64,000 nucleotides of DNA from Pirellulales bacterium. GTDB taxonomy: Bacteria; Planctomycetota; Planctomycetia; Pirellulales; PALSA-1355. Below are positions 1 through 64,000 of this stretch, in pieces. Location: NCBI GenBank assembly GCA_963733035.1, contig CAVTBU010000005.1, forward strand, positions 1,792,001 through 1,856,000. Direction: 5' to 3'. The position numbers and the translations under genes are program-made. Positions within the stretch are counted from its first letter, which is position 1, and every line of letters starts with the position of its first letter. Below the pieces are notes generated by a model that saw only the letters and a list, made by a program, of their open reading frames with translations, did not search any database and was not told the DNA's origin.

Positions 1-441
1 AGCGGGCAGACAAACGTCGGGCATTTGTGCCGAAGCCGATTTGGCAACGATGCCTACCTGATTGGGCAGGGCACCGACCATGGAACCGTGGCGGCGGCGT
101 CCAATTGGGACGAGCCTGTCGAGTTTATGCAAGTTCGCGCGGGGCATCCCGGGAGTGTCGAGCAGTTGTTTCACGACTCACGAGTCGAGGCATTCTCGTT
201 GCATCTTCGTGAACCTCGTCGACCGGCCGTCCGCGTCGAGATGGCCCAATCGCGACTCGAGCGCGCGATCGGCGTGATCTACCGTCCGCGCTCGGAGCTG
301 GCGAGTCATTATTTTCATGCCTTGCTTTCGCATCAGTTCGACGAATTCATTTGGTTCGATCGCACCAAGGCAGTCACGCCCACTAGCAACGACGATGCGC
401 GCCGTCTGCCGCCGGGCCATCCGTTCGCGCTCGATCGTTAA
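1..441 (+). CDS. Erythromycin esterase family protein, C-terminal part (truncated by window start)
   Basis: Frame 1 is open from base 1. The motifs GTDHGTVAAASNWDEP, LERAIGVIYRP..E..SHYF and QFDEFIWFDRT are typical of the C-terminus of this family. Confidence 0.8.
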   Translation, partial: SGQTNVGHLCRSRFGNDAYLIGQGTDHGTVAAASNWDEPVEFMQVRAGHPGSVEQLFHDSRVEAFSLHLREPRRPAVRVEMAQSRLERAIGVIYRPRSELASHYFHALLSHQFDEFIWFDRTKAVTPTSNDDARRLPPGHPFALDR

Positions 442-449
442 GACGACAA

Positions 450-1337
450 ATGCAACGGCACGTCGATCATGTGCTGACCCGCCTCGATTGGATGCGCAGC
501 GAGCGCATCTGGCCAAACGGATTGCGCTATCTTTGGACCGACGCTTTCGGTGTGACCCTGCTGGTGTCGTTGCACGACGCGCTAGTCGACGAAGCTTTTC
601 TCGATCAGGCCGAGCAGGTCGTGGCCGACGTGGACCGCGTGTTGGGGCGACCACTCGGGATCCGCATCGGCGAAGAGTCGGATCGGGACGGCCAGTACTA
701 TCACTATCTGGGCATGTGGCTATTCGCCCTCTGGCGGCTCGGGCAGCATCGCCCCGAGTACCATCGCAGCGCGATCGAACTGGCCCGCACGATCCACCCG
801 CGGTTCGTCGTCCCTGGCGTGGGCGTGCACTGGAAGATGCTCGAGGACCTGAGCGGCCCGTACCCAGGTTTTGGAATGGGGGCACTCGATGCCTTTCATG
901 GTCTGGTGGTTTATCGGCTGCTAGACGCACATGCGCTGGCCCGCGAGATTGCCGACATGAGTCGGATCGTGCAGCAGACGTTCTCGCAATTGCACGTGAC
1001 CCAGGACCTGGGGTTGGGCATGTTGCTCTGGATGTCGCACTTCTTTCCCAACGAAGTTTGGGCGGCGACGCTACGCGAGCGGTCGCTCACGATGCTCGAC
1101 TCGATGTGGATCGATCCACCGGGGTACTTCTGCCGCGAGCCGTACTTGCCGCACGTTTGCTTTGCCTTCACCAACTATGGAGTTTCGATCGGCCTGCAAG
1201 CCGTCGGCGCGAGTTCCGACCGCGTGGAGACTCTCAATCGCTATTTTGAAACCTACCGTTCCGGCGATGAGTACGACACCAACGCCATCACCCACGTGAT
1301 GGGGTGTTGCTCCTGGCTGCCGGGTTGCCTGTTGTAG
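450..1337 (+). CDS. Conserved hypothetical protein (RYLWTDAFG family; possibly an alpha/alpha-toroid, glycosidase-like fold)
   Basis: 295-aa ORF tightly spaced between neighbours, with motifs RYLWTDAFGV and DGQYYHYLGMWLFAL. The fold is an inference. Confidence 0.7.
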   Translation: MQRHVDHVLTRLDWMRSERIWPNGLRYLWTDAFGVTLLVSLHDALVDEAFLDQAEQVVADVDRVLGRPLGIRIGEESDRDGQYYHYLGMWLFALWRLGQHRPEYHRSAIELARTIHPRFVVPGVGVHWKMLEDLSGPYPGFGMGALDAFHGLVVYRLLDAHALAREIADMSRIVQQTFSQLHVTQDLGLGMLLWMSHFFPNEVWAATLRERSLTMLDSMWIDPPGYFCREPYLPHVCFAFTNYGVSIGLQAVGASSDRVETLNRYFETYRSGDEYDTNAITHVMGCCSWLPGCLL

Positions 1338-1347
1338 GGCACAGGTC

Positions 1348-2997
1348 ATGCAAAACAATGCAAGCGTAAAAGGCGGTTGGGCCTTCGCCCTGTGGGTTGC
1401 ATTGGCCGGTCTGGCCGGCCAGGTGCTCGGAACTGAGTCGGCCGCGACGCGGCCAGAAACGAACATCGTCACGCTCGAGGTGTTCGTGCGCAGCGACTCA
1501 AAGCATTCACAAGATGCCGTTGAATACGTCCGGCAGCTCGAAAAGCAACGAACGGGGCTGCACGTGGAGGTCCACGACGTGCTCGAGGACGATGCCGCGC
1601 GCGCTACGTTTTGGGAACTGGCCAAGAAGTTCAAGGCCAAGAAACCCGGACTGCCCGCGTTTTTTGCCTGCGATCGCGCGGGTTTCGGATTTGCCGATGC
1701 CGCGACAAGCGGCCGTTCAATCGAGAACTTGCTCACGATTCGAGCCTTCGTACGCGAAGGTTGTCCGCATTGCCAGGCCGCGAAGCGATTCTTGAAAGAG
1801 CTCGAGCAGCGCTGGCCGGCGATCCGTGTCGAGTTGAACGACGTAATTGCCGATCCCGCGGCGCACCGCAGAATGACCGCCCTGGCAAAACAATACGGGC
1901 AACATGTCGCGTCCTTGCCCGCAATCGAAATCTGCGGTCGCTTCCACATCGGGTACGACACCGACGCCACGAGCGGCGCGCGTCTCGAATCGATTCTCCG
2001 CAAAGCGAGCGACCCCCTGCGCGGAATTCAAGTACCAGACCACACACGCCAAGGCCGCCGGAAGCAGCGGGACCGCCAACTCGGACTGGACGCGACCCCC
2101 ATCCTTCAATTGGCGAGTATTCAGGTGGTTGGTATCGCGCCGATGCTCGTCGCCGCCGACGAACCACCGCCATTGCCTCCGGTTGTTGAAGACGATACCG
2201 AGGTGGTCGGACCGGTCGAAACTGCGCCCGGTCCGCAAGGGATTCAAGTGCCGTGGTTCGGCACGCTGTGGGTCGACGAGGTGGGAATGCCCGCGTTCAC
2301 GCTGGCGATCGGGCTGGTCGATGGGTTCAATCCATGTGCGATGTGGGTACTCGTGTTTCTGCTTTCGGTGCTGGTGAACGTTCGCAGTCGGGCGAAGATC
2401 CTCGCGATCGCCGGCACGTTTGTGCTGGTCAGTGGATTGGCGTACTTCGCGTTCATGGCCGCTTGGCTCAACGTATTTCTGCTCGTGGGTTTCCTGCGTC
2501 CGCTGCAAATAACATTGGGGCTGATGGCGATATTTATCGGCTTGATCAACGTGAAGGATTTCGTGGCCTTCAAGCAGGGGATATCGCTGTCGATTCCCGA
2601 ATCGGCCAAAGAGGGGATCTACGACCGCGTTCGCAAGATCGTGTCGGCGAAGTACCTTGGTGTGGCCGTGGCAATGGCCGTTGTTCTGGCAGTAGGTGTG
2701 AACATCGTCGAACTGTTGTGCACGGCGGGGTTACCGGCGCTGTACACACAAATCTTGACGCTGCAGAAACTACCCGGCTGGAAAAACTACGCCTATTTGG
2801 TGCTCTACAATGTGGCCTACATGTTCGACGACACGCTCATGTTGGCGGCGTTCGTCATCACGCTTTCGCACCGCAAAGTGCAAGAAAGGGAAGGGCGGTG
2901 GCTCAAGCTTGTCAGCGGTCTGGTAGTCCTGGCACTGGGAGTGGTGATGATCTTTCGACCGAGTTGGCTGCAACTTGCCGCCGCCCAGCCGCTCTAG
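1348..2997 (+). CDS. Glutaredoxin-like domains fused to a CcdA/cytochrome c biogenesis-like membrane domain
   Basis: Signal peptide, two redoxin-like repeats (the second has EGCPHC), then multiple TM helices with DGFNPCAMWV and ELLCTAG. Confidence 0.75.
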   Translation: MQNNASVKGGWAFALWVALAGLAGQVLGTESAATRPETNIVTLEVFVRSDSKHSQDAVEYVRQLEKQRTGLHVEVHDVLEDDAARATFWELAKKFKAKKPGLPAFFACDRAGFGFADAATSGRSIENLLTIRAFVREGCPHCQAAKRFLKELEQRWPAIRVELNDVIADPAAHRRMTALAKQYGQHVASLPAIEICGRFHIGYDTDATSGARLESILRKASDPLRGIQVPDHTRQGRRKQRDRQLGLDATPILQLASIQVVGIAPMLVAADEPPPLPPVVEDDTEVVGPVETAPGPQGIQVPWFGTLWVDEVGMPAFTLAIGLVDGFNPCAMWVLVFLLSVLVNVRSRAKILAIAGTFVLVSGLAYFAFMAAWLNVFLLVGFLRPLQITLGLMAIFIGLINVKDFVAFKQGISLSIPESAKEGIYDRVRKIVSAKYLGVAVAMAVVLAVGVNIVELLCTAGLPALYTQILTLQKLPGWKNYAYLVLYNVAYMFDDTLMLAAFVITLSHRKVQEREGRWLKLVSGLVVLALGVVMIFRPSWLQLAAAQPL

Positions 2998-3049
2998 TCA
3001 GCAAATGCCAAGGCTGTCAATACGAACGAATCGCGCCGCCTTTGCGCAA

Positions 3050-4438
3050 TTACTTGTCCACGACCACTTTCTCACCGTCGAAGATCTCCGACATGTTGCC
3101 GAGGATCACTTGCTCGGTACCGTCGAAGTTCTTCCAGTCGTTGCCGACTTTCTTGTTCAAGATTTCGACCCAATCGTCCGTGTGCACGCCGGTTTCCACG
3201 GGGATTTGAACGGCCTTGCCGTTTTCATAGAAATAGCAACACTCCTGGTTGCCGATTTCCGTAATCGTGGCCCTCGGCAACACCGTGGCGTTTTTGCGGT
3301 CGAAAATCACGCGGCCGTACGCATACATACCCGGTAGCAGGCGGGCGTCGGGATTATGCAAGTCAATTTCGGCCCGGAGCGTGCGGCTTTTGAAGTTCAA
3401 CGCCCACGACGATCGCGTCACTTCGCCCGGGATTTCATCGTCTTGAAATGCGGTAACCAGCACGCCACCCTTGGTCACTGTGCGTGGATCTCCGGAACGT
3501 TTCTCCACTTTGCTGACGATGTAGTTGGCGTCCTGCTCCGGAACGTCAACGTACACGCGCACCACGTCCGTTCGCGCGACAACGTAGATCGGCGTCGCTT
3601 CGGCCGCCGACTTATCGCCCGAGCGTGCCGCCGCCGAGGGATCGCCCGTCGCCGGCAGCACGAAGTCGCCAGTGTTGATATTGCGAAGCACCACGATGCC
3701 GTCGTACGGAGCCAACAACTTGGTATAGCTGAAGAGTGCTTCGACCCGTTTTAGATCCGCGTCGGCAACCTGCAGCCGGGCCTTGGCCACGTCGACATCG
3801 ACCCGGGCTTTGTCCAAGTCGGCGGTACGGGAGACCAGATCGGCCTCGGCCGTTTGCACGGCGGCTAGCGCCGCTGCCCGGCTGGCGATGCTGGCTTGCA
3901 GTTGCCGGGTGGACTCGTCGAGGATTTGCTCGTCGAGCACGTCCTCTTCGACGAGCTTCGTTTCGCGGCGAACTTCCGACTCCCAGCGTACGACCAGCGC
4001 TTCGGCCTGGCCGACGTTCGCCTTGGCCTCGGCCACCTGAGCGCGTGCCGCGGCAAGATTGCCTTGCGCCACCTCGACCAGTTTCTCGGACTGTCGCACC
4101 AGCGCCGTGTCCATCGCAACCTGGGACTTCTTGAGCGCGACTTCCTCCCGCAACTCGGGAATATAAAGCGTCGCTAACACCTGGTTCTTCTTGATGGGGT
4201 CGCCGATGTCCACGTTCCAACGAAGCACGTAGGCCGGCAATTTGGCGTAGATGGCCGTCTGTTCGTACGAATCGATGAATGAAGGCTGTCCGATCACGCG
4301 TTGGAGATCGCGCTTGCTGGTTTTCACCAGACTGACGTGCGGATCGGTGCTGAGCGGCTCTTTGGCCGGCAGCGGCTTGGCGCCGCAGCCCGAAGCTGCC
4401 AGAGGCAGTAACATTAACAGGAGACCAACATATCGCAT
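3050..4438 (-). CDS. RND efflux periplasmic adaptor (MFP), probable lipoprotein
   Basis: Lipobox-like ASGC, long coiled-coil hairpin, APYDGIV..RNI..GDFV, SRTLRAEIDL.NPD..LLPGMY. Confidence 0.9.
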   Translation of the reverse strand: MRYVGLLLMLLPLAASGCGAKPLPAKEPLSTDPHVSLVKTSKRDLQRVIGQPSFIDSYEQTAIYAKLPAYVLRWNVDIGDPIKKNQVLATLYIPELREEVALKKSQVAMDTALVRQSEKLVEVAQGNLAAARAQVAEAKANVGQAEALVVRWESEVRRETKLVEEDVLDEQILDESTRQLQASIASRAAALAAVQTAEADLVSRTADLDKARVDVDVAKARLQVADADLKRVEALFSYTKLLAPYDGIVVLRNINTGDFVLPATGDPSAAARSGDKSAAEATPIYVVARTDVVRVYVDVPEQDANYIVSKVEKRSGDPRTVTKGGVLVTAFQDDEIPGEVTRSSWALNFKSRTLRAEIDLHNPDARLLPGMYAYGRVIFDRKNATVLPRATITEIGNQECCYFYENGKAVQIPVETGVHTDDWVEILNKKVGNDWKNFDGTEQVILGNMSEIFDGEKVVVDK

Positions 4439-7400
4439 GACGCGTCCTCCTCGTGTGCGGAATGTTCGTCTGGGGCATCCTCCGGCGGATCGTAGTACGA
4501 GCTGTCACTGTCGTCGGGATGCACCGACATCGAGCGCCGCACCGAGGAGCCAAGCACCAGGGCAAAAACGGCCGGCACAATCGTCAGCGTGGCCAGCGTC
4601 GACATGATCAGGCCGCCAATCACGGCTCGGCCCAGCGGCGCCTGCATTTGGCTGCCCGCTTCCAGTGCCAGCGACATCGGAACCATGCCGACGGTCATCG
4701 CGCAGGCCGTCATCAAAATCGGCCGCAAGCGGTCGGCGGCGGCGCGCACCGCGGCTTTGTGCGGCAACATGCCCCCTTTCCAGTGTTCGTTGGCAAACGT
4801 GACCAGCATCACGGAGTTCGACACCGAAACGCCGATGCACATGATCGTGCCCATGAACGATTCGAGATTCAGCGTCGTGCCGGTGGCAAACAGCATCAGC
4901 ACCACCCCGGCCAACACGCACGGCACGGCGCTCACCGAGATGATCGCCAGTCGAGGCGATTCGAAATACGCGGTCAACAGCAGCAGAATCACCACCACGG
5001 CGATCGACAGACCGATGCCCAGCGCCTTGAACATGTCATCCATCGGCGTCAGCTGTCCGCGGGTCATCACCCGCACGCCCCGAGGCGCCTTGCCCGCACG
5101 GGCGACCGCCTTGGCCACCTGCCGCGAAGCGCTGCCCATATCCTCTCCCTCGACGTTGGCCGTGATGCTGATATAGCGCTGCGACGCCACGCGGTCGTAT
5201 TCGCCCGGCATCGTGCTTTCGCGAATGTCGGCCACGTCGCGCACCATCAGGTTGACGACGTTGTTGACTTGCTCGACCGGTAGCCGCGCCACTTGTTCCG
5301 ACGATGTCATCCGCTGGGTCGGCACGAGCACCTCGACCTGGTAATCAAAGCCCGTCGCCGGGTTCTTCCAGTAGTTCAGCGCAATGAATCGGCTGGACGA
5401 CGTGGCCACGATGGCCGCGTTGCCCACTTGCTGAACGGTAACGCCCGACAGGCCGGCCTTTTCGCGGTCGATGTCCACCTCGACCGTGGGATACTCGAGC
5501 GTTTGCTCGAAATCAACGTCGCGCAGATAAGGAATCTGGCACATCTCCTCCTTGATTCTCTGGGCATGACGGCGAGCCTCGTCCAGGTCGGGACTGGCCA
5601 CCACAATTTCAATCGGCGTGGGCGACCCAAAGCTCATCACCTCGGTGATGATGTTGCCCGGCTGAAAGCCAAACATCGAGCTCTCGGCGCGTTGTCGGGC
5701 AACCTCGGGCATGACCCCTTTCTTTTCCAGTACTTTGGCCAGCCAGGGGATGATCTTCTTGGGCAGCTCCTGGCGCATCCGCTCGCGGAAGGCGGCCAGG
5801 TCGATCTTCGCCTCGTCGCGAAAACGCATTCGCAGCCAGCCGTCGTCGGGACCGCGCATGAACAGTACGATGTTGTTCATGCCGAAGTTCGGGGCGATCT
5901 GACCGGCGTAGCCGATTGAGACTTTTACGTTCTCGGCGCCGACGGCCTCCTCCATGAGCTGCAGGATTTTGACGCCCATCTCGCGCGTGATTTCGTAGTT
6001 CGTGCCGCGCGGCGGCCGGTAGCGCAGCACGAACTCAGTGGAGTTGATCTGCGGAAACAACTCGGTGCCGGTGCGCGTGCCAATTTGCCACAGGACGATC
6101 GCGCAGAAGGCCACGTACGCGCCCACCACCAGGCGGCGATGGGTCACGTTGAACTCAACAATGCGTTCGAACGCCGCCTGAAAGCGGCCGAAGAATCCGC
6201 CGCCTTCGTCGTCGTGCGACTTGTGTTTGAGCAGCCACACGCAAACGATCGGCACCAGCGTGCTCGAGAGGATGTAGGACGAAATCATGGCGAATCCGAC
6301 GGCCAAGGCCAGCGGCATGAACAACGCCCGCATCGGGTCGACCATGATGAACGCCGGAATGAATACCGACAGAATACACAGCATCGCCAACAGCCGCGGC
6401 ACGGCGGTCTGCATGCTGCCTCGTTCGACTGCGCGCGAGAGCCGTTTCGTTTTCCCCATCTGCACGTGGATGTTTTCGATCGAGACCGTCGCCTCGTCGA
6501 CCAGCATACCGATCGCCAGCGCCATGCCGCCCAGCGACATGATGTTGATCGTGCCGCCCGTCAGCCAAAGTCCGGTCAGCGAGCCCGTCAGGGCCAGCGG
6601 GATATTGAGCACAACCACAACCACGCTGCGCACATCGCGCAGAAAGATCAGAATCATCAGGCCGGTCAGCGTTGCGCCAATCAGGCCTTCCGTGGCCACG
6701 CTATGAATCGCCGCCACGACCGTCGGCGACTCGTCGAACGCGTAGCTGATCTTGATGTCCTCGGGCACGGCGTCGGAGAACACCGGAAGCGATTTGTGAA
6801 TGTCGGCCACGACCGACAGCGTGGACGCGGTGCTTTTCTTGATGATCGGCAAAAACACGCTCGTCTTGCCGTTAACCAGCGCGCAGCCGTAGTTCACGTC
6901 GGTGCCGTCGGTGATCTTGGCCACGTCGCGAATGTAGACATTGCGTCCCATGCGGAGCGGAATCTTGCTGATCTCCTGGATATCGTCGACCAGCGCGTTG
7001 TTGGGCACCATCGGCATCTGGTCGCGGATATAGACGTTCCCGGCCGGAATGATCGCATTGCCGGTCATCAGCGCGTTGACGACGTCTTGCGGCATCAGGT
7101 TGTACGACTGCAGCTTCTGTGGGTCGACATTCACCAGAATCGTTCGCGCGTTCGGACCAAACGGCGAGACGGCCACCGTCCCCGGCACGTTCTGCTGCAC
7201 CAGCGGACGGATGATGTTCTGCGCATAGTCCGCCACCAGTCCCAGCGGCGTCTTCTTGCTTTCGAGCACCAGGTAGCCAACCGGCACGCTTCCCTCGTCC
7301 ATCCGCATCACCATCGGCGGCAACGTGCCAGGTGGCATGCGAGACATCGCGCGATTGGCCATCGCCACGACCGCCGATTCGGCCACGCCCATATCGGTGC

Positions 7401-7692
7401 CCGGAAAGAACGACAACTTGACCAGCGCCACTTGTTGAATGCTGCGAGACTCGATTTCCTTGACGCCGTCGACGTACTGAAACATCAACTCAAACTGGTT
7501 GACGATCAGGCCTTCCATCTGCCCGGGGCTCATGCCGCCGTACTGCAGAAAGACGTAGATCCGCGGCTCGTTGAGCGACGGAAAAATCTCGATCCGCATC
7601 CGCGTCAGGGCCAAGCTGCCGCCGGCTATCAGTCCGACCACCAGCGTGAGCGTGGTGATCGGGTGCTTCATCGCGAACCAGATTGGGTTCAT
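4414..7692 (-). CDS. RND efflux transporter permease subunit
   Basis: Likely start MNPIWFAMKHP at ATG 7692 (the ORF track extends to 8151). Motifs INIMSLGGMALAIGMLVDEA, RLRPILMT and APLGRAVIGGL. Confidence 0.92.
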   Translation of the reverse strand: MNPIWFAMKHPITTLTLVVGLIAGGSLALTRMRIEIFPSLNEPRIYVFLQYGGMSPGQMEGLIVNQFELMFQYVDGVKEIESRSIQQVALVKLSFFPGTDMGVAESAVVAMANRAMSRMPPGTLPPMVMRMDEGSVPVGYLVLESKKTPLGLVADYAQNIIRPLVQQNVPGTVAVSPFGPNARTILVNVDPQKLQSYNLMPQDVVNALMTGNAIIPAGNVYIRDQMPMVPNNALVDDIQEISKIPLRMGRNVYIRDVAKITDGTDVNYGCALVNGKTSVFLPIIKKSTASTLSVVADIHKSLPVFSDAVPEDIKISYAFDESPTVVAAIHSVATEGLIGATLTGLMILIFLRDVRSVVVVVLNIPLALTGSLTGLWLTGGTINIMSLGGMALAIGMLVDEATVSIENIHVQMGKTKRLSRAVERGSMQTAVPRLLAMLCILSVFIPAFIMVDPMRALFMPLALAVGFAMISSYILSSTLVPIVCVWLLKHKSHDDEGGGFFGRFQAAFERIVEFNVTHRRLVVGAYVAFCAIVLWQIGTRTGTELFPQINSTEFVLRYRPPRGTNYEITREMGVKILQLMEEAVGAENVKVSIGYAGQIAPNFGMNNIVLFMRGPDDGWLRMRFRDEAKIDLAAFRERMRQELPKKIIPWLAKVLEKKGVMPEVARQRAESSMFGFQPGNIITEVMSFGSPTPIEIVVASPDLDEARRHAQRIKEEMCQIPYLRDVDFEQTLEYPTVEVDIDREKAGLSGVTVQQVGNAAIVATSSSRFIALNYWKNPATGFDYQVEVLVPTQRMTSSEQVARLPVEQVNNVVNLMVRDVADIRESTMPGEYDRVASQRYISITANVEGEDMGSASRQVAKAVARAGKAPRGVRVMTRGQLTPMDDMFKALGIGLSIAVVVILLLLTAYFESPRLAIISVSAVPCVLAGVVLMLFATGTTLNLESFMGTIMCIGVSVSNSVMLVTFANEHWKGGMLPHKAAVRAAADRLRPILMTACAMTVGMVPMSLALEAGSQMQAPLGRAVIGGLIMSTLATLTIVPAVFALVLGSSVRRSMSVHPDDSDSSYYDPPEDAPDEHSAHEEDASCDMLVSC

Positions 7693-7982
7693 GGCGCTGG
7701 CAGGGTGGAGTCGGAGGGCGGGGAAAACCGGGGGATTTCGAGGGCATCCAACCGTACGAGGCGAAATAACGGGTGTCAATTTATCGAGACCCGGCAATTT
7801 GGGCGGAAATCGGTTTGGTTGTCGAATACTCCGAAACTCGCGGTTGTATGAATTGGTGCAGCGCCGCCGCGCTATGTCCCGATACTTTTCGCATAGGGCA
7901 GCTCTGAGTGCAGGGGTGCTATTTCTCTGGGAGACGAAAACCGCGACGAAGGTTTCCAGATGCCTGACTCCACGGCGGCAGT

Positions 7983-9722
7983 ATGCCAGGCCAGCCGCGG
8001 CGCCGGATATCGGCGCGCTTGCCGTCGCTTGGCGCACTCCTGGGATTCTGCAGGCTGCTAGCAGTCGTGGTGTTGCTTTCAGACGCCTCCACGACGGTCG
8101 CCCAATCGCCCCGAGCAACGATGCGAACTGCCGCGCTCGAACGCCTGCCACCCGTTCAAAGCATGCCCGAATTGGTCACCACGCCCGCGCCTGCTGAAGC
8201 TCAAATGCAGATGCCCGCGCAGGACTTCGCGCTTTCCGGCAGCGGATCCGTGCTCTCCGGTCCACGCCGCTCCGAGCCCGCGATCCGTCCTGCCTTCGCG
8301 ACGGTGCAGCCGACGGGCTCGGAGCAACCGCTGCCGATTAACCTGGCTACGGCCCTGCGGCTCTCGGACGCGCGGCCGCTGGTCGTGGCGGCAGCCGAGG
8401 CTCGAATCCAAATTGCCGCGGCCCGCTTGGAAAAGGCGGGCGTGCTGTGGTTGCCGAACATCAACGGAGGCTCTGCCTACATCAATCACACCGGCGGCAA
8501 CCAGGCTTTCACCGGCAACCTGGTTACGAATAGCACCAACTTCCTGTACGCCGGTGGTAGCCTGGAATTGCGGGTCGCGACCACCGACGCGATCTTCGAG
8601 CCGCTGGCCGCCCGCCAGGAACTGCGCGCCCGAAACATCGACCTGCAAACGGCTCGCAACGACGCCCTGCTGGCAACGGCCGAGGCGTACTTTACGGTCC
8701 AGCAGGCCCGTGGCTCGTATACCGCCATGCGCGACGCGGTCGCCAAATCGGCCGACCTGGTCAAGCGCGTCGAGAGTCTGGCCCGTGGCCTGGCTCCGCG
8801 TGACGAAATCTATCGGGCTCGCACGCTACACGCCGAGTTGGAAGAGGCAGCCGCGCTGGCCAAGCAGAAGTGGCAGGTGGCAAGCGCCCACTTGACGCGT
8901 GTGCTGCGGTTGAATCCCGCGGCGGTGGTCGTGCCGCTCGAGCCAGACTTCATGCAAGTTTCGCTGGTTTCTGGGCGAGCCAGTCTCGACGAGTTGATCC
9001 CGATCGGACTGACGAACCGGCCAGAGCTGGCGTCGCATCAGGCGGTCGTGCAGGCCACGTTGGCCCGGCTCAAGCAGGAACGGATGCGCCCGCTGATTCC
9101 CAGCCTCTTAGTGACCGGCAACGGCACGCCGGACTTCCTTTTCCAGGGCGGCGTATTCGGCACCGGCGGCAGCAGTGGTCTGAACCAGTGGGCCGGTCGT
9201 AGCGACATCAGTGCCCAGATCGTCTGGCGGATGGAAAATCTGGCCCTTGGCAACCAGGCGTTGATTCGCGAGCGGCGCGGCCAAATGAACCTGGCGATGG
9301 TCGAGTTGTTCGAAGTGCAAGACCGCGTGGCGGCCGAAGTGACCCAGGCCAAGGCGGACGTCGAATCGGCCACATTTCGCGTGGGTCAGGCCGAAAAAGG
9401 GCTCCACGAGGGGCTGGCGTCGTATGCCGGAAACCTGCGGGGGTTGGGCCAAACCACGCGCTTCAACGATTTGCTCACGCTGGTTAACCGGCCCCAGGAA
9501 GTGGTCGCCTCGCTGCAACAGCTCCAGCAGGCCTATATCAACTACTACGAGACCGTGGCCGATTTCAACCGTTCGCAATTCCGGCTGTTTTACGCGCTTG
9601 GTTTTCCGGCCCACATCTTGGCGTGCCAGCGACCGCCCGGAACGGTCGAGCCGGTCGATACCTCGCGACCAGGGTACATGCCGGCCGTCATGGCAGCCGA
9701 GCCCTGCGGATGCCCGCCCTGA
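7983..9722 (+). CDS. TolC-family outer membrane efflux protein
   Basis: Divergent from the RND genes. Helical repeats with A.EAYF.VQQA, NRPEL and YYETVADFNRSQFRL. Confidence 0.85.
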   Translation: MPGQPRRRISARLPSLGALLGFCRLLAVVVLLSDASTTVAQSPRATMRTAALERLPPVQSMPELVTTPAPAEAQMQMPAQDFALSGSGSVLSGPRRSEPAIRPAFATVQPTGSEQPLPINLATALRLSDARPLVVAAAEARIQIAAARLEKAGVLWLPNINGGSAYINHTGGNQAFTGNLVTNSTNFLYAGGSLELRVATTDAIFEPLAARQELRARNIDLQTARNDALLATAEAYFTVQQARGSYTAMRDAVAKSADLVKRVESLARGLAPRDEIYRARTLHAELEEAAALAKQKWQVASAHLTRVLRLNPAAVVVPLEPDFMQVSLVSGRASLDELIPIGLTNRPELASHQAVVQATLARLKQERMRPLIPSLLVTGNGTPDFLFQGGVFGTGGSSGLNQWAGRSDISAQIVWRMENLALGNQALIRERRGQMNLAMVELFEVQDRVAAEVTQAKADVESATFRVGQAEKGLHEGLASYAGNLRGLGQTTRFNDLLTLVNRPQEVVASLQQLQQAYINYYETVADFNRSQFRLFYALGFPAHILACQRPPGTVEPVDTSRPGYMPAVMAAEPCGCPP

Positions 9723-9956
9723 TGCCCCCGGCAGAGGTCGGGTGAGCGGTCCCGCAAGTCGATTGCCGCGTCGGGGTCCGGCGGCCGAAATCATACTCGA
9801 CGGAGCGGGGATGGACGGCTACAGTTGGGAGGAAACAATAGTAGAGTTGCGGTGTCGATGGATCGCAGCCGGCACCGGCGAGTTGGCCCCGATTTTCAAT
9901 AGTGCATTAGCTGCCCACCGGGCTTCCTTCCCGGCGGTAGAGCGTGAAACGGCATC

Positions 9957-11021
9957 GTGAATTCGAACCATCGTAAAAGCAGCGCCGCGCATCGCAACGG
10001 GCGCGGCCGAGGACCGGCTTGGGCCAAGCTGCCCGACGAAGAGCTGCTCAAGTTGCGGATCTGCGACCTTGGGCTGACGATCGAGGGCACCGTTCTGGAG
10101 GAGCGCACCGAGCGGCTTAGCGAAGAGCTGGAATATCGCGGCATACGCTTTCGGCCGCACTTCTGGTTGTCGGACGAATGGTTTTCGCCAGACGGCATAC
10201 CCGGCATCGCCATTCCGTTTTATTTGGCGCATCCACGATTGGCACGGCTCGAGCGAAAGCAGATGCTCGAAGTGGAAGGCGGCACCGAAGACTGGTGCCT
10301 GCGCATACTGCGTCACGAAGCGGGGCACGCGCTCGACACCGCTTATCGCTTGCATCGCCGCAAGCAGTATCGCAAGTTGTTCGGCAGCTACACGGCGCCC
10401 TATCCGGAACACTATCACCCGAAGCCGTATAGCAAGAACTACGTGCTGCACCTCGAACCTTCGTACGCGCAGGCGCATCCGGCCGAGGACTTTGCCGAAA
10501 CATTCGCGGTGTGGCTGCGTCCGCGGTCGCCGTGGCGCGCCACCTATCACGATTGGCCGGTCATTAAGAAACTCGAATATGTTGCCGAGTTGATGGATGA
10601 AATTCGCGGCGAGAAGCCGGTCGTATTCTCGCGCGAACACGTCGAACCGGTGCGCAAACTTCGCAAGACACTGGGTGAACACTACGCCAAACGTCGCGAT
10701 CAATACGGCATCAACTTGCCCAATCTATACGACCAGCATTTGCGTCGATTATTCTCCGATGCCGCGGCGTTTCCCGAGGCTCCCTCGGCCGCGTCATTCC
10801 TGCGACGCAACCGCGCCGAACTGCGCAAAACCGTCGCCCACTGGACGGGCGAGTATCAATACATTATTGATCAAGTGCTTGAGGAAATGATCGATCGGTG
10901 CGGAGAGCTCGATTTACGCATCGATCGGCCGGTTGATCAGGCCCAGCGCAACGCGCTCGTGCTGGTGACGGTGCAGACCATGAACTACCTGCACGGCGGA
11001 TATCACCGCGTTGCCCTGTAA
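9957..11021 (+). CDS. Putative zinc-binding metallopeptidase (zincin, HExxH)
   Basis: LRHEAGHALD zinc motif and downstream YAQAHPAEDFAETFAVW; GTG start. Confidence 0.8.
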   Translation: MNSNHRKSSAAHRNGRGRGPAWAKLPDEELLKLRICDLGLTIEGTVLEERTERLSEELEYRGIRFRPHFWLSDEWFSPDGIPGIAIPFYLAHPRLARLERKQMLEVEGGTEDWCLRILRHEAGHALDTAYRLHRRKQYRKLFGSYTAPYPEHYHPKPYSKNYVLHLEPSYAQAHPAEDFAETFAVWLRPRSPWRATYHDWPVIKKLEYVAELMDEIRGEKPVVFSREHVEPVRKLRKTLGEHYAKRRDQYGINLPNLYDQHLRRLFSDAAAFPEAPSAASFLRRNRAELRKTVAHWTGEYQYIIDQVLEEMIDRCGELDLRIDRPVDQAQRNALVLVTVQTMNYLHGGYHRVAL

Positions 11022-11085
11022 GCACGCGGATTTGCACGACATGCGGCTCACAAGGACGGGTGCCCTCTACACTCGATTACGCGCT

Positions 11086-12141
11086 GTGACGAAGGCAAAA
11101 ACGAAAAAGCGCGAGTTCAAGAAGCTCCGCGTGGCTGTGTTGGTACACGAGGATCTCGTGCCGCCCGAATCGCTCGAGGGCTACACCGACAAGGAAATCC
11201 AGGAATGGAAGACCGAGTATGACGTCGTCACCACGCTCCGCGAAATGGGACACGAGGTGCGGCCGCTGGGCGTCTGGGACGACCTCGGCAAAATCCGCAA
11301 ACAAGTGGATGAATGGCAGCCGCACATCGCCTTTAACCTGCTGGAGGAGTTTCACGGCGTATCGATCTACGATCAGCACGTCGTGAGCTATCTGGAACTC
11401 ATCCGTCAACCGTACACTGGCTGCAATCCGCGCGGCCTGATGCTGGCCCACGACAAAGCGCTTTCCAAGCAGATTCTTTCGTACCATCGCATCCTCACGC
11501 CGCGCTTCGCCGTTTATCCACTCAAGCGCGCGGTCAAGCCGACAAAGCGCCTCAACTACCCGCTGGTGGTCAAGAGCGTTAGCGAGGAAGCGTCGCTGGG
11601 GATCTCGCAGGCATCGATTGTAACCAGCGACGAAAAACTCAAGGACCGCGTGGAGTTCGTACACGAGCACGTGCAGTCCGACGCCCTGGTGGAAGAGTAT
11701 ATCGAGGGTCGCGAACTCTACGTCGGCATCGTGGGCAACCAGCGACTCCAGACGTTTCCCATTTGGGAACTTCAGTTCAAGAAAGGGGGAGACAAGGTTC
11801 CCCTGATCGCCACGGCCAAGGTGAAATGGGACTACGAGTATCAAAAGAAGCTCGGCGTAGAGACCAACGCCGCCCGCGATCTGCCCGAGAGTCTTGTCAA
11901 TGCGATCATCAAACAGTGCGTGCGCACCTACCGCTCGCTGTTCTTGACGGGCTATGCCCGCATCGATTTGCGGCTGGCCGAGGACGGTCGCGCCTACGTG
12001 CTGGAAGCGAATCCAAATCCGAACCTGTCCTATGGCGAGGATTTTGCCGAGTCGGGCGAAGCCGCCGGATTGAGCTACGAAGACCTGCTCCATCGCATCG
12101 TCACGCTCGGACGCAACTACAAGGCTGCCTGGCGGGCTTGA
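11086..12141 (+). CDS. ATP-grasp ligase, D-Ala-D-Ala ligase-like
   Basis: PYTG, HDKALSKQIL, YPLVVK, VEEYIEGRE, GYARID.RL and LEANPNP. The canonical Ddl N-terminal GGxSxE is absent. Start uncertain (GTG 11086 or ATG 11041). Confidence 0.85.
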   Translation: MTKAKTKKREFKKLRVAVLVHEDLVPPESLEGYTDKEIQEWKTEYDVVTTLREMGHEVRPLGVWDDLGKIRKQVDEWQPHIAFNLLEEFHGVSIYDQHVVSYLELIRQPYTGCNPRGLMLAHDKALSKQILSYHRILTPRFAVYPLKRAVKPTKRLNYPLVVKSVSEEASLGISQASIVTSDEKLKDRVEFVHEHVQSDALVEEYIEGRELYVGIVGNQRLQTFPIWELQFKKGGDKVPLIATAKVKWDYEYQKKLGVETNAARDLPESLVNAIIKQCVRTYRSLFLTGYARIDLRLAEDGRAYVLEANPNPNLSYGEDFAESGEAAGLSYEDLLHRIVTLGRNYKAAWRA

Positions 12142-12265
12142 ATTCGGCCCGCACCCGCCGTCCCGGCGCAAGCCGCACAAACGGTCTGCCGCCGGGAGAA
12201 GATGCCCGAACCGATTTTGCCAGCGCGCACGACTTCGACGGTTGATCGGCCGCAGGGCCCTCCCC

Positions 12266-12316
12266 GTGCCCGATTAAAAGGTAAGGTTGGAAGTAATCAT
12301 TCCAACAATCGGGCAC
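12266..12316 (+). promoter_or_regulatory. Bulged hairpin immediately upstream of the hybrid kinase start
   Basis: Perfect inverted repeats GTGCCCGATT/AATCGGGCAC (10 bp) and GTTGGAA/TTCCAAC (7 bp), ending 4 nt before ATG 12321. Confidence 0.45.
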
Positions 12317-12320
12317 CGCG

Positions 12321-14648
12321 ATGGGTATGGAAAAATCGACGATTCTTGTCGTTGACGACGACGTGAGCGTGGCGCAACTGCAGACGCTGCGTCTCAAGCA
12401 CGCCGGCTACGACGTGTGCCTTACCGAGAACTCCGTCGCGGCCCTCGAGCGCGCGAAACAGGGCGACGTCGATTTGGCCATCGTCGACCTGCGGCTGGAG
12501 GACGATGTTACCGGCCTCGACCTGCTCGAACGGTTTCATGCCGCCGGTTTACACATTCCGGTCATCATTGTCACGGGGTTCAGTGAAGAAGCTACGGTGA
12601 TTCGGGCACTACGCGCCGGCGTTAGCGATTTCATTCCCAAAACCAAAGCCTATCTCGACTACCTGCCCGAGGCGGCCGAGCGCGTGCTCAAGCAACAGCG
12701 CACCGAGCGCCAGCTGGCTGAATCCGAAGCCCGCTTCGTCTCATTCATGGATAACGGGCCGGCCTTGTGCTACATCAAGGACCAACAGGGCCGCTTCCTG
12801 TTTGCCAACCGGCAACTGCGCCAGTTGTTCGACATCGGCGATTGGACCGGCAAAACCGTCTTCGATTTAGTGGCCACCGACCTGGCCCAGTCGGTCCACG
12901 ACGACGACATGGAAGTGCTGCGAACGGGCCAACCGAGCGAGAAGAACTACCAGGCCGATGAACCGGATGGATTGCTGCGACAGTGGGTGACCTATCGATT
13001 TCCCATGACGGACGTCCACGGCGAGCGGCTGCTGGGCGCGGTCACGGTCGACGTGAGCGAACCGGCCCGAGCCGAGGCCGCTTTGCGAACCTCCGAGGCC
13101 AAGTTCCGCTCGGTCAGCGAGTCGGCGACGGATGCTCTGATTTCCGTCGATCAATATGGCCACGTCATGTCCTGGAACAAGGCCGCCGCGCGAATGTTTG
13201 GCTACGCGGCCGAGGAGATGCAAGGCCAACCGCTCGAACGAATTGTGCCCGAGCGCTATCGCGAGGCGAACCGCGCCGCATTCGCCCGTATCGCGGCCTA
13301 TGGCAAGTCAGGCTTACGTGGACATCCGCTCGAACTGCACGGTTTGCGCCGCGACGGCAGCGAGTTTCCCATCGAGCTCACCGTCGGAAACTGGCAGGAT
13401 GGCGGCGAACTGTTCTTCGCGGGCATCGTGCGCGACGTGACCGACCGCAAGCGGGCCGAAGTAGAACTACATAAACGCGACGAGCAATTGCGGCATTCGC
13501 AAAAGCTGGAGGCGCTCGGAACGCTGGCCGGCGGCGTCGCGCACGAATTCAACAACCTCCTGCAAAGCATTCAAGGATACACCCAGTATGCCCGCGAGGG
13601 GCTCGACGAGGCGGATCCCCGTCGACAAGACCTCGACCTGGTGCTCAAGGCGGCGGACCGGGCCGCATCGCTCACGCGTCAGCTCCTCGGTTTTTCGCGG
13701 CGGCAAATGCTGCAGTACGCCGACCTCGATCCCAATCAGGCCGTGCAGGAGGCGGCGCGCATGCTCCGGCCTTTGATCGGCGAACACATTCAACTTGAAA
13801 TTTCACTGGGAGAGGATATTGGAACGATTCATGCCGATCCGACGCATCTGCAACAACTCCTGATGAACCTCGCGATCAACGCCCGCGACGCCATGCCCGC
13901 CGGCGGTCAACTGCTCATCAAGACCGAGGCCCTGCGGCTCAGTCACGAGGCCGCCGACTTCTATCCGGGGCTCAAGCCGGGACACTACCTATCGCTCACC
14001 GTTTCCGATACAGGCTGCGGCATGAAGCCCGAGGTGCTCGAACACGCCTTCGATCCGTTTTACACCACCAAGGATGTCGGCCAAGGCACCGGCCTGGGCC
14101 TGGCCTCGGTCTACGGCGTCGTCACGCAGCACCAAGGCACGGTGCGGGTCTACAGCGAACCGAACGTTGGAACGTCGTTCAAGATTCTGCTGCCGGTGGT
14201 CAAGCGGCCTGTCGAGGGCGTTCGCGCGAGGTCGATCGCCCCGCGAGCGCGCGACGATGAGACCGTGCTCGTGGCCGAGGACGAACCGCTAGTGCGCGAT
14301 CTGGTCGTCCGCACGGTCGAGTCGTCCGGCTACCGCGCCATTTGTGCCGCCGACGGCGCCGAGGCATTGGAAATCTTCCGGCAGCGGCACGACGAGATCT
14401 CGCTGGTCCTGCTCGACGTGGTGATGCCGGGGATGAACGGACACGAAGCTTACGACTTGATGCGACTGATCGAACCGAACGTCAAGGTGGTCTTCTCCAG
14501 TGCCTACGATCTGGCAACCGCCCAGCTCGGATTCATTGGCGACCATGGACTGCGGTTCGTCCCCAAGCCTTGCGAGCCCGCGGTCCTGCTGCAAACGATC
14601 CGCGCGGTGCTCGATGACAAAGCCGCGCCGACGGAAGCCGCTCGTTGA
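12321..14648 (+). CDS. Hybrid sensor histidine kinase (REC-PAS-PAS-HisKA-HATPase-REC)
   Basis: N-terminal ILVVDDD receiver, two PAS/PAC domains, H-box GVAHEFNNLL, N-box NLAINARDAM, DTGCGM, GTGLGL, and a C-terminal receiver (LLDVVMP). Confidence 0.95.
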   Translation: MGMEKSTILVVDDDVSVAQLQTLRLKHAGYDVCLTENSVAALERAKQGDVDLAIVDLRLEDDVTGLDLLERFHAAGLHIPVIIVTGFSEEATVIRALRAGVSDFIPKTKAYLDYLPEAAERVLKQQRTERQLAESEARFVSFMDNGPALCYIKDQQGRFLFANRQLRQLFDIGDWTGKTVFDLVATDLAQSVHDDDMEVLRTGQPSEKNYQADEPDGLLRQWVTYRFPMTDVHGERLLGAVTVDVSEPARAEAALRTSEAKFRSVSESATDALISVDQYGHVMSWNKAAARMFGYAAEEMQGQPLERIVPERYREANRAAFARIAAYGKSGLRGHPLELHGLRRDGSEFPIELTVGNWQDGGELFFAGIVRDVTDRKRAEVELHKRDEQLRHSQKLEALGTLAGGVAHEFNNLLQSIQGYTQYAREGLDEADPRRQDLDLVLKAADRAASLTRQLLGFSRRQMLQYADLDPNQAVQEAARMLRPLIGEHIQLEISLGEDIGTIHADPTHLQQLLMNLAINARDAMPAGGQLLIKTEALRLSHEAADFYPGLKPGHYLSLTVSDTGCGMKPEVLEHAFDPFYTTKDVGQGTGLGLASVYGVVTQHQGTVRVYSEPNVGTSFKILLPVVKRPVEGVRARSIAPRARDDETVLVAEDEPLVRDLVVRTVESSGYRAICAADGAEALEIFRQRHDEISLVLLDVVMPGMNGHEAYDLMRLIEPNVKVVFSSAYDLATAQLGFIGDHGLRFVPKPCEPAVLLQTIRAVLDDKAAPTEAAR

Positions 14649-14724
14649 CCCCACCTCCGTGCGCCGAGCAACCGCCCCCAGCGGCGGCTGCGCGCGTCGC
14701 AACAAACCCGGCTAGCCCATTTGC

Positions 14725-14753
14725 TGGCATCGCGGTCCGCGCCAGTCTACAAT
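14725..14753 (+). promoter_or_regulatory. Putative sigma70 promoter, probably leaderless transcript
   Basis: TGGCAT-N17-TACAAT with only 7 nt between the -10 and ATG 14761. Confidence 0.45.
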
Positions 14754-14760
14754 CGCCTCC

Positions 14761-15858
14761 ATGACACCGATACGATTCATCATGGTTGGCGGCTTTTTGG
14801 GGGCGGGCAAGACGACCACCATCGGCCGGTTGGCACGCGCGTTCACCGAGGCCGGACACCGCGTCGGCATCGTCACCAACGACCAGGCGGCCGATCTGGT
14901 CGATACGCACCTGCTCCGCTCGCAGGGGCACGCCGTGGGCGAGGTGGCCGGCGCGTGCTTCTGTTGCCACTTCAACGATCTGATCAGCACGGTCGAAGGG
15001 CTCGAGGCCAGCGCACGGCCCGACGTGATCCTGGCCGAACCGGTTGGCAGTTGCACCGACCTGGTGGCTACGGTCGTGCAGCCGCTGGTGCAATTCTACG
15101 AAGAACGCTTCGACGTGGCCCCCTACGGCGTCATCCTCAAGCCGAGTCACGGGCTACGGATTCTCAAGCCCGATAGCAAATCGGGTTTTTCTCCCAAGGC
15201 CGCCTATATCTTCCACAAGCAACTCGAGGAAGCCGACTTTGTGCTCATCAACCGCATTGATGAACTGCCCGCCGGCGAAGCCGATGAGTTGAGCACACTG
15301 CTCGCGGCTCGGGTGCCCGACACGCCGCAGCTGCGCGTCTCGGCCAAGACCGGCGAGGGCTTTGATCGGTTGGTCGAGTTTCTCGATCAGCGGGGCGCTT
15401 TCGGACGTCGGATTCTCGAAATCGACTACGACACCTACGCCGAGGGCGAAGCCGAGCTCGGTTGGCTCAATGCCCGGCTTACAATCGCCAGTGCCGCGGC
15501 CATCGATCTTGACTCTCTGGTGCTCGATATCATCGAGCGCCTGAGCAAGGCCTTCGCCGCGGCCGAGGCGGAAACCGCGCACCTCAAGGTAATTGGCCTG
15601 TCCGACGCATCGTTCGCCGTGGCCAACCTGGTCAGCAGCCAATCGCCTGCCGAGCTCTCGCTCCCCTCGAACAGCCAAACCAAGGCCGCCGAGCTGATTG
15701 TCAACGCACGAGTGGCACTTGATCCCGAGCAACTTCAAACCGAAGTCCGCGTTGCCGTCGACGCCGCTTGCGCTGCGGCCGGCACCACGCCCAACTGGCA
15801 AGAGACCAAAAGCTTCCGACCCGGCCGGCCAGTGCCGACGCATCGGATGGCGCTTTAG
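14761..15858 (+). CDS. CobW/COG0523-family metal-chaperone GTPase
   Basis: GGFLGAGKTT Walker A, GACFCC (CxCC) metal motif, AEPVGSC and INRID. Confidence 0.88.
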   Translation: MTPIRFIMVGGFLGAGKTTTIGRLARAFTEAGHRVGIVTNDQAADLVDTHLLRSQGHAVGEVAGACFCCHFNDLISTVEGLEASARPDVILAEPVGSCTDLVATVVQPLVQFYEERFDVAPYGVILKPSHGLRILKPDSKSGFSPKAAYIFHKQLEEADFVLINRIDELPAGEADELSTLLAARVPDTPQLRVSAKTGEGFDRLVEFLDQRGAFGRRILEIDYDTYAEGEAELGWLNARLTIASAAAIDLDSLVLDIIERLSKAFAAAEAETAHLKVIGLSDASFAVANLVSSQSPAELSLPSNSQTKAAELIVNARVALDPEQLQTEVRVAVDAACAAAGTTPNWQETKSFRPGRPVPTHRMAL

Positions 15859-16164
15859 ATTCATTTTCGACTCCCATGTTGACTGGACCGGACGTCGGAT
15901 CGAGAAAGCGACGGCCCGCATGGCGGCGCCTGCATCGCACCGGTTGGATCGCGTACGCCGGGGCTGGCCGTTTCGGCGCAACGGTCGAGCTCCACGATCG
16001 GATGCCGCTGACGCCCTATTCGTACCGTGGCCCCGACGAGAAGACACAACTTGAGATTGTGCGCTGGCGATGACCGGCGGCACGCAAGCCGTGAAACGCT
16101 CAAAGGCCAACTCGGAGCCAATCGCTAGAACGAAGCGGATGCCTGCACCAGGCCAAGGTGAGCC

Positions 16165-16545
16165 ATGAAGTCACGACCCTTGAGACGGCTCCTGTTGATT
16201 AGCGGCATGGCGATCGTCCTGGTTGTTGCCACGTATCAAATCGCCTTCGAGTTCCCGGTGATCAAGTGGACGTACTTGCACGGCGCCGACTCAAAGCAGC
16301 CGGTGCTGCGACCGCCGACCTACGCGGAGTCCATGATCAGGCTCAAAGTCTGCTCGACGATTGAAGCAGTTCTCGTCATCGGTGCGTGGGTCTTCCTGCG
16401 CTGGTACAACGGCAAGGAGATTCTGCCGGAGAACAAACTACTCCCAATCGAAGGTGAGCCGATCAAGGGCGAGCTGCTCATGCCTCTGCAAGGGCTCGGC
16501 TATTGTCCGGCCGACGACAAGTCAGCCGAGCGCCTCAACGACTAG
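16165..16545 (+). CDS. Hypothetical membrane protein
   Basis: 126 aa with two hydrophobic segments; AAGGTG upstream of the ATG. Confidence 0.55.
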   Translation: MKSRPLRRLLLISGMAIVLVVATYQIAFEFPVIKWTYLHGADSKQPVLRPPTYAESMIRLKVCSTIEAVLVIGAWVFLRWYNGKEILPENKLLPIEGEPIKGELLMPLQGLGYCPADDKSAERLND

Positions 16546-16675
16546 CCAACGGCGGCGAGAAGAAGACGGGCATCACGACACCAGCGGGCGTGCAGCGGCT
16601 TGCGAGGACTCGCGCCGCAATTTGGCGGATTGATCGCGGCCGACGGCTGCTCACCGTCTCTGGCCGCATCCACGC

Positions 16676-18169
16676 TTACCTTCCAGAATCCAGCAGCTTG
16701 CGAAGCTGGGCAGCGGCCTCCAGGAATCGCTCTTGCCTCAGCTTGTCGGGTCGCTTGGCGTTTTTGATATAGGCTGCGGCGCCGGCCTCTGCTTCGTCGA
16801 GGGACTTGCGAGCTTCGTCCAATTGGCCCGCGGCCTGTTGGTTGCGTGCTAACGCCAAGCGTTGGGCGAAACTGTCTGGATCGACCGCGAGGTACCGCAT
16901 GCGAAATTCGATGGCTTGTTCGCTCTTTCCGGCCCGTTCCAGGGCCAGAGCCGTCATGCCGATTGCGTCGAGCCACTTTTCACTTTTCGGTTCGGTCGCG
17001 TCGCGATAGTCGCGAAACGCCGCCAGCGTCCGTTCCAAATCAGGTTGACCGAGGAGCGAGGTTGCCTTGCGGCGCAATCGCGCCAATCGTCGTGGCGAAT
17101 TCTCGGCGGCATCGGCAATCAGGCCGTCGTAAATCGCGACCATTTCATCCACGCGCCCCAGTCGCTGCAGCATATGCGCTTCGTGCGAGAGTACGCGCAC
17201 GCGAAGGTCCGCCGACGGGGGTGGCACTTTTAGCAATCGCCGCGCATTGGCCAAGGCCTCTTCGCAGATCAAGGTTCGTTCTTCCGGCACCGCGTCCTTC
17301 TGCCAGCTCGACAGCTCGAGTTGAGTCTGCCGCGCTAGTTCCAGCCTCCAGCGCACGTCGTCGTCCTGAACGCTAGGCAGTGTTTGTTCGATATAGGCAA
17401 TTGCGGCCGGCGCATCTTCAACCCCCTTGAACTTTCTTAGTTCCCGGAAGATCGTCACGCCCGGTTGCTTCTCCCACGCCTTGCGCGTCGCAATCCGCTT
17501 CTCGTAGTACTTGGCGGTTTCGCCCGAATCGCCGTCGAGCGATTTGATTTCCTCCACCACGTCGCCGTAGTAGGCAAACAGCGGGTCCATCTTGCGCGAA
17601 TACATCGTGCCCAGGTTCAAGGCCACCGCTTGGAGCCCCTCGTGCAGTTTCTTGGCCCGCTCCGCGCCGGTGAGCTTGGCGGCCTCGGCCAGCGCGGCGT
17701 CACGGGCTTGCCGACCGGCGCGATCGAGACTTAGCTCCTGCAGAAATTTCTCAGGAGTGATGCCGGTGTTATATCCGGTATAGGCGACGGGCAGTCCCTT
17801 GGCATCGGCGACGATCACCGTTGGATAGCCACTCACCATGTAGTAGTCGCGCAGCTTCGGAAACCACTCCTTCATATCTCCTTCCAGATACTCGTCGGTG
17901 CCCGGATAGTCGAACTCCACCAGCACAAAGTCATCGGCCGCAGCGGCGAACTCGGGTTTACCGAAAACCTCGGCCTCGAGCCGTTTGCAGTATCCGCACC
18001 AACTCAAACCCGTGAAGTTGATCAACAGGTCCTTGCCCTCGGCCTGCGCGATCCGCTTCGCTTCATCCAGACGACGAACCCATTTGATCGCGGATTCATC
18101 CGCGCGCACCGGCGCTAGCGCCCCGAACATGGCCACTGCAAACAGCACCCAGAATTTCGTGGCCCGCAT
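16676..18169 (-). CDS. Secreted thioredoxin-family protein with TPR-like repeats
   Basis: Signal peptide MRATKFWVLF..ADE, NFTGLSWCGYC, GYPT cis-Pro motif and a helical repeat C-terminus. Confidence 0.82.
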   Translation of the reverse strand: MRATKFWVLFAVAMFGALAPVRADESAIKWVRRLDEAKRIAQAEGKDLLINFTGLSWCGYCKRLEAEVFGKPEFAAAADDFVLVEFDYPGTDEYLEGDMKEWFPKLRDYYMVSGYPTVIVADAKGLPVAYTGYNTGITPEKFLQELSLDRAGRQARDAALAEAAKLTGAERAKKLHEGLQAVALNLGTMYSRKMDPLFAYYGDVVEEIKSLDGDSGETAKYYEKRIATRKAWEKQPGVTIFRELRKFKGVEDAPAAIAYIEQTLPSVQDDDVRWRLELARQTQLELSSWQKDAVPEERTLICEEALANARRLLKVPPPSADLRVRVLSHEAHMLQRLGRVDEMVAIYDGLIADAAENSPRRLARLRRKATSLLGQPDLERTLAAFRDYRDATEPKSEKWLDAIGMTALALERAGKSEQAIEFRMRYLAVDPDSFAQRLALARNQQAAGQLDEARKSLDEAEAGAAAYIKNAKRPDKLRQERFLEAAAQLRKLLDSGR

Positions 18170-18335
18170 GATGTTGCCCTCCGGTGCGAGGAACGGAATC
18201 AGAGAACGATCACTCTCCAATTAACGCCGAACAGCACCCCACAATCTACTCAGTCTGGCGGCGTCAATCACGCATCTCCCGCAAAAAAGCCTGCGAATGC
18301 CCAACGCGAGCAGGCCGTGTTGCCCCTGGGGCCGC

Positions 18336-18364
18336 TTGCCGCAGGCCTCGACTGTGTTGATAAT
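18336..18364 (+). promoter_or_regulatory. Putative sigma70 promoter
   Basis: TTGCCG-N17-GATAAT upstream of the SnoaL/Gly-rich/sulfatase genes. Confidence 0.45.
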
Positions 18365-18418
18365 CGCTTCGAAGGGCTGAACTGTTAAAGATAGCGCACG
18401 GCTGCGCGACCCGACCTC

Positions 18419-19375
18419 ATGTGGGAGCGACCCGTGAAACGTTACCGTCTTGCGGCCTTGCTGGCTGCCTCACTCATCGCCGTCTTGCTAGTCGATCGTG
18501 GAATTGCCCAGGAGGCGGCCAAGACTTCCAACGCCGGGAAGCCTCAGGCACCGTCGGCGGAGTTGACCGCGATTCGCACTACCTCGCAAGCTTTCACCGA
18601 GGCGTTCAACCGCCAAGACCCGCAGGCGATCGCCGAATTATGGACTCCTGACGGCGATTTCGTCGACGAGCTCGGCAACCGCTATGCCGGCCGCGATGCC
18701 ATCCAAGCGGCATATGCGCGGTTCTTCGCCGAAAACCCCGCGGCGCGGTTGCGCGTCATTATCGATTCAGTTCGGCTCCTGAACGACCTCACGGCCATCG
18801 AGGACGGCCGTACCACGATCGATCCACCACCGGCCGGCGCGCCTGGCATGGGCAAATACACCGCCATTCACATCAAGGTCGATGGTAAGTGGTTGATGTC
18901 GACGGTGCGCGAGACACGAATCGAAACTCCCTCGGCTTACAATCACGTTGCCGATCTGGAATGGCTCATCGGTACCTGGACGGCCGAACAGCACGGTGCA
19001 AAAACCGAATCGGTCTGCCGCTGGGTGGCAAACAAGAGCTTTGTCGAGCGCAATTACACAACCACCCTCGCTGACGGCACGTCGACTGCCGGCGTGCAAC
19101 TGATCGGTTGGAATCCTCGCGTGGGTCATGTTCAGTCGTGGAACTTCAGCGCTGACGGCGGGCATGCCGTTGGCGTTTGGTCGCCTCAAGAAGATGGCTG
19201 GGCCGCCGAGGTTCACGGCGTCACCGGCGATGGCATCCCCACCGCGGCAGTCGTCCTGCTCAAACGCCTCGACGACAATGCCTACGTTTGGCAGTCCATC
19301 CGGCGCACCGTGGCCGAACAATCCTTGCCCGACACCGACGAAGTCGTCCTCCGACGTCGCCAGGCCGGGCCGTAA
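18419..19375 (+). CDS. SnoaL/NTF2-like (SgcJ/EcaC, YybH-type) secreted protein
   Basis: AFN..D..AIA.LWT.DG.FVD..G....GR.AI, KVDGKWLM, then LEWLIGTW beta domain. Confidence 0.8.
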   Translation: MWERPVKRYRLAALLAASLIAVLLVDRGIAQEAAKTSNAGKPQAPSAELTAIRTTSQAFTEAFNRQDPQAIAELWTPDGDFVDELGNRYAGRDAIQAAYARFFAENPAARLRVIIDSVRLLNDLTAIEDGRTTIDPPPAGAPGMGKYTAIHIKVDGKWLMSTVRETRIETPSAYNHVADLEWLIGTWTAEQHGAKTESVCRWVANKSFVERNYTTTLADGTSTAGVQLIGWNPRVGHVQSWNFSADGGHAVGVWSPQEDGWAAEVHGVTGDGIPTAAVVLLKRLDDNAYVWQSIRRTVAEQSLPDTDEVVLRRRQAGP

Positions 19376-19427
19376 GCCCCCCTGGCGTCATGCTTCGAAT
19401 CGTCGCAAACATCCTGGAGACGTACTG

Positions 19428-20864
19428 ATGATCCGGCAACTCCAACTCACCGCTTTGTGCCTGGCATTGATCGTCGGGCTGTCGTTCTCCAATTGTTGGG
19501 CACGCGGATTCGGCGGCGGGTTTCATGGCGGCGGTGGTTTCGGTGGGTTCCATGGTGGTGGTTTCGGCGGCGCCGGACGCAGCTTTGGTGGCGGTGGATT
19601 TCCAGGGGGAGGGTTCGGCGGCGCCGGCGGCTTCGACCGCGGCCTGAGCCGTCCCGGTGGCTTCAGCCCAGGTGGCTTGGACCGAGGAGCGGGCGGCTTC
19701 GATCGTGGTGCCTTGGGCCAGGGAGGCCTGAATCGCCCCGGTCAATTCGGTGATAGAGATTTCGGCGCCGGGGGTCTCGGTGCGGATCGGTTCGCGTCGC
19801 CCAGTCGCACGCAGCTCAACAGCTTTTTGGGATTGCCCTCGGATGAAGGACTGCACAACCTGGCTGGCAGCCGTCCGTTCTCCGGAGACAACTTCGATGT
19901 CAATCGGGGCACCGTGGAAGGTCCGCGCGGCGGCACTGCGGCCGGCGCTACGGTAACCGGCCCACGAGGCAACACGGTCGGCGGCGCCGCCGCCGAAGGC
20001 CCCGGTGGCGGAACGGCCGTGGCGCGCGGCGTTCAGGGTGCAGGCGGGGCCGCCGGTGTACGGGGCGCTGCCGAAGGTCCCGGTGGGCGCGTTGCCGCCG
20101 GCGGCGCGGTGCATGGGCCCGGCGGAGCCGTTGCCGCGCGCGGCGTGGTCGCCGGGCCAAGAGGCGTGGCCGGGGGCTTTGCACGCGTATCGCCGTCTGG
20201 ACGCTATACCTGCGCCGCCGCCGTGCGACGCAACTACAATCACTGGGGCGTGTTCGGCCGCCCTTGGTACGCCAATCATCCGGGCGCCTGGTTTGCGGCC
20301 GGTTGGGGCGCCGGAGCCGTATGGAGGGCGGCGACCTGGGGCTCCCTGGGTGCGTGGATGGGATACTATCCTGCCCAGCCGGTCGACTACGACTACGGCA
20401 ATACGGTTGTCTATCAGGACAACAGCGTCTATGTCGACGGACAGGACGAGGGCAGCGCGGAGCAATACTATGATCAGGCCGCCGACCTGGCCAACGCTGG
20501 GGCGCAGGCCAACGCGCCGGCCGACGGCGACTGGCTGCCGCTGGGCGTGTTCGCGCTCACGAGGCCCGATCAGAGCAAGTCGGATGTAACCATTCAGCTG
20601 GCCATCAACAAAGACGGAGTGATCCGCGGCAACAGCGACGACACGGCCACCGGCAAGGTCCAAGTCATTCAGGGCTCGCTCGACAAGCAAACGCAGCGGG
20701 TGGCGTTTACCGTCGGCGATAACACGTCGACCGTGGTGGAAACGGGCCTGTATAATCTCACGCAGGAAGAGGCTCCCGCCTTGATCCACTTTGGCAAGGA
20801 TCGCACCGAGCAATGGTTGCTCGTGCGTCTTACGAATCCCGACGCCGAGCAGGCCAAGAGCTGA
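19428..20864 (+). CDS. Glycine-rich secreted protein (GGFGG and GPxG repeats, aromatic-rich middle, globular C-terminus)
   Basis: ATG 19428 after GGAG; signal peptide; low-complexity Gly repeats; C-terminal WLPLGVFAL..QLAINKDG.IRG..EQWLLVRL. Confidence 0.8.
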   Translation: MIRQLQLTALCLALIVGLSFSNCWARGFGGGFHGGGGFGGFHGGGFGGAGRSFGGGGFPGGGFGGAGGFDRGLSRPGGFSPGGLDRGAGGFDRGALGQGGLNRPGQFGDRDFGAGGLGADRFASPSRTQLNSFLGLPSDEGLHNLAGSRPFSGDNFDVNRGTVEGPRGGTAAGATVTGPRGNTVGGAAAEGPGGGTAVARGVQGAGGAAGVRGAAEGPGGRVAAGGAVHGPGGAVAARGVVAGPRGVAGGFARVSPSGRYTCAAAVRRNYNHWGVFGRPWYANHPGAWFAAGWGAGAVWRAATWGSLGAWMGYYPAQPVDYDYGNTVVYQDNSVYVDGQDEGSAEQYYDQAADLANAGAQANAPADGDWLPLGVFALTRPDQSKSDVTIQLAINKDGVIRGNSDDTATGKVQVIQGSLDKQTQRVAFTVGDNTSTVVETGLYNLTQEEAPALIHFGKDRTEQWLLVRLTNPDAEQAKS

Positions 20865-20893
20865 AGGCACACACGCATCGAAGGAGCGCAGCA

Positions 20894-23515
20894 ATGAAAC
20901 GGTGTCGACGATCCCGGACAACGACGCAGTGGCATTCGTTGGTTCTATCCGTGGTACTGCTGGCGACCACCACCGGCTGCCTGCAGCAGCCGACGCAATC
21001 CGCGACGGATACCGAGCCAAGCGAGCCGCCGGCCAGCCAAACGAAGCAGTCGCCCCCTTTGGCCATGGCCGATGGACCGCAGACCGCCGGACAGCCCGGT
21101 TCGCCCGCCGCCACGACGACAATCCCCGGCAACCAGCTCCCGCCCCCCGACCCGAAATTCGGCGGCGCGATCAAAGAAAACGCGGCCCAGTCGAAGGCGT
21201 GGTGGGCGCCCCGCGTGGTGCCACCGAAGAAAGCGCCAAACATCTTGCTGATCATGACCGACGACGTTGGCTTTGGCGCGCCCAGCACGTTTGGCGGCGT
21301 CATTCCCACGCCGGCGCTCGATCGGATTGCCAGCAGCGGCCTGCGTTACACGAATTTCCATTCCACTTCGCTCTGCTCCCCGACGCGTGCCGCGCTAATC
21401 ACCGGCCGCAACCACCATTCCGCAGGCTTCGGCGTCATCTCCGAGCAGTCCACCGGCTTCCCGGGCTACAACAGCATCATCAATCGCGACAAAGCCACGA
21501 TCGGACGCATCCTGCTGGACAATGGCTTTGCCACCTCGTGGTTTGGCAAGAACCACAATACGCCGACGTTCATGGCGAGCCAGGTCGGCCCGTTCGACCA
21601 GTGGCCAATCGGCATGGGTTTCGAATACTTCTACGGCTTCGTCGGCGGCGACACCAGCCAGTGGCAGCCAAACCTGTTTCGCAACACCACGCCCATCTAT
21701 CCCTACATCGACAAGCCGGGCTGGAATCTCACGACGGCGCAGGCTGACGACGCCGTCAAATGGTTGAACGAAATCAATCAGATCGATCCCAGCAAGCCGT
21801 TCCTCTGCTACTTCGTGCCGGGGGGGACGCACGCGCCGCACCATCCCACGCCGGAGTGGATCAAGAAGATCAGCGACCTGCACCTGTTCGACAAGGGCTG
21901 GAATGCGCTGCGCGAGGAGATCTTCGCCAACCAAAAGCGACTGGGTGTGATTCCAGCCGACGCCAAGCTGACTCCCTGGCCGGATGACTTGCTCAAGCAG
22001 TGGGATCAATGCACCGCCGCCGAAAAGAAATTGTTCATTCGCCAGGTCGAGGTATATGCCGCGTATCTCGCCTACACCGACCATGAAATTGGACGCGTGA
22101 TCCAGGCCGTCGAAGACATGGGCAAGCTCGACAACACGCTTGTCATTTACATCAGCGGCGACAACGGCGGGAGCGTCGAAGGCACCCTGCTTGGCACGCC
22201 CAACGAAGTCGCGGCCTTCAACGGCATCAACGTTCCTGTCGACGTGCAACTTGAAAAATTCTACGACGTGTGGGGCAGCGACCAAACGTACAATCACATG
22301 GCCGTGCCGTGGTCCTGGGCGTTCGACACGCCGTTCCGTTGGTCCAAACAAATCGCTTCGCACTTCGGCGGAATTCGCCAGGGTATGTGCGTGTCGTGGC
22401 CTGGTCACATCGACGATGCGGGCGGTATTCGCCACCAGTTCCACCACGTGATCGACGTCGTGCCTACGCTTCTTGAGGTCTGCGGCATTCCGGCGCCCGA
22501 GCAAGTGGACGGCATTCCGCAAACACCGATCGAAGGCGTGAGTTTTGCCTACACGTTCGACAAAACCAAAGCGAACGCACCGTCCACCCACAAGACGCAG
22601 TACTTCGAAATGATGGGCGATCACGCCATCTACCACGACGGCTGGATCGCCAGCACCAAGGTGATTCGCCCCCCCTGGGAAATCGTCGGGCCGGTCAATC
22701 AGGATCCCTTCAACAACGTCACCTGGGAACTTTATGACCTGAGCAACGACTGGACGCAGGCGGATGACGTGGCCGCCAGCCACCCGGAGAAACTGGCTGA
22801 ACTCAAGCAACTCTTCTCGCGAGAGGCGGAAAAGTACCAGGTGCTGCCGCTTGATGCCTCGGTGGCAACACGCCTGGTGGCGCCGCGTCCGAATCTCACC
22901 GCCGGACGCAGCGAGTTCGTCTATACGGTTCCGATGACGGGCATTCCGCAGGGCGATTCCCCCGTGTTGCTTAACACGTCGTACACAATTACCGCCGAGG
23001 TGGAGATTCCCCAGGGAGGCGGCGAAGGCGTGCTGCTCACTTCCGGAGGTCGATTCGGCGGCTACGGGTTCTACCTGCTCAAGGGCAAGCCGGTGTTCGT
23101 CTGGAACCTGGTCGATCTCGAGCGGATTCGCTGGCAAGGCCCCGACGAGCTTTCGCCGGGCAAGCACACGATCGAGTTCGCCTTCACCTACGACGGTCTC
23201 GGCGCCGGTACGCTCGCATTCAACAGCATGAGCGGCATCGGCCGAAACGGTACCGGGGTGCTCAAGGTCGACGGCCAGCAAGTCGCCGCCCAGAAAATGG
23301 AACGCACGTTGTCGCTGATCATGCAGTGGGACGAGACCTTCGACATCGGCTCCGACACCGGCACGTCCGTCGACGATCAGGACTATCAGATCCCATTCGC
23401 GTTCAATGGCAAATTGAACAAGCTAACGCTCAAGATTGACCGGCCACAGCTGACGCCGGCGGACATCAAGTTGCTTGAGCAGGAGGGTCAGCGAAACAAC
23501 CGAGCCAGCGAGTAA
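20894..23515 (+). CDS. Arylsulfatase (Cys-type formylglycine sulfatase), probable lipoprotein
   Basis: PNILLIMTDDVG, CSPTRAALITGRN (CxPxR), FGKNH, GDNG, WELYDL. ATG 20894 follows AAGGAG. Confidence 0.93.
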   Translation: MKRCRRSRTTTQWHSLVLSVVLLATTTGCLQQPTQSATDTEPSEPPASQTKQSPPLAMADGPQTAGQPGSPAATTTIPGNQLPPPDPKFGGAIKENAAQSKAWWAPRVVPPKKAPNILLIMTDDVGFGAPSTFGGVIPTPALDRIASSGLRYTNFHSTSLCSPTRAALITGRNHHSAGFGVISEQSTGFPGYNSIINRDKATIGRILLDNGFATSWFGKNHNTPTFMASQVGPFDQWPIGMGFEYFYGFVGGDTSQWQPNLFRNTTPIYPYIDKPGWNLTTAQADDAVKWLNEINQIDPSKPFLCYFVPGGTHAPHHPTPEWIKKISDLHLFDKGWNALREEIFANQKRLGVIPADAKLTPWPDDLLKQWDQCTAAEKKLFIRQVEVYAAYLAYTDHEIGRVIQAVEDMGKLDNTLVIYISGDNGGSVEGTLLGTPNEVAAFNGINVPVDVQLEKFYDVWGSDQTYNHMAVPWSWAFDTPFRWSKQIASHFGGIRQGMCVSWPGHIDDAGGIRHQFHHVIDVVPTLLEVCGIPAPEQVDGIPQTPIEGVSFAYTFDKTKANAPSTHKTQYFEMMGDHAIYHDGWIASTKVIRPPWEIVGPVNQDPFNNVTWELYDLSNDWTQADDVAASHPEKLAELKQLFSREAEKYQVLPLDASVATRLVAPRPNLTAGRSEFVYTVPMTGIPQGDSPVLLNTSYTITAEVEIPQGGGEGVLLTSGGRFGGYGFYLLKGKPVFVWNLVDLERIRWQGPDELSPGKHTIEFAFTYDGLGAGTLAFNSMSGIGRNGTGVLKVDGQQVAAQKMERTLSLIMQWDETFDIGSDTGTSVDDQDYQIPFAFNGKLNKLTLKIDRPQLTPADIKLLEQEGQRNNRASE

Positions 23516-23596
23516 GGTCGCCACTGAACTTCCGCAAGCACTCTCGGATCACGGGGGTGCGTGGTAACTCGCCGCGCACGAGAGACGCCCTGTTTT

Positions 23597-24715
23597 TCAA
23601 AAGAACGTTAGCGCGACCACCAGCATAATCGCATTGAGCCCAAAATAAGTAAGTGGGAAGATCCACCGACAATTGCTGTCGATGCGATCGCCGCGCTGAT
23701 GGCCGCGACGGTCGACCGTGCCCACGTACAGGTTGATTACGACCGTGGCACACATCAGCACGAAACTCAGATTCAGAAACCCGTTCATCAACGTGAAGTA
23801 CGAGACGTTCGGAACGATGCCCCCCAGCGTGATCTGGTAGGCCACCGCCGTGAGGATCCCCACGAATGACACGGCCATGCGGTCGCCGACTGAGGAGCGG
23901 TCCATCCAGAACACCGACCAGGAGAGGATGACAATCAAGCAGAGTGGAACGACGACTAACCGTAGCATGAAGAGGGGCTGCCGGTTTACGTTCATGCTTA
24001 CGACCAGCGCCGACGCGTCGCCCATTCTGTCGGAATCCGCCGCGTTTAGCGTTCGATTCGACGCTTCGATCCCTTCCATGGTCCACTGTGCTAGTTTGGT
24101 TAGAGATCCGTCGGCGGATGCGGAGTTTGGCTCGCTTTTCAGCGCAACCTGACTGGCATCATAGCCGAAGACCCTGAACACTAATTCCAAGCGTTGGCGA
24201 TCGAACGGAAACCGCCTGATATCGAGATCCACTTTTGCGGCCGCCTCGAGTTCTTCGCTCAAGATGCTGGTTCCATCCGGCTTCACGCGTAGCAGGACCG
24301 CCCGACTGTCGTACTGGTCCAAGGCGTTGGCCAGCGTGACTTGGGGATACCAGCCGGGCGATATCTCATTGAACTGATACGAGCCCGAAAAAACCTTCTC
24401 GCTCACGCCCTCCTTGACCGGATCGAACGCCTGGCGTGCGTCCTTCCAAACTAGCGTGAGAACGCCCGAGAAGGCGACCTTTTCCGCTTCGTCGTCGATC
24501 TCGGTGATGCCGAGCAGTTGAAACGAAGCGCGAACCACCAGCGGTCCGTCGACTTTCGGAAAGCCGAGTAGAACCGAATCGCTCGCGGCCGCTGGCGGAG
24601 GCTCGGCGATCGGTTGGGCGGTGACCGCCGGCGAGCAGCAAACAATCATCACCGCAAGTCGCGCGACGCTGGCAATTCGCTTACGCATCGCGTCGCAGTA
24701 GTTCTTGAGATTCAT
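23597..24715 (-). CDS. Prokaryotic pentameric ligand-gated ion channel (GLIC/ELIC-like)
   Basis: Signal peptide, beta-rich extracellular domain with W.D.R and WYPQV, Pro-loop RRFPFDRQ, four TM helices, M2-M3 loop PNVSYFT, M4 RWIFP. Confidence 0.9.
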   Translation of the reverse strand: MNLKNYCDAMRKRIASVARLAVMIVCCSPAVTAQPIAEPPPAAASDSVLLGFPKVDGPLVVRASFQLLGITEIDDEAEKVAFSGVLTLVWKDARQAFDPVKEGVSEKVFSGSYQFNEISPGWYPQVTLANALDQYDSRAVLLRVKPDGTSILSEELEAAAKVDLDIRRFPFDRQRLELVFRVFGYDASQVALKSEPNSASADGSLTKLAQWTMEGIEASNRTLNAADSDRMGDASALVVSMNVNRQPLFMLRLVVVPLCLIVILSWSVFWMDRSSVGDRMAVSFVGILTAVAYQITLGGIVPNVSYFTLMNGFLNLSFVLMCATVVINLYVGTVDRRGHQRGDRIDSNCRWIFPLTYFGLNAIMLVVALTFF

Positions 24716-25030
24716 AGGCCTTCCCGAGCAGTTGAATTGGGTCCATCGGCCAGAGCAACTTGGCATCGGTCCGCCGCAGCGGCTCAGACCCGCCTGGTTT
24801 AGACCGTGGGCACTCGAAAGGACAGGTCGTTGTTGGAGATTGCCAAGAAGGTGATTAGATCAACCGACCGACGGTCCGAAAAGCACATCCGCGCTCAATT
24901 TTCCTGTAACAATCGACCGCGGCCCGCGCTGAAGATGGTATCCACAGCCAGGCATCACCCCCCGCGACCACTTATCCGGCGGCGCGATCGCTATGATCAG
25001 CGACTTCCACACCGTTTGTACAGAGTCCGA

Positions 25031-25060
25031 TTGAGCCCAACGGCAAAGAAAGCTTATAGT
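25031..25060 (+). promoter_or_regulatory. Putative sigma70 promoter
   Basis: TTGAGC-N18-TATAGT about 60 nt upstream of ATG 25123. Confidence 0.35.
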
Positions 25061-25122
25061 TCTTCCCTGCATCGTTCGATTTGAGACAGGCAGCTAACAC
25101 CCCCCGTTCAGGATGCACTGCA

Positions 25123-27867
25123 ATGACGACCGTCAACCTCGACCCAGCACGCACTCGCATTTTGTTGCTAGCCGTCTTGATGCTGCTGACCCTGGGTGTA
25201 ACCGGCGCCATCGCTGCCGAGCCGGCCACGCCGCAGGCCGCCGCTCGCGTGCTCGACCTGCGCACCTTTCCGCGGCCCAATGGGGCCGCCGAGAGTTCTC
25301 TAAGGACCCTCGGCATGCTGATGTACGAATCGCCCGTTTCGGCCGCGGCCGCCTTCGACTTCCAACAACAGCAGCTCACGAAGGCCGGCTGGAAGGTGCA
25401 GCCGGGCGCCTATCACGATGCCAACAACCATTCGGCGCAATTCAACAAGCAGGGCTACTCGCTCGCGGTTTCCACGTCGAGCGTGATGGGCGAACCCGAC
25501 AAGCAAGGCTGGTCGCGCATGGCGCTTATCAATCACGGCAACGTACAGGCCGCGAATCTGCCGGTGCCCAAGGGCGTCAAGCCGTTCGGATCCTATGGCG
25601 GCGACGCTTCGTACCTGAGCGATGCCAAGGTGGCCGACGCCGCCAGCGCGTGTCGCAAGTTGCTCACGTCCGCCGGCTGGACACCCTACGGCTCGGCCGG
25701 TAGCGACGACGCACCGATGATGTATTTCAAGAAGAACGCCATTCGGGTGATGGCCTGGATATCGACCGCGCCGGCCCAGGGCAACAAAACGATGATTCGC
25801 TACAGCACGGAACTGTTGTCGGCCGATCTGCCCGTGCCGCCCAATGCTCCGGATCCGCGCTACAACGACACCGACAAATCGCTGAGCTTCGACTTCCCCG
25901 GCGAAGACAGCTTGCCGGTTATCGCGTTCTACCAGGAGGCCCTGCCCAAGCTTGGTTGGCAGGCAACAACCGACAAGCCAATCCGCGACGACGGCAAGAG
26001 AACGGAGTTCCTCATTTTCCGCAATTCCGACCGCGACATGATCTCGCTCGATCTGGAACACTTCAACGAGATTGTGCGCGTCAAAGTTGAGTACGACACG
26101 GCCGCCGAAGTTCAGGAGGAAGAGCGCCTGGCCAAGGAAGCCGCCCGAAAAAAGTTGGCCGAGCGTGAAGCCGCCAGGTTGGCCGGTGACGACAAGCCCA
26201 CTCAGCCCAAGCTGCCCGCCGGCGTGGAGATTCCCGAACTGCCCGACACCGACGATGTCGGCGGCTTGCTCAAAGCCGCCCAAAAAATGGCCGACGACGC
26301 GATCGGCGAAGCCCGGCAGGCCGTCAAAGAAGCCGGTGGCGCTCCGCAAAAACCGGCCGCGCCTGCGGGTCCGGCACGCGTTGCCGACATCGCCATGCCC
26401 GACGGCGCCGGAGTCGAGTACAACAATATTGTCAAGATGATCAAGGTCACCAGCGCCGACGACGTTGCCACGCTCGCCAAGTTCTTCCTCGATTCGCTGC
26501 CCGCTGGCGGTTGGGCGGCAGCTCCGAATCCGCTCGTCACCGACGACTCCGCGATTCTGAAGTTCACGCGTGGCGAGGCCACGCTGACCATCATGGCGGG
26601 GGGCGAAGATTCCGGCAGCGAGGCCACCCTCATCTGCAAAGGCGTCAATTGGGACCAGGTCCCACCATCGCGCGCCGCGGCCAAAACGCCGGCCAAGGTT
26701 GCCAGCAGCGACAATAAAGCCGAGCTGCCCGCCGCCGATCACTCCGCCGACGACGAACCAAAACCAATCAAACTCAAATACGCGGCCAAAGTTTCGGCGG
26801 CCGAACAAAAGCAAACCGGCGCGACAATTGAGGCCGGCGGCAAGAAGTTCGCACTCGCCTATGGCGTGGCCTACCAGGCTGTCGACGACGGCCAGCAGAA
26901 AACCGAAGTCCTGCTGTCCACCAAGCCGATCAACGTCGACAAGCTCGTCGCCCTGCTCAACAACGGTCAGGACGGCGGCGACGCCATCAGCTTCGAACCA
27001 CAGCTCAAACTGCGCTACGACGCCGAAGGCAAGCTCAGCTACCTGTTTTTGTATGCCGACGGCCTCTCGGTAAACCTCAGCGGCCAGGGCGAGGATAAAA
27101 TCGAATCGCAACTCACGATCGACGGCGATCGCGCACGAGGCAAAACGCGCCTCGTGCAGCCTGGCAAGCTGTTCGACAATGAGTACACGTTCACCGCTCC
27201 GTTCGACGTGAAGCGGATCACCGGCACCGCCCCGTCAGGCAACGCCAATCCCGCCGAGCCGCCCGAGGCGCTGGCCGGCGAGGATTTCAACGGGCTGCCC
27301 GTACCGCTCATTACGACCAATCGATCGTCGACCGGCAGCCCATTTCGCAACACGATTGAGGTTTCGATCCCGGCGCCGCTGGCCGCGGTGGTCGATTTTT
27401 ACCGCACCGCGCTCGCCAAGTCCGGCTGGAAAGAAGACGCTCGGGCGGCAAAGCTGACGGGCGACGGCGCGACGCTCGCCTTCACCAGCAGCGAAGGCAC
27501 GCTCAGCGTCGGGCTCACCAGGCAGGACGACAAAACGCAAGCCACGCTCGCCGCTCGCTTCCCCGCGAAGGCGCAAGCCGCAGGCATCGCCCCTCAGGCC
27601 GGCAAGGGACGCCTGATCCTCGGCAACGCCGGCGACCGCGAAGTCGTCATCGTCATCAACGGCCAGCAATACAAGGTTGCCGCCGGCAAGGGCGCCCAAA
27701 ATCCCAAGGACGGCGTTTCGTTGCACGTGCTGCCGGGCAACTACAACGTCTCCATCAAATCCGCCGGCCAACAAGACAAAAGCGAAAAGCTGAAAATCGC
27801 CGTCGGCGAAACCTGGGGCGTCATCGTTTTGCCCACCGGCGGATATTTCGCCGATCAGGTGTATTGA
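25123..27867 (+). CDS. Large secreted hypothetical protein with five repeated '(F)Y...L...GW' domains
   Basis: Signal peptide (..GAIA-AEP), internal repeats visible by eye, strongly GC3-biased codons. Confidence 0.8.
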   Translation: MTTVNLDPARTRILLLAVLMLLTLGVTGAIAAEPATPQAAARVLDLRTFPRPNGAAESSLRTLGMLMYESPVSAAAAFDFQQQQLTKAGWKVQPGAYHDANNHSAQFNKQGYSLAVSTSSVMGEPDKQGWSRMALINHGNVQAANLPVPKGVKPFGSYGGDASYLSDAKVADAASACRKLLTSAGWTPYGSAGSDDAPMMYFKKNAIRVMAWISTAPAQGNKTMIRYSTELLSADLPVPPNAPDPRYNDTDKSLSFDFPGEDSLPVIAFYQEALPKLGWQATTDKPIRDDGKRTEFLIFRNSDRDMISLDLEHFNEIVRVKVEYDTAAEVQEEERLAKEAARKKLAEREAARLAGDDKPTQPKLPAGVEIPELPDTDDVGGLLKAAQKMADDAIGEARQAVKEAGGAPQKPAAPAGPARVADIAMPDGAGVEYNNIVKMIKVTSADDVATLAKFFLDSLPAGGWAAAPNPLVTDDSAILKFTRGEATLTIMAGGEDSGSEATLICKGVNWDQVPPSRAAAKTPAKVASSDNKAELPAADHSADDEPKPIKLKYAAKVSAAEQKQTGATIEAGGKKFALAYGVAYQAVDDGQQKTEVLLSTKPINVDKLVALLNNGQDGGDAISFEPQLKLRYDAEGKLSYLFLYADGLSVNLSGQGEDKIESQLTIDGDRARGKTRLVQPGKLFDNEYTFTAPFDVKRITGTAPSGNANPAEPPEALAGEDFNGLPVPLITTNRSSTGSPFRNTIEVSIPAPLAAVVDFYRTALAKSGWKEDARAAKLTGDGATLAFTSSEGTLSVGLTRQDDKTQATLAARFPAKAQAAGIAPQAGKGRLILGNAGDREVVIVINGQQYKVAAGKGAQNPKDGVSLHVLPGNYNVSIKSAGQQDKSEKLKIAVGETWGVIVLPTGGYFADQVY

Positions 27868-28024
27868 GTTCATCGCGAAACGGTGCCCGCGGAATCTAGC
27901 TCGCCGCCACGATTGCTCGTGAGGGTCGCCCTTTGAATAGTTAGCGAAGTTTCAGTTTTTCGTCTATACTTCGAAAAACGCCCCCCCCACCTTGAGAGGC
28001 AAACCCCCTTGGCAGGTGCATCCC

Positions 28025-31000
28025 ATGAACCGAAACACCCCGTTTCGCCTGCTTGAGAGCTTTTCGACCTCGGCACCGACCCCTGAACTGGTTCGGCGTA
28101 CTGTCTTACGGTTCGAGCCGCTCGAAGATCGCAAGATGCTGGTCGCGACGACGGTGTACGTGAATGACGACTGGACTGACATTGATAATCCGGGTGGACC
28201 GGTTCAAATCGGTGACTTCGTCCAAAGCTCCATCGGCACCGATGGGGTCTCCGTCATCGCCGAGTACGGTTTCGACGCCTTCGGCACGGTCGAGGGGAGC
28301 ACCCAACCAGGCGCTGCCACGATTTACGATGCCATTCAGGCCACGAGCACAGGCGGCACGCTGAATCTGTTGGGCGGCACCTATGCCGAGTCGGACATCG
28401 TCATCGATCGTCCCATGTCGTTCATTGGCCAGGGCACGACCGGCGCCACCGCCTCGGTGATCGTTCCGGAAGTGGTTTCGGCCGCTGTGCAAGAAAACTT
28501 CGGCGTCGGCACCCACTCGGGCATCATCATCTACTCGCCGACCGTCAACATTGCCAACGTCCGCGTCGACGGTGCCGGCAACGGTTCATTGGCCGGCAGC
28601 TACAACTTCCACCAGGGCATCACCACCCTCTACGACACGCAGAACGGTGGCGACTACAATTCGCTGCATAACGGTCTACTCCCCCTGATCCAACTGGGCG
28701 CGGACGGCAGCGGCGAGGGGGGTGCCGGCAGCTCGATTCCAGACATCTCGATCGACAACGTCTCGGTCAGCAACGCCTACTGGCATGGCGTCACGATCTC
28801 GGCCCTGCAGGACCTGGCGTTCGATCCCGGCTCTGCCGAAAACTACAACCTGCAGATCACCAATTCGCAAATCAGCGACATCGGTGATGTCAAAGACGTC
28901 AATCGCGTTGGTGTCCTGCTGCAGAACCTGACCGACGAAGACAATTCAATGGGCAATGCCCGTTATGTCACCGTGACGAATGCGGGCGTCGGTTTCAAGT
29001 CGAATGCATATGGCTCGAGTCCGGTCTTTGGCCAGAACCACGGTGCCACCAATCGGTCGTACCTGCGATACGACACGGCCATTGATCCGGTCGTATACGG
29101 CTTTGATGTCAATTTTGCCGACCGTAGCGACTCCTACGGCTGGCACGTCTCGGTCAGCAACCCGGCCAACACAGCGGTTGGTGTTCACCTCAACTACGCC
29201 CGCTCGCAACTGGTTGGAGCTGTGATTACCGGGGCCAAGATTGGTGTCGAGGTGCAGAACGCCCCTGTAGCGCCGACCGGCAACACGGTCTTTTCCGGGC
29301 TCGGTTGGGAAACGTCGATCACCGGTCCGGCCGGCGCGCCTGCCGGCTCGGTCGGCTCGCTCATCACCAGCGGTGCCGGCGACCAGTACGGCGTGGACAC
29401 GACCATCAGCCCCGACGTTGCAATTTCCGGCTTCGATACCGGCGTCAAGATTGAGCAGCCCAACATGCCTGCCAGCGGCCGGCCGAACACGGTGATCTGG
29501 GCTGGCAACACCTACTCGAACGGTGGGAAGACCGCCCGGCTTTCCGGCAACACCACCGACATTTCGGTCGGCAACAATGCCGTCCTGAGCGGTGCAGCGA
29601 ACGTCGCGGGGAGCATCGTGACCTCGGGCAACGCCACGGTCGATCCGCGGATGTACAACTGGAATCCGCAGAGCCCGTACTACTACGACGGCCCAGGTAA
29701 TTCCGGCAACGGCGCTGCCGCCCCGGCCAACGCCGACCAGTGGAACTCCGGCAACCTCACCCTGGGCAGCAGCTCGACCTACTCGGCCCTGCTCTCCGGT
29801 AAAACCGCCAGTGCCGACCTGTTCAACTTCAACAGTGCGGCGACCTACAACTTCGCCGCCCCGCCGTCCGATCCGGTCGATGGCGTGGTGGCACAGCCGT
29901 ACGGTGCTCTGTATGGCTGGTATGGGCACGTCACGCAGTCGGGCGACGGGGTTCTTAACGTCACCGGTGCCCCGAACGGCGACGGGTACGAGTACATGTT
30001 CGGCTCGAACAACACGCCGATCACCAGCGGTCCGAATGCCGGCCAGTACCAGCTCGTTGGCACCGACATTTCGGCGATGTCGCAAATCAACTTAAAGGTG
30101 ATGCTGAATCCCGACAACGAAAGTCATGCGTTTGTGTTCGGTTTGCTCGACTTCCGCGGCAACGCCAATGCCTGGACCGTCGACGCCACGCAACTCAGCT
30201 CGACAACCTGGACGACGCTCTCGTTCGACTTGTTGACACCCTCGATCGACCTGACCGGCCCCGATAGTCACCTCGACCTGACGAATGTCGCCGGCTGGGT
30301 GTTTGGTGGCGACCAGGGCCTGGCCAACGACATGCACACGGTCCCGACCAGCTTCCAGGTGGACGACATCAGTGTCTCCAGCGTGCCCAACAGCGAGCTC
30401 AACGTGACAGGTACGGTATCGTTGGGTGGAGCAGCTCTGAACGTCAATCCGCAAACTTCGCCCACGGTAGGCCAAACGTGGACCCTCGTTAACAACGATG
30501 GGGCCGATGCGGTCTCGGGCACGTTCTCCAACGTCGGGCAATTCTCGGTGTCCTATACCGGTGGCGACGGGAATGACGTCGTCACGACTCTCGGATGTAT
30601 TTGTCCCCCGCCGGACGTCCGCACTTACCTCTTCTACAACAACTCGGCCTACGACGCCAACACGCCCGGCATCAGCGCCTCGGACGACGCGGCGATCGCC
30701 ACGGACAAAACCCCCTTCAACGGCGTGGGGACCGCGCCGACCAGTGCGTTTGCCAGCTACAGCAAGGGCATCAACGGCATTATGGTGGATATCTTAAACC
30801 CGCCGGCCAACCTGTCGCTGTCCGACTTCACCTTCAAGGTCGGCACCAACAACATGCCCAATCTCTGGGCAAACGCTCCGGCTCCGACCGCCTTTTCGAT
30901 CAGGCCGGGCGCCGGTTATGCTGGCTGGGACCGGGTGGAAATCATCTGGGCCGACGGTGCCATTGCCAACGAGTGGCTGCAGGTCGTGGTCGAAGGAAAC

Positions 31001-31600
31001 GACGCGATCGGTGGCAACAACACCCATACGGGATTGGCGACCAGCGACGTGTTCTTCTACGCCAACCGCATCGGCGACAACTTCCTCGGCGAGCCGTCAA
31101 CGCTGGTGGTGACCAACGCGGGCGACGAGATTTACGCTCGTACCAACACGGGCTTCTTGTTGCCGGTCACCAACATCACGGACTTCAACAAGGACAAGTT
31201 CGTGAACGCGGCCGACCAGATTGTCGCCCGTACCAACGGCGGCTTTTTGACGCGCGTGATCAACTGGGTCCCGCCGGCAGCTCCCGTAGCCTCGCCGACG
31301 CTGGCCACCAGCAGCAACGACGGGACCAGTTCGGCCGTGGTATCGGCCCTAGCTGTTCAACGCCAGAGTAAGTTGGATCCGCCGACACGCAGCCCGCGGA
31401 ATTCAACTCTGGGCTCTTCCGGGACGGTGCCGAACCGAAACACGCACCATGCCACTACGCACGCGCTACGAAGTAGCGAGGACCTGGAACGTCTCGTTGC
31501 GTCCGCGGTGGAACCCTATGACGCCCCCGCGCTTGAATCGTCGCTCGACGACCTCCTGGCCGACGCTGGCAAAAACAAATCCGCCAAATCGCTCCTGTGA
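28025..31600 (+). CDS. Planctomycete extracellular protein (beta-helix/pectin-lyase-like repeats, C-terminal FYNNS/dockerin-like module)
   Basis: LRFEPLEDRKML planctomycete signature, TIYDAIQA..GG.L.L.GGTY.E beta-helix cap, SYTGGDGNDV, LFYNNS..DD.AIA.DK and DFNKD..VNAAD. Confidence 0.82.
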   Translation: MNRNTPFRLLESFSTSAPTPELVRRTVLRFEPLEDRKMLVATTVYVNDDWTDIDNPGGPVQIGDFVQSSIGTDGVSVIAEYGFDAFGTVEGSTQPGAATIYDAIQATSTGGTLNLLGGTYAESDIVIDRPMSFIGQGTTGATASVIVPEVVSAAVQENFGVGTHSGIIIYSPTVNIANVRVDGAGNGSLAGSYNFHQGITTLYDTQNGGDYNSLHNGLLPLIQLGADGSGEGGAGSSIPDISIDNVSVSNAYWHGVTISALQDLAFDPGSAENYNLQITNSQISDIGDVKDVNRVGVLLQNLTDEDNSMGNARYVTVTNAGVGFKSNAYGSSPVFGQNHGATNRSYLRYDTAIDPVVYGFDVNFADRSDSYGWHVSVSNPANTAVGVHLNYARSQLVGAVITGAKIGVEVQNAPVAPTGNTVFSGLGWETSITGPAGAPAGSVGSLITSGAGDQYGVDTTISPDVAISGFDTGVKIEQPNMPASGRPNTVIWAGNTYSNGGKTARLSGNTTDISVGNNAVLSGAANVAGSIVTSGNATVDPRMYNWNPQSPYYYDGPGNSGNGAAAPANADQWNSGNLTLGSSSTYSALLSGKTASADLFNFNSAATYNFAAPPSDPVDGVVAQPYGALYGWYGHVTQSGDGVLNVTGAPNGDGYEYMFGSNNTPITSGPNAGQYQLVGTDISAMSQINLKVMLNPDNESHAFVFGLLDFRGNANAWTVDATQLSSTTWTTLSFDLLTPSIDLTGPDSHLDLTNVAGWVFGGDQGLANDMHTVPTSFQVDDISVSSVPNSELNVTGTVSLGGAALNVNPQTSPTVGQTWTLVNNDGADAVSGTFSNVGQFSVSYTGGDGNDVVTTLGCICPPPDVRTYLFYNNSAYDANTPGISASDDAAIATDKTPFNGVGTAPTSAFASYSKGINGIMVDILNPPANLSLSDFTFKVGTNNMPNLWANAPAPTAFSIRPGAGYAGWDRVEIIWADGAIANEWLQVVVEGNDAIGGNNTHTGLATSDVFFYANRIGDNFLGEPSTLVVTNAGDEIYARTNTGFLLPVTNITDFNKDKFVNAADQIVARTNGGFLTRVINWVPPAAPVASPTLATSSNDGTSSAVVSALAVQRQSKLDPPTRSPRNSTLGSSGTVPNRNTHHATTHALRSSEDLERLVASAVEPYDAPALESSLDDLLADAGKNKSAKSLL

Positions 31601-31734
31601 ATGAATCGCCTTCGCCGTGCTACTGCTTCACTACGCGCCGATCCTTGCCTCTTCAGCAGCAGCCAACTCCTGCGGCGCGAGCGTCCGCGTATTCGCCAAG
31701 ACGTCCGACCAAAAAACGGCTTGGAAACTCCGAA

Positions 31735-32169
31735 TCATTTCTTCTTTCCCGACGAATTGAGAGCGACAGCCGCGCGGATGAGATCCTTGAATGCCGCTTC
31801 GTTGATCTTGTCGTCTTGCTGGATATCGATGGCGCGCCGGACGTTCCCATCCATGCTCGCATTGAATAAACCCGCGGGATCTTTAAGAGAGGCTCCCTTG
31901 GCAAAGGTAAGCTTCACCTTGTCCTTGTAGGTCTCGCCGGTGCAAAGAATCCCGTCGTGGGACCAAACTGGGACCCCCGCCATCGCGTTCGACGGCTTTC
32001 TCCATTTCACCTCCTCGACCACATCGGGGTCGGCCTGCTCGATCAGACGGCGAATCCGGGAGAGCACTTCGCCCCGCCAGTCGGTTCGCTCCTGAAGTCT
32101 CGCGTCGATCGGCCTGGTTCCCGCCTGCTTCGTGGCCTTCGCCGACGTCTGGGACGTCTTGTTGGGCAT
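31735..32169 (-). CDS. DUF1801/YdhG-like protein
   Basis: DWRG..L..IR.LI..ADP.V.EEVKW, VKLTF.KGASL.DP.GLFN, RRAID. Confidence 0.85.
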   Translation of the reverse strand: MPNKTSQTSAKATKQAGTRPIDARLQERTDWRGEVLSRIRRLIEQADPDVVEEVKWRKPSNAMAGVPVWSHDGILCTGETYKDKVKLTFAKGASLKDPAGLFNASMDGNVRRAIDIQQDDKINEAAFKDLIRAAVALNSSGKKK

Positions 32170-32448
32170 TGTGTTTACTCCAGAACTGCGGTGCTACGGT
32201 CCGAGCCACCCGGCGATCTTAATAAACATAACCGGGTGCGGGAATGCTCTCGACGCGATGAAGACCTGCCCGCGAACCGGCCGACTGCAATTACAGCACG
32301 TTCGCTCAGAACCCAACGCTCAGTCAATGGTGTGGCCAGCTTGGATGCGTGTCTAATGCCAAAATGTGAAATTGGCGTCAGCTTGACCGTCGCGGCCCGC
32401 GCGCAACGGCGCACCCACCGAGAGACGGCCCGCCGGGTCACCGTCGCT

Positions 32449-33048
32449 TTATTGCCGCGCGTCGAATCGGAACGGTCTGCGACGCCGGTGAACTGCAAAC
32501 CAGGCTGCCGTCATCCCGGCGATTCCCAATGCGAGACCAGACGGTTCGGGAACCGTCCCGACCACTCCGGCAAAATTTGTGGGCGCGGCGATGACGGTCG
32601 AGCCACTTCGATCGAGCGCGTGGATGCCATCGGACGGCAGCGCGGGGAAATTGAAACTGTCGACGCCGGCGTAATTCAACGTATCGCCATTCGGATCAAA
32701 AAAGGGGGCGACCGGAAATGTGTAGTCGGGCACGACGCCCGCAACGGCTGAGAATCCGGGCGTGGCAATCAGCACGTGTTGACCGGCGACCGGAACGCTC
32801 GGGAGATTGGAACCAAAGATGAGGGAATTCGAATTCAAACCGGCCGATATCGCGTGCCCTGCCAAAAAACTTTCATCGTCAAAGTCGAATGGCAAAACAA
32901 GGTCGACGTACTGCACACTTCCGCTGGCATTCGAATAGACCTCGCTGATCTGCCAGAGGTGGAAGGTCGCCTGCGCTGGCGAAGCCGCGCAAGTGAGAAT
33001 CAACGCAATGCCGCAGCACAGTCCAGCGTAACGGTTAGCAAAAGTCAT
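32449..33048 (-). CDS. PEP-CTERM sorting domain protein
   Basis: Signal peptide; C-terminal VPEPSGLAL.., a TM helix and RRRR. Confidence 0.88.
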   Translation of the reverse strand: MTFANRYAGLCCGIALILTCAASPAQATFHLWQISEVYSNASGSVQYVDLVLPFDFDDESFLAGHAISAGLNSNSLIFGSNLPSVPVAGQHVLIATPGFSAVAGVVPDYTFPVAPFFDPNGDTLNYAGVDSFNFPALPSDGIHALDRSGSTVIAAPTNFAGVVGTVPEPSGLALGIAGMTAAWFAVHRRRRPFRFDARQ

Positions 33049-33087
33049 AGTCAGTAGTCCTCAAAGACGTGGCTAGTTCGCGAATGT

Positions 33088-34524
33088 TCAAACTCGTTTG
33101 TTCCAGTCAGCAGGTCGCTTTCGTCGGCGCAGGAGGGTCACCGCAACCAAGGCAAGTGCCGCGCTCGCCATCAGTACGAGCGTATCCGGTTCCGGAACGG
33201 GCACGAGTTCCAGAACCACGCCGGTCGAACCTGTTGGACCCAACAGGCTGCTGCCCATCACGTACAGCTCGCCGTTCTGATCCTCACCGAATCCCTTGAC
33301 GAACAAGCCCAGGGCGCGGTCGTCGAGCCCGATTTTCAATTCTTGAATCAAGCCAGTGGCCAGATCGGCGTAAAAGAGTCGTCCGGACGGCGAGCCGAAG
33401 CCTTGCGAGAAGTCGCCAAACACATACTTGCCGTCGAGCTCGGGGAACGCGCTGCCGTGATAAACGAAACCGCCCACGACGGCGATACCCTCGTCGTGGT
33501 CGTATTCGGCGACCGGATCAATCAGGCCGGCCGGCAAGCCGGGACTGTCGCTAAGCACATTACCTGTCGTCGGGTCGAACAGGAACGTCCCTTCTTTGAC
33601 GTGCCAGCCATAGTTCCCGCCGCTAATCACCTTGTCGATTTCTTCGATGTGGTTCTGCCCGACGTCGGCAACGATCAGATCGCCCGTCGGCTTGTCGAAC
33701 GAGAATCGGAACGGATTGCGGAAACCATCGGCAAAGATTTCGGCCACACCGCCGCCGCCAACGAACGGGTTGTCGGCGGGAATTCCATACTGGCCGTTGG
33801 CGCTGTTATTGCCCGCGACGTCGATGCGTAGCACGCTCCCCAGCACATTGCTCGGATCCTGGCCGTTGCCGGTGGTTGGATTGTGTCCGTCGCCCACGTC
33901 GTTGGCGTTGCCACCGTCACCCAGAGAGATGTACAGATCCTTGTCGGGTCCGAATGCCAGCATGCCGCCGTTGTGGTTGGCCTGCGGCTCGTCGATCCGC
34001 ATAATCTCGCGGGGAGCGACATTGGGGTCGATCTGCAACGGATTGCCGGCGCTCACCGTCCATTCGTTGACGACGCTTTGATGGTTGAACGAGGTTCCCG
34101 CCGGCAACGGAACCGTGAAGTCGGCCGGGCGACTGACCGGTTCACTCGAGTAGGTGTAGAGCTTATGAAAACCCGCGGCGCCGGGATCGTTGAAATCGGG
34201 GTTAAAGGCCAGGCCGAGCAGGCCTCGCTCGTCGTAGTTGGGGTTTAGCGAAACCAGGCGACTGCCGAGATCGCCGAACAAGCCGGGTTGCAGCGTGCCG
34301 TTCTGGATGATCCCCATCTGGCCGCTCTGATCGACCGCGATCAATCGTCCGCTGCCGTCTGGCACCGGAACCAGCGTGTTCGGCCCGACCAGGCCGCTGG
34401 CCACGGTTTTCAGCTCCACGGTGACGGAGCCCTTGGCGATGGGGGCGGCTATTTGAGCTCTGGCCGATGACGCGGCGACCGCCAGGATCAACAGCCAACA
34501 GGCTGGAATGCAACAGCGCAGCAT
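33088..34524 (-). CDS. PQQ-dependent sugar dehydrogenase (GSDH/HHIP-like) with PEP-CTERM tail
   Basis: ERGLLGLAF.P.F, NHNGG.L.FGPD..LYI..GDGG, GFRNPFRFSFD, GGNYGW; C-terminal VPEP, TM helix and RRRKR. Confidence 0.9.
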   Translation of the reverse strand: MLRCCIPACWLLILAVAASSARAQIAAPIAKGSVTVELKTVASGLVGPNTLVPVPDGSGRLIAVDQSGQMGIIQNGTLQPGLFGDLGSRLVSLNPNYDERGLLGLAFNPDFNDPGAAGFHKLYTYSSEPVSRPADFTVPLPAGTSFNHQSVVNEWTVSAGNPLQIDPNVAPREIMRIDEPQANHNGGMLAFGPDKDLYISLGDGGNANDVGDGHNPTTGNGQDPSNVLGSVLRIDVAGNNSANGQYGIPADNPFVGGGGVAEIFADGFRNPFRFSFDKPTGDLIVADVGQNHIEEIDKVISGGNYGWHVKEGTFLFDPTTGNVLSDSPGLPAGLIDPVAEYDHDEGIAVVGGFVYHGSAFPELDGKYVFGDFSQGFGSPSGRLFYADLATGLIQELKIGLDDRALGLFVKGFGEDQNGELYVMGSSLLGPTGSTGVVLELVPVPEPDTLVLMASAALALVAVTLLRRRKRPADWNKRV

Positions 34525-34698
34525 GGAAGCACCTCTTAGCAAATAAGGAAGCAACGAGAATTCGCGGCGCTTGAGGCGTTCCGCGAATCGAGCAACTGCC
34601 GGCTGGCGGGCTTCGGCGAAAATCAGGTCCGCGTCCGAATCACGGGCCGCCGGCACGTTCTAAGAAGTGATATTCACTGGCTTTCCCGAGAAAGGAGT

Positions 34699-34754
34699 AT
34701 ATGCATTGCATATCAACAAATACGGTACTATGATTGACAAATCGTTGCAATCAT
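34699..34754. promoter_or_regulatory. Overlapping divergent sigma70-like promoters with two perfect palindromes
   Basis: Plus strand: TTGCAT(34706)-N17-TATGAT(34729). Minus strand: TTGCAA(34750)-N17-TACCGT. Palindromes ATATGCA-T-TGCATAT (34699-34713) and ATGATTG-N11-CAATCAT (34730-34754). Confidence 0.55.
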
Positions 34755-34918
34755 TTTCCTGAAAAAACGTGGGATTTTTGCGACCGCGTGATCCCGCGTT
34801 GGCAATTACTGCCGCGAAACGGTGAGCACTCCGCACCCGCAGCAGGTCCAGTGCTCATAGACATTACGTTCAAGAGGAGTCCCGCGGATTTGCGAAAAAA
34901 AGTTTTCTTGTCAGATAC

Positions 34919-34945
34919 CCATCCAAAACCGGGCGTGCGCACGTA
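34919..34945 (+). promoter_or_regulatory. Candidate ECF autoregulatory promoter
   Basis: CCATCC-N17-CGTA about 100 nt upstream of the ECF sigma gene; resembles RpoE-ChrR/SigK-type promoters. Confidence 0.45.
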
Positions 34946-35047
34946 CACGTTCTGGGTGAGTCAAATTGGCACAGCGGAGTTTCATGGAGTTGATCAACTT
35001 CGGGGCAGGCCAGTGCACCGGCGACTTTCATTGTCGCGCGGAGGGAA

Positions 35048-35710
35048 ATGAGTCGAGAGGCGGGCAGCCCAAATGATCACCGCGGCGACTTAACTGGGGC
35101 GAGCGTTGATCGTGCCAGTGCGCGTGGCAGTGCGCGCCGAGTGTCGGCCGATACCACGGCCCTCGAAAAGTGTACCGATTCGCAACTGATCGCGTTGGTG
35201 GCCGTACAAGATGCCGCCGCTTTTGCTACGTTTTTTGACCGTCATGCAAACCGAGTGATGGCGCTGGCTGTTCGATTATTGGGACATCGCGCTGACGCCG
35301 AAGACGTCGTTCAGGAAGTGTTCTGGCAAGTCTGGCGCACGGCTGCCCGGTACCAACCACAGCGGGCGCAGCCGATCGCCTGGCTTATGGCCATTGCGAG
35401 TTCGCGTGCGATTGACGGACTGCGAAGTCGCGGCGCCGCCTCCCGCTGCAGTGTGCAAACCAACGCACTCGAAACCATATCCGGTCAGGATGAACCGTTA
35501 ACACTCAGGTTGGAGCTACAGTCATTGCTCGAGCGTCTGTCCGCGGAGCAAAAACAGGTCATCGAAATGGCATTTCTAGAGGGTCGAACGCACGTGGAGA
35601 TAGCGGCGCGCGAGAACCTGCCGTTGGGGACGGTGAAGACACGCATTGCGCTGGGTATGCGTCGGCTTCGCGGCTGGTTGGCGGAGTGGCGCGAGGAAGG
35701 CAAGCCATGA
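35048..35710 (+). CDS. ECF RNA polymerase sigma factor
   Basis: Region 2 AEDVVQEVFWQVWR..WL..IA..RAID; region 4 H.EIA....PLGTVKTRI..G...LR. Confidence 0.93.
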   Translation: MSREAGSPNDHRGDLTGASVDRASARGSARRVSADTTALEKCTDSQLIALVAVQDAAAFATFFDRHANRVMALAVRLLGHRADAEDVVQEVFWQVWRTAARYQPQRAQPIAWLMAIASSRAIDGLRSRGAASRCSVQTNALETISGQDEPLTLRLELQSLLERLSAEQKQVIEMAFLEGRTHVEIAARENLPLGTVKTRIALGMRRLRGWLAEWREEGKP

Positions 35711-36411
35711 GCGACCAGCGTCTCTTGAACGAATCGGAGTTGCTGGCCGCCCTGTTTGTGGCCGGCGCGCTACCCAAGGCGGAACGGCTGGCGTTTCTCC
35801 AACGTGTGGCCGACGGCGATATCCCTTGCGCCGAGCAACTAGCCGACTACCTCGATGTGCTGTCGCCTTTGCCAGCCAGCCGCCTCGAAGTGCTGCGAGG
35901 CAGAATTCTCTCGAACGTGGTCGCCGATGACCAGCTCGATCGCCCTGAAACGGAAACCAGCCAATCCATTCGTCGTTCGTCGTCAACTGGCCCGAAGACA
36001 GCCGCACGGACCGGCGGCGTGTCGGAAGGCGAAAATCGGCCGAGCGGAACAGGAAAAAAGCAGGGGCAACCCGTGTTGGATCCATCGGGATGCTATATCC
36101 TTCCTGCCACCGCGGGGACGTGGAACGAAACGGGCTATCCGGGTATTTCGATCCGCCAGCTCTACGTCGACCATCCGCGAGGGCAGTTTACTGCCCTGGT
36201 GCGAATGAATGCCGGCGCCGTTTTTCCAGCCCATTCGCACGAATTCGCTGAGGAGTGTCTGGTCCTCGAAGGCGACCTGCGGTTCGGCGACAAGGTGTTG
36301 TACGCGGGTGATTTCTTGCGCACGGCTCCCGGCTTCCAGCAGCAGGAACAGACGACCGGCAGCGGATGCCTCTTATACATAACCGGCCCCATCGAATCAC
36401 AGCTGGACTGA
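35707..36411 (+). CDS. Anti-sigma factor with ChrR-like cupin domain
   Basis: ATGA overlap with the sigma stop; N-terminal anti-sigma-like helices; cupin FPAHSH...EECLVLEGD...GDF. Confidence 0.85.
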   Translation: MSDQRLLNESELLAALFVAGALPKAERLAFLQRVADGDIPCAEQLADYLDVLSPLPASRLEVLRGRILSNVVADDQLDRPETETSQSIRRSSSTGPKTAARTGGVSEGENRPSGTGKKQGQPVLDPSGCYILPATAGTWNETGYPGISIRQLYVDHPRGQFTALVRMNAGAVFPAHSHEFAEECLVLEGDLRFGDKVLYAGDFLRTAPGFQQQEQTTGSGCLLYITGPIESQLD

Positions 36412-36432
36412 CATCGGCCCCCATAAACACGT

Positions 36433-36740
36433 GAGCTACAAATCAGGAAAGTCTCCCCTGGTTGTGGTTCCGCAGCGGCCCGCGTCGCGTGAATGTGTCA
36501 CCGCGACGTGGGCCGTTTAAACTTCCAGCTGAATTAAAGGGGACGGGAATCGCGTCCCCTTTAGTTACTCTGGGCGAGCTCAGCCCGAGTCTCCAAGTGA
36601 GTTGTTCCCAGTCCGGAGCGCAGCACAGCCAACGCTTCTGACCCCTGGCCCCCACTTTCGATTGTGGGGCTTGGCCGAAGTCGATGATTGCGGCCAGATA
36701 CGGTCCGAATTCATCGGGCCGCCAGTATTCAATGGCTGGC
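36433..36740 (+). other. Run of consecutive hairpins after the ECF operon (terminator, REP-like elements or structured RNA)
   Basis: Stems of 14-16 bp at 36433-36470, 36474-36517 and 36532-36566, plus about five shorter hairpins up to 36740. G-U pairs favour the plus strand. Confidence 0.45.
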
Positions 36741-36974
36741 TGGATTTGAAGCGCGCGGGTGCCGGCCACGTACCGAACCGCGCCAGTCTTGCCGACGGCG
36801 CCCTATTTGAAATCGCTGAGACCTTGGCCTTGCCCCCAAACAGCAGGGTGATCGGCGTTGTATTCCAGCGCAAGCTTACAACTCCGTAATGCTCTAAAGG
36901 GTTTGCGACAAGAAGATGAAAAAATTGCGCGTTCGCGCTGGCAATCTGCCAGCATGGACGGCATGCTTGGTGGG

Positions 36975-37082
36975 GGATCACTTCCACTCGAACACAGGAT
37001 AGGCGCCCGGTTACAAGTTGCTCTTGGGCCGCTTGAACAAAGATAGGCGCCATACTTGAAGTTGGATCGCGTCCACTCGAAC
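36975..37082 (+). repeat. Degenerate ~44-45 bp tandem repeat upstream of the orphan RND permease
   Basis: GATAGGCGCC-N7-AAGTTG occurs twice (36998 and 37042); GGATC-N3-TCCACTCGAAC occurs twice (36975 and 37064). Confidence 0.6.
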
Positions 37083-37199
37083 GAGGGCACTGTTACCCAA
37101 CGAGCGAGCAACTACTCGACGGCTGGGTAGCAAGGCGTCGAGGGACGTTATCCGCACGAGACCGAGCGCAGTCCGAGGTTCCTTCGGAGGGCAAGTGCG

Positions 37200-40100
37200 G
37201 TGACCGGCCTGATCAAGCTGGCGTTGCGCAATCCTAGAGCCGTCACGGTGACGATGCTCACCGTGGTTACCTTTGGCGTTCTGTCGCTGCGGATGATTCC
37301 GATCGACATTCTGCCGGTCTTCAAGAGTCCGGCGGTGCAGGTGCTGACTTTCTACAACGGCATGCCGGCCGACAGCATCGAGAAGGACATCACCAACCGG
37401 ATGGAGCGGTGGACCGGCCAGGCTGCCGGAACGATGCGCCAGGAATCGCGCTCGATTCTCGGCGCGAGTATTATCCGCAATTACTATAGCGGCGATACGA
37501 ACCCGAACGGCGCGCTTACGCAGGTCAATTCGCTGGCCTCGGCGGCCATACCCAACCTGCCGCCCGGCACGCTGCCACCGGTGATCCTGCCCTTTGATCC
37601 CACCAGTACCGTTCCGGCTTGCATCATCGCCTTGGACAGCAAGTCGCAATCCGAGTCGATCCTCTACGACGTGGGCCGCTACGAGGTACGCAACATGATC
37701 ATGGGCGTGCCCGGCGCGGTTGCGCCTGTGGTTTATGGCGGAAAACTGCGCACCGTGATGGCCTATGTCGACCGCACGAAGCTGCAAGCGCGCCAACTAT
37801 CGCCGGTCGGCGTAATGAACGCGCTGGACAGCTACAACCTGTTCTTGCCCACAGGCGACGCCAAGTTCGGCTCGATGGACTACGCCATCGATTCCAACTC
37901 GATGTATGACCTGGTGGAGCGGATGGGCGACATTCCCTTGCGCACCGAACACGGCAATGCGGCGTTCCTGAAGGACGTGGCCACGCTGAAAGACGCTTCG
38001 TTCATCCAGACCAACGTCGTGCGGGTGAACGGTCGTCGCCAGGTGTACATTCCGGTGTTTCGCCAGATGGGATCCAGCACGCTCAACGTGGTCAATAAGC
38101 TGAGAGAGGCCGTGCCGGAGATGACGGACAAGGTGACGCGGCCCGACATCAATCTCAAACTGGTCATGGACCAGTCCGTTTATGTCCGGCACTCCATCGA
38201 GAGCCTGTTCGAAGAAGGAGTGCTTGGCGCGGTGCTTTGCTCGCTGGTGATTCTATTGTTTCTCGGGCAGTTGCGTATGACGGCGATTGCCGTGTTGATG
38301 ATTCCGGCGGCCATTCTGGCGGCCATCGGCTGCCTCTATGCCGCTGGCGAAACGATCAATGTGATGACGCTGGCCGGCCTGGCGCTATCGATTGGTCCGC
38401 TGGTGGACTTGGCCATCGTCGTGTTGGAAAACACACACCGACACCTGGGAATCGTCGGCGAACCGCACAGGGCGGCCTACAACGGCGCGACCGAAGTCGT
38501 GCTGCCATTGCTTGTCGCCACTTGCAGCACCTTGCTTGTCCTGGCGCCGCTGGCGGTAATGCCCGGTTCTGGCCAGTTCCTATTCAAGCCGATGGCGCTG
38601 GCCGTCGCCTTCGCCATGCTTTGCGCGTTGGTTATGGCCATGTACTTTGTGCCGTCTCGATGCGCGACATGGTTGAAGCCGCATGATGATGATGCGGGCA
38701 AAAAAGAAGGATACTTCGGCAAGCTGTTCGCCCGCTGGGAGGCATTGATCGACCGAGCGATTCAAGCGTACGTGCGCTTGCTCAATATCGTCATGCGAGC
38801 ACGACTCTTGACGGTCGGCAGCGCCGTCGTGCTGCTGGTCGCCACGGTGGCCTTGCTGGGAACCCGGCTCCGCCGCGAGTTTTTTCCGGAGGTGGACGCC
38901 GGATCCTTCGAGATCTACGTGCGTGGTGCCTCAGGCACCCGGATCGAGGTCAGCGAAGAACGCATCGTCCAGGTGGAGCGCTATATCAAGGAGAAGGTTG
39001 GCGCGGACCTACAGTTGATCATTAGCGAGTTGGGCGTCACGCCCGACTGGTCGGCAGCCTACACTCCAAACTCCGGTCCAATGGACAGCGTCGTCAAGGT
39101 CCAGCTTGGTGAGGATCGCGAAAAATCGGCGCAGGAGTATGTCGACATCCTGCGCGAAGGTTTTGCCGCGGCTCCGGAATTTGCCCAGCTCGAGTTTGCC
39201 TTTGATGCCGGGGGCATGATCCGGGGCGCCATGAACGAAGGCAAATCGACGCCCATCAACATTCGTATCACCAGCAAGGACCTGGCATTGGCCCATCGCA
39301 TTGCCAGCGAGATCGAGAAAAAGGTCAAATCGATCGACGGCGTGGTCGATTGCCGCATCCTGCAACGGCTCGACTACCCCAAGTACATCATTGACGTCGA
39401 CCGCACCAAGGCGGCCGATCTGGGCCTGGATCAGTCCGATGTGATGAAAAATGTCGTCGCGGCGCTCAACTCAAGCATTCAATTCAACAAGCACAATTTC
39501 TGGATCGATCCGGTCAGCCACAACCAATACTTCGTCGGTGTGCAGTATCCCGAGCGGGATATCAAAACGGTCGACACCCTACTCGATATTCCCGTTTCCA
39601 GCCCCTTGCAGAAGCGGCCGATTCCGCTGCGCAACATTGCCAGCTTGCGGCGATCGAAGGATCCGGCCGAAGTCACGCATGCCAATTTGCAACCCACCAT
39701 TGACTTGACGATCGGCGTCTCCAAGCGCGATTTGGGTCATGTTGCCGTCGATGTGGCCAATGCGGTTGAAGCGTTTGGGGTAGAGGATTCGCCCGGCGTG
39801 TGGACGCCTTACGACCCGAACTCCGCCGAAAAGAAGCTCATCGGTGGAAGCAAGATCACCTTGACGGGTGAATACACGCGGATGCAGGACACGTTTCGGA
39901 ATCTCGGCATCGGCCTGATACTGGCGTCGCTATTGATCTACTTTCTGATCGTCGCACTGGTCAAGTCGTTCATCACACCGCTGGTGGTCTTGACCGCCGT
40001 GCCGTTTGGCATTGTGGGTGTGATCATCATGCTCTACCTGACGAACACCGCCATCAACGTGCAATCCCTTTTGGGTGTGATCTTCATGGTCGGAATCGTC

Positions 40101-40430
40101 GTGTCGAATACCGTGCTGCTGACCGACTTTGCCCAGAAGTTGCGCCTCGAAGAGCATCTGTCGCCAACCGACGCCATCAAGCGGGCGGCAGCCGTGCGCG
40201 TCCGGCCGGTTGTGATGACCGCTTGCGCGGCGTTCTTTGCCCTGTTGCCGATGGCGATGGCACTCGCTCGTGGCAGCGAAGCGAACGCTCCCTTGGGGCG
40301 AGCGGTCATCGGCGGTTTGTTGGCGGGCCTGATTACGACGTTACTCGTCGTGCCGGCGCTCTATTCGCTCCTGTTGCGCGACGATCGTGACCTAGAGCCA
40401 GTTGACATCGACGCGCTACTGGCCGATTGA
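37200..40430 (+). CDS. RND efflux transporter permease subunit (no adjacent MFP or TolC)
   Basis: GTG start after GGAGG; LPPGTLPP, INVMTLAGLALSIGPLVD, RVRPVVMT and APLGRAVIGGL. Confidence 0.92.
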   Translation: MTGLIKLALRNPRAVTVTMLTVVTFGVLSLRMIPIDILPVFKSPAVQVLTFYNGMPADSIEKDITNRMERWTGQAAGTMRQESRSILGASIIRNYYSGDTNPNGALTQVNSLASAAIPNLPPGTLPPVILPFDPTSTVPACIIALDSKSQSESILYDVGRYEVRNMIMGVPGAVAPVVYGGKLRTVMAYVDRTKLQARQLSPVGVMNALDSYNLFLPTGDAKFGSMDYAIDSNSMYDLVERMGDIPLRTEHGNAAFLKDVATLKDASFIQTNVVRVNGRRQVYIPVFRQMGSSTLNVVNKLREAVPEMTDKVTRPDINLKLVMDQSVYVRHSIESLFEEGVLGAVLCSLVILLFLGQLRMTAIAVLMIPAAILAAIGCLYAAGETINVMTLAGLALSIGPLVDLAIVVLENTHRHLGIVGEPHRAAYNGATEVVLPLLVATCSTLLVLAPLAVMPGSGQFLFKPMALAVAFAMLCALVMAMYFVPSRCATWLKPHDDDAGKKEGYFGKLFARWEALIDRAIQAYVRLLNIVMRARLLTVGSAVVLLVATVALLGTRLRREFFPEVDAGSFEIYVRGASGTRIEVSEERIVQVERYIKEKVGADLQLIISELGVTPDWSAAYTPNSGPMDSVVKVQLGEDREKSAQEYVDILREGFAAAPEFAQLEFAFDAGGMIRGAMNEGKSTPINIRITSKDLALAHRIASEIEKKVKSIDGVVDCRILQRLDYPKYIIDVDRTKAADLGLDQSDVMKNVVAALNSSIQFNKHNFWIDPVSHNQYFVGVQYPERDIKTVDTLLDIPVSSPLQKRPIPLRNIASLRRSKDPAEVTHANLQPTIDLTIGVSKRDLGHVAVDVANAVEAFGVEDSPGVWTPYDPNSAEKKLIGGSKITLTGEYTRMQDTFRNLGIGLILASLLIYFLIVALVKSFITPLVVLTAVPFGIVGVIIMLYLTNTAINVQSLLGVIFMVGIVVSNTVLLTDFAQKLRLEEHLSPTDAIKRAAAVRVRPVVMTACAAFFALLPMAMALARGSEANAPLGRAVIGGLLAGLITTLLVVPALYSLLLRDDRDLEPVDIDALLAD

Positions 40431-41237
40431 ACGCCCCAGCCCGCATTCCGCACCCGCGGCCAGCGGCGGCGGATCTGGCCCACAATCCTCGTCAATTCCT
40501 GCACCGTGCCACTGGCGGCGTCGATATCGCTGGAATAATTTAACGGGACGCAAACATTTCCTTGGACTGTCGAGGTCAGGCGCCCGGTCCTTACTCAACG
40601 GTTGTCCGCTCAAGTCCGCGCCAGTCGGAGGTCGCTGCTTCGTGCCGCGCAAGGTCTTAGGACCGGCACCGAAATCTAGTCCAATGGCATTTCGGCTCTC
40701 GGGGATGGCTTGAATCTTTCGATGGCAGCGACTTGTGACGTCTGCCCGTCGCCTCGCACCCGCATTTTTCCTGCCGCGTCGCGTCAGGTAAGCCCCACTA
40801 CGACTTTGCCTCTATCAATCGAGCCAGCCGCTGGGCTAGCCTACGGTCGGCAGATTCTGCACAGGGGCCGTGCGGAGGACCGTCATGTTTCATACCGGGC
40901 AAAATACGAAAGCTGCGTCATACTACATGTGTCATTTTTCAGGTTACAAAAGGCGAAAAGAAAAGTGCGCGCAACTTTCAGCCCGAAAAAAGGCCACTCG
41001 AAAACTTTGCGAATTCCGAACCGGGCCAAGTGCGAGCTTCGTCCGCATTGTGACCAACGCCTTACGAGCGTTGGTCACACCGAACAATTGCGAGCCCGCT
41101 CGCACGCTTGCAACCGAGGCAGCACTTACCGCATACTCGCCTGCATCGAATGGTTGGTTGCTCGGCCGACCAGGATTGTTACGATGGGCATCGTCAATTC
41201 ATTGACCGTTTCCCCAAAATTCGAATCGCAAACTCAC

Positions 41238-42212
41238 ATGCCGAAACACAAAGTGCTGATTACCGATTACGCCTGGCCCGACCTGGAAATCGAGCGGCGA
41301 ATCCTGGCCGAAGCCGATGCCGAACTGGTGGTCGCCACCGAAGGCCAGCGCGATCCCGCCTCGCTTGCCGGGCTGGCGGCCGACGTCGAAGCCATCATGA
41401 CCAATTGGGCGCAGGTGCCGGCCGAGGTCATCAAAAACGCGCCCCGCTGCCGGCTCGTGGCCCGACTCGGCATCGGTTTGGACAACATCGACGTGGCCGC
41501 CGCGAGCGAGCGCGGGATGTACGTGACCAACATTCCGGACTATTGCCTGATCGAAGTGGCCGAGCATGCCCTGGCCCTGCTGCTGGCCCTGTCCCGCAAG
41601 GTTGCCCACTATCATCTCCAGACGAAGTCGGGCATCTACGATCTCAAGTCGGGCCCGGTACTGCGGCGACTCGAAGGGCAAACGCTGGGCATCGTCGGCC
41701 TCGGCAACATTGGCAGTGCGCTTGCCAAGCGGGCGACGGGGCTCGGCCTCAAGGTGTTGGCCACGAGCCGTACCCGCCGCGAGCCTCCGCGGGGAGTCAG
41801 CTTCTGCGAGCTTGACACGCTGCTGGCCGAGAGTGACTACATTTCCTTGCACGTTCCGTCAACACCTGAAACGCGGCACATGATTGGCGCCGGGCAGTTC
41901 GCAAAAATGAAACCCACGGCATATCTGATCAACACGGCGCGAGGTGGCTTGATCGACCACGCGGCATTGGCGGCGGCGCTTGACAAAGGGCAGCTGGCCG
42001 GCGCAGGGCTCGACGTGCAGGAACCCGAGCCGCCCGACCTCTCGCAACCGCCGTGGAATGATCCACATGTGATTGTCACGCCGCACGCAGCGTTCGTTTC
42101 GGAGGAGTCATTGAGCGACCTGCGCATGCGCACATCGCGTCAAGTCGTGGCCTGCCTTGCGGGAGAGGAACCACCCCACATTGTCAATCGGGATCGGCGG
42201 GCGCACGGCTAG
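41238..42212 (+). CDS. D-2-hydroxyacid dehydrogenase (CtBP/SerA-like)
   Basis: GIGLDNID, GIVGLGNIG NAD motif, LHVP.T.ETRH, INTARGG and TPHAAF.S. Likely start MPKHKVLITD. Confidence 0.92.
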   Translation: MPKHKVLITDYAWPDLEIERRILAEADAELVVATEGQRDPASLAGLAADVEAIMTNWAQVPAEVIKNAPRCRLVARLGIGLDNIDVAAASERGMYVTNIPDYCLIEVAEHALALLLALSRKVAHYHLQTKSGIYDLKSGPVLRRLEGQTLGIVGLGNIGSALAKRATGLGLKVLATSRTRREPPRGVSFCELDTLLAESDYISLHVPSTPETRHMIGAGQFAKMKPTAYLINTARGGLIDHAALAAALDKGQLAGAGLDVQEPEPPDLSQPPWNDPHVIVTPHAAFVSEESLSDLRMRTSRQVVACLAGEEPPHIVNRDRRAHG

Positions 42213-42523
42213 CGCGGGCGTGAGGTCGCGCAGCCGTCACAATCGGCAGAACCTTCCGCCGATATGTGCGCCATGCTGTGCGTGCTTTGACCCCTCGGAA
42301 CCCATGGCCTATACGTATTTAGGGCCAATTGGGCGAGAACTTTCCCGCTTGCGTGCGGCGACGCCGTAAGCGGGCGTGGCAAGGCTATTTGCGTAGCACA
42401 TGCAAACGATCCTTCGCCGCCTTGCCTCGCTGGTGAACAAACTGCCGCTTTGCCGGGCTACTCGGCTCGTTGACGGGCAGCGGGCAAAGTCGTCGCCTGT
42501 AGCAGTGGGCACAACATTCGAAA

Positions 42524-44059
42524 ATGGCAACCATGGAAGAAAAAAGCCTTGGCTCGGGCGGGAGCTCCGAACATGGTTCGGGCATTGAAGGACCGCATGG
42601 CGAGCGGCGGCGGCGTGCCCACGAGATCCTCGCCGTGCAAGAAAGTTATCTTGAGCGGCTCGAGAACGAGCTAACCGCACAGCTCCAGCTGCTCGCCGAC
42701 GAAGTGCAGCAATCGGTCCAGCTATCCGAAGCGGCCTCGGGCGAGCAGGGAGAATCCGCAGCGGTTTCGGCACTCCAGACGCAGCTCGACGCGCTCAAGC
42801 AGCAGTTCGAAGCGTTGGACGCCCAATGCGAGCAACTTCGTGGGCAGAACGATCAGGCTCGGCTAGATCAGGCGAGGCTCGAACAGGAACTGCGAGTTCG
42901 AGAGACGCTGCTGAAGGAGTCACAATGCCGCGACGAGCAGCGCCACGTTGAATCGGCCGCGCTTCGCCAGGAACTTGCCGACGTGCAGGCTCAGTTTTCC
43001 GCCGCACGAAACCGTCAGACCGCACTCGAACAAGAGTTGACGACCGAGCGAGACCGCTTCGAGACTCGACTCGAAGAGACGAAAGCACAGCGCAGGCGAA
43101 TCGCTCGCGAATTCAAGCAGCAGCGTGCCGAGCATCTGGCGGAGTTGGCCGAGCGAAAGGCCGAATTGGAGACCCTGGCTCGAACGAGCGACCGAGAACT
43201 GCAAGCACAACTGGAAGCGCTCAAGGCCGAACTGCAACGGGCGACCGAGGAGCACGCGCGCGAACTCGCCGAACTCCGAAATACACCGACGAGTGACGCG
43301 GATCCGGCGGCGCTTCAGGAGTTGCGCAAGGAGCGCGATCAGTTGTCCCAACGGTTGGCGATGGCGGAAGCCAAGCTGACCGAGGCTGCCTCCGACGCGG
43401 AACAGGATCCTCGCAAGCGCGACGAATTGCAGCGGCGCTTTGAAATGGCCGTCGAGGAAGTGCGAGAACTCAAGCGGACCAACGCGGAACTGGAGAATAA
43501 GCTCAAGAGCCGCGGCGGAAATAGTGGCGCTGGCGGGTCGCCAGCACCGGGTGGCGGGCTCGACTGGGAAGCTCAGAAACAGCGTCTGCTGGCGTCGCTG
43601 GAGGCTGATAGCGACGACGAAGATGACGAAGCGGCCCGCGAGGAGCGAACCAGCATCGAGGGAACGATTCGCATCACGGACCAGATCGTCGCACAAAAAG
43701 ATCTGGAGATTGCCGAGCTCAAAGAGCAACTCGAACACCACGTGGGAATGTCAGACTCTTCCCTTTCCTCAGCCGCCGCCGAGTTGCTCGATAACGATGA
43801 AGTCATACGCCAGGAGCGCGAGAAGCTCTCCCAAATGCAGGCCGAGTGGCGAGAGAAGATTGGGGAGGCTGAGATCGAGATCTCCGTCCAACGAGCAAAA
43901 TTGGCCCGCGAACGCGCCGAGGTTGACGAGAAACTTCGCCAGCTCCAAATTGAGCAGGAAAACCATGTTCCGCACGAGGATTCATCCGAGCCAGGCAAAC
44001 CCGTCCGAGGCCGCTGGCTGGCCCGCTTGGGCTTGAAAGACCTGGACGAAGGCAAATAG
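42524..44059 (+). CDS. Long coiled-coil hypothetical protein
   Basis: E/Q/R/L-rich heptads throughout; DWEAQKQRLLASLE; C-terminal RGRWLARLGL amphipathic tail. Confidence 0.8.
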   Translation: MATMEEKSLGSGGSSEHGSGIEGPHGERRRRAHEILAVQESYLERLENELTAQLQLLADEVQQSVQLSEAASGEQGESAAVSALQTQLDALKQQFEALDAQCEQLRGQNDQARLDQARLEQELRVRETLLKESQCRDEQRHVESAALRQELADVQAQFSAARNRQTALEQELTTERDRFETRLEETKAQRRRIAREFKQQRAEHLAELAERKAELETLARTSDRELQAQLEALKAELQRATEEHARELAELRNTPTSDADPAALQELRKERDQLSQRLAMAEAKLTEAASDAEQDPRKRDELQRRFEMAVEEVRELKRTNAELENKLKSRGGNSGAGGSPAPGGGLDWEAQKQRLLASLEADSDDEDDEAAREERTSIEGTIRITDQIVAQKDLEIAELKEQLEHHVGMSDSSLSSAAAELLDNDEVIRQEREKLSQMQAEWREKIGEAEIEISVQRAKLARERAEVDEKLRQLQIEQENHVPHEDSSEPGKPVRGRWLARLGLKDLDEGK

Positions 44060-44085
44060 CACGGCCCACTTGGCGGCCATGCGCG

Positions 44086-45279
44086 TTATTCCTGTAGGGG
44101 CACGCTGCTGGTGCTCGAGAGTACCGCCTCGGCTTCCGACACACCGCGCGGATCCTGTTCGCGCAGTTGCAAGAGCGCCTCACGCGAGACTGGCTGAGGG
44201 CACGCAAGCAAATAACCCACAATAGCGCGGCGAATTGCCGGCTGCGAATACTCTGGCTTGCCGTATAACGCCGTGATGTCAGCCAACGCCTTCCATGCCT
44301 GCCAGCGAGCCAGATCGGTAATCGTTGCCTCGGCAAACTCGGGCCGCGCCAGCAGGTGTTGCACGGCCGCCGCCAGCCGCTCTGGCGGAATCTCGCGGCC
44401 GTACTCGTGATAAAATCGCAGGGCGGTCATCGCGTGCCGCACGTCGCCCACTGCCGCCTGCGGATTGGCGAAGTAGCGTGCATTGAGCAGGTCGAGCCCC
44501 TCGACGCCTTGTAGTAACAAGTATCCGCCAAGTATCCCGTCAAAGCCCGCTCGAAAGTCGTCGTCGGGAGCCACAATCAGTTGTCTTAATACTCGCGCGT
44601 TGGCTCTCCGCGTTTGTGGATCGCGTGCGAGCCCCAGCGCTAGGCCATAAAATCCCTTTCGATGGGAGGGAACGTTCGGATCACTCAGCCAAGCGGCAAT
44701 TCGTTGCATTGGGAGCAATCCAGCGGACTCGGCCACCAAGTCGAACGGAGCGTGGGCGAACTCCAGATAGGCATCTTCGGCCACAACTTGGTTAGGGTGC
44801 TCAAGAAAAGTCGCGAAATAGCGCAGCCGTTGCTCAAGTGGCGTTAACCCCCGCGGAGCTTGGGCAAAGTAGGCATAGCTTACTTCGTCGACTGCCACAG
44901 CATGCCATTCAAGGCCGGTAGCCGTCCGGCTGCCAAACAGTATGAGCAGCTCGCCGGGACTCACGGCCAAATCCAGCGGAACTGTAAGTTGCGTCGCAGC
45001 AGGCAGAACTTCCTCGCCCGAAAAAACACGATGCAACTTGACGGTTACCGGGCCAGCGGCACGGGCCGATTGAACTTCCGCCAACACCGTTGCCGCGGCC
45101 GCAGCTTGCTGCTGGCAGAGCGTAGGCTTCTGCGCGGTGCAAAATGGACAGCCAAGCGCAGGCCCGGCCGTCAGGATACAGATCAACGCCTGCAGAGCGG
45201 CAAAGCACCTTGCCCGCCCGCGAGCGCGACTATTTGACCTGTTTACCGTCGAGATGATAGATGGCCAGATAGTTGCCAT
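44086..45279 (-). CDS. Secreted CPFC-motif protein with HEAT-like repeats (paralog of 46393-47916); start uncertain
   Basis: ALG-CPFC after a hydrophobic stretch. Shares DAY.EFA.AP, DLARW..W and YL.ACPQP with its paralog. Confidence 0.75.
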   Translation of the reverse strand: MATIWPSIISTVNRSNSRARGRARCFAALQALICILTAGPALGCPFCTAQKPTLCQQQAAAAATVLAEVQSARAAGPVTVKLHRVFSGEEVLPAATQLTVPLDLAVSPGELLILFGSRTATGLEWHAVAVDEVSYAYFAQAPRGLTPLEQRLRYFATFLEHPNQVVAEDAYLEFAHAPFDLVAESAGLLPMQRIAAWLSDPNVPSHRKGFYGLALGLARDPQTRRANARVLRQLIVAPDDDFRAGFDGILGGYLLLQGVEGLDLLNARYFANPQAAVGDVRHAMTALRFYHEYGREIPPERLAAAVQHLLARPEFAEATITDLARWQAWKALADITALYGKPEYSQPAIRRAIVGYLLACPQPVSREALLQLREQDPRGVSEAEAVLSSTSSVPLQE

Positions 45280-45691
45280 CGGGACCCTTCAGCTCGCGAA
45301 TTGAAAAATTGCCTTCAACGCTCACCGGCCGCACGGTAAACGTGGCCGATTCCGGCGGCAGCATTTCCACGACGATGCAATCGTGCAGCAGCGCGCCTGG
45401 CCCAAAGCAACATTCCATGTTATCGCGGACCAGGATAAACTGTTTGATGCCGGTCTGCTGAAAGCTCGGCAAAATATACCCGCGAATCCGGATCGATTTT
45501 CCGTCGAGGCTTTTGACCTTGTCGGTGAGGATCGAAGAATCGTAAGGATCGCCCTTCTTTAAATCCAGTTTGATGTCGTCGAATGTGATTTCCTTAACCG
45601 AACCGGTTGGCGCGTCGCCGGCCGGGGCTCGGCGAGCAGCGACCGCCAAGCTTAGGATACAGACTACGGCGGCGAACAGCGGACGAGTCAT
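45230..45691 (-). CDS. DUF3299-family protein
   Basis: ITFDD.K, LDGK.IRIRGYILP, F.LVRD..ECCFG and IYHL. Confidence 0.82.
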   Translation of the reverse strand: MTRPLFAAVVCILSLAVAARRAPAGDAPTGSVKEITFDDIKLDLKKGDPYDSSILTDKVKSLDGKSIRIRGYILPSFQQTGIKQFILVRDNMECCFGPGALLHDCIVVEMLPPESATFTVRPVSVEGNFSIRELKGPDGNYLAIYHLDGKQVK

Positions 45692-46362
45692 TTCAAATAG
45701 TCGGCCTTGAGATGATAGAACACGCCCCCTTTGGCTCCATCGATCGCTGAGTCGTGGGGCTCAACGTGGAAGGTGCCACCCAGCTTGTGCAATCGGGGCT
45801 GATAGGTCAACTCCAGCGGCTGCTCCAGCGTGACCTGAATGCGATCGGTGATCTTGGGATCTCCGCCGAAACAACAGTCACCCTGGTCACGGACTAGCAG
45901 AAACTCGTGAATTCCATCCTTCCGTTGGCCCGGATAAACGTAGCCCTTGATGAAGATTTTCTTGCCTTCCAACTGCAGCGCGGTTGGTGGAACCAACTGT
46001 CCCGGCTGCGATGCGTCGGGTTGCAAGTCGGCGTACGAGATTCGTGCATAACCGTCGGGCACTTCCGTCACGTAAACGTAGGAGAGCCAGGCGGGACCAA
46101 GAACTCCAAAGAGCAACGAAAGCACCAGACCGGCCTTGGCCAGCCCCTCGCCACTCAACTCCTCGCGATGGCGCCGAACTTTGAACAAGGCGACTAGCGA
46201 AAGGGGAGCGCCGATCCAGGGCACGACCACCAACGTCCACGAGAGGATTGCCAATGGACTCAGGAACCCGACGATCAGGCTGGCAACGGCAGCAGTCGAT
46301 AGCGCCCGGTAGCGTTGATAGTCATCCGCAGGCGCGCTTGGCGATGCGAGATCGATGCTCAT
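45688..46362 (-). CDS. Membrane-anchored DUF3299-like protein (N-terminal DUF4190-like TM region)
   Basis: TM helices with G.GLAKAGL.LS, then LEGK.IFIKGYVYP..FLLVRD.GDCCFGG. ATGA overlap with the next gene. Confidence 0.78.
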   Translation of the reverse strand: MSIDLASPSAPADDYQRYRALSTAAVASLIVGFLSPLAILSWTLVVVPWIGAPLSLVALFKVRRHREELSGEGLAKAGLVLSLLFGVLGPAWLSYVYVTEVPDGYARISYADLQPDASQPGQLVPPTALQLEGKKIFIKGYVYPGQRKDGIHEFLLVRDQGDCCFGGDPKITDRIQVTLEQPLELTYQPRLHKLGGTFHVEPHDSAIDGAKGGVFYHLKADYLK

Positions 46363-46392
46363 GGTAGAAATGCAACGCGTGAAACGACGGGA

Positions 46393-47916
46393 TCAACCAA
46401 CCGAGCGCTGACCGCCCTTGAGTATTCCCCAGAACGCAACGGCCAATACCAGCGCGGACACAATCATGCCGACCATCACCGGCAAACTTCGAACCGGTGG
46501 CCCGGGTACGGCGGCAGCCGCAGGCGCCAGATGCCCCAGAATGGCCGAGGGCTTGGCCTCGCTCACTTCGATTCCCCGCACTCGCGGCTGTGGTGTGGCC
46601 GACGACTGCGTGTTGGGAGCCGACGACGTCTTCTTTTCCGTAGGTGCCTGGCCACTATTCGCTGCGCCAGCAGGAGCGGGTGATGCGTTTATCTTTGAGT
46701 CTTCGCTGTCGGTGGGTTTTTCTTCGGACTTATTGGCTCCCGCCGTCGTTCCCGCGGCCGCGGCACCGAGCGGAAAAAACGAATTCGCCCGCTTAATGCT
46801 TTCTGGATCGATCTTCGCCAGCTCGTCGATCTTTTGCTTTGCTTCTGGCTGGGGGCAGGCCCGCAAGTAGTTGATGACCGGTACGCGAACCCAACTGGAC
46901 TCTTCGTCAGATGTCTTGAAAAGCTCGACCAACCGGTCCATCACCGACCAGTCCTCCCAGCGAGCCAGATCCGGAATCACCAGATCAGCCAATTGCGGGC
47001 GATCGAGCATCATCCGCAGCCCCACCAACAGGCGATCCTTGGAGATGATCTTCTCCTCGGTGCCATGGAACCGCAGGGCCATAATCGTGGCGTAAGTGTC
47101 TGTATATTCGGCATCCTTGTTCTTCAGGAACAAGTCTTCGACAAGTGGCATCCCTTCCGGCCCCTTGAGCGTCAGGTAAGACGCCACCAAGGCGTCGAGC
47201 GCACCTTTGGTTTGGCGGTCCTTTGATTTAATCATTTCTTCGAGAACCGGGATGTCTTTCTGGTCGCCGGCGGCGCCGAGCATCGTCAAGTAGAGGCGGC
47301 GGCGGCTAACCGGAATTTCGGTGCTCTGGATCCACTCCAGCAGCTTCTCGTGGTGCATCCGCGGGGCCAATCCCAGGACCTCGGAGTAGGGCGCCTTAGC
47401 GAATTCGTCATAGGCATCCCGCGCTAGCGTCTCGTCCTTGTCCTCCAGGTAGTCCTGAAAAAACACCAGCCGCTCAGGGCCATCCTTCGGCAAGTCCATC
47501 GAATTGACAACGTAGTCGATGCCGCGATCGGTGATTGCAATGGGCGTGCTCCAATTGATGTTCGGTGGATCGATGCCCATGATCAGAAACGTCGTGCCGA
47601 CCGGGCTGTCACCGAAATAGACCGCGTCGATCGTCCGCTCCTTGCCGAGGGCTTCCTCACCCTTGAGCACCTTAATGATTTCGAATTTCGCTTTCGCGAC
47701 GTCGAGCGAGTTGGTGTCGCTGGGCGGCGGCGGCGGCTCGGTCAACTTGGCGATGACCGCTACTTGTGAGTTATTGATCTCCTCGCTGAACGTGAGCGAC
47801 ACAGCGCTGCAAAATGGGCAGGCCAGTGCCCGGTAGGTAATTGCCGTCAATGAGCCGACCGCAGCCACCAAGGCCAACACCCAGGCGACCACAACGCGCA
47901 ACTTGAAGAAGGTCAT
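46393..47916 (-). CDS. Secreted, C-terminally membrane-anchored CPFC-motif protein with HEAT-like repeats
   Basis: ATG 47916 after GAGG; signal peptide ..ALA-CPFC; low-complexity linker; C-terminal TM helix. Confidence 0.8.
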   Translation of the reverse strand: MTFFKLRVVVAWVLALVAAVGSLTAITYRALACPFCSAVSLTFSEEINNSQVAVIAKLTEPPPPPSDTNSLDVAKAKFEIIKVLKGEEALGKERTIDAVYFGDSPVGTTFLIMGIDPPNINWSTPIAITDRGIDYVVNSMDLPKDGPERLVFFQDYLEDKDETLARDAYDEFAKAPYSEVLGLAPRMHHEKLLEWIQSTEIPVSRRRLYLTMLGAAGDQKDIPVLEEMIKSKDRQTKGALDALVASYLTLKGPEGMPLVEDLFLKNKDAEYTDTYATIMALRFHGTEEKIISKDRLLVGLRMMLDRPQLADLVIPDLARWEDWSVMDRLVELFKTSDEESSWVRVPVINYLRACPQPEAKQKIDELAKIDPESIKRANSFFPLGAAAAGTTAGANKSEEKPTDSEDSKINASPAPAGAANSGQAPTEKKTSSAPNTQSSATPQPRVRGIEVSEAKPSAILGHLAPAAAAVPGPPVRSLPVMVGMIVSALVLAVAFWGILKGGQRSVG

Positions 47917-48052
47917 GCTCAGTTCCTCGCGATAGTTCAAAGGTAGGAGGGCAAGGCAGGGATTCGGTCCGTTTGCATGCCGCCAAGTTGCCAAAACGGC
48001 AGATTGTTTCGCATGTATTAAGGGCGACAGTCCGCCCCTCGTGTGACTCGAC

Positions 48053-49411
48053 TTAGGGAGTGGCCGTCAGGGCCTTGGCCACGTCGGTCCGGTACGCCGC
48101 CAGGGCGGGCAAGTAGCCCACCAGCGACGCCAGCAAGATCAGCGCTGGTATTATAACCAATTCATAGCTGACGAACTGGAAGAAGCCGACCGAAACCCCC
48201 GTTTGTACGGTGATCCACGGATTGAGCAGGGCGATGAGGCCGTGTCCGATGACCCAACCGGCCAAACCACCTGCCAAACTCAGCAGAATCGATTCGAGCA
48301 GAACCAACACCATGACCGTCTGGCGCCCGGCCCCCAGGGCCCGCATGACGGCAATTTCGTGCTGGCGCTCCGACATCGAATTATAAATGCTTACCAGGAT
48401 ACCAATGCCCGAGACGACCACGATCATCACGGTCAGGCTCAGCAGCACAATCCGCAAGGGGTCGACGAACGTCGAAAAAAGCGTGGCCATCTCGCGAATC
48501 GGCAGCACGGCCTGAGCCACGTTTCCCTCGTTGATGCTCTTGATCAGCGGCGGGGCCATCAATTCGGGCGGGGCACCGGCGAAGCTGGCCGTCAGTACCA
48601 GCACGGCCGTGACTTCACGTTTGTCGAGGGGCACCGGTTCAGGATGTTCGTGCTCGTGTGCGTGCTCATGGTCGTGATCCACCTGTTTCTCGGTGGAATC
48701 TTCTTCGTGTCGGTCCGCGGCGGGCTGGGCCGACTTCGCCGTGGCTGCCGGTTCCAAATCGGTACGATGTTCGGGAATCAGGTAGAAACCTTCCATGTTG
48801 ATCAACACGGCGCGGTCGTTCGGGGTGCCGGTGGGATTGAGTACGCCAACCACGGTGAATTTCTCGGCATGGACGTGTGCTTCGGGTCCGCCGCTGTGCG
48901 AGGGTTGAAACTGATCACCGACTTTTAGCCCCGTCTCGCGCGCCACGCTGGCGCCGACCACCGCGCCAAAGAACTCATCCTGCTTGAAGTTTCGGCCGTC
49001 GGCAAACGAGTAAGGGTTACCGCCATAATCCAGGTCGTTCAAGAAACCGGGGTTGGTGCCCACGACGCGAAAATCTTGATAGGTATCACCCAAGCAAATG
49101 GGGACGGCCTTGCCGACGTACTGCGAGTATTTTCCCTCGGTCAGTTCCTGGTAGAAGGTGTAGGGAATGTTCTCGACCGGCCTGGCCAGGTAATAGACGG
49201 TGTTGAGCACCAAGTCCAATCGTCCACCCTTCGCTCCCACCACGACGTTGTAACCGAGCGCCGAATTATTCATGAACGAGTCACTAATCGCGCCATGAAT
49301 GACCAGGACGGCGACCACTAGCATCACACCCAATGCCATGGAAAAACCCGTCAGACTGGACGCCAATGCGCGCTGCTGGATGCTTCGCCAGGCTATCTTC
49401 CAAAGACTCAT
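48053..49411 (-). CDS. ABC transporter permease (MacB/FtsX-like) with His-rich insert
   Basis: VVGAKG..L.LVLNTVY, TGTPNDRAV.I, DHDHEHAHEHEH and ER..EIAVMRALGA. Confidence 0.9.
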   Translation of the reverse strand: MSLWKIAWRSIQQRALASSLTGFSMALGVMLVVAVLVIHGAISDSFMNNSALGYNVVVGAKGGRLDLVLNTVYYLARPVENIPYTFYQELTEGKYSQYVGKAVPICLGDTYQDFRVVGTNPGFLNDLDYGGNPYSFADGRNFKQDEFFGAVVGASVARETGLKVGDQFQPSHSGGPEAHVHAEKFTVVGVLNPTGTPNDRAVLINMEGFYLIPEHRTDLEPAATAKSAQPAADRHEEDSTEKQVDHDHEHAHEHEHPEPVPLDKREVTAVLVLTASFAGAPPELMAPPLIKSINEGNVAQAVLPIREMATLFSTFVDPLRIVLLSLTVMIVVVSGIGILVSIYNSMSERQHEIAVMRALGAGRQTVMVLVLLESILLSLAGGLAGWVIGHGLIALLNPWITVQTGVSVGFFQFVSYELVIIPALILLASLVGYLPALAAYRTDVAKALTATP

Positions 49412-50079
49412 GCCGTCGCCACCGCCTGGTTGAAGGATTCCAGTCGTTCCACGCGTTCGAATTGCTCGGCGACTTCCGGCGTGTGCGTGACCAGCAGCAG
49501 GGCCACGTTTTCCTCCCGGCAGGTGGAGCGTATCAGATCGATGATATGTTGTTGATTGCCCGAGTCGACGTTGGCCGTCGGTTCGTCAGCCAGCAGCAGC
49601 TTCGGCCGGTTTGCCAACGACCGGGCGACAGCGACACGCTGTTGCTCGCCCACCGACAGGGCCGTTGGGCGATGCGTCATACGATGCTTGAGCCCAACCC
49701 GCTCGAGCAGGTCGCGAGCCCGGGCGGCGTCAGCACGACGATTGGCGAACGTCATGCCCAGCAGCACGTTCTCAAGCGCCGAGAAGCCGGGCAACAAGTT
49801 GAACGTCTGAAAGACATATCCGAGCTTGTCGGCGCGGAACCGATCACGTCCGGCTTCGCTGAGCCCAACTATGTTGGTGCCATCAATCTGCACCGAGCCG
49901 GAATCCGGGCGGCTGAGGCCTGAAATTACATGCAGCAGCGTCGTCTTGCCACAACCGCTACGGCCCATCAGCACGACCTGCTCGCCCGACTCGACGCGAA
50001 ACTCGCGAATATCGAGAATGGGCAACCGGCTGCCATCCGGTTCGCGGAATGATTTACAGACATCCTTCAGCAGCAACAT
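49408..50079 (-). CDS. ABC transporter ATP-binding protein (LolD/MacB-type)
   Basis: GRSGCGKTT, LSVGEQQRVAVAR, LLLADEPT and VTH. Confidence 0.95.
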   Translation of the reverse strand: MLLLKDVCKSFREPDGSRLPILDIREFRVESGEQVVLMGRSGCGKTTLLHVISGLSRPDSGSVQIDGTNIVGLSEAGRDRFRADKLGYVFQTFNLLPGFSALENVLLGMTFANRRADAARARDLLERVGLKHRMTHRPTALSVGEQQRVAVARSLANRPKLLLADEPTANVDSGNQQHIIDLIRSTCREENVALLLVTHTPEVAEQFERVERLESFNQAVATA

Positions 50080-50321
50080 GGCCGATTCGATAGCTCCAGG
50101 GTTTGCAGCCGTTTGCATTGCGTCGGTGAAGTCCGCATGAAACTTCCTCGACCAGAAGACGGGGCCCGATTCGTCCCAACGCGTTACATCCTAAAAGGTT
50201 ATCGCCGCACCACAAGGGCAATTCAGCATCGCGCGCAACTCGATCGGATGCCGCCGATTGCGTTACTTGCAGATACGGGCGGCTGGCGAAAATGGTTCGA
50301 TTTCGGGCAATTCCCCATGCG

Positions 50322-50720
50322 CTACGCATGCTCCTCGATAATGGCGTCGGCCTCGATTTCGATCATCATTGCGGGATCGACCAGCCGCGCGACTTCCACC
50401 ATGCTGGTCACGGGACGAATGTCGTGAAAGAAATCACCGTGGGCGCGGCCGTATTCCTCCCAGCGGCTGATATCGGTAACGAACATCCGCGTGCGGACGA
50501 CGTGCTGCAGCGTGGCGCCAGCCTTGGCCAAAGCCCCTTCAATATTCCGGAGCGTTTGCACCGTCTGTGCGTATGCATCTCCGTGCCCGACGATCTGACC
50601 GTGGTGATCCGTCGCCGTGGTACCGGCAACGAACACGCGCTGGCCGACTCGCACGGCCCGCGAATAGCCCACGATCGGTTCCCATTTTCCACCCGATGAA
50701 AAGCGCTGTCGCTCGGCCAC
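50322..50720 (-). CDS. RidA/YjgF family protein
   Basis: [26 protein letters not shown] and EIEADA. Confidence 0.92.
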
Positions 50721-50810
50721 TTCACATTCTCCTGGCAGGCCCTAGCGGATGAAGGCGGACGGAAGAACGTGGGCGGCTCAGTGCCACATTCCCGCGTCGG
50801 GCTTCAGTCG

Positions 50811-51302
50811 CTAGCCTCTGCGCACGGCACGTTCGATGTCGCGCTGCATCGACTTCTTTTTCAGCACCTCGCGTTTGTCGTACAGTTTGCGCCCCTTGCA
50901 AATACCCAGCAGTACCTTCGCGCGGCCTTCCTTGAAGTACATTTTCAGGGGCACCAGCGTCAGGCCCTGCTCGTAACCCTTGCTGGCGAATTTCTTGATC
51001 TCGCGGCGATGCAATAGTAGCTTGCGGGGGCGGCGGCGATCGTGGTTGAATTGGTTGGCCTCGGTATATTCGGCGATGTCGCAGCCCATCAGCCACACTT
51101 CGCCGTCCTTCATGCGACCGTAGGCCTCGTCGAGCGAAATGGTCCCCTTGCGCAGGCTCTTCACTTCGCTGCCCACCAGCACGATGCCGCACTCCAACGT
51201 GTCGATCACCTCGTACTCGTGGCGGGCTTTGCGATTTTGCGCGATCAGCCGCTCGTTATCATGCTCGCGGTCGACTGCGGGTTTTTTCTTGCTTTTCGCC
51301 AT
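50811..51302 (-). CDS. smpB: SsrA-binding protein SmpB
   Basis: NRKARHEY, ECGIVL.GSEVKSLR, R.RKLLLH..EI and GRKLYDKRE. Confidence 0.97.
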   Translation of the reverse strand: MAKSKKKPAVDREHDNERLIAQNRKARHEYEVIDTLECGIVLVGSEVKSLRKGTISLDEAYGRMKDGEVWLMGCDIAEYTEANQFNHDRRRPRKLLLHRREIKKFASKGYEQGLTLVPLKMYFKEGRAKVLLGICKGRKLYDKREVLKKKSMQRDIERAVRRG

Positions 51303-51442
51303 GTGGGAGGAGACGCCGACGACGGGAATCGGGTTCACCGCGGCTGGGGGCATCGACGAAACGTCGCCGCAGGCGGTATTATTTTATACACCATCGCCCC
51401 TGGTCGACGAATGGCCGTCTGGGGGCCAGTCGAGGAAAGAGC

Positions 51443-52331
51443 ATGAGCATCGAACTGCCCGTCATTTCGCTGGCCGAACCACCCGAGCGGTTGCCGCGCT
51501 GGTTGAAGAAGAACCTGCCGCTGGGTAACGGCAATCACTTTACGGCCCGGCTAATCGAAGAATTGCACCTGGAAACGGTGTGCGAGAGCGCTAAATGCCC
51601 GAATCGCATGGAGTGCTGGTCGCAACGGACAGCGACCTTCATGATCATGGGCGATACGTGCACCCGGCCCTGTGGTTTCTGTTCGGTGCACAAGGGTAAG
51701 ACGACGGCGTTGGAACTCGATGAACCGGAGCGCGTCGCCGAAGCCGCCCAGCGGTTGGGGCTCAAGCACGTGGTGATCACGTCGGTTACGCGCGACGATC
51801 TGCCCGACGGAGGTGCCGAGCATTTCTATCGCTCGGTGCTGTCTGTGCGTGAGCGAACGGGGGCCGTCGTCGAAGTGCTGACCCCCGACTTTATTGGCAA
51901 GCCGGGGGCCGTGGAGCGCGTGGTCGAAGCAGCTCCCGAGGTATTCAATCACAACACCGAAACGGTGCCTCGCCTGTATCGCGAGGTGCGTGGACGCAAA
52001 AGCGATTATCGCTGGACCCTTGAATTGCTCAAACGCGTGAAGCAGCTCAACGGCGCCATCAAGACCAAGAGTGGCCTGATGCTCGGCTTGGGCGAGACGC
52101 GAGAAGAGTTGTTCGACACGTTGGCGGATCTGCTGGAAGCCGGTTGCGACTTTCTCACGCTCGGCCAGTATCTGCGTCCCACGCCCCATCACCTGGCGGT
52201 GTCGCGCTATGTGCCCCCGGAAGAATTTGATGAGTTGGGCCGCGGCCCGGCAGATGGGTTTTGCGCAAGTGGCGAGCGGGCCGTTCGTGCGTTCGAGCTA
52301 CCATGCTCGGGAAATGGCCGAGGGGACGTAA
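51443..52331 (+). CDS. lipA: Lipoyl synthase with an apparent frameshift near 52244
   Basis: CESAKCPNRMEC, CTRPCGFC and TLGQYL. The conserved end ARQMGFAQVASGPFVRSSYHA* continues in another frame to TAA at 52329-52331. Confidence 0.93.
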
Positions 52332-52469
52332 AAAACCGCCGTGTTTTCCCGGCATTTTGCCCCGGGACCCGTGATGACCTAGTTTTGAGCATGGGAGCTG
52401 CCTTCTCGTTGGCTTCCTTCGGCATTCCGGGCGAACAAGTTCGCCACGCTCAAACGCGGAGGTTATTAC

Positions 52470-52781
52470 ATGGGTTGGGGACATTGGCTCCTGCTCGAAG
52501 ACGTTGGGAAACAGCACAACGTTTCGGAAACGATCGGCGAACTCGACATCCTGCAACAGCGACTGAACAAGACGGCCGCCTGCCAGGCTTCGGTCACCGA
52601 CGAACTGCGTCGGCTAACAGCCGAAAACAACGAGCTCAAGCTCTACACGGCCACCGTTTTCCGGCTGTTGCTCGACAAGCAGCTCGTCACCATGGAGGAG
52701 CTGGAATCGATGGTCAACGCCATCGACCGCGAAGACGGCGTCGAGGACGGGCGGCACCGCGGCCCCGTGCTGGCCAAGTAG
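52470..52781 (+). CDS. Hypothetical small coiled-coil protein
   Basis: Strong GGAGG RBS; 103 aa; L.AEN.ELKLY....RLL..K and ID.EDG..DG. Confidence 0.7.
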   Translation: MGWGHWLLLEDVGKQHNVSETIGELDILQQRLNKTAACQASVTDELRRLTAENNELKLYTATVFRLLLDKQLVTMEELESMVNAIDREDGVEDGRHRGPVLAK

Positions 52782-52817
52782 CCTTGTCCGTTGGCAGCGT
52801 AAATCTACACTTCGCGG

Positions 52818-54683
52818 CTACCGATCCTCGGCCTTGGCAAGTTCGAACGTGTCGAAGAGCCGGCCGTCGATGTCGTAGGCCTTGAAGACGATCGTGCGAT
52901 CGTGGATCGCCGCGTAGCAGTAGTGGAACGCCCGCTGGAAGTGCAGGTTGAACCAGGTCCGCTGCGGGGCCGCTTCTTCCAGGCCGCCGCCACCGCCGCC
53001 GCTGGTGATGTAGCGGACGCCCTGCTTGTGGTTGACGGCCATCTCGAAGATCGGCCAGGTCCGCTCGTAGTAGTGAATGTGGCCATTGAAGGCGATATCC
53101 ACGCCATGTTTTTCATAGAGCGGAATTAGCTTCTGAGCATCGACGTCGCCGTAGGTAAAGTTCTTGTCCTTGGCACCGCGCTCATGATCGCCGTAGTCGT
53201 TCTCCTCGGAGCTGAAGCAGGGGTGGTGATGGCACGTGAATTTCCAGGTGGCGGTTGAGGCCCCCAGTTCCTTGTCCAGCCATTCATATTGCGGTGAGCC
53301 CGGGTCGAGAGGCCGGTTGCTGTCGACCATGAAGAACTGGGCATTGCCGTATTTGAACGTGTAGTAATACTCCGGATCGGGCAGCGCGAAGTAGTCGTAG
53401 TACCAGTGCGAATCCTTTTCGTGGTTGCCGATCACCGGGAATGTGGGAACGTGCGACATCAGCCGTGAGCACGGTTCGAACAAATCCTTCACCCACTGGT
53501 GCTTGGCATAGCCGTCGTCGACGACGTCGCCGCAGTGCATCAAAAAGTCGGGCCGACGCGAATAGGCTCCGTCGGCGCACTTCCGCGTGACTTCCGGATT
53601 GCGTTGCGTATCGCCAATCACGGCGAACGCCCAGGCGCGGTCTGCGGCCGGCGCGGTTTGAAACGAGGAAAGCAGCCCGCGCACTTCGGCCCCCTTCTCG
53701 TTCGTGCAAGTGACGCGATAGAAATATCGCGTGCCGGTCTTCAGCCCGGTCAGCTTGACCGTGTTGATCAATTCCATGCCGTCCGACTCGGCGCCGTTTT
53801 CCAGCGGCTGCACCTCGGCATAGTCGACCCGCATCTTGGACGGCCGTGACGTCTCGCACATGACCTTTATTGAATCTTGCGTGGCGAACTGCAAGTAAGG
53901 CTGCACCACCAGCACCAGGTCCTTCTCGGGCGTCGGGTTCCAAGCGATCAGCTTGTCCCCTTTCTTGGCAACCGCGGCGATCTCTTCGGCCGCCAGTGTC
54001 CGGCCGTAGGCCTTCAGTTCGAACAAGGCGCCTTCCATCAAATCGTCGCCGCGACGGTCGAAGCGCGCCCCAATGACATACGGGGCATCGGCCGGATAAG
54101 CAATGTCGCCCGATTGCTCGAGGGACTCGGCCTCGGGCTTGCCGTTCACGTACAGCCGCATCGCGCTTCCATCGTAGGTTGCCACGACGAAGTACCAGCG
54201 TCCGCGCTCGATCTTGGTCTGGCTGAGCAAGTAGCCCACGCGGCGCGGCCCGCTAGGTTTCTCCGCCGCTAGAGCAAAGACGAAGGCACCGTGTCGAAAA
54301 CCCAACGTCCAGCCGCGGCCGCCGTCGTCATCTCCCCGGTAGCTGATGATCGTCCCCTGCTCCAGGTTGTCCTCCAACCGTACCCAGGCTGCGATCGACA
54401 TCTCCCGTTTCGGTAAATGCTGACGTGCCTCGTCGCTGTTTTGCGCCAGGGTCAGATACTCTTGTCCGCTGAACAGCAGCACTTCGGTTGGACCCGCGGT
54501 GGCGAAGCGGGGCGCGCCGTGAACTTGGGCCAACACCTGGTGCGAAACGTCCTGCCAGGCTCCGTTTTGGATCGGGTGCGTGCCAGCCGCAAAGTGGAAC
54601 AGCAGATCGTGTTCGACATGATCGGGGTGACCGAGCGCAGCGCCACCGAGCAAAAGGGTGGCGGATAGAGCCAAGGAAATCAT
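52818..54683 (-). CDS. Secreted metallophosphoesterase (LamG + FN3 + purple acid phosphatase-like)
   Basis: Signal peptide MISLALSATLL; LamG (W.FVVATYDG..MRLYVNG); GDTQ, GDVV, GNHE and GHIH.YER. Confidence 0.9.
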   Translation of the reverse strand: MISLALSATLLLGGAALGHPDHVEHDLLFHFAAGTHPIQNGAWQDVSHQVLAQVHGAPRFATAGPTEVLLFSGQEYLTLAQNSDEARQHLPKREMSIAAWVRLEDNLEQGTIISYRGDDDGGRGWTLGFRHGAFVFALAAEKPSGPRRVGYLLSQTKIERGRWYFVVATYDGSAMRLYVNGKPEAESLEQSGDIAYPADAPYVIGARFDRRGDDLMEGALFELKAYGRTLAAEEIAAVAKKGDKLIAWNPTPEKDLVLVVQPYLQFATQDSIKVMCETSRPSKMRVDYAEVQPLENGAESDGMELINTVKLTGLKTGTRYFYRVTCTNEKGAEVRGLLSSFQTAPAADRAWAFAVIGDTQRNPEVTRKCADGAYSRRPDFLMHCGDVVDDGYAKHQWVKDLFEPCSRLMSHVPTFPVIGNHEKDSHWYYDYFALPDPEYYYTFKYGNAQFFMVDSNRPLDPGSPQYEWLDKELGASTATWKFTCHHHPCFSSEENDYGDHERGAKDKNFTYGDVDAQKLIPLYEKHGVDIAFNGHIHYYERTWPIFEMAVNHKQGVRYITSGGGGGGLEEAAPQRTWFNLHFQRAFHYCYAAIHDRTIVFKAYDIDGRLFDTFELAKAEDR

Positions 54684-54946
54684 CGAGGAAACTCCGCGAG
54701 GTGGGACAATTGGCGGGCCTGAATACACTCCAGCAAACCCGGAACGTCGGCCAGAGTCAACCCGTCTCATGTCGTTGTCAGCAGACCGTTGGCGATTTTT
54801 CGCCTCGCTGAGCTCGGTGACTGGTTCCGTTGCTTGTCGGAGAGCAAGGGATTCGTCAACGAGATCATTGAAGAAGAGGTCGTGAATCATGACAGCGCGA
54901 GCGCGCGGAGCGAGCGCGCAGCGGCGCGCTGGCGAAGCAATAAAAA

Positions 54947-55326
54947 TGGTGCCGCTGGCCCGGTTGAGCCGGGATTGGACTCTGAAACGCTTGTTAAGGG
55001 TTAGTTGACCACTCCTCGACCATCGACCGAGAACAGCGGCACGCGGAACGGCCACCCGTTTTCGCTCAGGCGGTCGTTTCCAACCGTACGCCGTTCCCGC
55101 CGATCGGGACACGCCTGAGACTTGGGCAAAGCTCCCGCGGCACGACCTCCCACACCGCGCGCTATCTGCAGCTAGCGCTGGCGATCGGAGGAGCGTGGGT
55201 CGAGGACATAAGCGGCCGCGAAACGTTGTTCACGGAAATCACGTGCCGCTTGCGCCGGGGCTCAGACAAGCCGATCCTAACGCCCCGGGATTCACATCCT
55301 CGATAGCCACACAGGCCACCGGACTG
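54947..55326 (-). ncRNA. Candidate large structured non-coding RNA of unknown family
   Basis: About ten nested helices with strand-specific G-U pairs, a GAAA tetraloop, an upstream TTGAAA-N18-CACAAT promoter and a 3' ACCA followed by UUUUU. Ends are approximate. Confidence 0.6.
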
Positions 55327-55332
55327 CTCGCG

Positions 55333-55362
55333 ATTGTGCACCAGGTGCTGGCCCGATTTCAA
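55333..55362 (-). promoter_or_regulatory. Putative sigma70 promoter for the candidate ncRNA
   Basis: Minus strand TTGAAA (55362-55357), 18-nt spacer, CACAAT (55338-55333). Confidence 0.4.
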
Positions 55363-55462
55363 GCAGGCAAAATCGAAGAGGAAAGAACTGGGAACGGCCC
55401 ACGGATTTCTGCAAGCGAACCCGACGTACTGCGACTGCCGCCCCCACCCGCAATCCGCCGTT

Positions 55463-56114
55463 CTACTTCACCAGTTCCAGCGTGCCCCACAGGCTGGGAT
55501 CGGAGGCGAACGGGAATTCGCTGCCCAGACTGAAATACTGTTGGCCGAGCTCGCGATCGAACACGAAGTAAGTAAAGCCGATGCGCGGATGGTCGGCCGG
55601 GTTGAAGCCGGTCAGCGCGGCGGCGGGGATGAACAACGCCATCACGTAGCCACCCACGCGCCGTTCGAGCTTGATTTGCAATTGGCCAGGGCGCACCGGG
55701 TTGGCATTCTCGCGGGCGCGATCGACGAGCAGTTGGTCGGCGACGGGTTGTTCGTAGTTGCGGCCGGCGCCGCCCGGCAGGAAGACGAAACGGTGGCAAA
55801 AGCGGCTGGCGCGGTGGATGTTGTGGGTGTCGCGGGTATCGATCCAGACTTGCAGCGAGTCGCTGTCCTCGAGCTTTGTTTCGCGGCACCAGTTCGGATG
55901 TTTCTTCCCCTCGACGCGCACGCTGAAGCCCAGGCCGCCTTCGCTCCAGGCAGCGCGGACGTCGGCGATGGCGTTTTGTCCGTCCAGCTCGCCGAGCAAG
56001 GGCAGACGATAGGCCGGCTCCAGCTCGGCTGGGGCCCGCGCCGAGCGTGGGATCGTACAAGCAGGGGGCCGCGAAACGAAACAGAAAGCGGGTGGGCAAT
56101 AGTTGCGAGCTCAT
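55463..56114 (-). CDS. CBM9/DOMON-like domain protein with an apparent frameshift near 56033
   Basis: [14 protein letters not shown] (ATGA overlap with the uvrA stop) joins [50 protein letters not shown] across a GGGG run. Confidence 0.72.
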
Positions 56115-59100
56115 GCGAAGGCTCCGGCACGTTTCTTGCGATCCACGGTACTGGCCAGGTGTTCGGCGAGAAATTGCCGCAAGTCGCCGCGGTCGAGGTC
56201 TTCATGAGAGCGGAATTTCAGCCGCGCCAAGTCGCGGTCGGGGCCGCTTTGGAATTCGGGATCGAAACCCAGGTCCTTGATGCGCCCCAAGGCGAACTTT
56301 CCCTTGGGGCCGCCAAGCGTCAGATCGACCGAGGCGACACGCTTGGTATGGATGGTGGCCCAGGGCTCGTGCTGTCCTTTGACGAACAAATGCACGAGCT
56401 GCTGGTTGTTCCACAAAAACTGTGCGTCCGGCGCCGTTTCCTTGAGCATCTCGCAGAGTTCTTCCAGGACGTCCGCATCCCACTTGGGCGGCTTGCCGGG
56501 CGGGAACCCCTTGCGAGCGAAATGCCATTTCTGCCCCAACACTTTCCAGGGCATGATGTCCTCGGGATTTTGCCGCACGCGATTGGTAAACCTCTCGTAG
56601 CCTGCAATCGCGTCGTCGATGAACTGCCAGAACGCCGGCTTGTCGACTTCCGCCAGGGAGTGCACCTGCAGTTGAACTTCCTGGAACGGACCGCGCACGT
56701 TCTTGCACTTGACCCGCGGCTCGTTGCCATAGACCGGCAGCTCGGCTAACTGATTCAACGGCTCAAGCTGTAGCTGTTCGACAAGTTGTTCGCGTTTGAA
56801 CGTGTTCTTAGCCACGCGGAATTTGAGCTTCAGCAGCCATTCTTCGCCGGTGATGGCATGCAGGAACCAGCCTTCGCTCTTGATCTTCGAGGCAATCTCC
56901 ACGATCGTCCGCGCGTTCCAATTGACGGGCCCCAGAAATTCCGCCCGCTCAATGCGATCGACGATCTTTTCCAGAATGGCGCCATCCCAGCGACACGGTT
57001 GCCCCTTGCGCCCCACGCGATCGACGGTATGCCACCGCCGACCGTCGACTTCCCACGGCATGCGGGAATCCTTGCCCACCTCGTTGATGTCCAGGTCGCC
57101 CTGCCGCTCGGACTCCTCCGCCGCAAAATCATACGCGACCCGCTTGCGGCGCGGGCTTTCGGCGAGCGCTTGGGCGAGCACCTCGCCGGTGTGCGAGCGG
57201 AGCGCATCGGTGGCGGCAGCGGAAACGCGCACCGCGTGGGCCACCATATCCTCCGGCGTGCCACTGGCCACCACGTAGCCGCCACCGTCGCCGGCCTCGG
57301 GGCCCATGTCGATGACCCAGTCGGCCGTTTTGATCACGTCGAGATTATGCTCGATCACGACGACGCTGTTGCCCAGGTCAACCAGTCGATTGAGCACGTC
57401 GAGCAGCTTGGCGATATCTTCGAAATGCAAGCCCGTCGTCGGTTCGTCGAGCAGGTAGAGTGTGCGGCCGGTATCCGGACGCGCCAGTTCGGCCGCCAGC
57501 TTCACGCGCTGGGCTTCCCCACCGGAAAGGGTTGGCGCGGCCTGGCCAAGCGTCAGGTAATCGAGCCCCACGTCGCACAGGGTCTGTAGTATGCGGCGGA
57601 TCTTGGGGATATTCTCGAACAGCTTAACGGCCTTGCCGCACGACATATCGAGTACGTCGGCAATCGACTGGCCATGATAGGTGACGGCCAATGTCTCGGG
57701 GTCATAGCGCCGGCCGCGGCACGTTTCGCACTCGACCCACACGTCGGGCAGGAAGTGCATCTCGATACAAATCTGGCCGTTGCCTTCACAGGCCTCGCAG
57801 CGGCCACCCGGCACGTTGAAGCTAAATCGCCGCGGCGTGTAGCCCCGCACGCGGGCTTCCGGCAATTGAGAATAAAGGGTGCGGATCAACTCGAAGACGC
57901 CAGTGTAGGTGGCCGGGTTCGAGGTGGGCGTTTGCCCCAGCGGCTGTTGATCGACCCGAATCACCTTGTTGATCTGTTCGATGCCGCGGATTGCGTCGTG
58001 TTGTCCGGGCGCTGATGCTGGCGCGGTGCAACGTACGAGCGAGCGAGCTGTAGAGAACGTCTTCGACCAGCGAGCTCTTGCCGCTGCCGCTGACTCCGGT
58101 CACGACGGAGAAGCAGCCGAGCGGAATTTGCGCGGTCACGTTTCGCAGATTGTTATGCCGCGCGCGACGATCTCCAGCCAACCACCCGGCGCAGCGGGCA
58201 AGGCCTGGTTTGATTTGCTGGATGCCGGAGGGGAAGGGGGCAAAGTCGAGGGTGCCTCGCCCTTTGATTTCTTCCTGCGGGTTTTCTTTGCCGACACAAC
58301 TTCGCCATTGCCATCCGTCGCTTTGCCGGCCGCGCGCGACGGCATCCGCCGATTGCTCGGCACGGCGATCGCCTTTTTGTGGGACAGGTAGGGCCCAGTC
58401 ACCGAGCCGCGTTTACGCGCCACCTGGGCCGGCGTGCCACGAGCCACGATCTCGCCGCCGCCGTCACCCGCGGCGGGTCCAAAGTCGAGCAGTTGGTCCG
58501 CCGCGGCCACGACCTCCCTGTCGTGTTCCACCACGAGCAGGGTATTGCCCAGGTCGCGAAGCTTTTCGAGGGCTCCGAGCAATCGGCGATTGTCGCGCGG
58601 GTGCAAACCGATCGTGGGCTCATCGAGCACATACAGCACGCCGCACAAGCCGCTGCCGACCTGGCTGGCCAGGCGGATGCGCTGGGCCTCGCCACCGGAG
58701 AGCGTCGGGGCCGGGCGGCCGAGCGTCAAATACTCCAACCCCACGTCAACCAGAAAGCGCAATCGGTTGGCCACTTCGCGCACCAGTTCGCCGGCGATCT
58801 TCCGCTGGCGTGCGTCGAGCTTCCAGGCGTCGAACTGTTCGGCCAGGTCGGCCAAAGGCATCCGACACCAGGCGTCGATGGTCCGCTCACGTAGCCGCAC
58901 GGCCGAAGCGTCGTCGCGCAAGCGGCTGCCGCCGCATGTCGAGCACTCCACTTCGCCGATCAGACTTTCCCATTTGCTGCGCAACGCCGGCGACAGCCGT
59001 GACGCCTCTTCCAACCCCGGATAGAGCCCCTTGAATTGAAACCGCAGCAGCGGTCGATCGGTTTTACGGCGCGCTGTCGGTGGATAGACGTCGATCCACT

Positions 59101-62100
59101 CGTCCCCCGTTCCGTGGAACACGACGCGGCGTTGCTTCGCGTTGAGCTGGTCGAACGGCACGTCGATCGGCACCCGGGCTTGTGCCGAGAGGGCCGCCAG
59201 CATGGCTTCGAACAGCGGCGTGCTGACGGTGGGCCACAATCCGATCGCGCCCTCGGCGAGGGTCAATTTTGGATCTCGCAACAGGGCCGCCGGGTTGGCA
59301 CCGGTCTGCGTGCCCAACCCTTCGCAGGCCGGACACCAGCCGAGCGAACTGTTGAACGAAAAACTGTGTGGCGTGAGCCGCTCGAAGCTGCGGCCACACT
59401 TGTCGCAGGCGTAATGCTGGCTATGGATCTCGACGCGCCACTTGGGCTCAGGCACGTCATTTTCCGGGTAGGCGACGTGCACCATGCCCTTGCCAAGCGA
59501 GAGGGCCGTCTCGACCGTTTCGGCGATCCGTCCCCGCGCGTCAGGCCGCACATTAACCCGATCGATTACCACTTCGACCAGGTGTTTGCGGCGGCGATCG
59601 ATTTGCGGCGGTGAATCGACCGAATGCGTCTCGCCGTCGACCCGCATTCGCACATAGCCCAACGAACGGATTTCGCTCCACAGATTCTCGTACTTCTCGC
59701 CGACGTCGACTTGCAGTGGAGCCATCAGGTAGAGCTTGCTGCCTGCCGGCTCGGCCATGATCTTGTCGACAATCTCGTCGGATGTTTGCGTGCCAATGGG
59801 AATGTCGCACGACGGGCAATAGGGCGTGCCGAGACGAGCCATCAGAATCCGCAGGTAGTCGTAGATTTCGGTCACGGTGCCGACGGTCGAGCGTGGCGTA
59901 TGCCCCATGTGCTTCTGCTCGATGGCGATCGCGGGCGAAAGACCCTCGATATGATCGAGCGCCGGCTTTTGCATCTGGCCCACGAATTGCCGGGCGTAAG
60001 AACTCAAACTTTCGACGTAGCGCCGCTGGCCCTCGGCATAGATCGTGTCCATGGCCAACGAGCTTTTGCCCGAGCCACTCATGCCGCAACAAACGGTGGT
60101 CTTGTCTCGCGGGATTTCGACATCGATGCTTTTGAGATTGTGTTGCCTGGCGCCGCGAACACGAATGGCTTTGGCTTCCGACGTAGTGCCGCGGCGGCGC
60201 CGGCTGGCCTGGGCGCGGCCCGAATTGCGGCGGGCTGCTTCGCCGTTCAAATGCGCGGCCAGCGAGCGGCCGGTGTACGAGTTGGCGTTGGCGGCGATTT
60301 CGGCGGGAGTGCCCGTGGCAATGATTCGCCCGCCGCCGGCGCCACCTTCGGGCCCCAGGTCGATGATCCAATCGGCCGTCTTGATGACGTCCAGGTTGTG
60401 TTCGACGACGAGCACGGTGTTGCCGGCATCAACGAAATCGTGCAGTACCTTGAGCAAGAGCTTGATGTCGGCGAAGTGCAGTCCGGTCGTCGGCTCGTCG
60501 AGCAGATACAGGGTCTGGCCAGTGCTCTTCTTCACGAGTTCGCGGGCCAGCTTGATCCGCTGAGCTTCGCCACCCGAGAGAGTTGGAGAGGGCTGACCGA
60601 GTTTGAGATAGTCGAGCCCCACGTCGTGCAACGTCTGCAGTTTGTGCCGCACCTTGGGAATGTTCTCGAAGTGCTCGAGCGCCTGTTGAACGTCCATCTC
60701 CAGCACGTCGGCGATGGTCTTTCCCTTGAACCGCACTTGCAGGGTCTCGCGATTGAAGCGGTGGCCCTCGCACACCGGACAGGTCACCCAGACGTCGGCC
60801 AGGAAATCCATCTCGAGCTTGTTCGAGCCGTTTCCTTCGCAGGCCTCGCACCTTCCGCCCGCTACGTTGAAGCTGAAGCGACCGGCTTTGTAGCCTCGCT
60901 GGCGCGATTCGGGGAGCTGCGTATAAAGGTCGCGTATCTCATCGAACAGCTTGATGTACGTGGCGGGATTCGATCGCGGCGTGCGCCCGATCGGCGATTG
61001 ATCGATTGCGATCAACTTGTCGAGGTGTTCGAGGCCTTCGATCTTTCGGTGCTGGCCCGGCGAGCCTTCGCCGCCGTTCAAATCGCGGCGGAGGGCTTCC
61101 ACCAGAATGTCGCTGACCAGCGAGCTCTTGCCGGATCCGGAGACGCCGGTGATGCAGACCAGCGACCCGAGCGGGATTTCGGCATCGATGTTCCGCAGGT
61201 TGTTGTGCTCGGCACCGAGTACCTTCAGCCACTTGCCCGTTAGCTCGCGCGGCGCGGGGGGAACCGCAATTTGCTCCGCGCCTGAAAGATACTTGCCCGT
61301 CAGGCTCCGGGGCGCTTTGGCAATCGCTGCGGCCGTGCCCTCGGCGACGACTTCACCGCCGCGCACACCTGGGCCGGGGCCGAAGTCAATGATGTGGTCG
61401 GCCGCCCGCATGGTGTCTTCGTCGTGCTCGACCACCACCACGGTGTTGCCCAGGTCGCGCAACTGGGTCAGCGTGTCGAGCAGGCGATCGTTGTCGCGGG
61501 GATGGAGGCCGATCGACGGCTCGTCCAGAATGTACAGCACGCCCACCAGTCCGCAGCCGATCTGACCGGCCAATCGGATTCGTTGCGACTCCCCGCCCGA
61601 GAGCGTCGGCGCGGTGCGATCGAGGGTGAGGTATTCCAGGCCGACGTTACTGAGAAAACCAAGCCGCCCGCGAATTTCCTTGAGCGCTTCGGTGGCAATG
61701 ACGGCGCGCGTGGCGTCAAGCTCTAACTCCTGAAAGAATTCGATCGCATCGCTGATCGGCAGGCCGCAGACATCCGGCAGCGAGAGCGACGCTCGATTGG
61801 CGAATTGACTGCCGCGAGTGGTCAGCGTGACCGCGCGAGCCTGCGGATTGAGCCGCTGTCCGTCGCAATCCGTGCAGTGCATCACCTGCATGTATTTCTC
61901 AAGCTGCCGGATTTGCATACCGCTTTGCGAATTGCGGTACTTTTCCAGCAACTCGGGAATGATGCCCTCGAAAATGCCGCCATACTTGTGGCCGGAGGAA
62001 CCACCGCGCCACGTAAACGTAATGTGTTGATCGCCGGTTCCCCACAACCACACGTCCTGCTGCGGGCCGCTGAGCTCGTTCCAAGGCGTATCGAGCAGCG

Positions 62101-63261
62101 CCCCCTTCGGAAGGTCGTGGATGCGTTCGATCGTATCGGCGACGCCCTGATAGATGTGCCGCTTCCAGCGCCCAGGTTGCGCCACGGGCCGAGCAGTGCA
62201 AAGCAGCCCTGCTTGAACGACAGCGTTGGATTGGGGATCAGAAGTCCCGGGTCGAAGCTATACAATTCGCCCAGACCGTCGCACGAAACGCACATGCCCT
62301 GCGGACTGTTGAAGCTGAACAGCTGAGGGCTCGGCGGCTCGAAGCTCAAACCACAATGCGTGCACGCGTAGTGGGCCGAAAGCTGGATGTCGCCGGGGCG
62401 CGTCGAGCCGGCGCCACGAGGCTGATTGTCGGGTGTGTCGGTGTCGGCGCCCCGCTTCCGTTTGGCGCCGCGACGCGTGCGGCCAGCGGCGGCCGGGGGT
62501 TGATCTTCGGTGCCTGCGGGTTCTCCCGAGGAGGTGAAATCGGGGGTCTCGGTGGCGACGATCAGGTTGCCGTCGCCGAGCTTGAGAGCCAATTCAACGG
62601 CTTCTGCCAGTCGACCTCGCGATTGTCCCGCCACCAGGCGATCGACGACCACTTCGATGTCGTGCCGCATCTGACGGTCGAGATTCAAGTCGTCGGTCAA
62701 CGACACAACGCGGCCATCAACGCGGGCTCGAGCAAACCCCTGTTTGAGCAGATCGACGAACAGATCGCGGTACTCGCCCTTCTGGGCTTTGATCAGCGGC
62801 GCCAGCACAAGGAACTTCGTTCCCGCGGGGAGACGCCCCACCTGATCGATGATCTGCTCACGCGTTTGGGCCGTAATCGGCCGTGAGCAGTTCGGGCAAT
62901 GTCCTTGGCCGGTGCGGGCATAGAGCACACGCAGGTAGTCATAGATCTCGGTGATCGTGCCGACCGTCGAACGGGGATTCTGGCCCGACGACTTTTGCGA
63001 AATCGAAATCGATGGGCTTAGTCCGCCGATGTAGTCGACGTCGGGCTTGGGCATTTGCCCAAGGAACTGGCGGGCGAAACTCGACAGGCTCTCGACATAC
63101 CGGCGCTGGCCTTCGGCATACAGCGTGTCGAAAGCCAGTGAGCTTTTTCCCGAACCGCTGACGCCGGTCAGGCAGATCAACCGATTGCGAGGCAGCGTAA
63201 GCCCGACGTCCCGCAGGTTATGTTCGCGGGCCCCCTTGATGACAATATCAGTAGCAGCCAT
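56111..63261 (-). CDS. uvrA: Excinuclease ABC subunit A, double-length (four ABC ATPase modules) with C-terminal extension; three apparent frameshifts (~62172, ~58164, ~58010)
   Basis: Start [16 protein letters not shown]; four G[VM]SGSGKSSL Walker A motifs; four LSGGE.QR signatures; Zn-finger CxxC pairs. The ORF pieces 61882-63537, 58136-62185, 57822-58181 and 56111-57964 join into one protein. Confidence 0.93.
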
Positions 63262-63314
63262 GGGCACCGTGCGGAGAAAGCAACAAGTCCGTTCGTCTTC
63301 CAGGCGAATCGTGA

Positions 63315-63336
63315 ATTGTAGTAGACGCGCGTACAC
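63315..63336 (-). promoter_or_regulatory. uvrA -10 element (TACAAT) with an adjacent near-palindrome, candidate repressor site
   Basis: Minus strand GTGTAC-GCGC-GTCTAC immediately followed by TACAAT. Confidence 0.4.
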
Positions 63337-63545
63337 GCAGGCTAGCAGGAAAATTTTGCGCGGTTCCGAAAGGCGGCGATCGACACGCTGCTCGACCGCA
63401 AAATCGCACCGATGAAGCGCCGTTGCTAGCTTCCACAGGAGCCGGTCTGGACCAGGGCCACGCTTTTTGCGACACTCCCGCCCCCGTTGGACTAAAGAAA
63501 CCCGGCTGCCCATCGATCCCTCATGCGAGCAGGACACGTTGTCGT

Positions 63546-63953
63546 ATGAAATCCCAGCGTCTTATCGTGTTTGCATTGGCGGTGCTACTGATGGCGGCGG
63601 CCCCCCCAATCGCGCCGCGACCGGCCGCGCCGTCGTGGTGGAGTCGAATCGTGGCCGGAGCGAAACAGTTCGTGCACGATCCGCTAGGCAGTTTGCACTC
63701 GCCCCCGCGATCGCTGCCACCGGAGCCAGATTTGCTTGACGCAGACAATCGGCGAGCCGGCAGCGCGCTCGCACCGCCGTCTCCGGCATTGCAGCGCGAC
63801 GCCCTGGTGCGGCCTGCCGCTGCCGTTGAAAAGGTAACACCGCCAGCGGCGCCACTGCGCAAGCCACAAAAAACAGCGAAGCGTTCGCTATTCTCTCGCA
63901 ACCGCTCCCCTTCACGAACGGTCTCGGAATACATGGCCGAAGAAAAGCCATGA
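63546..63953 (+). CDS. Hypothetical secreted Pro-rich protein
   Basis: [19 protein letters not shown] signal-like start; ATGA overlap with the next ORF. Confidence 0.6.
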
Positions 63954-64000
63954 GGCGTCTACCGTTTACGAGCCTGCTCGCGATTTTCGCGATACTTGCC
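63950..64000 (+). CDS. Start of a secreted protein (truncated by window end)
   Basis: ATG overlapping the previous stop; [17 protein letters not shown] is signal-peptide-like. Confidence 0.5.
   Translation, partial: MRRLPFTSLLAIFAILA

Follow-up and report, generated by a model that had tools for sequence, protein, structure and literature searches.

The locus analyzed here raises the question of what is encoded by a stretch without an evident gene between two protein-coding genes of an uncultured Pirellulales bacterium and, if the product is an RNA, whether it would act on the gene next to it or elsewhere in the cell. The window, i.e., the whole stretch of DNA that was analyzed, comprises 64,000 nucleotides (GenBank assembly GCA_963733035.1, contig CAVTBU010000005.1, positions 1,792,001 to 1,856,000), and coordinates without a contig number are counted from its first letter. 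On the minus strand, a CBM9-like gene ends with the stop codon TAG at 55466-55464, and the gene for a protein with Laminin_G_3 and metallophosphoesterase domains most likely starts with the ATG at 54683, because DNA similarity to genomes of the same genus begins at 54698. The initial annotation of this DNA had noted a noncoding gap of about 780 bp between the two genes, and these two boundaries (stop, 55464; start, 54683) bear it out; the only open reading frames (ORFs) in the 780 bp are chance ones.

The gap harbors a repeated unit on the minus strand that extends from 55363 to about 54913-54898 and ends about 215 nt ahead of the phosphoesterase start (Table 1). Identity among the four copies of its subfamily, designated A, sets in sharply at C55363 and fades out between 54913 and 54898. 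Upstream of the sharp 5' boundary, an A/T-rich bias is the sole common feature of the flanks, and it may serve as an UP-like element. The promoter TTGAAA-N18-CACAAT, which had been proposed to lie just upstream of a structured RNA, was recovered exactly by a promoter scan (55362-55333, minus strand; 1 site versus 0.1 expected), and the RNA of the window copy would accordingly start at about 55328-55324. At the opposite end, an A copy has only a U-run and a short G+C hairpin past the 3' domain. A simple scan called no canonical terminator in the window copy, the hairpin at 54930-54913 included, and read-through from A-type copies may occur.

Table 1. Features of the window copy, in the order in which they are read on the minus strand
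Feature	Position	Strand	Basis or remark
-35 hexamer TTGAAA	55357..55362	-	Promoter scan; first bases of the repeated unit (start C55363); same hexamer in 15/15 copies
18-nt spacer	55339..55356	-	First 12 bases TCGGGCCAGCAC conserved; mark the lineage-specific promoter class
-10 hexamer CACAAT	55333..55338	-	Promoter scan
P1 hairpin GUGGCC / GGCUAU	55303..55319	-	5 pairs, 92% of cells paired
Junction domain P2/P3/P4	55200..55303	-	Eight-sequence alignment A4, covariation count
P2, closing P3 and P4	55303-55294 with 55209-55200	-	
P3	55288-55282 with 55261-55255	-	
P4	55251-55245 with 55216-55210	-	
P5 long hairpin CCUCC...GGAGG	55146..55191	-	Conserved flanks CUCC-GA and GUG-GGGAG
Rod	55043..55138	-	CUCAGG (55119-55114) / CCUGAG (55070-55065) plus GAAA-capped hairpin (55086-55071)
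Conserved 3' domain	54941..55051	-	Long irregular hairpin, A/U-rich apical loop, end ...GGCACCA, then UUUUU (54946-54942)
3' tail of the repeat	54898..54940	-	Short G+C hairpin 54930-54913

One salt-marsh metatranscriptome run, sequenced from a library that may contain DNA, yielded two 151-nt contigs inside the element at a depth of 2. The first corresponds to 54969-55119 with 1 mismatch; the second corresponds to 55159-55279 and, given its 10 mismatches, stems from a different copy. The flanks gave a single partial match of 36 nt (55466-55501). These contigs are a weak hint that the RNA is transcribed.

A dispersed family and its promoter class

The initial annotation had treated the element as a single locus, which did not hold: similarity, profile, and covariance-model searches of the bacterium's own genome (G000; 6.65 Mb in 10 contigs, 92% complete) revealed 15 full copies and 1 truncated copy, and a covariance model of the 3' domain (R1) retrieved exactly 15 loci in it, with E values from 5.8e-36 to 3.1e-22. 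Four subfamilies can be distinguished, i.e., A with four copies, B with seven, C/D/E with three, and F with one. The three further copies of subfamily A are 94 to 97% identical to the window copy. The seven full copies of subfamily B, to which the truncated one also belongs, are 97 to 99% identical to each other, and their similarity to A (about 80% identity) is limited to the first 50 nt or so and to a 3' block of about 90 nt. C, D, E, and F are diverged full-length members that were added by the profile search. The presence of a dispersed gene family instead of a single locus changes the question that has to be asked of this locus.

All copies have a unit length of 465 to 530 bp and begin with CTTGAAATC; they have the promoter, a 5' part of about 50 nt, and a 3' domain of about 110 nt in common, and their middles differ in sequence but are of similar length. 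The promoter layout is the same in every copy, namely, TTGAAA, an 18-nt spacer beginning with TCGGGCCA, and then CAnAnT, with the -10 words CATACT, CAAAAT, CAGACT, or GATAAT at unchanged spacing in the other subfamilies. At the position of the 3' tail of A, subfamily B ends in an 18-bp hairpin followed by U7. Insertions and deletions between subfamilies do not come in multiples of three, and the subfamilies have no ORF in common.

Within the genus, R1 detected five loci in genome G002 and three in G003 (E values from 1e-12 to 5.6e-7) and no copy in G001, which is 100% complete. Among 33 genomes of the taxonomic family, it returned one likely homolog in another genus (G042; E = 2.5e-4) together with weaker matches elsewhere. 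The G042 locus also has a promoter (TAGAAA-18-GATAAT) and matching 5' words, and the element is thus probably present in one other genus. The form found in G002 and G003 is longer, measuring about 570 to 600 nt from the promoter to the 3' domain, and has the junction words, the flanks of P5, and the 3' domain in common with subfamily A.

Broader searches extended this picture little. BLAST against 40 relatives produced no real match, the same-genus homologs being reached by the covariance model alone, and a sample of 150 genomes of the order (strict filters, 25 candidates scored per genome) returned only the own genus and one weak, palindromic match (G068). When 185,579 species genomes were scanned for exact matches to a 19-mer from the 3' domain, 64 matches were obtained, with about 70 expected by chance, and none of them had the second motif; a 20-mer of the same domain was absent from IMG/VR. 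A looser two-block pattern gave at least 114 matches and a three-block pattern at least 120 in metagenome contigs; among the matches listed, none of the 80 loci tested for the former passed R1, none of the 80 tested for the latter passed model R2, and neither scan has a bearing on the absence of the family. The metagenome DNA runs X1, X3, and X9 contained only fragments breaking at the element, as is expected for a repeat, and are uninformative with respect to habitat. The distribution is very narrow and so far comprises a few uncultured Pirellulales bacteria.

The promoter belongs to a class that is defined by TTGAAAT, the conserved spacer word GGCCAGC, and a -10 box after 18 nt. The pattern TTGAAWT-NN-RGCCASC plus a -10-like word occurs at 26 sites in G000, 8 in G001, 16 each in G002 and G003, and 5 in G042, and a reversed control pattern gave 0 sites in every one of these five genomes. 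RNA copies account for 16 of the 26 sites in G000. The class is not used by tRNA genes or by RNase P (located at G000 contig 5:577748). We read it as the strong consensus promoter of the lineage, and the RNA genes are therefore probably highly expressed. In view of the 26 sites versus 0 for the control, the motif could help to find highly expressed RNA genes in uncultured bacteria.

Promoters of this class were also observed in other settings. Two of the G000 sites lie within a phage-like head-gene cluster (contig 6:451339 and 459771; L283, L284, and L291), whose module (about 7300-19500 of L291, i.e., of contig 6:444001-464000) consists of terminase, lambda-type portal, cement protein, and capsid genes, with a short terminated leader behind the first promoter. 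The head cluster with the same two promoters is also found in G001 (L303 and L304), and one of the promoters is found in an IMG/VR contig (L292); the module could be either a prophage that has been conserved or a cluster akin to gene transfer agents. A sulfatase gene likewise lies behind a promoter of this class in the relatives. Further units of about 200 nt that occur repeatedly, with conserved bodies and no long ORF, follow such promoters in G001 (L297, L299, L301, L302, L298, and L300), which holds at least four copies of one of them, and in G002/G003 (L295, L296, L306, and L308). They may represent further multicopy noncoding RNA (ncRNA) families in the genus.

Additional repeats were seen in the vicinity of the copies. 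The truncated B copy consists of the first 248 nt together with 118 nt from the flank upstream of copy B_C5a and is followed by two ORFs of about 120 and 245 amino acids without a Pfam match and then by a complete B copy; the region (G000 contig 7:162262-164178; L031, 4000-5800) looks like a segmental duplication that was broken by an inserted two-gene cassette. Near copies C and E, a 2-kb segment is present in duplicate (98% identity; G000 contig 5:2646517-2648504 and 1083019-1085006; L279 and L280) and contains a 256-amino-acid acidic ORF behind the same promoter class and an ORF of about 400 amino acids, neither with a Pfam match. REP-like palindromic words, CCTTTGTGCCCTTGGTGG and relatives, adjoin copies A_C8 and A_C7 and four B copies in G000. 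Words of the CACCACAGAGGTCAC type cluster beside the RNA genes of G002/G003 (L116, L117, L121, and L104), where about 270 nt upstream of the promoter are also conserved between copies. ARAGORN predicted 96 tRNA or transfer-messenger RNA (tmRNA) genes in G000, a high number for a 6.6-Mb genome.

Fold and covariation

The gap had originally attracted attention by the proposal that its minus strand folds into ordered domains, and this proposal is well supported. The 416-nt stretch that had been singled out reaches -192.4 kcal/mol on the minus strand (z, -2.79; 0/100 shuffles as good), ahead of the plus strand (-170.4 kcal/mol; z, -1.39; 6/100 shuffles as good). Subfamily B reaches -219.8 kcal/mol in sense (z, -5.90) and -200.3 kcal/mol in antisense (z, -3.76) orientation, and no sense-strand advantage was found for the long form of G002 (z, -1.83 sense and -2.70 antisense).

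The helices of the initial annotation were all found where it had placed them, and comparison of paralogs and related genomes revealed compensatory changes in three separate counts, with support for P2, the base of P3, P4, P5, the rod helix, and the capped hairpin. In the 3' domain (six sequences), 87.3% of the cells are paired, versus 28 to 46% when the partner strand is slid; both partners have been exchanged in five pairs, two of which are C-G to U-A switches in the closing stem and one of which is a U·G to C-G switch in the core. In the P2/P3/P4 junction, aligned from four A copies and four G002/G003 types (alignment A4), the corresponding values are 88.5% and 33 to 46%, with double changes in 8 of 21 pairs and a covariation score that was reached by 0/500 shuffles, a control that ignores relatedness. 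Five of the ten P2 pairs have changed on both sides (92% of cells paired), P4 and the base of P3 are likewise supported in this count, and the inner five pairs of P2, which include the tandem U·G/G·U, hardly vary.

The third count, based on the four A copies and C, D, E, and F, covers P1, P5, the rod helix, and the GAAA-capped hairpin, for which 90.9% of the cells are paired versus 38 to 44% in the slid control, with double changes in 12 of 32 pairs. P5 contributes 6 of its 15 pairs (91.7% paired), and its motif also occurs in the long form of the relatives; the rod helix CUCAGG/CCUGAG contributes 3 of 6 (93.8% paired), as does the capped hairpin at 55086-55071 (85.4% paired). The 5' hairpin at 55319-55303, i.e., P1, is conserved, with G-U replaced by G-C on one side, but shows no double changes. 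The proposed rod holds with respect to CUCAGG/CCUGAG and the capped hairpin, both of which covary, but the single-sequence minimum-free-energy structure draws it differently. Its outer helices were traced in the sequence itself and are offset by one column from subfamily to subfamily, and the pair counts therefore cover only the CUCAGG/CCUGAG helix and the capped hairpin of the rod. RNAalifold, applied to the four A copies and C, D, E, and F, predicted 91 pairs, 29 of them with a compensatory change; some of its long-range pairs are probably alignment errors. Whole arms have been replaced between subfamilies, e.g., B lacks P3 and has an expanded P4 and the G002/G003 form has extra domains, and the core is unchanged. 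Since all of the covariation events come from paralogs and three or four related genomes, they are few and not independent of each other.

Selection at the RNA level on the minus strand, as initially suspected from the G-U pairs, is corroborated by the U·G to C-G switches, which are consistent only with this strand. These switches and the many G·U pairs, which would be A·C mismatches on the opposite strand, also weigh against interpreting the unit as a palindromic repeat of REP or BIME type that acts at the DNA level and has no RNA function. The words CCTTTGTGCCCTTGGTGG and their like beside several copies and the folding energy of the long form, which is not better on the sense strand, would fit such a repeat. 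However, the promoter has the same orientation in every copy, and the unit is multibranched rather than a simple palindrome, and we therefore regard a REP- or BIME-type repeat as very improbable.

Mobility and mode of action

The window copy sits exactly at a synteny break with G001 to G003 (window 54698 and 55458): in these genomes, the uvrA-like/CBM9 side and the phosphoesterase side are located on different contigs or far apart, and the element is on neither side. At four loci, G002/G003 carry the element whereas the orthologous sites of G000 are empty, the gaps measuring 82 to 818 bp versus 1.3 to 1.8 kb. Together with the sharp boundaries, the identity of 94 to 99% within subfamilies, and the one truncated copy, this presence/absence pattern and the position at the break could mean that the copies are selfish, nonautonomous mobile elements that carry, or are, a structured RNA gene and were spread in bursts by an enzyme encoded elsewhere. 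A candidate for such an enzyme is a Y1 (IS200-like) transposase gene of 153 amino acids that lies, in divergent orientation, 160 bp upstream of copy B_C8 (L275, 1405-1866 = G000 contig 8:11393-11854, minus strand); we estimate the probability of one such adjacency by chance at roughly 5%.

Several observations argue against transposition. Inspection by eye of the copy alignments with their 15 left flanks revealed neither terminal inverted repeats nor target duplications nor a word common to the flanks, and ordinary genes also use the promoter class with which the 5' boundary coincides. With respect to the enzyme, Y1 genes occur in all five genomes (2 to 10 each), including G001, which lacks the RNA, and no element was found beside the orthologs of the gene next to B_C8. 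Reverse transcriptase (RVT_1) gave no match in G000 (92% complete) or G003, and IS110 is absent from G002 and G003, all of them carriers of the RNA; TnpB is absent from all five genomes. An IS3-type integrase gene is present about 400 nt from copy F and beside no other copy. No cognate autonomous element with matching ends was seen: genome searches with nhmmer and the covariance model gave only the 15 copies and the truncated one, none of them joined to a transposase gene. Moreover, one locus is syntenic between species, copy A_C7 being located at the site orthologous to that of a G002 copy. In the seven B copies, all four allele combinations are seen for 25 of the 55 pairs of informative columns, from which we conclude that these copies exchange sequence by recombination. 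Duplication with gene conversion accounts for the data no less well than transposition does, and neither is proven. The selfish mobile unit is a serious rival to the reading that we prefer but, on balance, an unlikely one.

The initial annotation had left open whether the product is a trans-acting ncRNA or a long regulatory leader. The first option fits a freestanding structured RNA with its own promoter, and the second one has been weakened by the flanks of the copies, which were surveyed by ORF calls and Pfam. The neighboring genes are unrelated and encode a phosphoesterase, TfoX, an esterase, PTS EIIA, a P450, Rrf2, Dus, a ketoacyl synthase, IleRS, a sugar-phosphate isomerase-like protein, an ABC permease, a DNA methylase, an AAA ATPase, and an IS3 integrase. 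Eleven of the 15 copies point at the next gene, and four converge on their neighbor; all of the latter are B copies with a 75-nt REP-like extension. A riboswitch or other cis-acting leader is expected upstream of the genes of one pathway and always in their orientation, and the copies, with 11 of 15 co-oriented and unrelated Pfam neighbors, do not conform to this expectation. Both findings, the unrelated downstream genes and the convergence of 4 of the 15 copies on a neighbor, make a dedicated leader less plausible.

A more general variant would be a portable promoter with a long structured leader that drives or gates whichever gene lies downstream in cis. Such a cassette would account for the 11 co-oriented copies and for the location of an A-type copy without a canonical terminator about 215 nt before the phosphoesterase start, and the predominant orientation toward the next gene is one of the findings that count against the scaffold RNA proposed below, as do the folding energies of the long form and the presence or absence of nearly identical, sharply bounded copies between sister genomes; no partner protein was found for such a scaffold. 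On the other hand, the downstream genes have nothing in common, four copies face the wrong way, subfamily B ends in a strong terminator, the Rfam search revealed no riboswitch or T-box, and a covarying multidomain fold of 400 nt goes far beyond what a promoter cassette needs. Promoter donation with a gating leader accordingly appears quite unlikely to us.

The reading that we favor, with moderate confidence, is that the paralogs encode highly expressed scaffold RNAs acting in trans and that gene conversion keeps these genes alike. Each copy would be a complete transcription unit with a near-consensus, lineage-specific promoter, a folded body, and a 3' hairpin domain with a U-run or terminator, and the RNA would be about 380 to 430 nt long here and about 570 to 600 nt in the sister genomes, as judged from the predicted ends. 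The conserved core, made up of the P2 junction and its tandem G·U pairs, the flanks of P5, and the 3' domain, would be maintained by selection at the RNA level, and the peripheral arms appear to have been swapped between subfamilies. RNAs whose fold forms a defined three-dimensional body typically show such a conserved core with swapped arms, and we therefore infer that the RNA acts in trans as an abundant scaffold, presumably in a ribonucleoprotein or an RNA-only assembly. Neither a base-pairing small RNA nor a leader seems likely to us. Duplication would have given rise to the copies, with recombination or gene conversion keeping them alike.

More speculatively, the genus might maintain the 15-gene family for an abundant ornate RNA that builds an RNA-only or RNA-protein particle, with the arms as interchangeable modules, and the family might belong to a wider, hitherto undescribed set of multicopy ncRNA genes with one dedicated promoter class, just as eukaryotic snRNA genes share a promoter type. 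We consider this extended scenario a long shot.

Comparison with known RNAs

Rfam 15 produced no match in the whole window at the gathering score, which agrees with the initial failure to recognize a family and covers 6S RNA, tmRNA, RNase P, SRP, GOLLD, ROOL, OLE, raiA, HEARO, T-box, etc. Two junk matches (E values of 3.9 and 7.8) were the only ones at an E value of ≤10 between 54500 and 55600, and eight loci with other subfamilies and relatives had none at an E value of ≤1.

An expanded 6S-like RNA had been suggested on the basis of short sequence words. 6S RNA is about 180 to 200 nt long, forms a single long rod with a central bubble, binds the sigma-70 holoenzyme, and templates a product RNA. 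The family described here has multibranched folds of 380 to 570 nt, more than twice the length of 6S RNA, occurs in 15 diverged copies, and does not match the 6S model RF00013. The same model found no canonical 6S RNA in the whole of G000, which would favor the suggestion, but this absence carries little weight since RF00013 detected 6S RNA in just 5 of 14 control genomes. A 6S-like RNA that binds RNA polymerase is consequently the most improbable of the explanations considered.

Two other candidates were rejected. A tRNA-like or tmRNA-like 3' end, suggested by the ACCA with which A ends after a stem of 7 to 9 bp, does not agree with the different pairing register in C to F, the lack of ACCA in B, and the absence of an Rfam tmRNA match. 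A small ORF starting from the conserved AUG in P2 is conserved in neither sequence nor length and is absent from B.

Families of paralogous small RNAs such as Qrr, LhrC, and the csRNAs resemble the present one in that RNA genes with their own promoter and terminator are scattered or clustered in one genome. Those RNAs comprise about 100 nt with a simple fold and a shared seed, whereas the RNA described here has four to six times that length, and its peripheral arms are swapped around a junction core that is conserved. A comparison can also be made with putative mobile promoters and promoter-plus-leader repeats, as the repeat begins at the -35 box and points at the next gene in 11 of 15 cases, but they do not account for a covarying fold of about 400 nt, the strong terminator of subfamily B, and 4 of 15 copies that face away from any target gene. 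HEARO and omega RNAs of IscB and TnpB elements, including their protein-less miniatures, are likewise structured, a few hundred nucleotides long, and present in many copies per genome. In contrast to them, none of the five genomes has a TnpB-type gene, no Rfam HEARO match was obtained, the variable part is located in the middle of the RNA and not at one end as in a guide, and the unit carries a complete promoter of its own. HEARO has been described as the RNA of compact RNA-guided nucleases (available text of PMC9755519).

With respect to Planctomycetota, no described ncRNA family was found in full-text literature searches, the sole mention being a listed cis-regulatory candidate in the available text of PMC2864571. 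GOLLD, ROOL, and OLE are reported as homo-oligomeric complexes in the available text of PMC12286853.

In descriptive terms, and without implying homology, the family belongs to the large ornate ncRNAs: it is longer than 400 nt, noncoding, and composed of several covarying domains. Like GOLLD, ROOL, OLE, and raiA, it comprises several hundred nucleotides with multiple domains, covarying helices, and a GNRA-type tetraloop, and as with them, the sequence does not reveal its function. These four RNAs are usually present in a single copy, often located in prophages or beside tRNAs. The family described here matches none of their Rfam models and consists of 15 dispersed copies, each with its own promoter, within a very narrow distribution. 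To our knowledge, only few large structured bacterial RNAs of this enigmatic kind have been found, and each of those that have been studied revealed unexpected biology. Among them, the present family is unusual in its amplification to about 15 genes per genome, each with an independent promoter, in the exchangeable arms around its conserved core, and in its source, the Planctomycetota.
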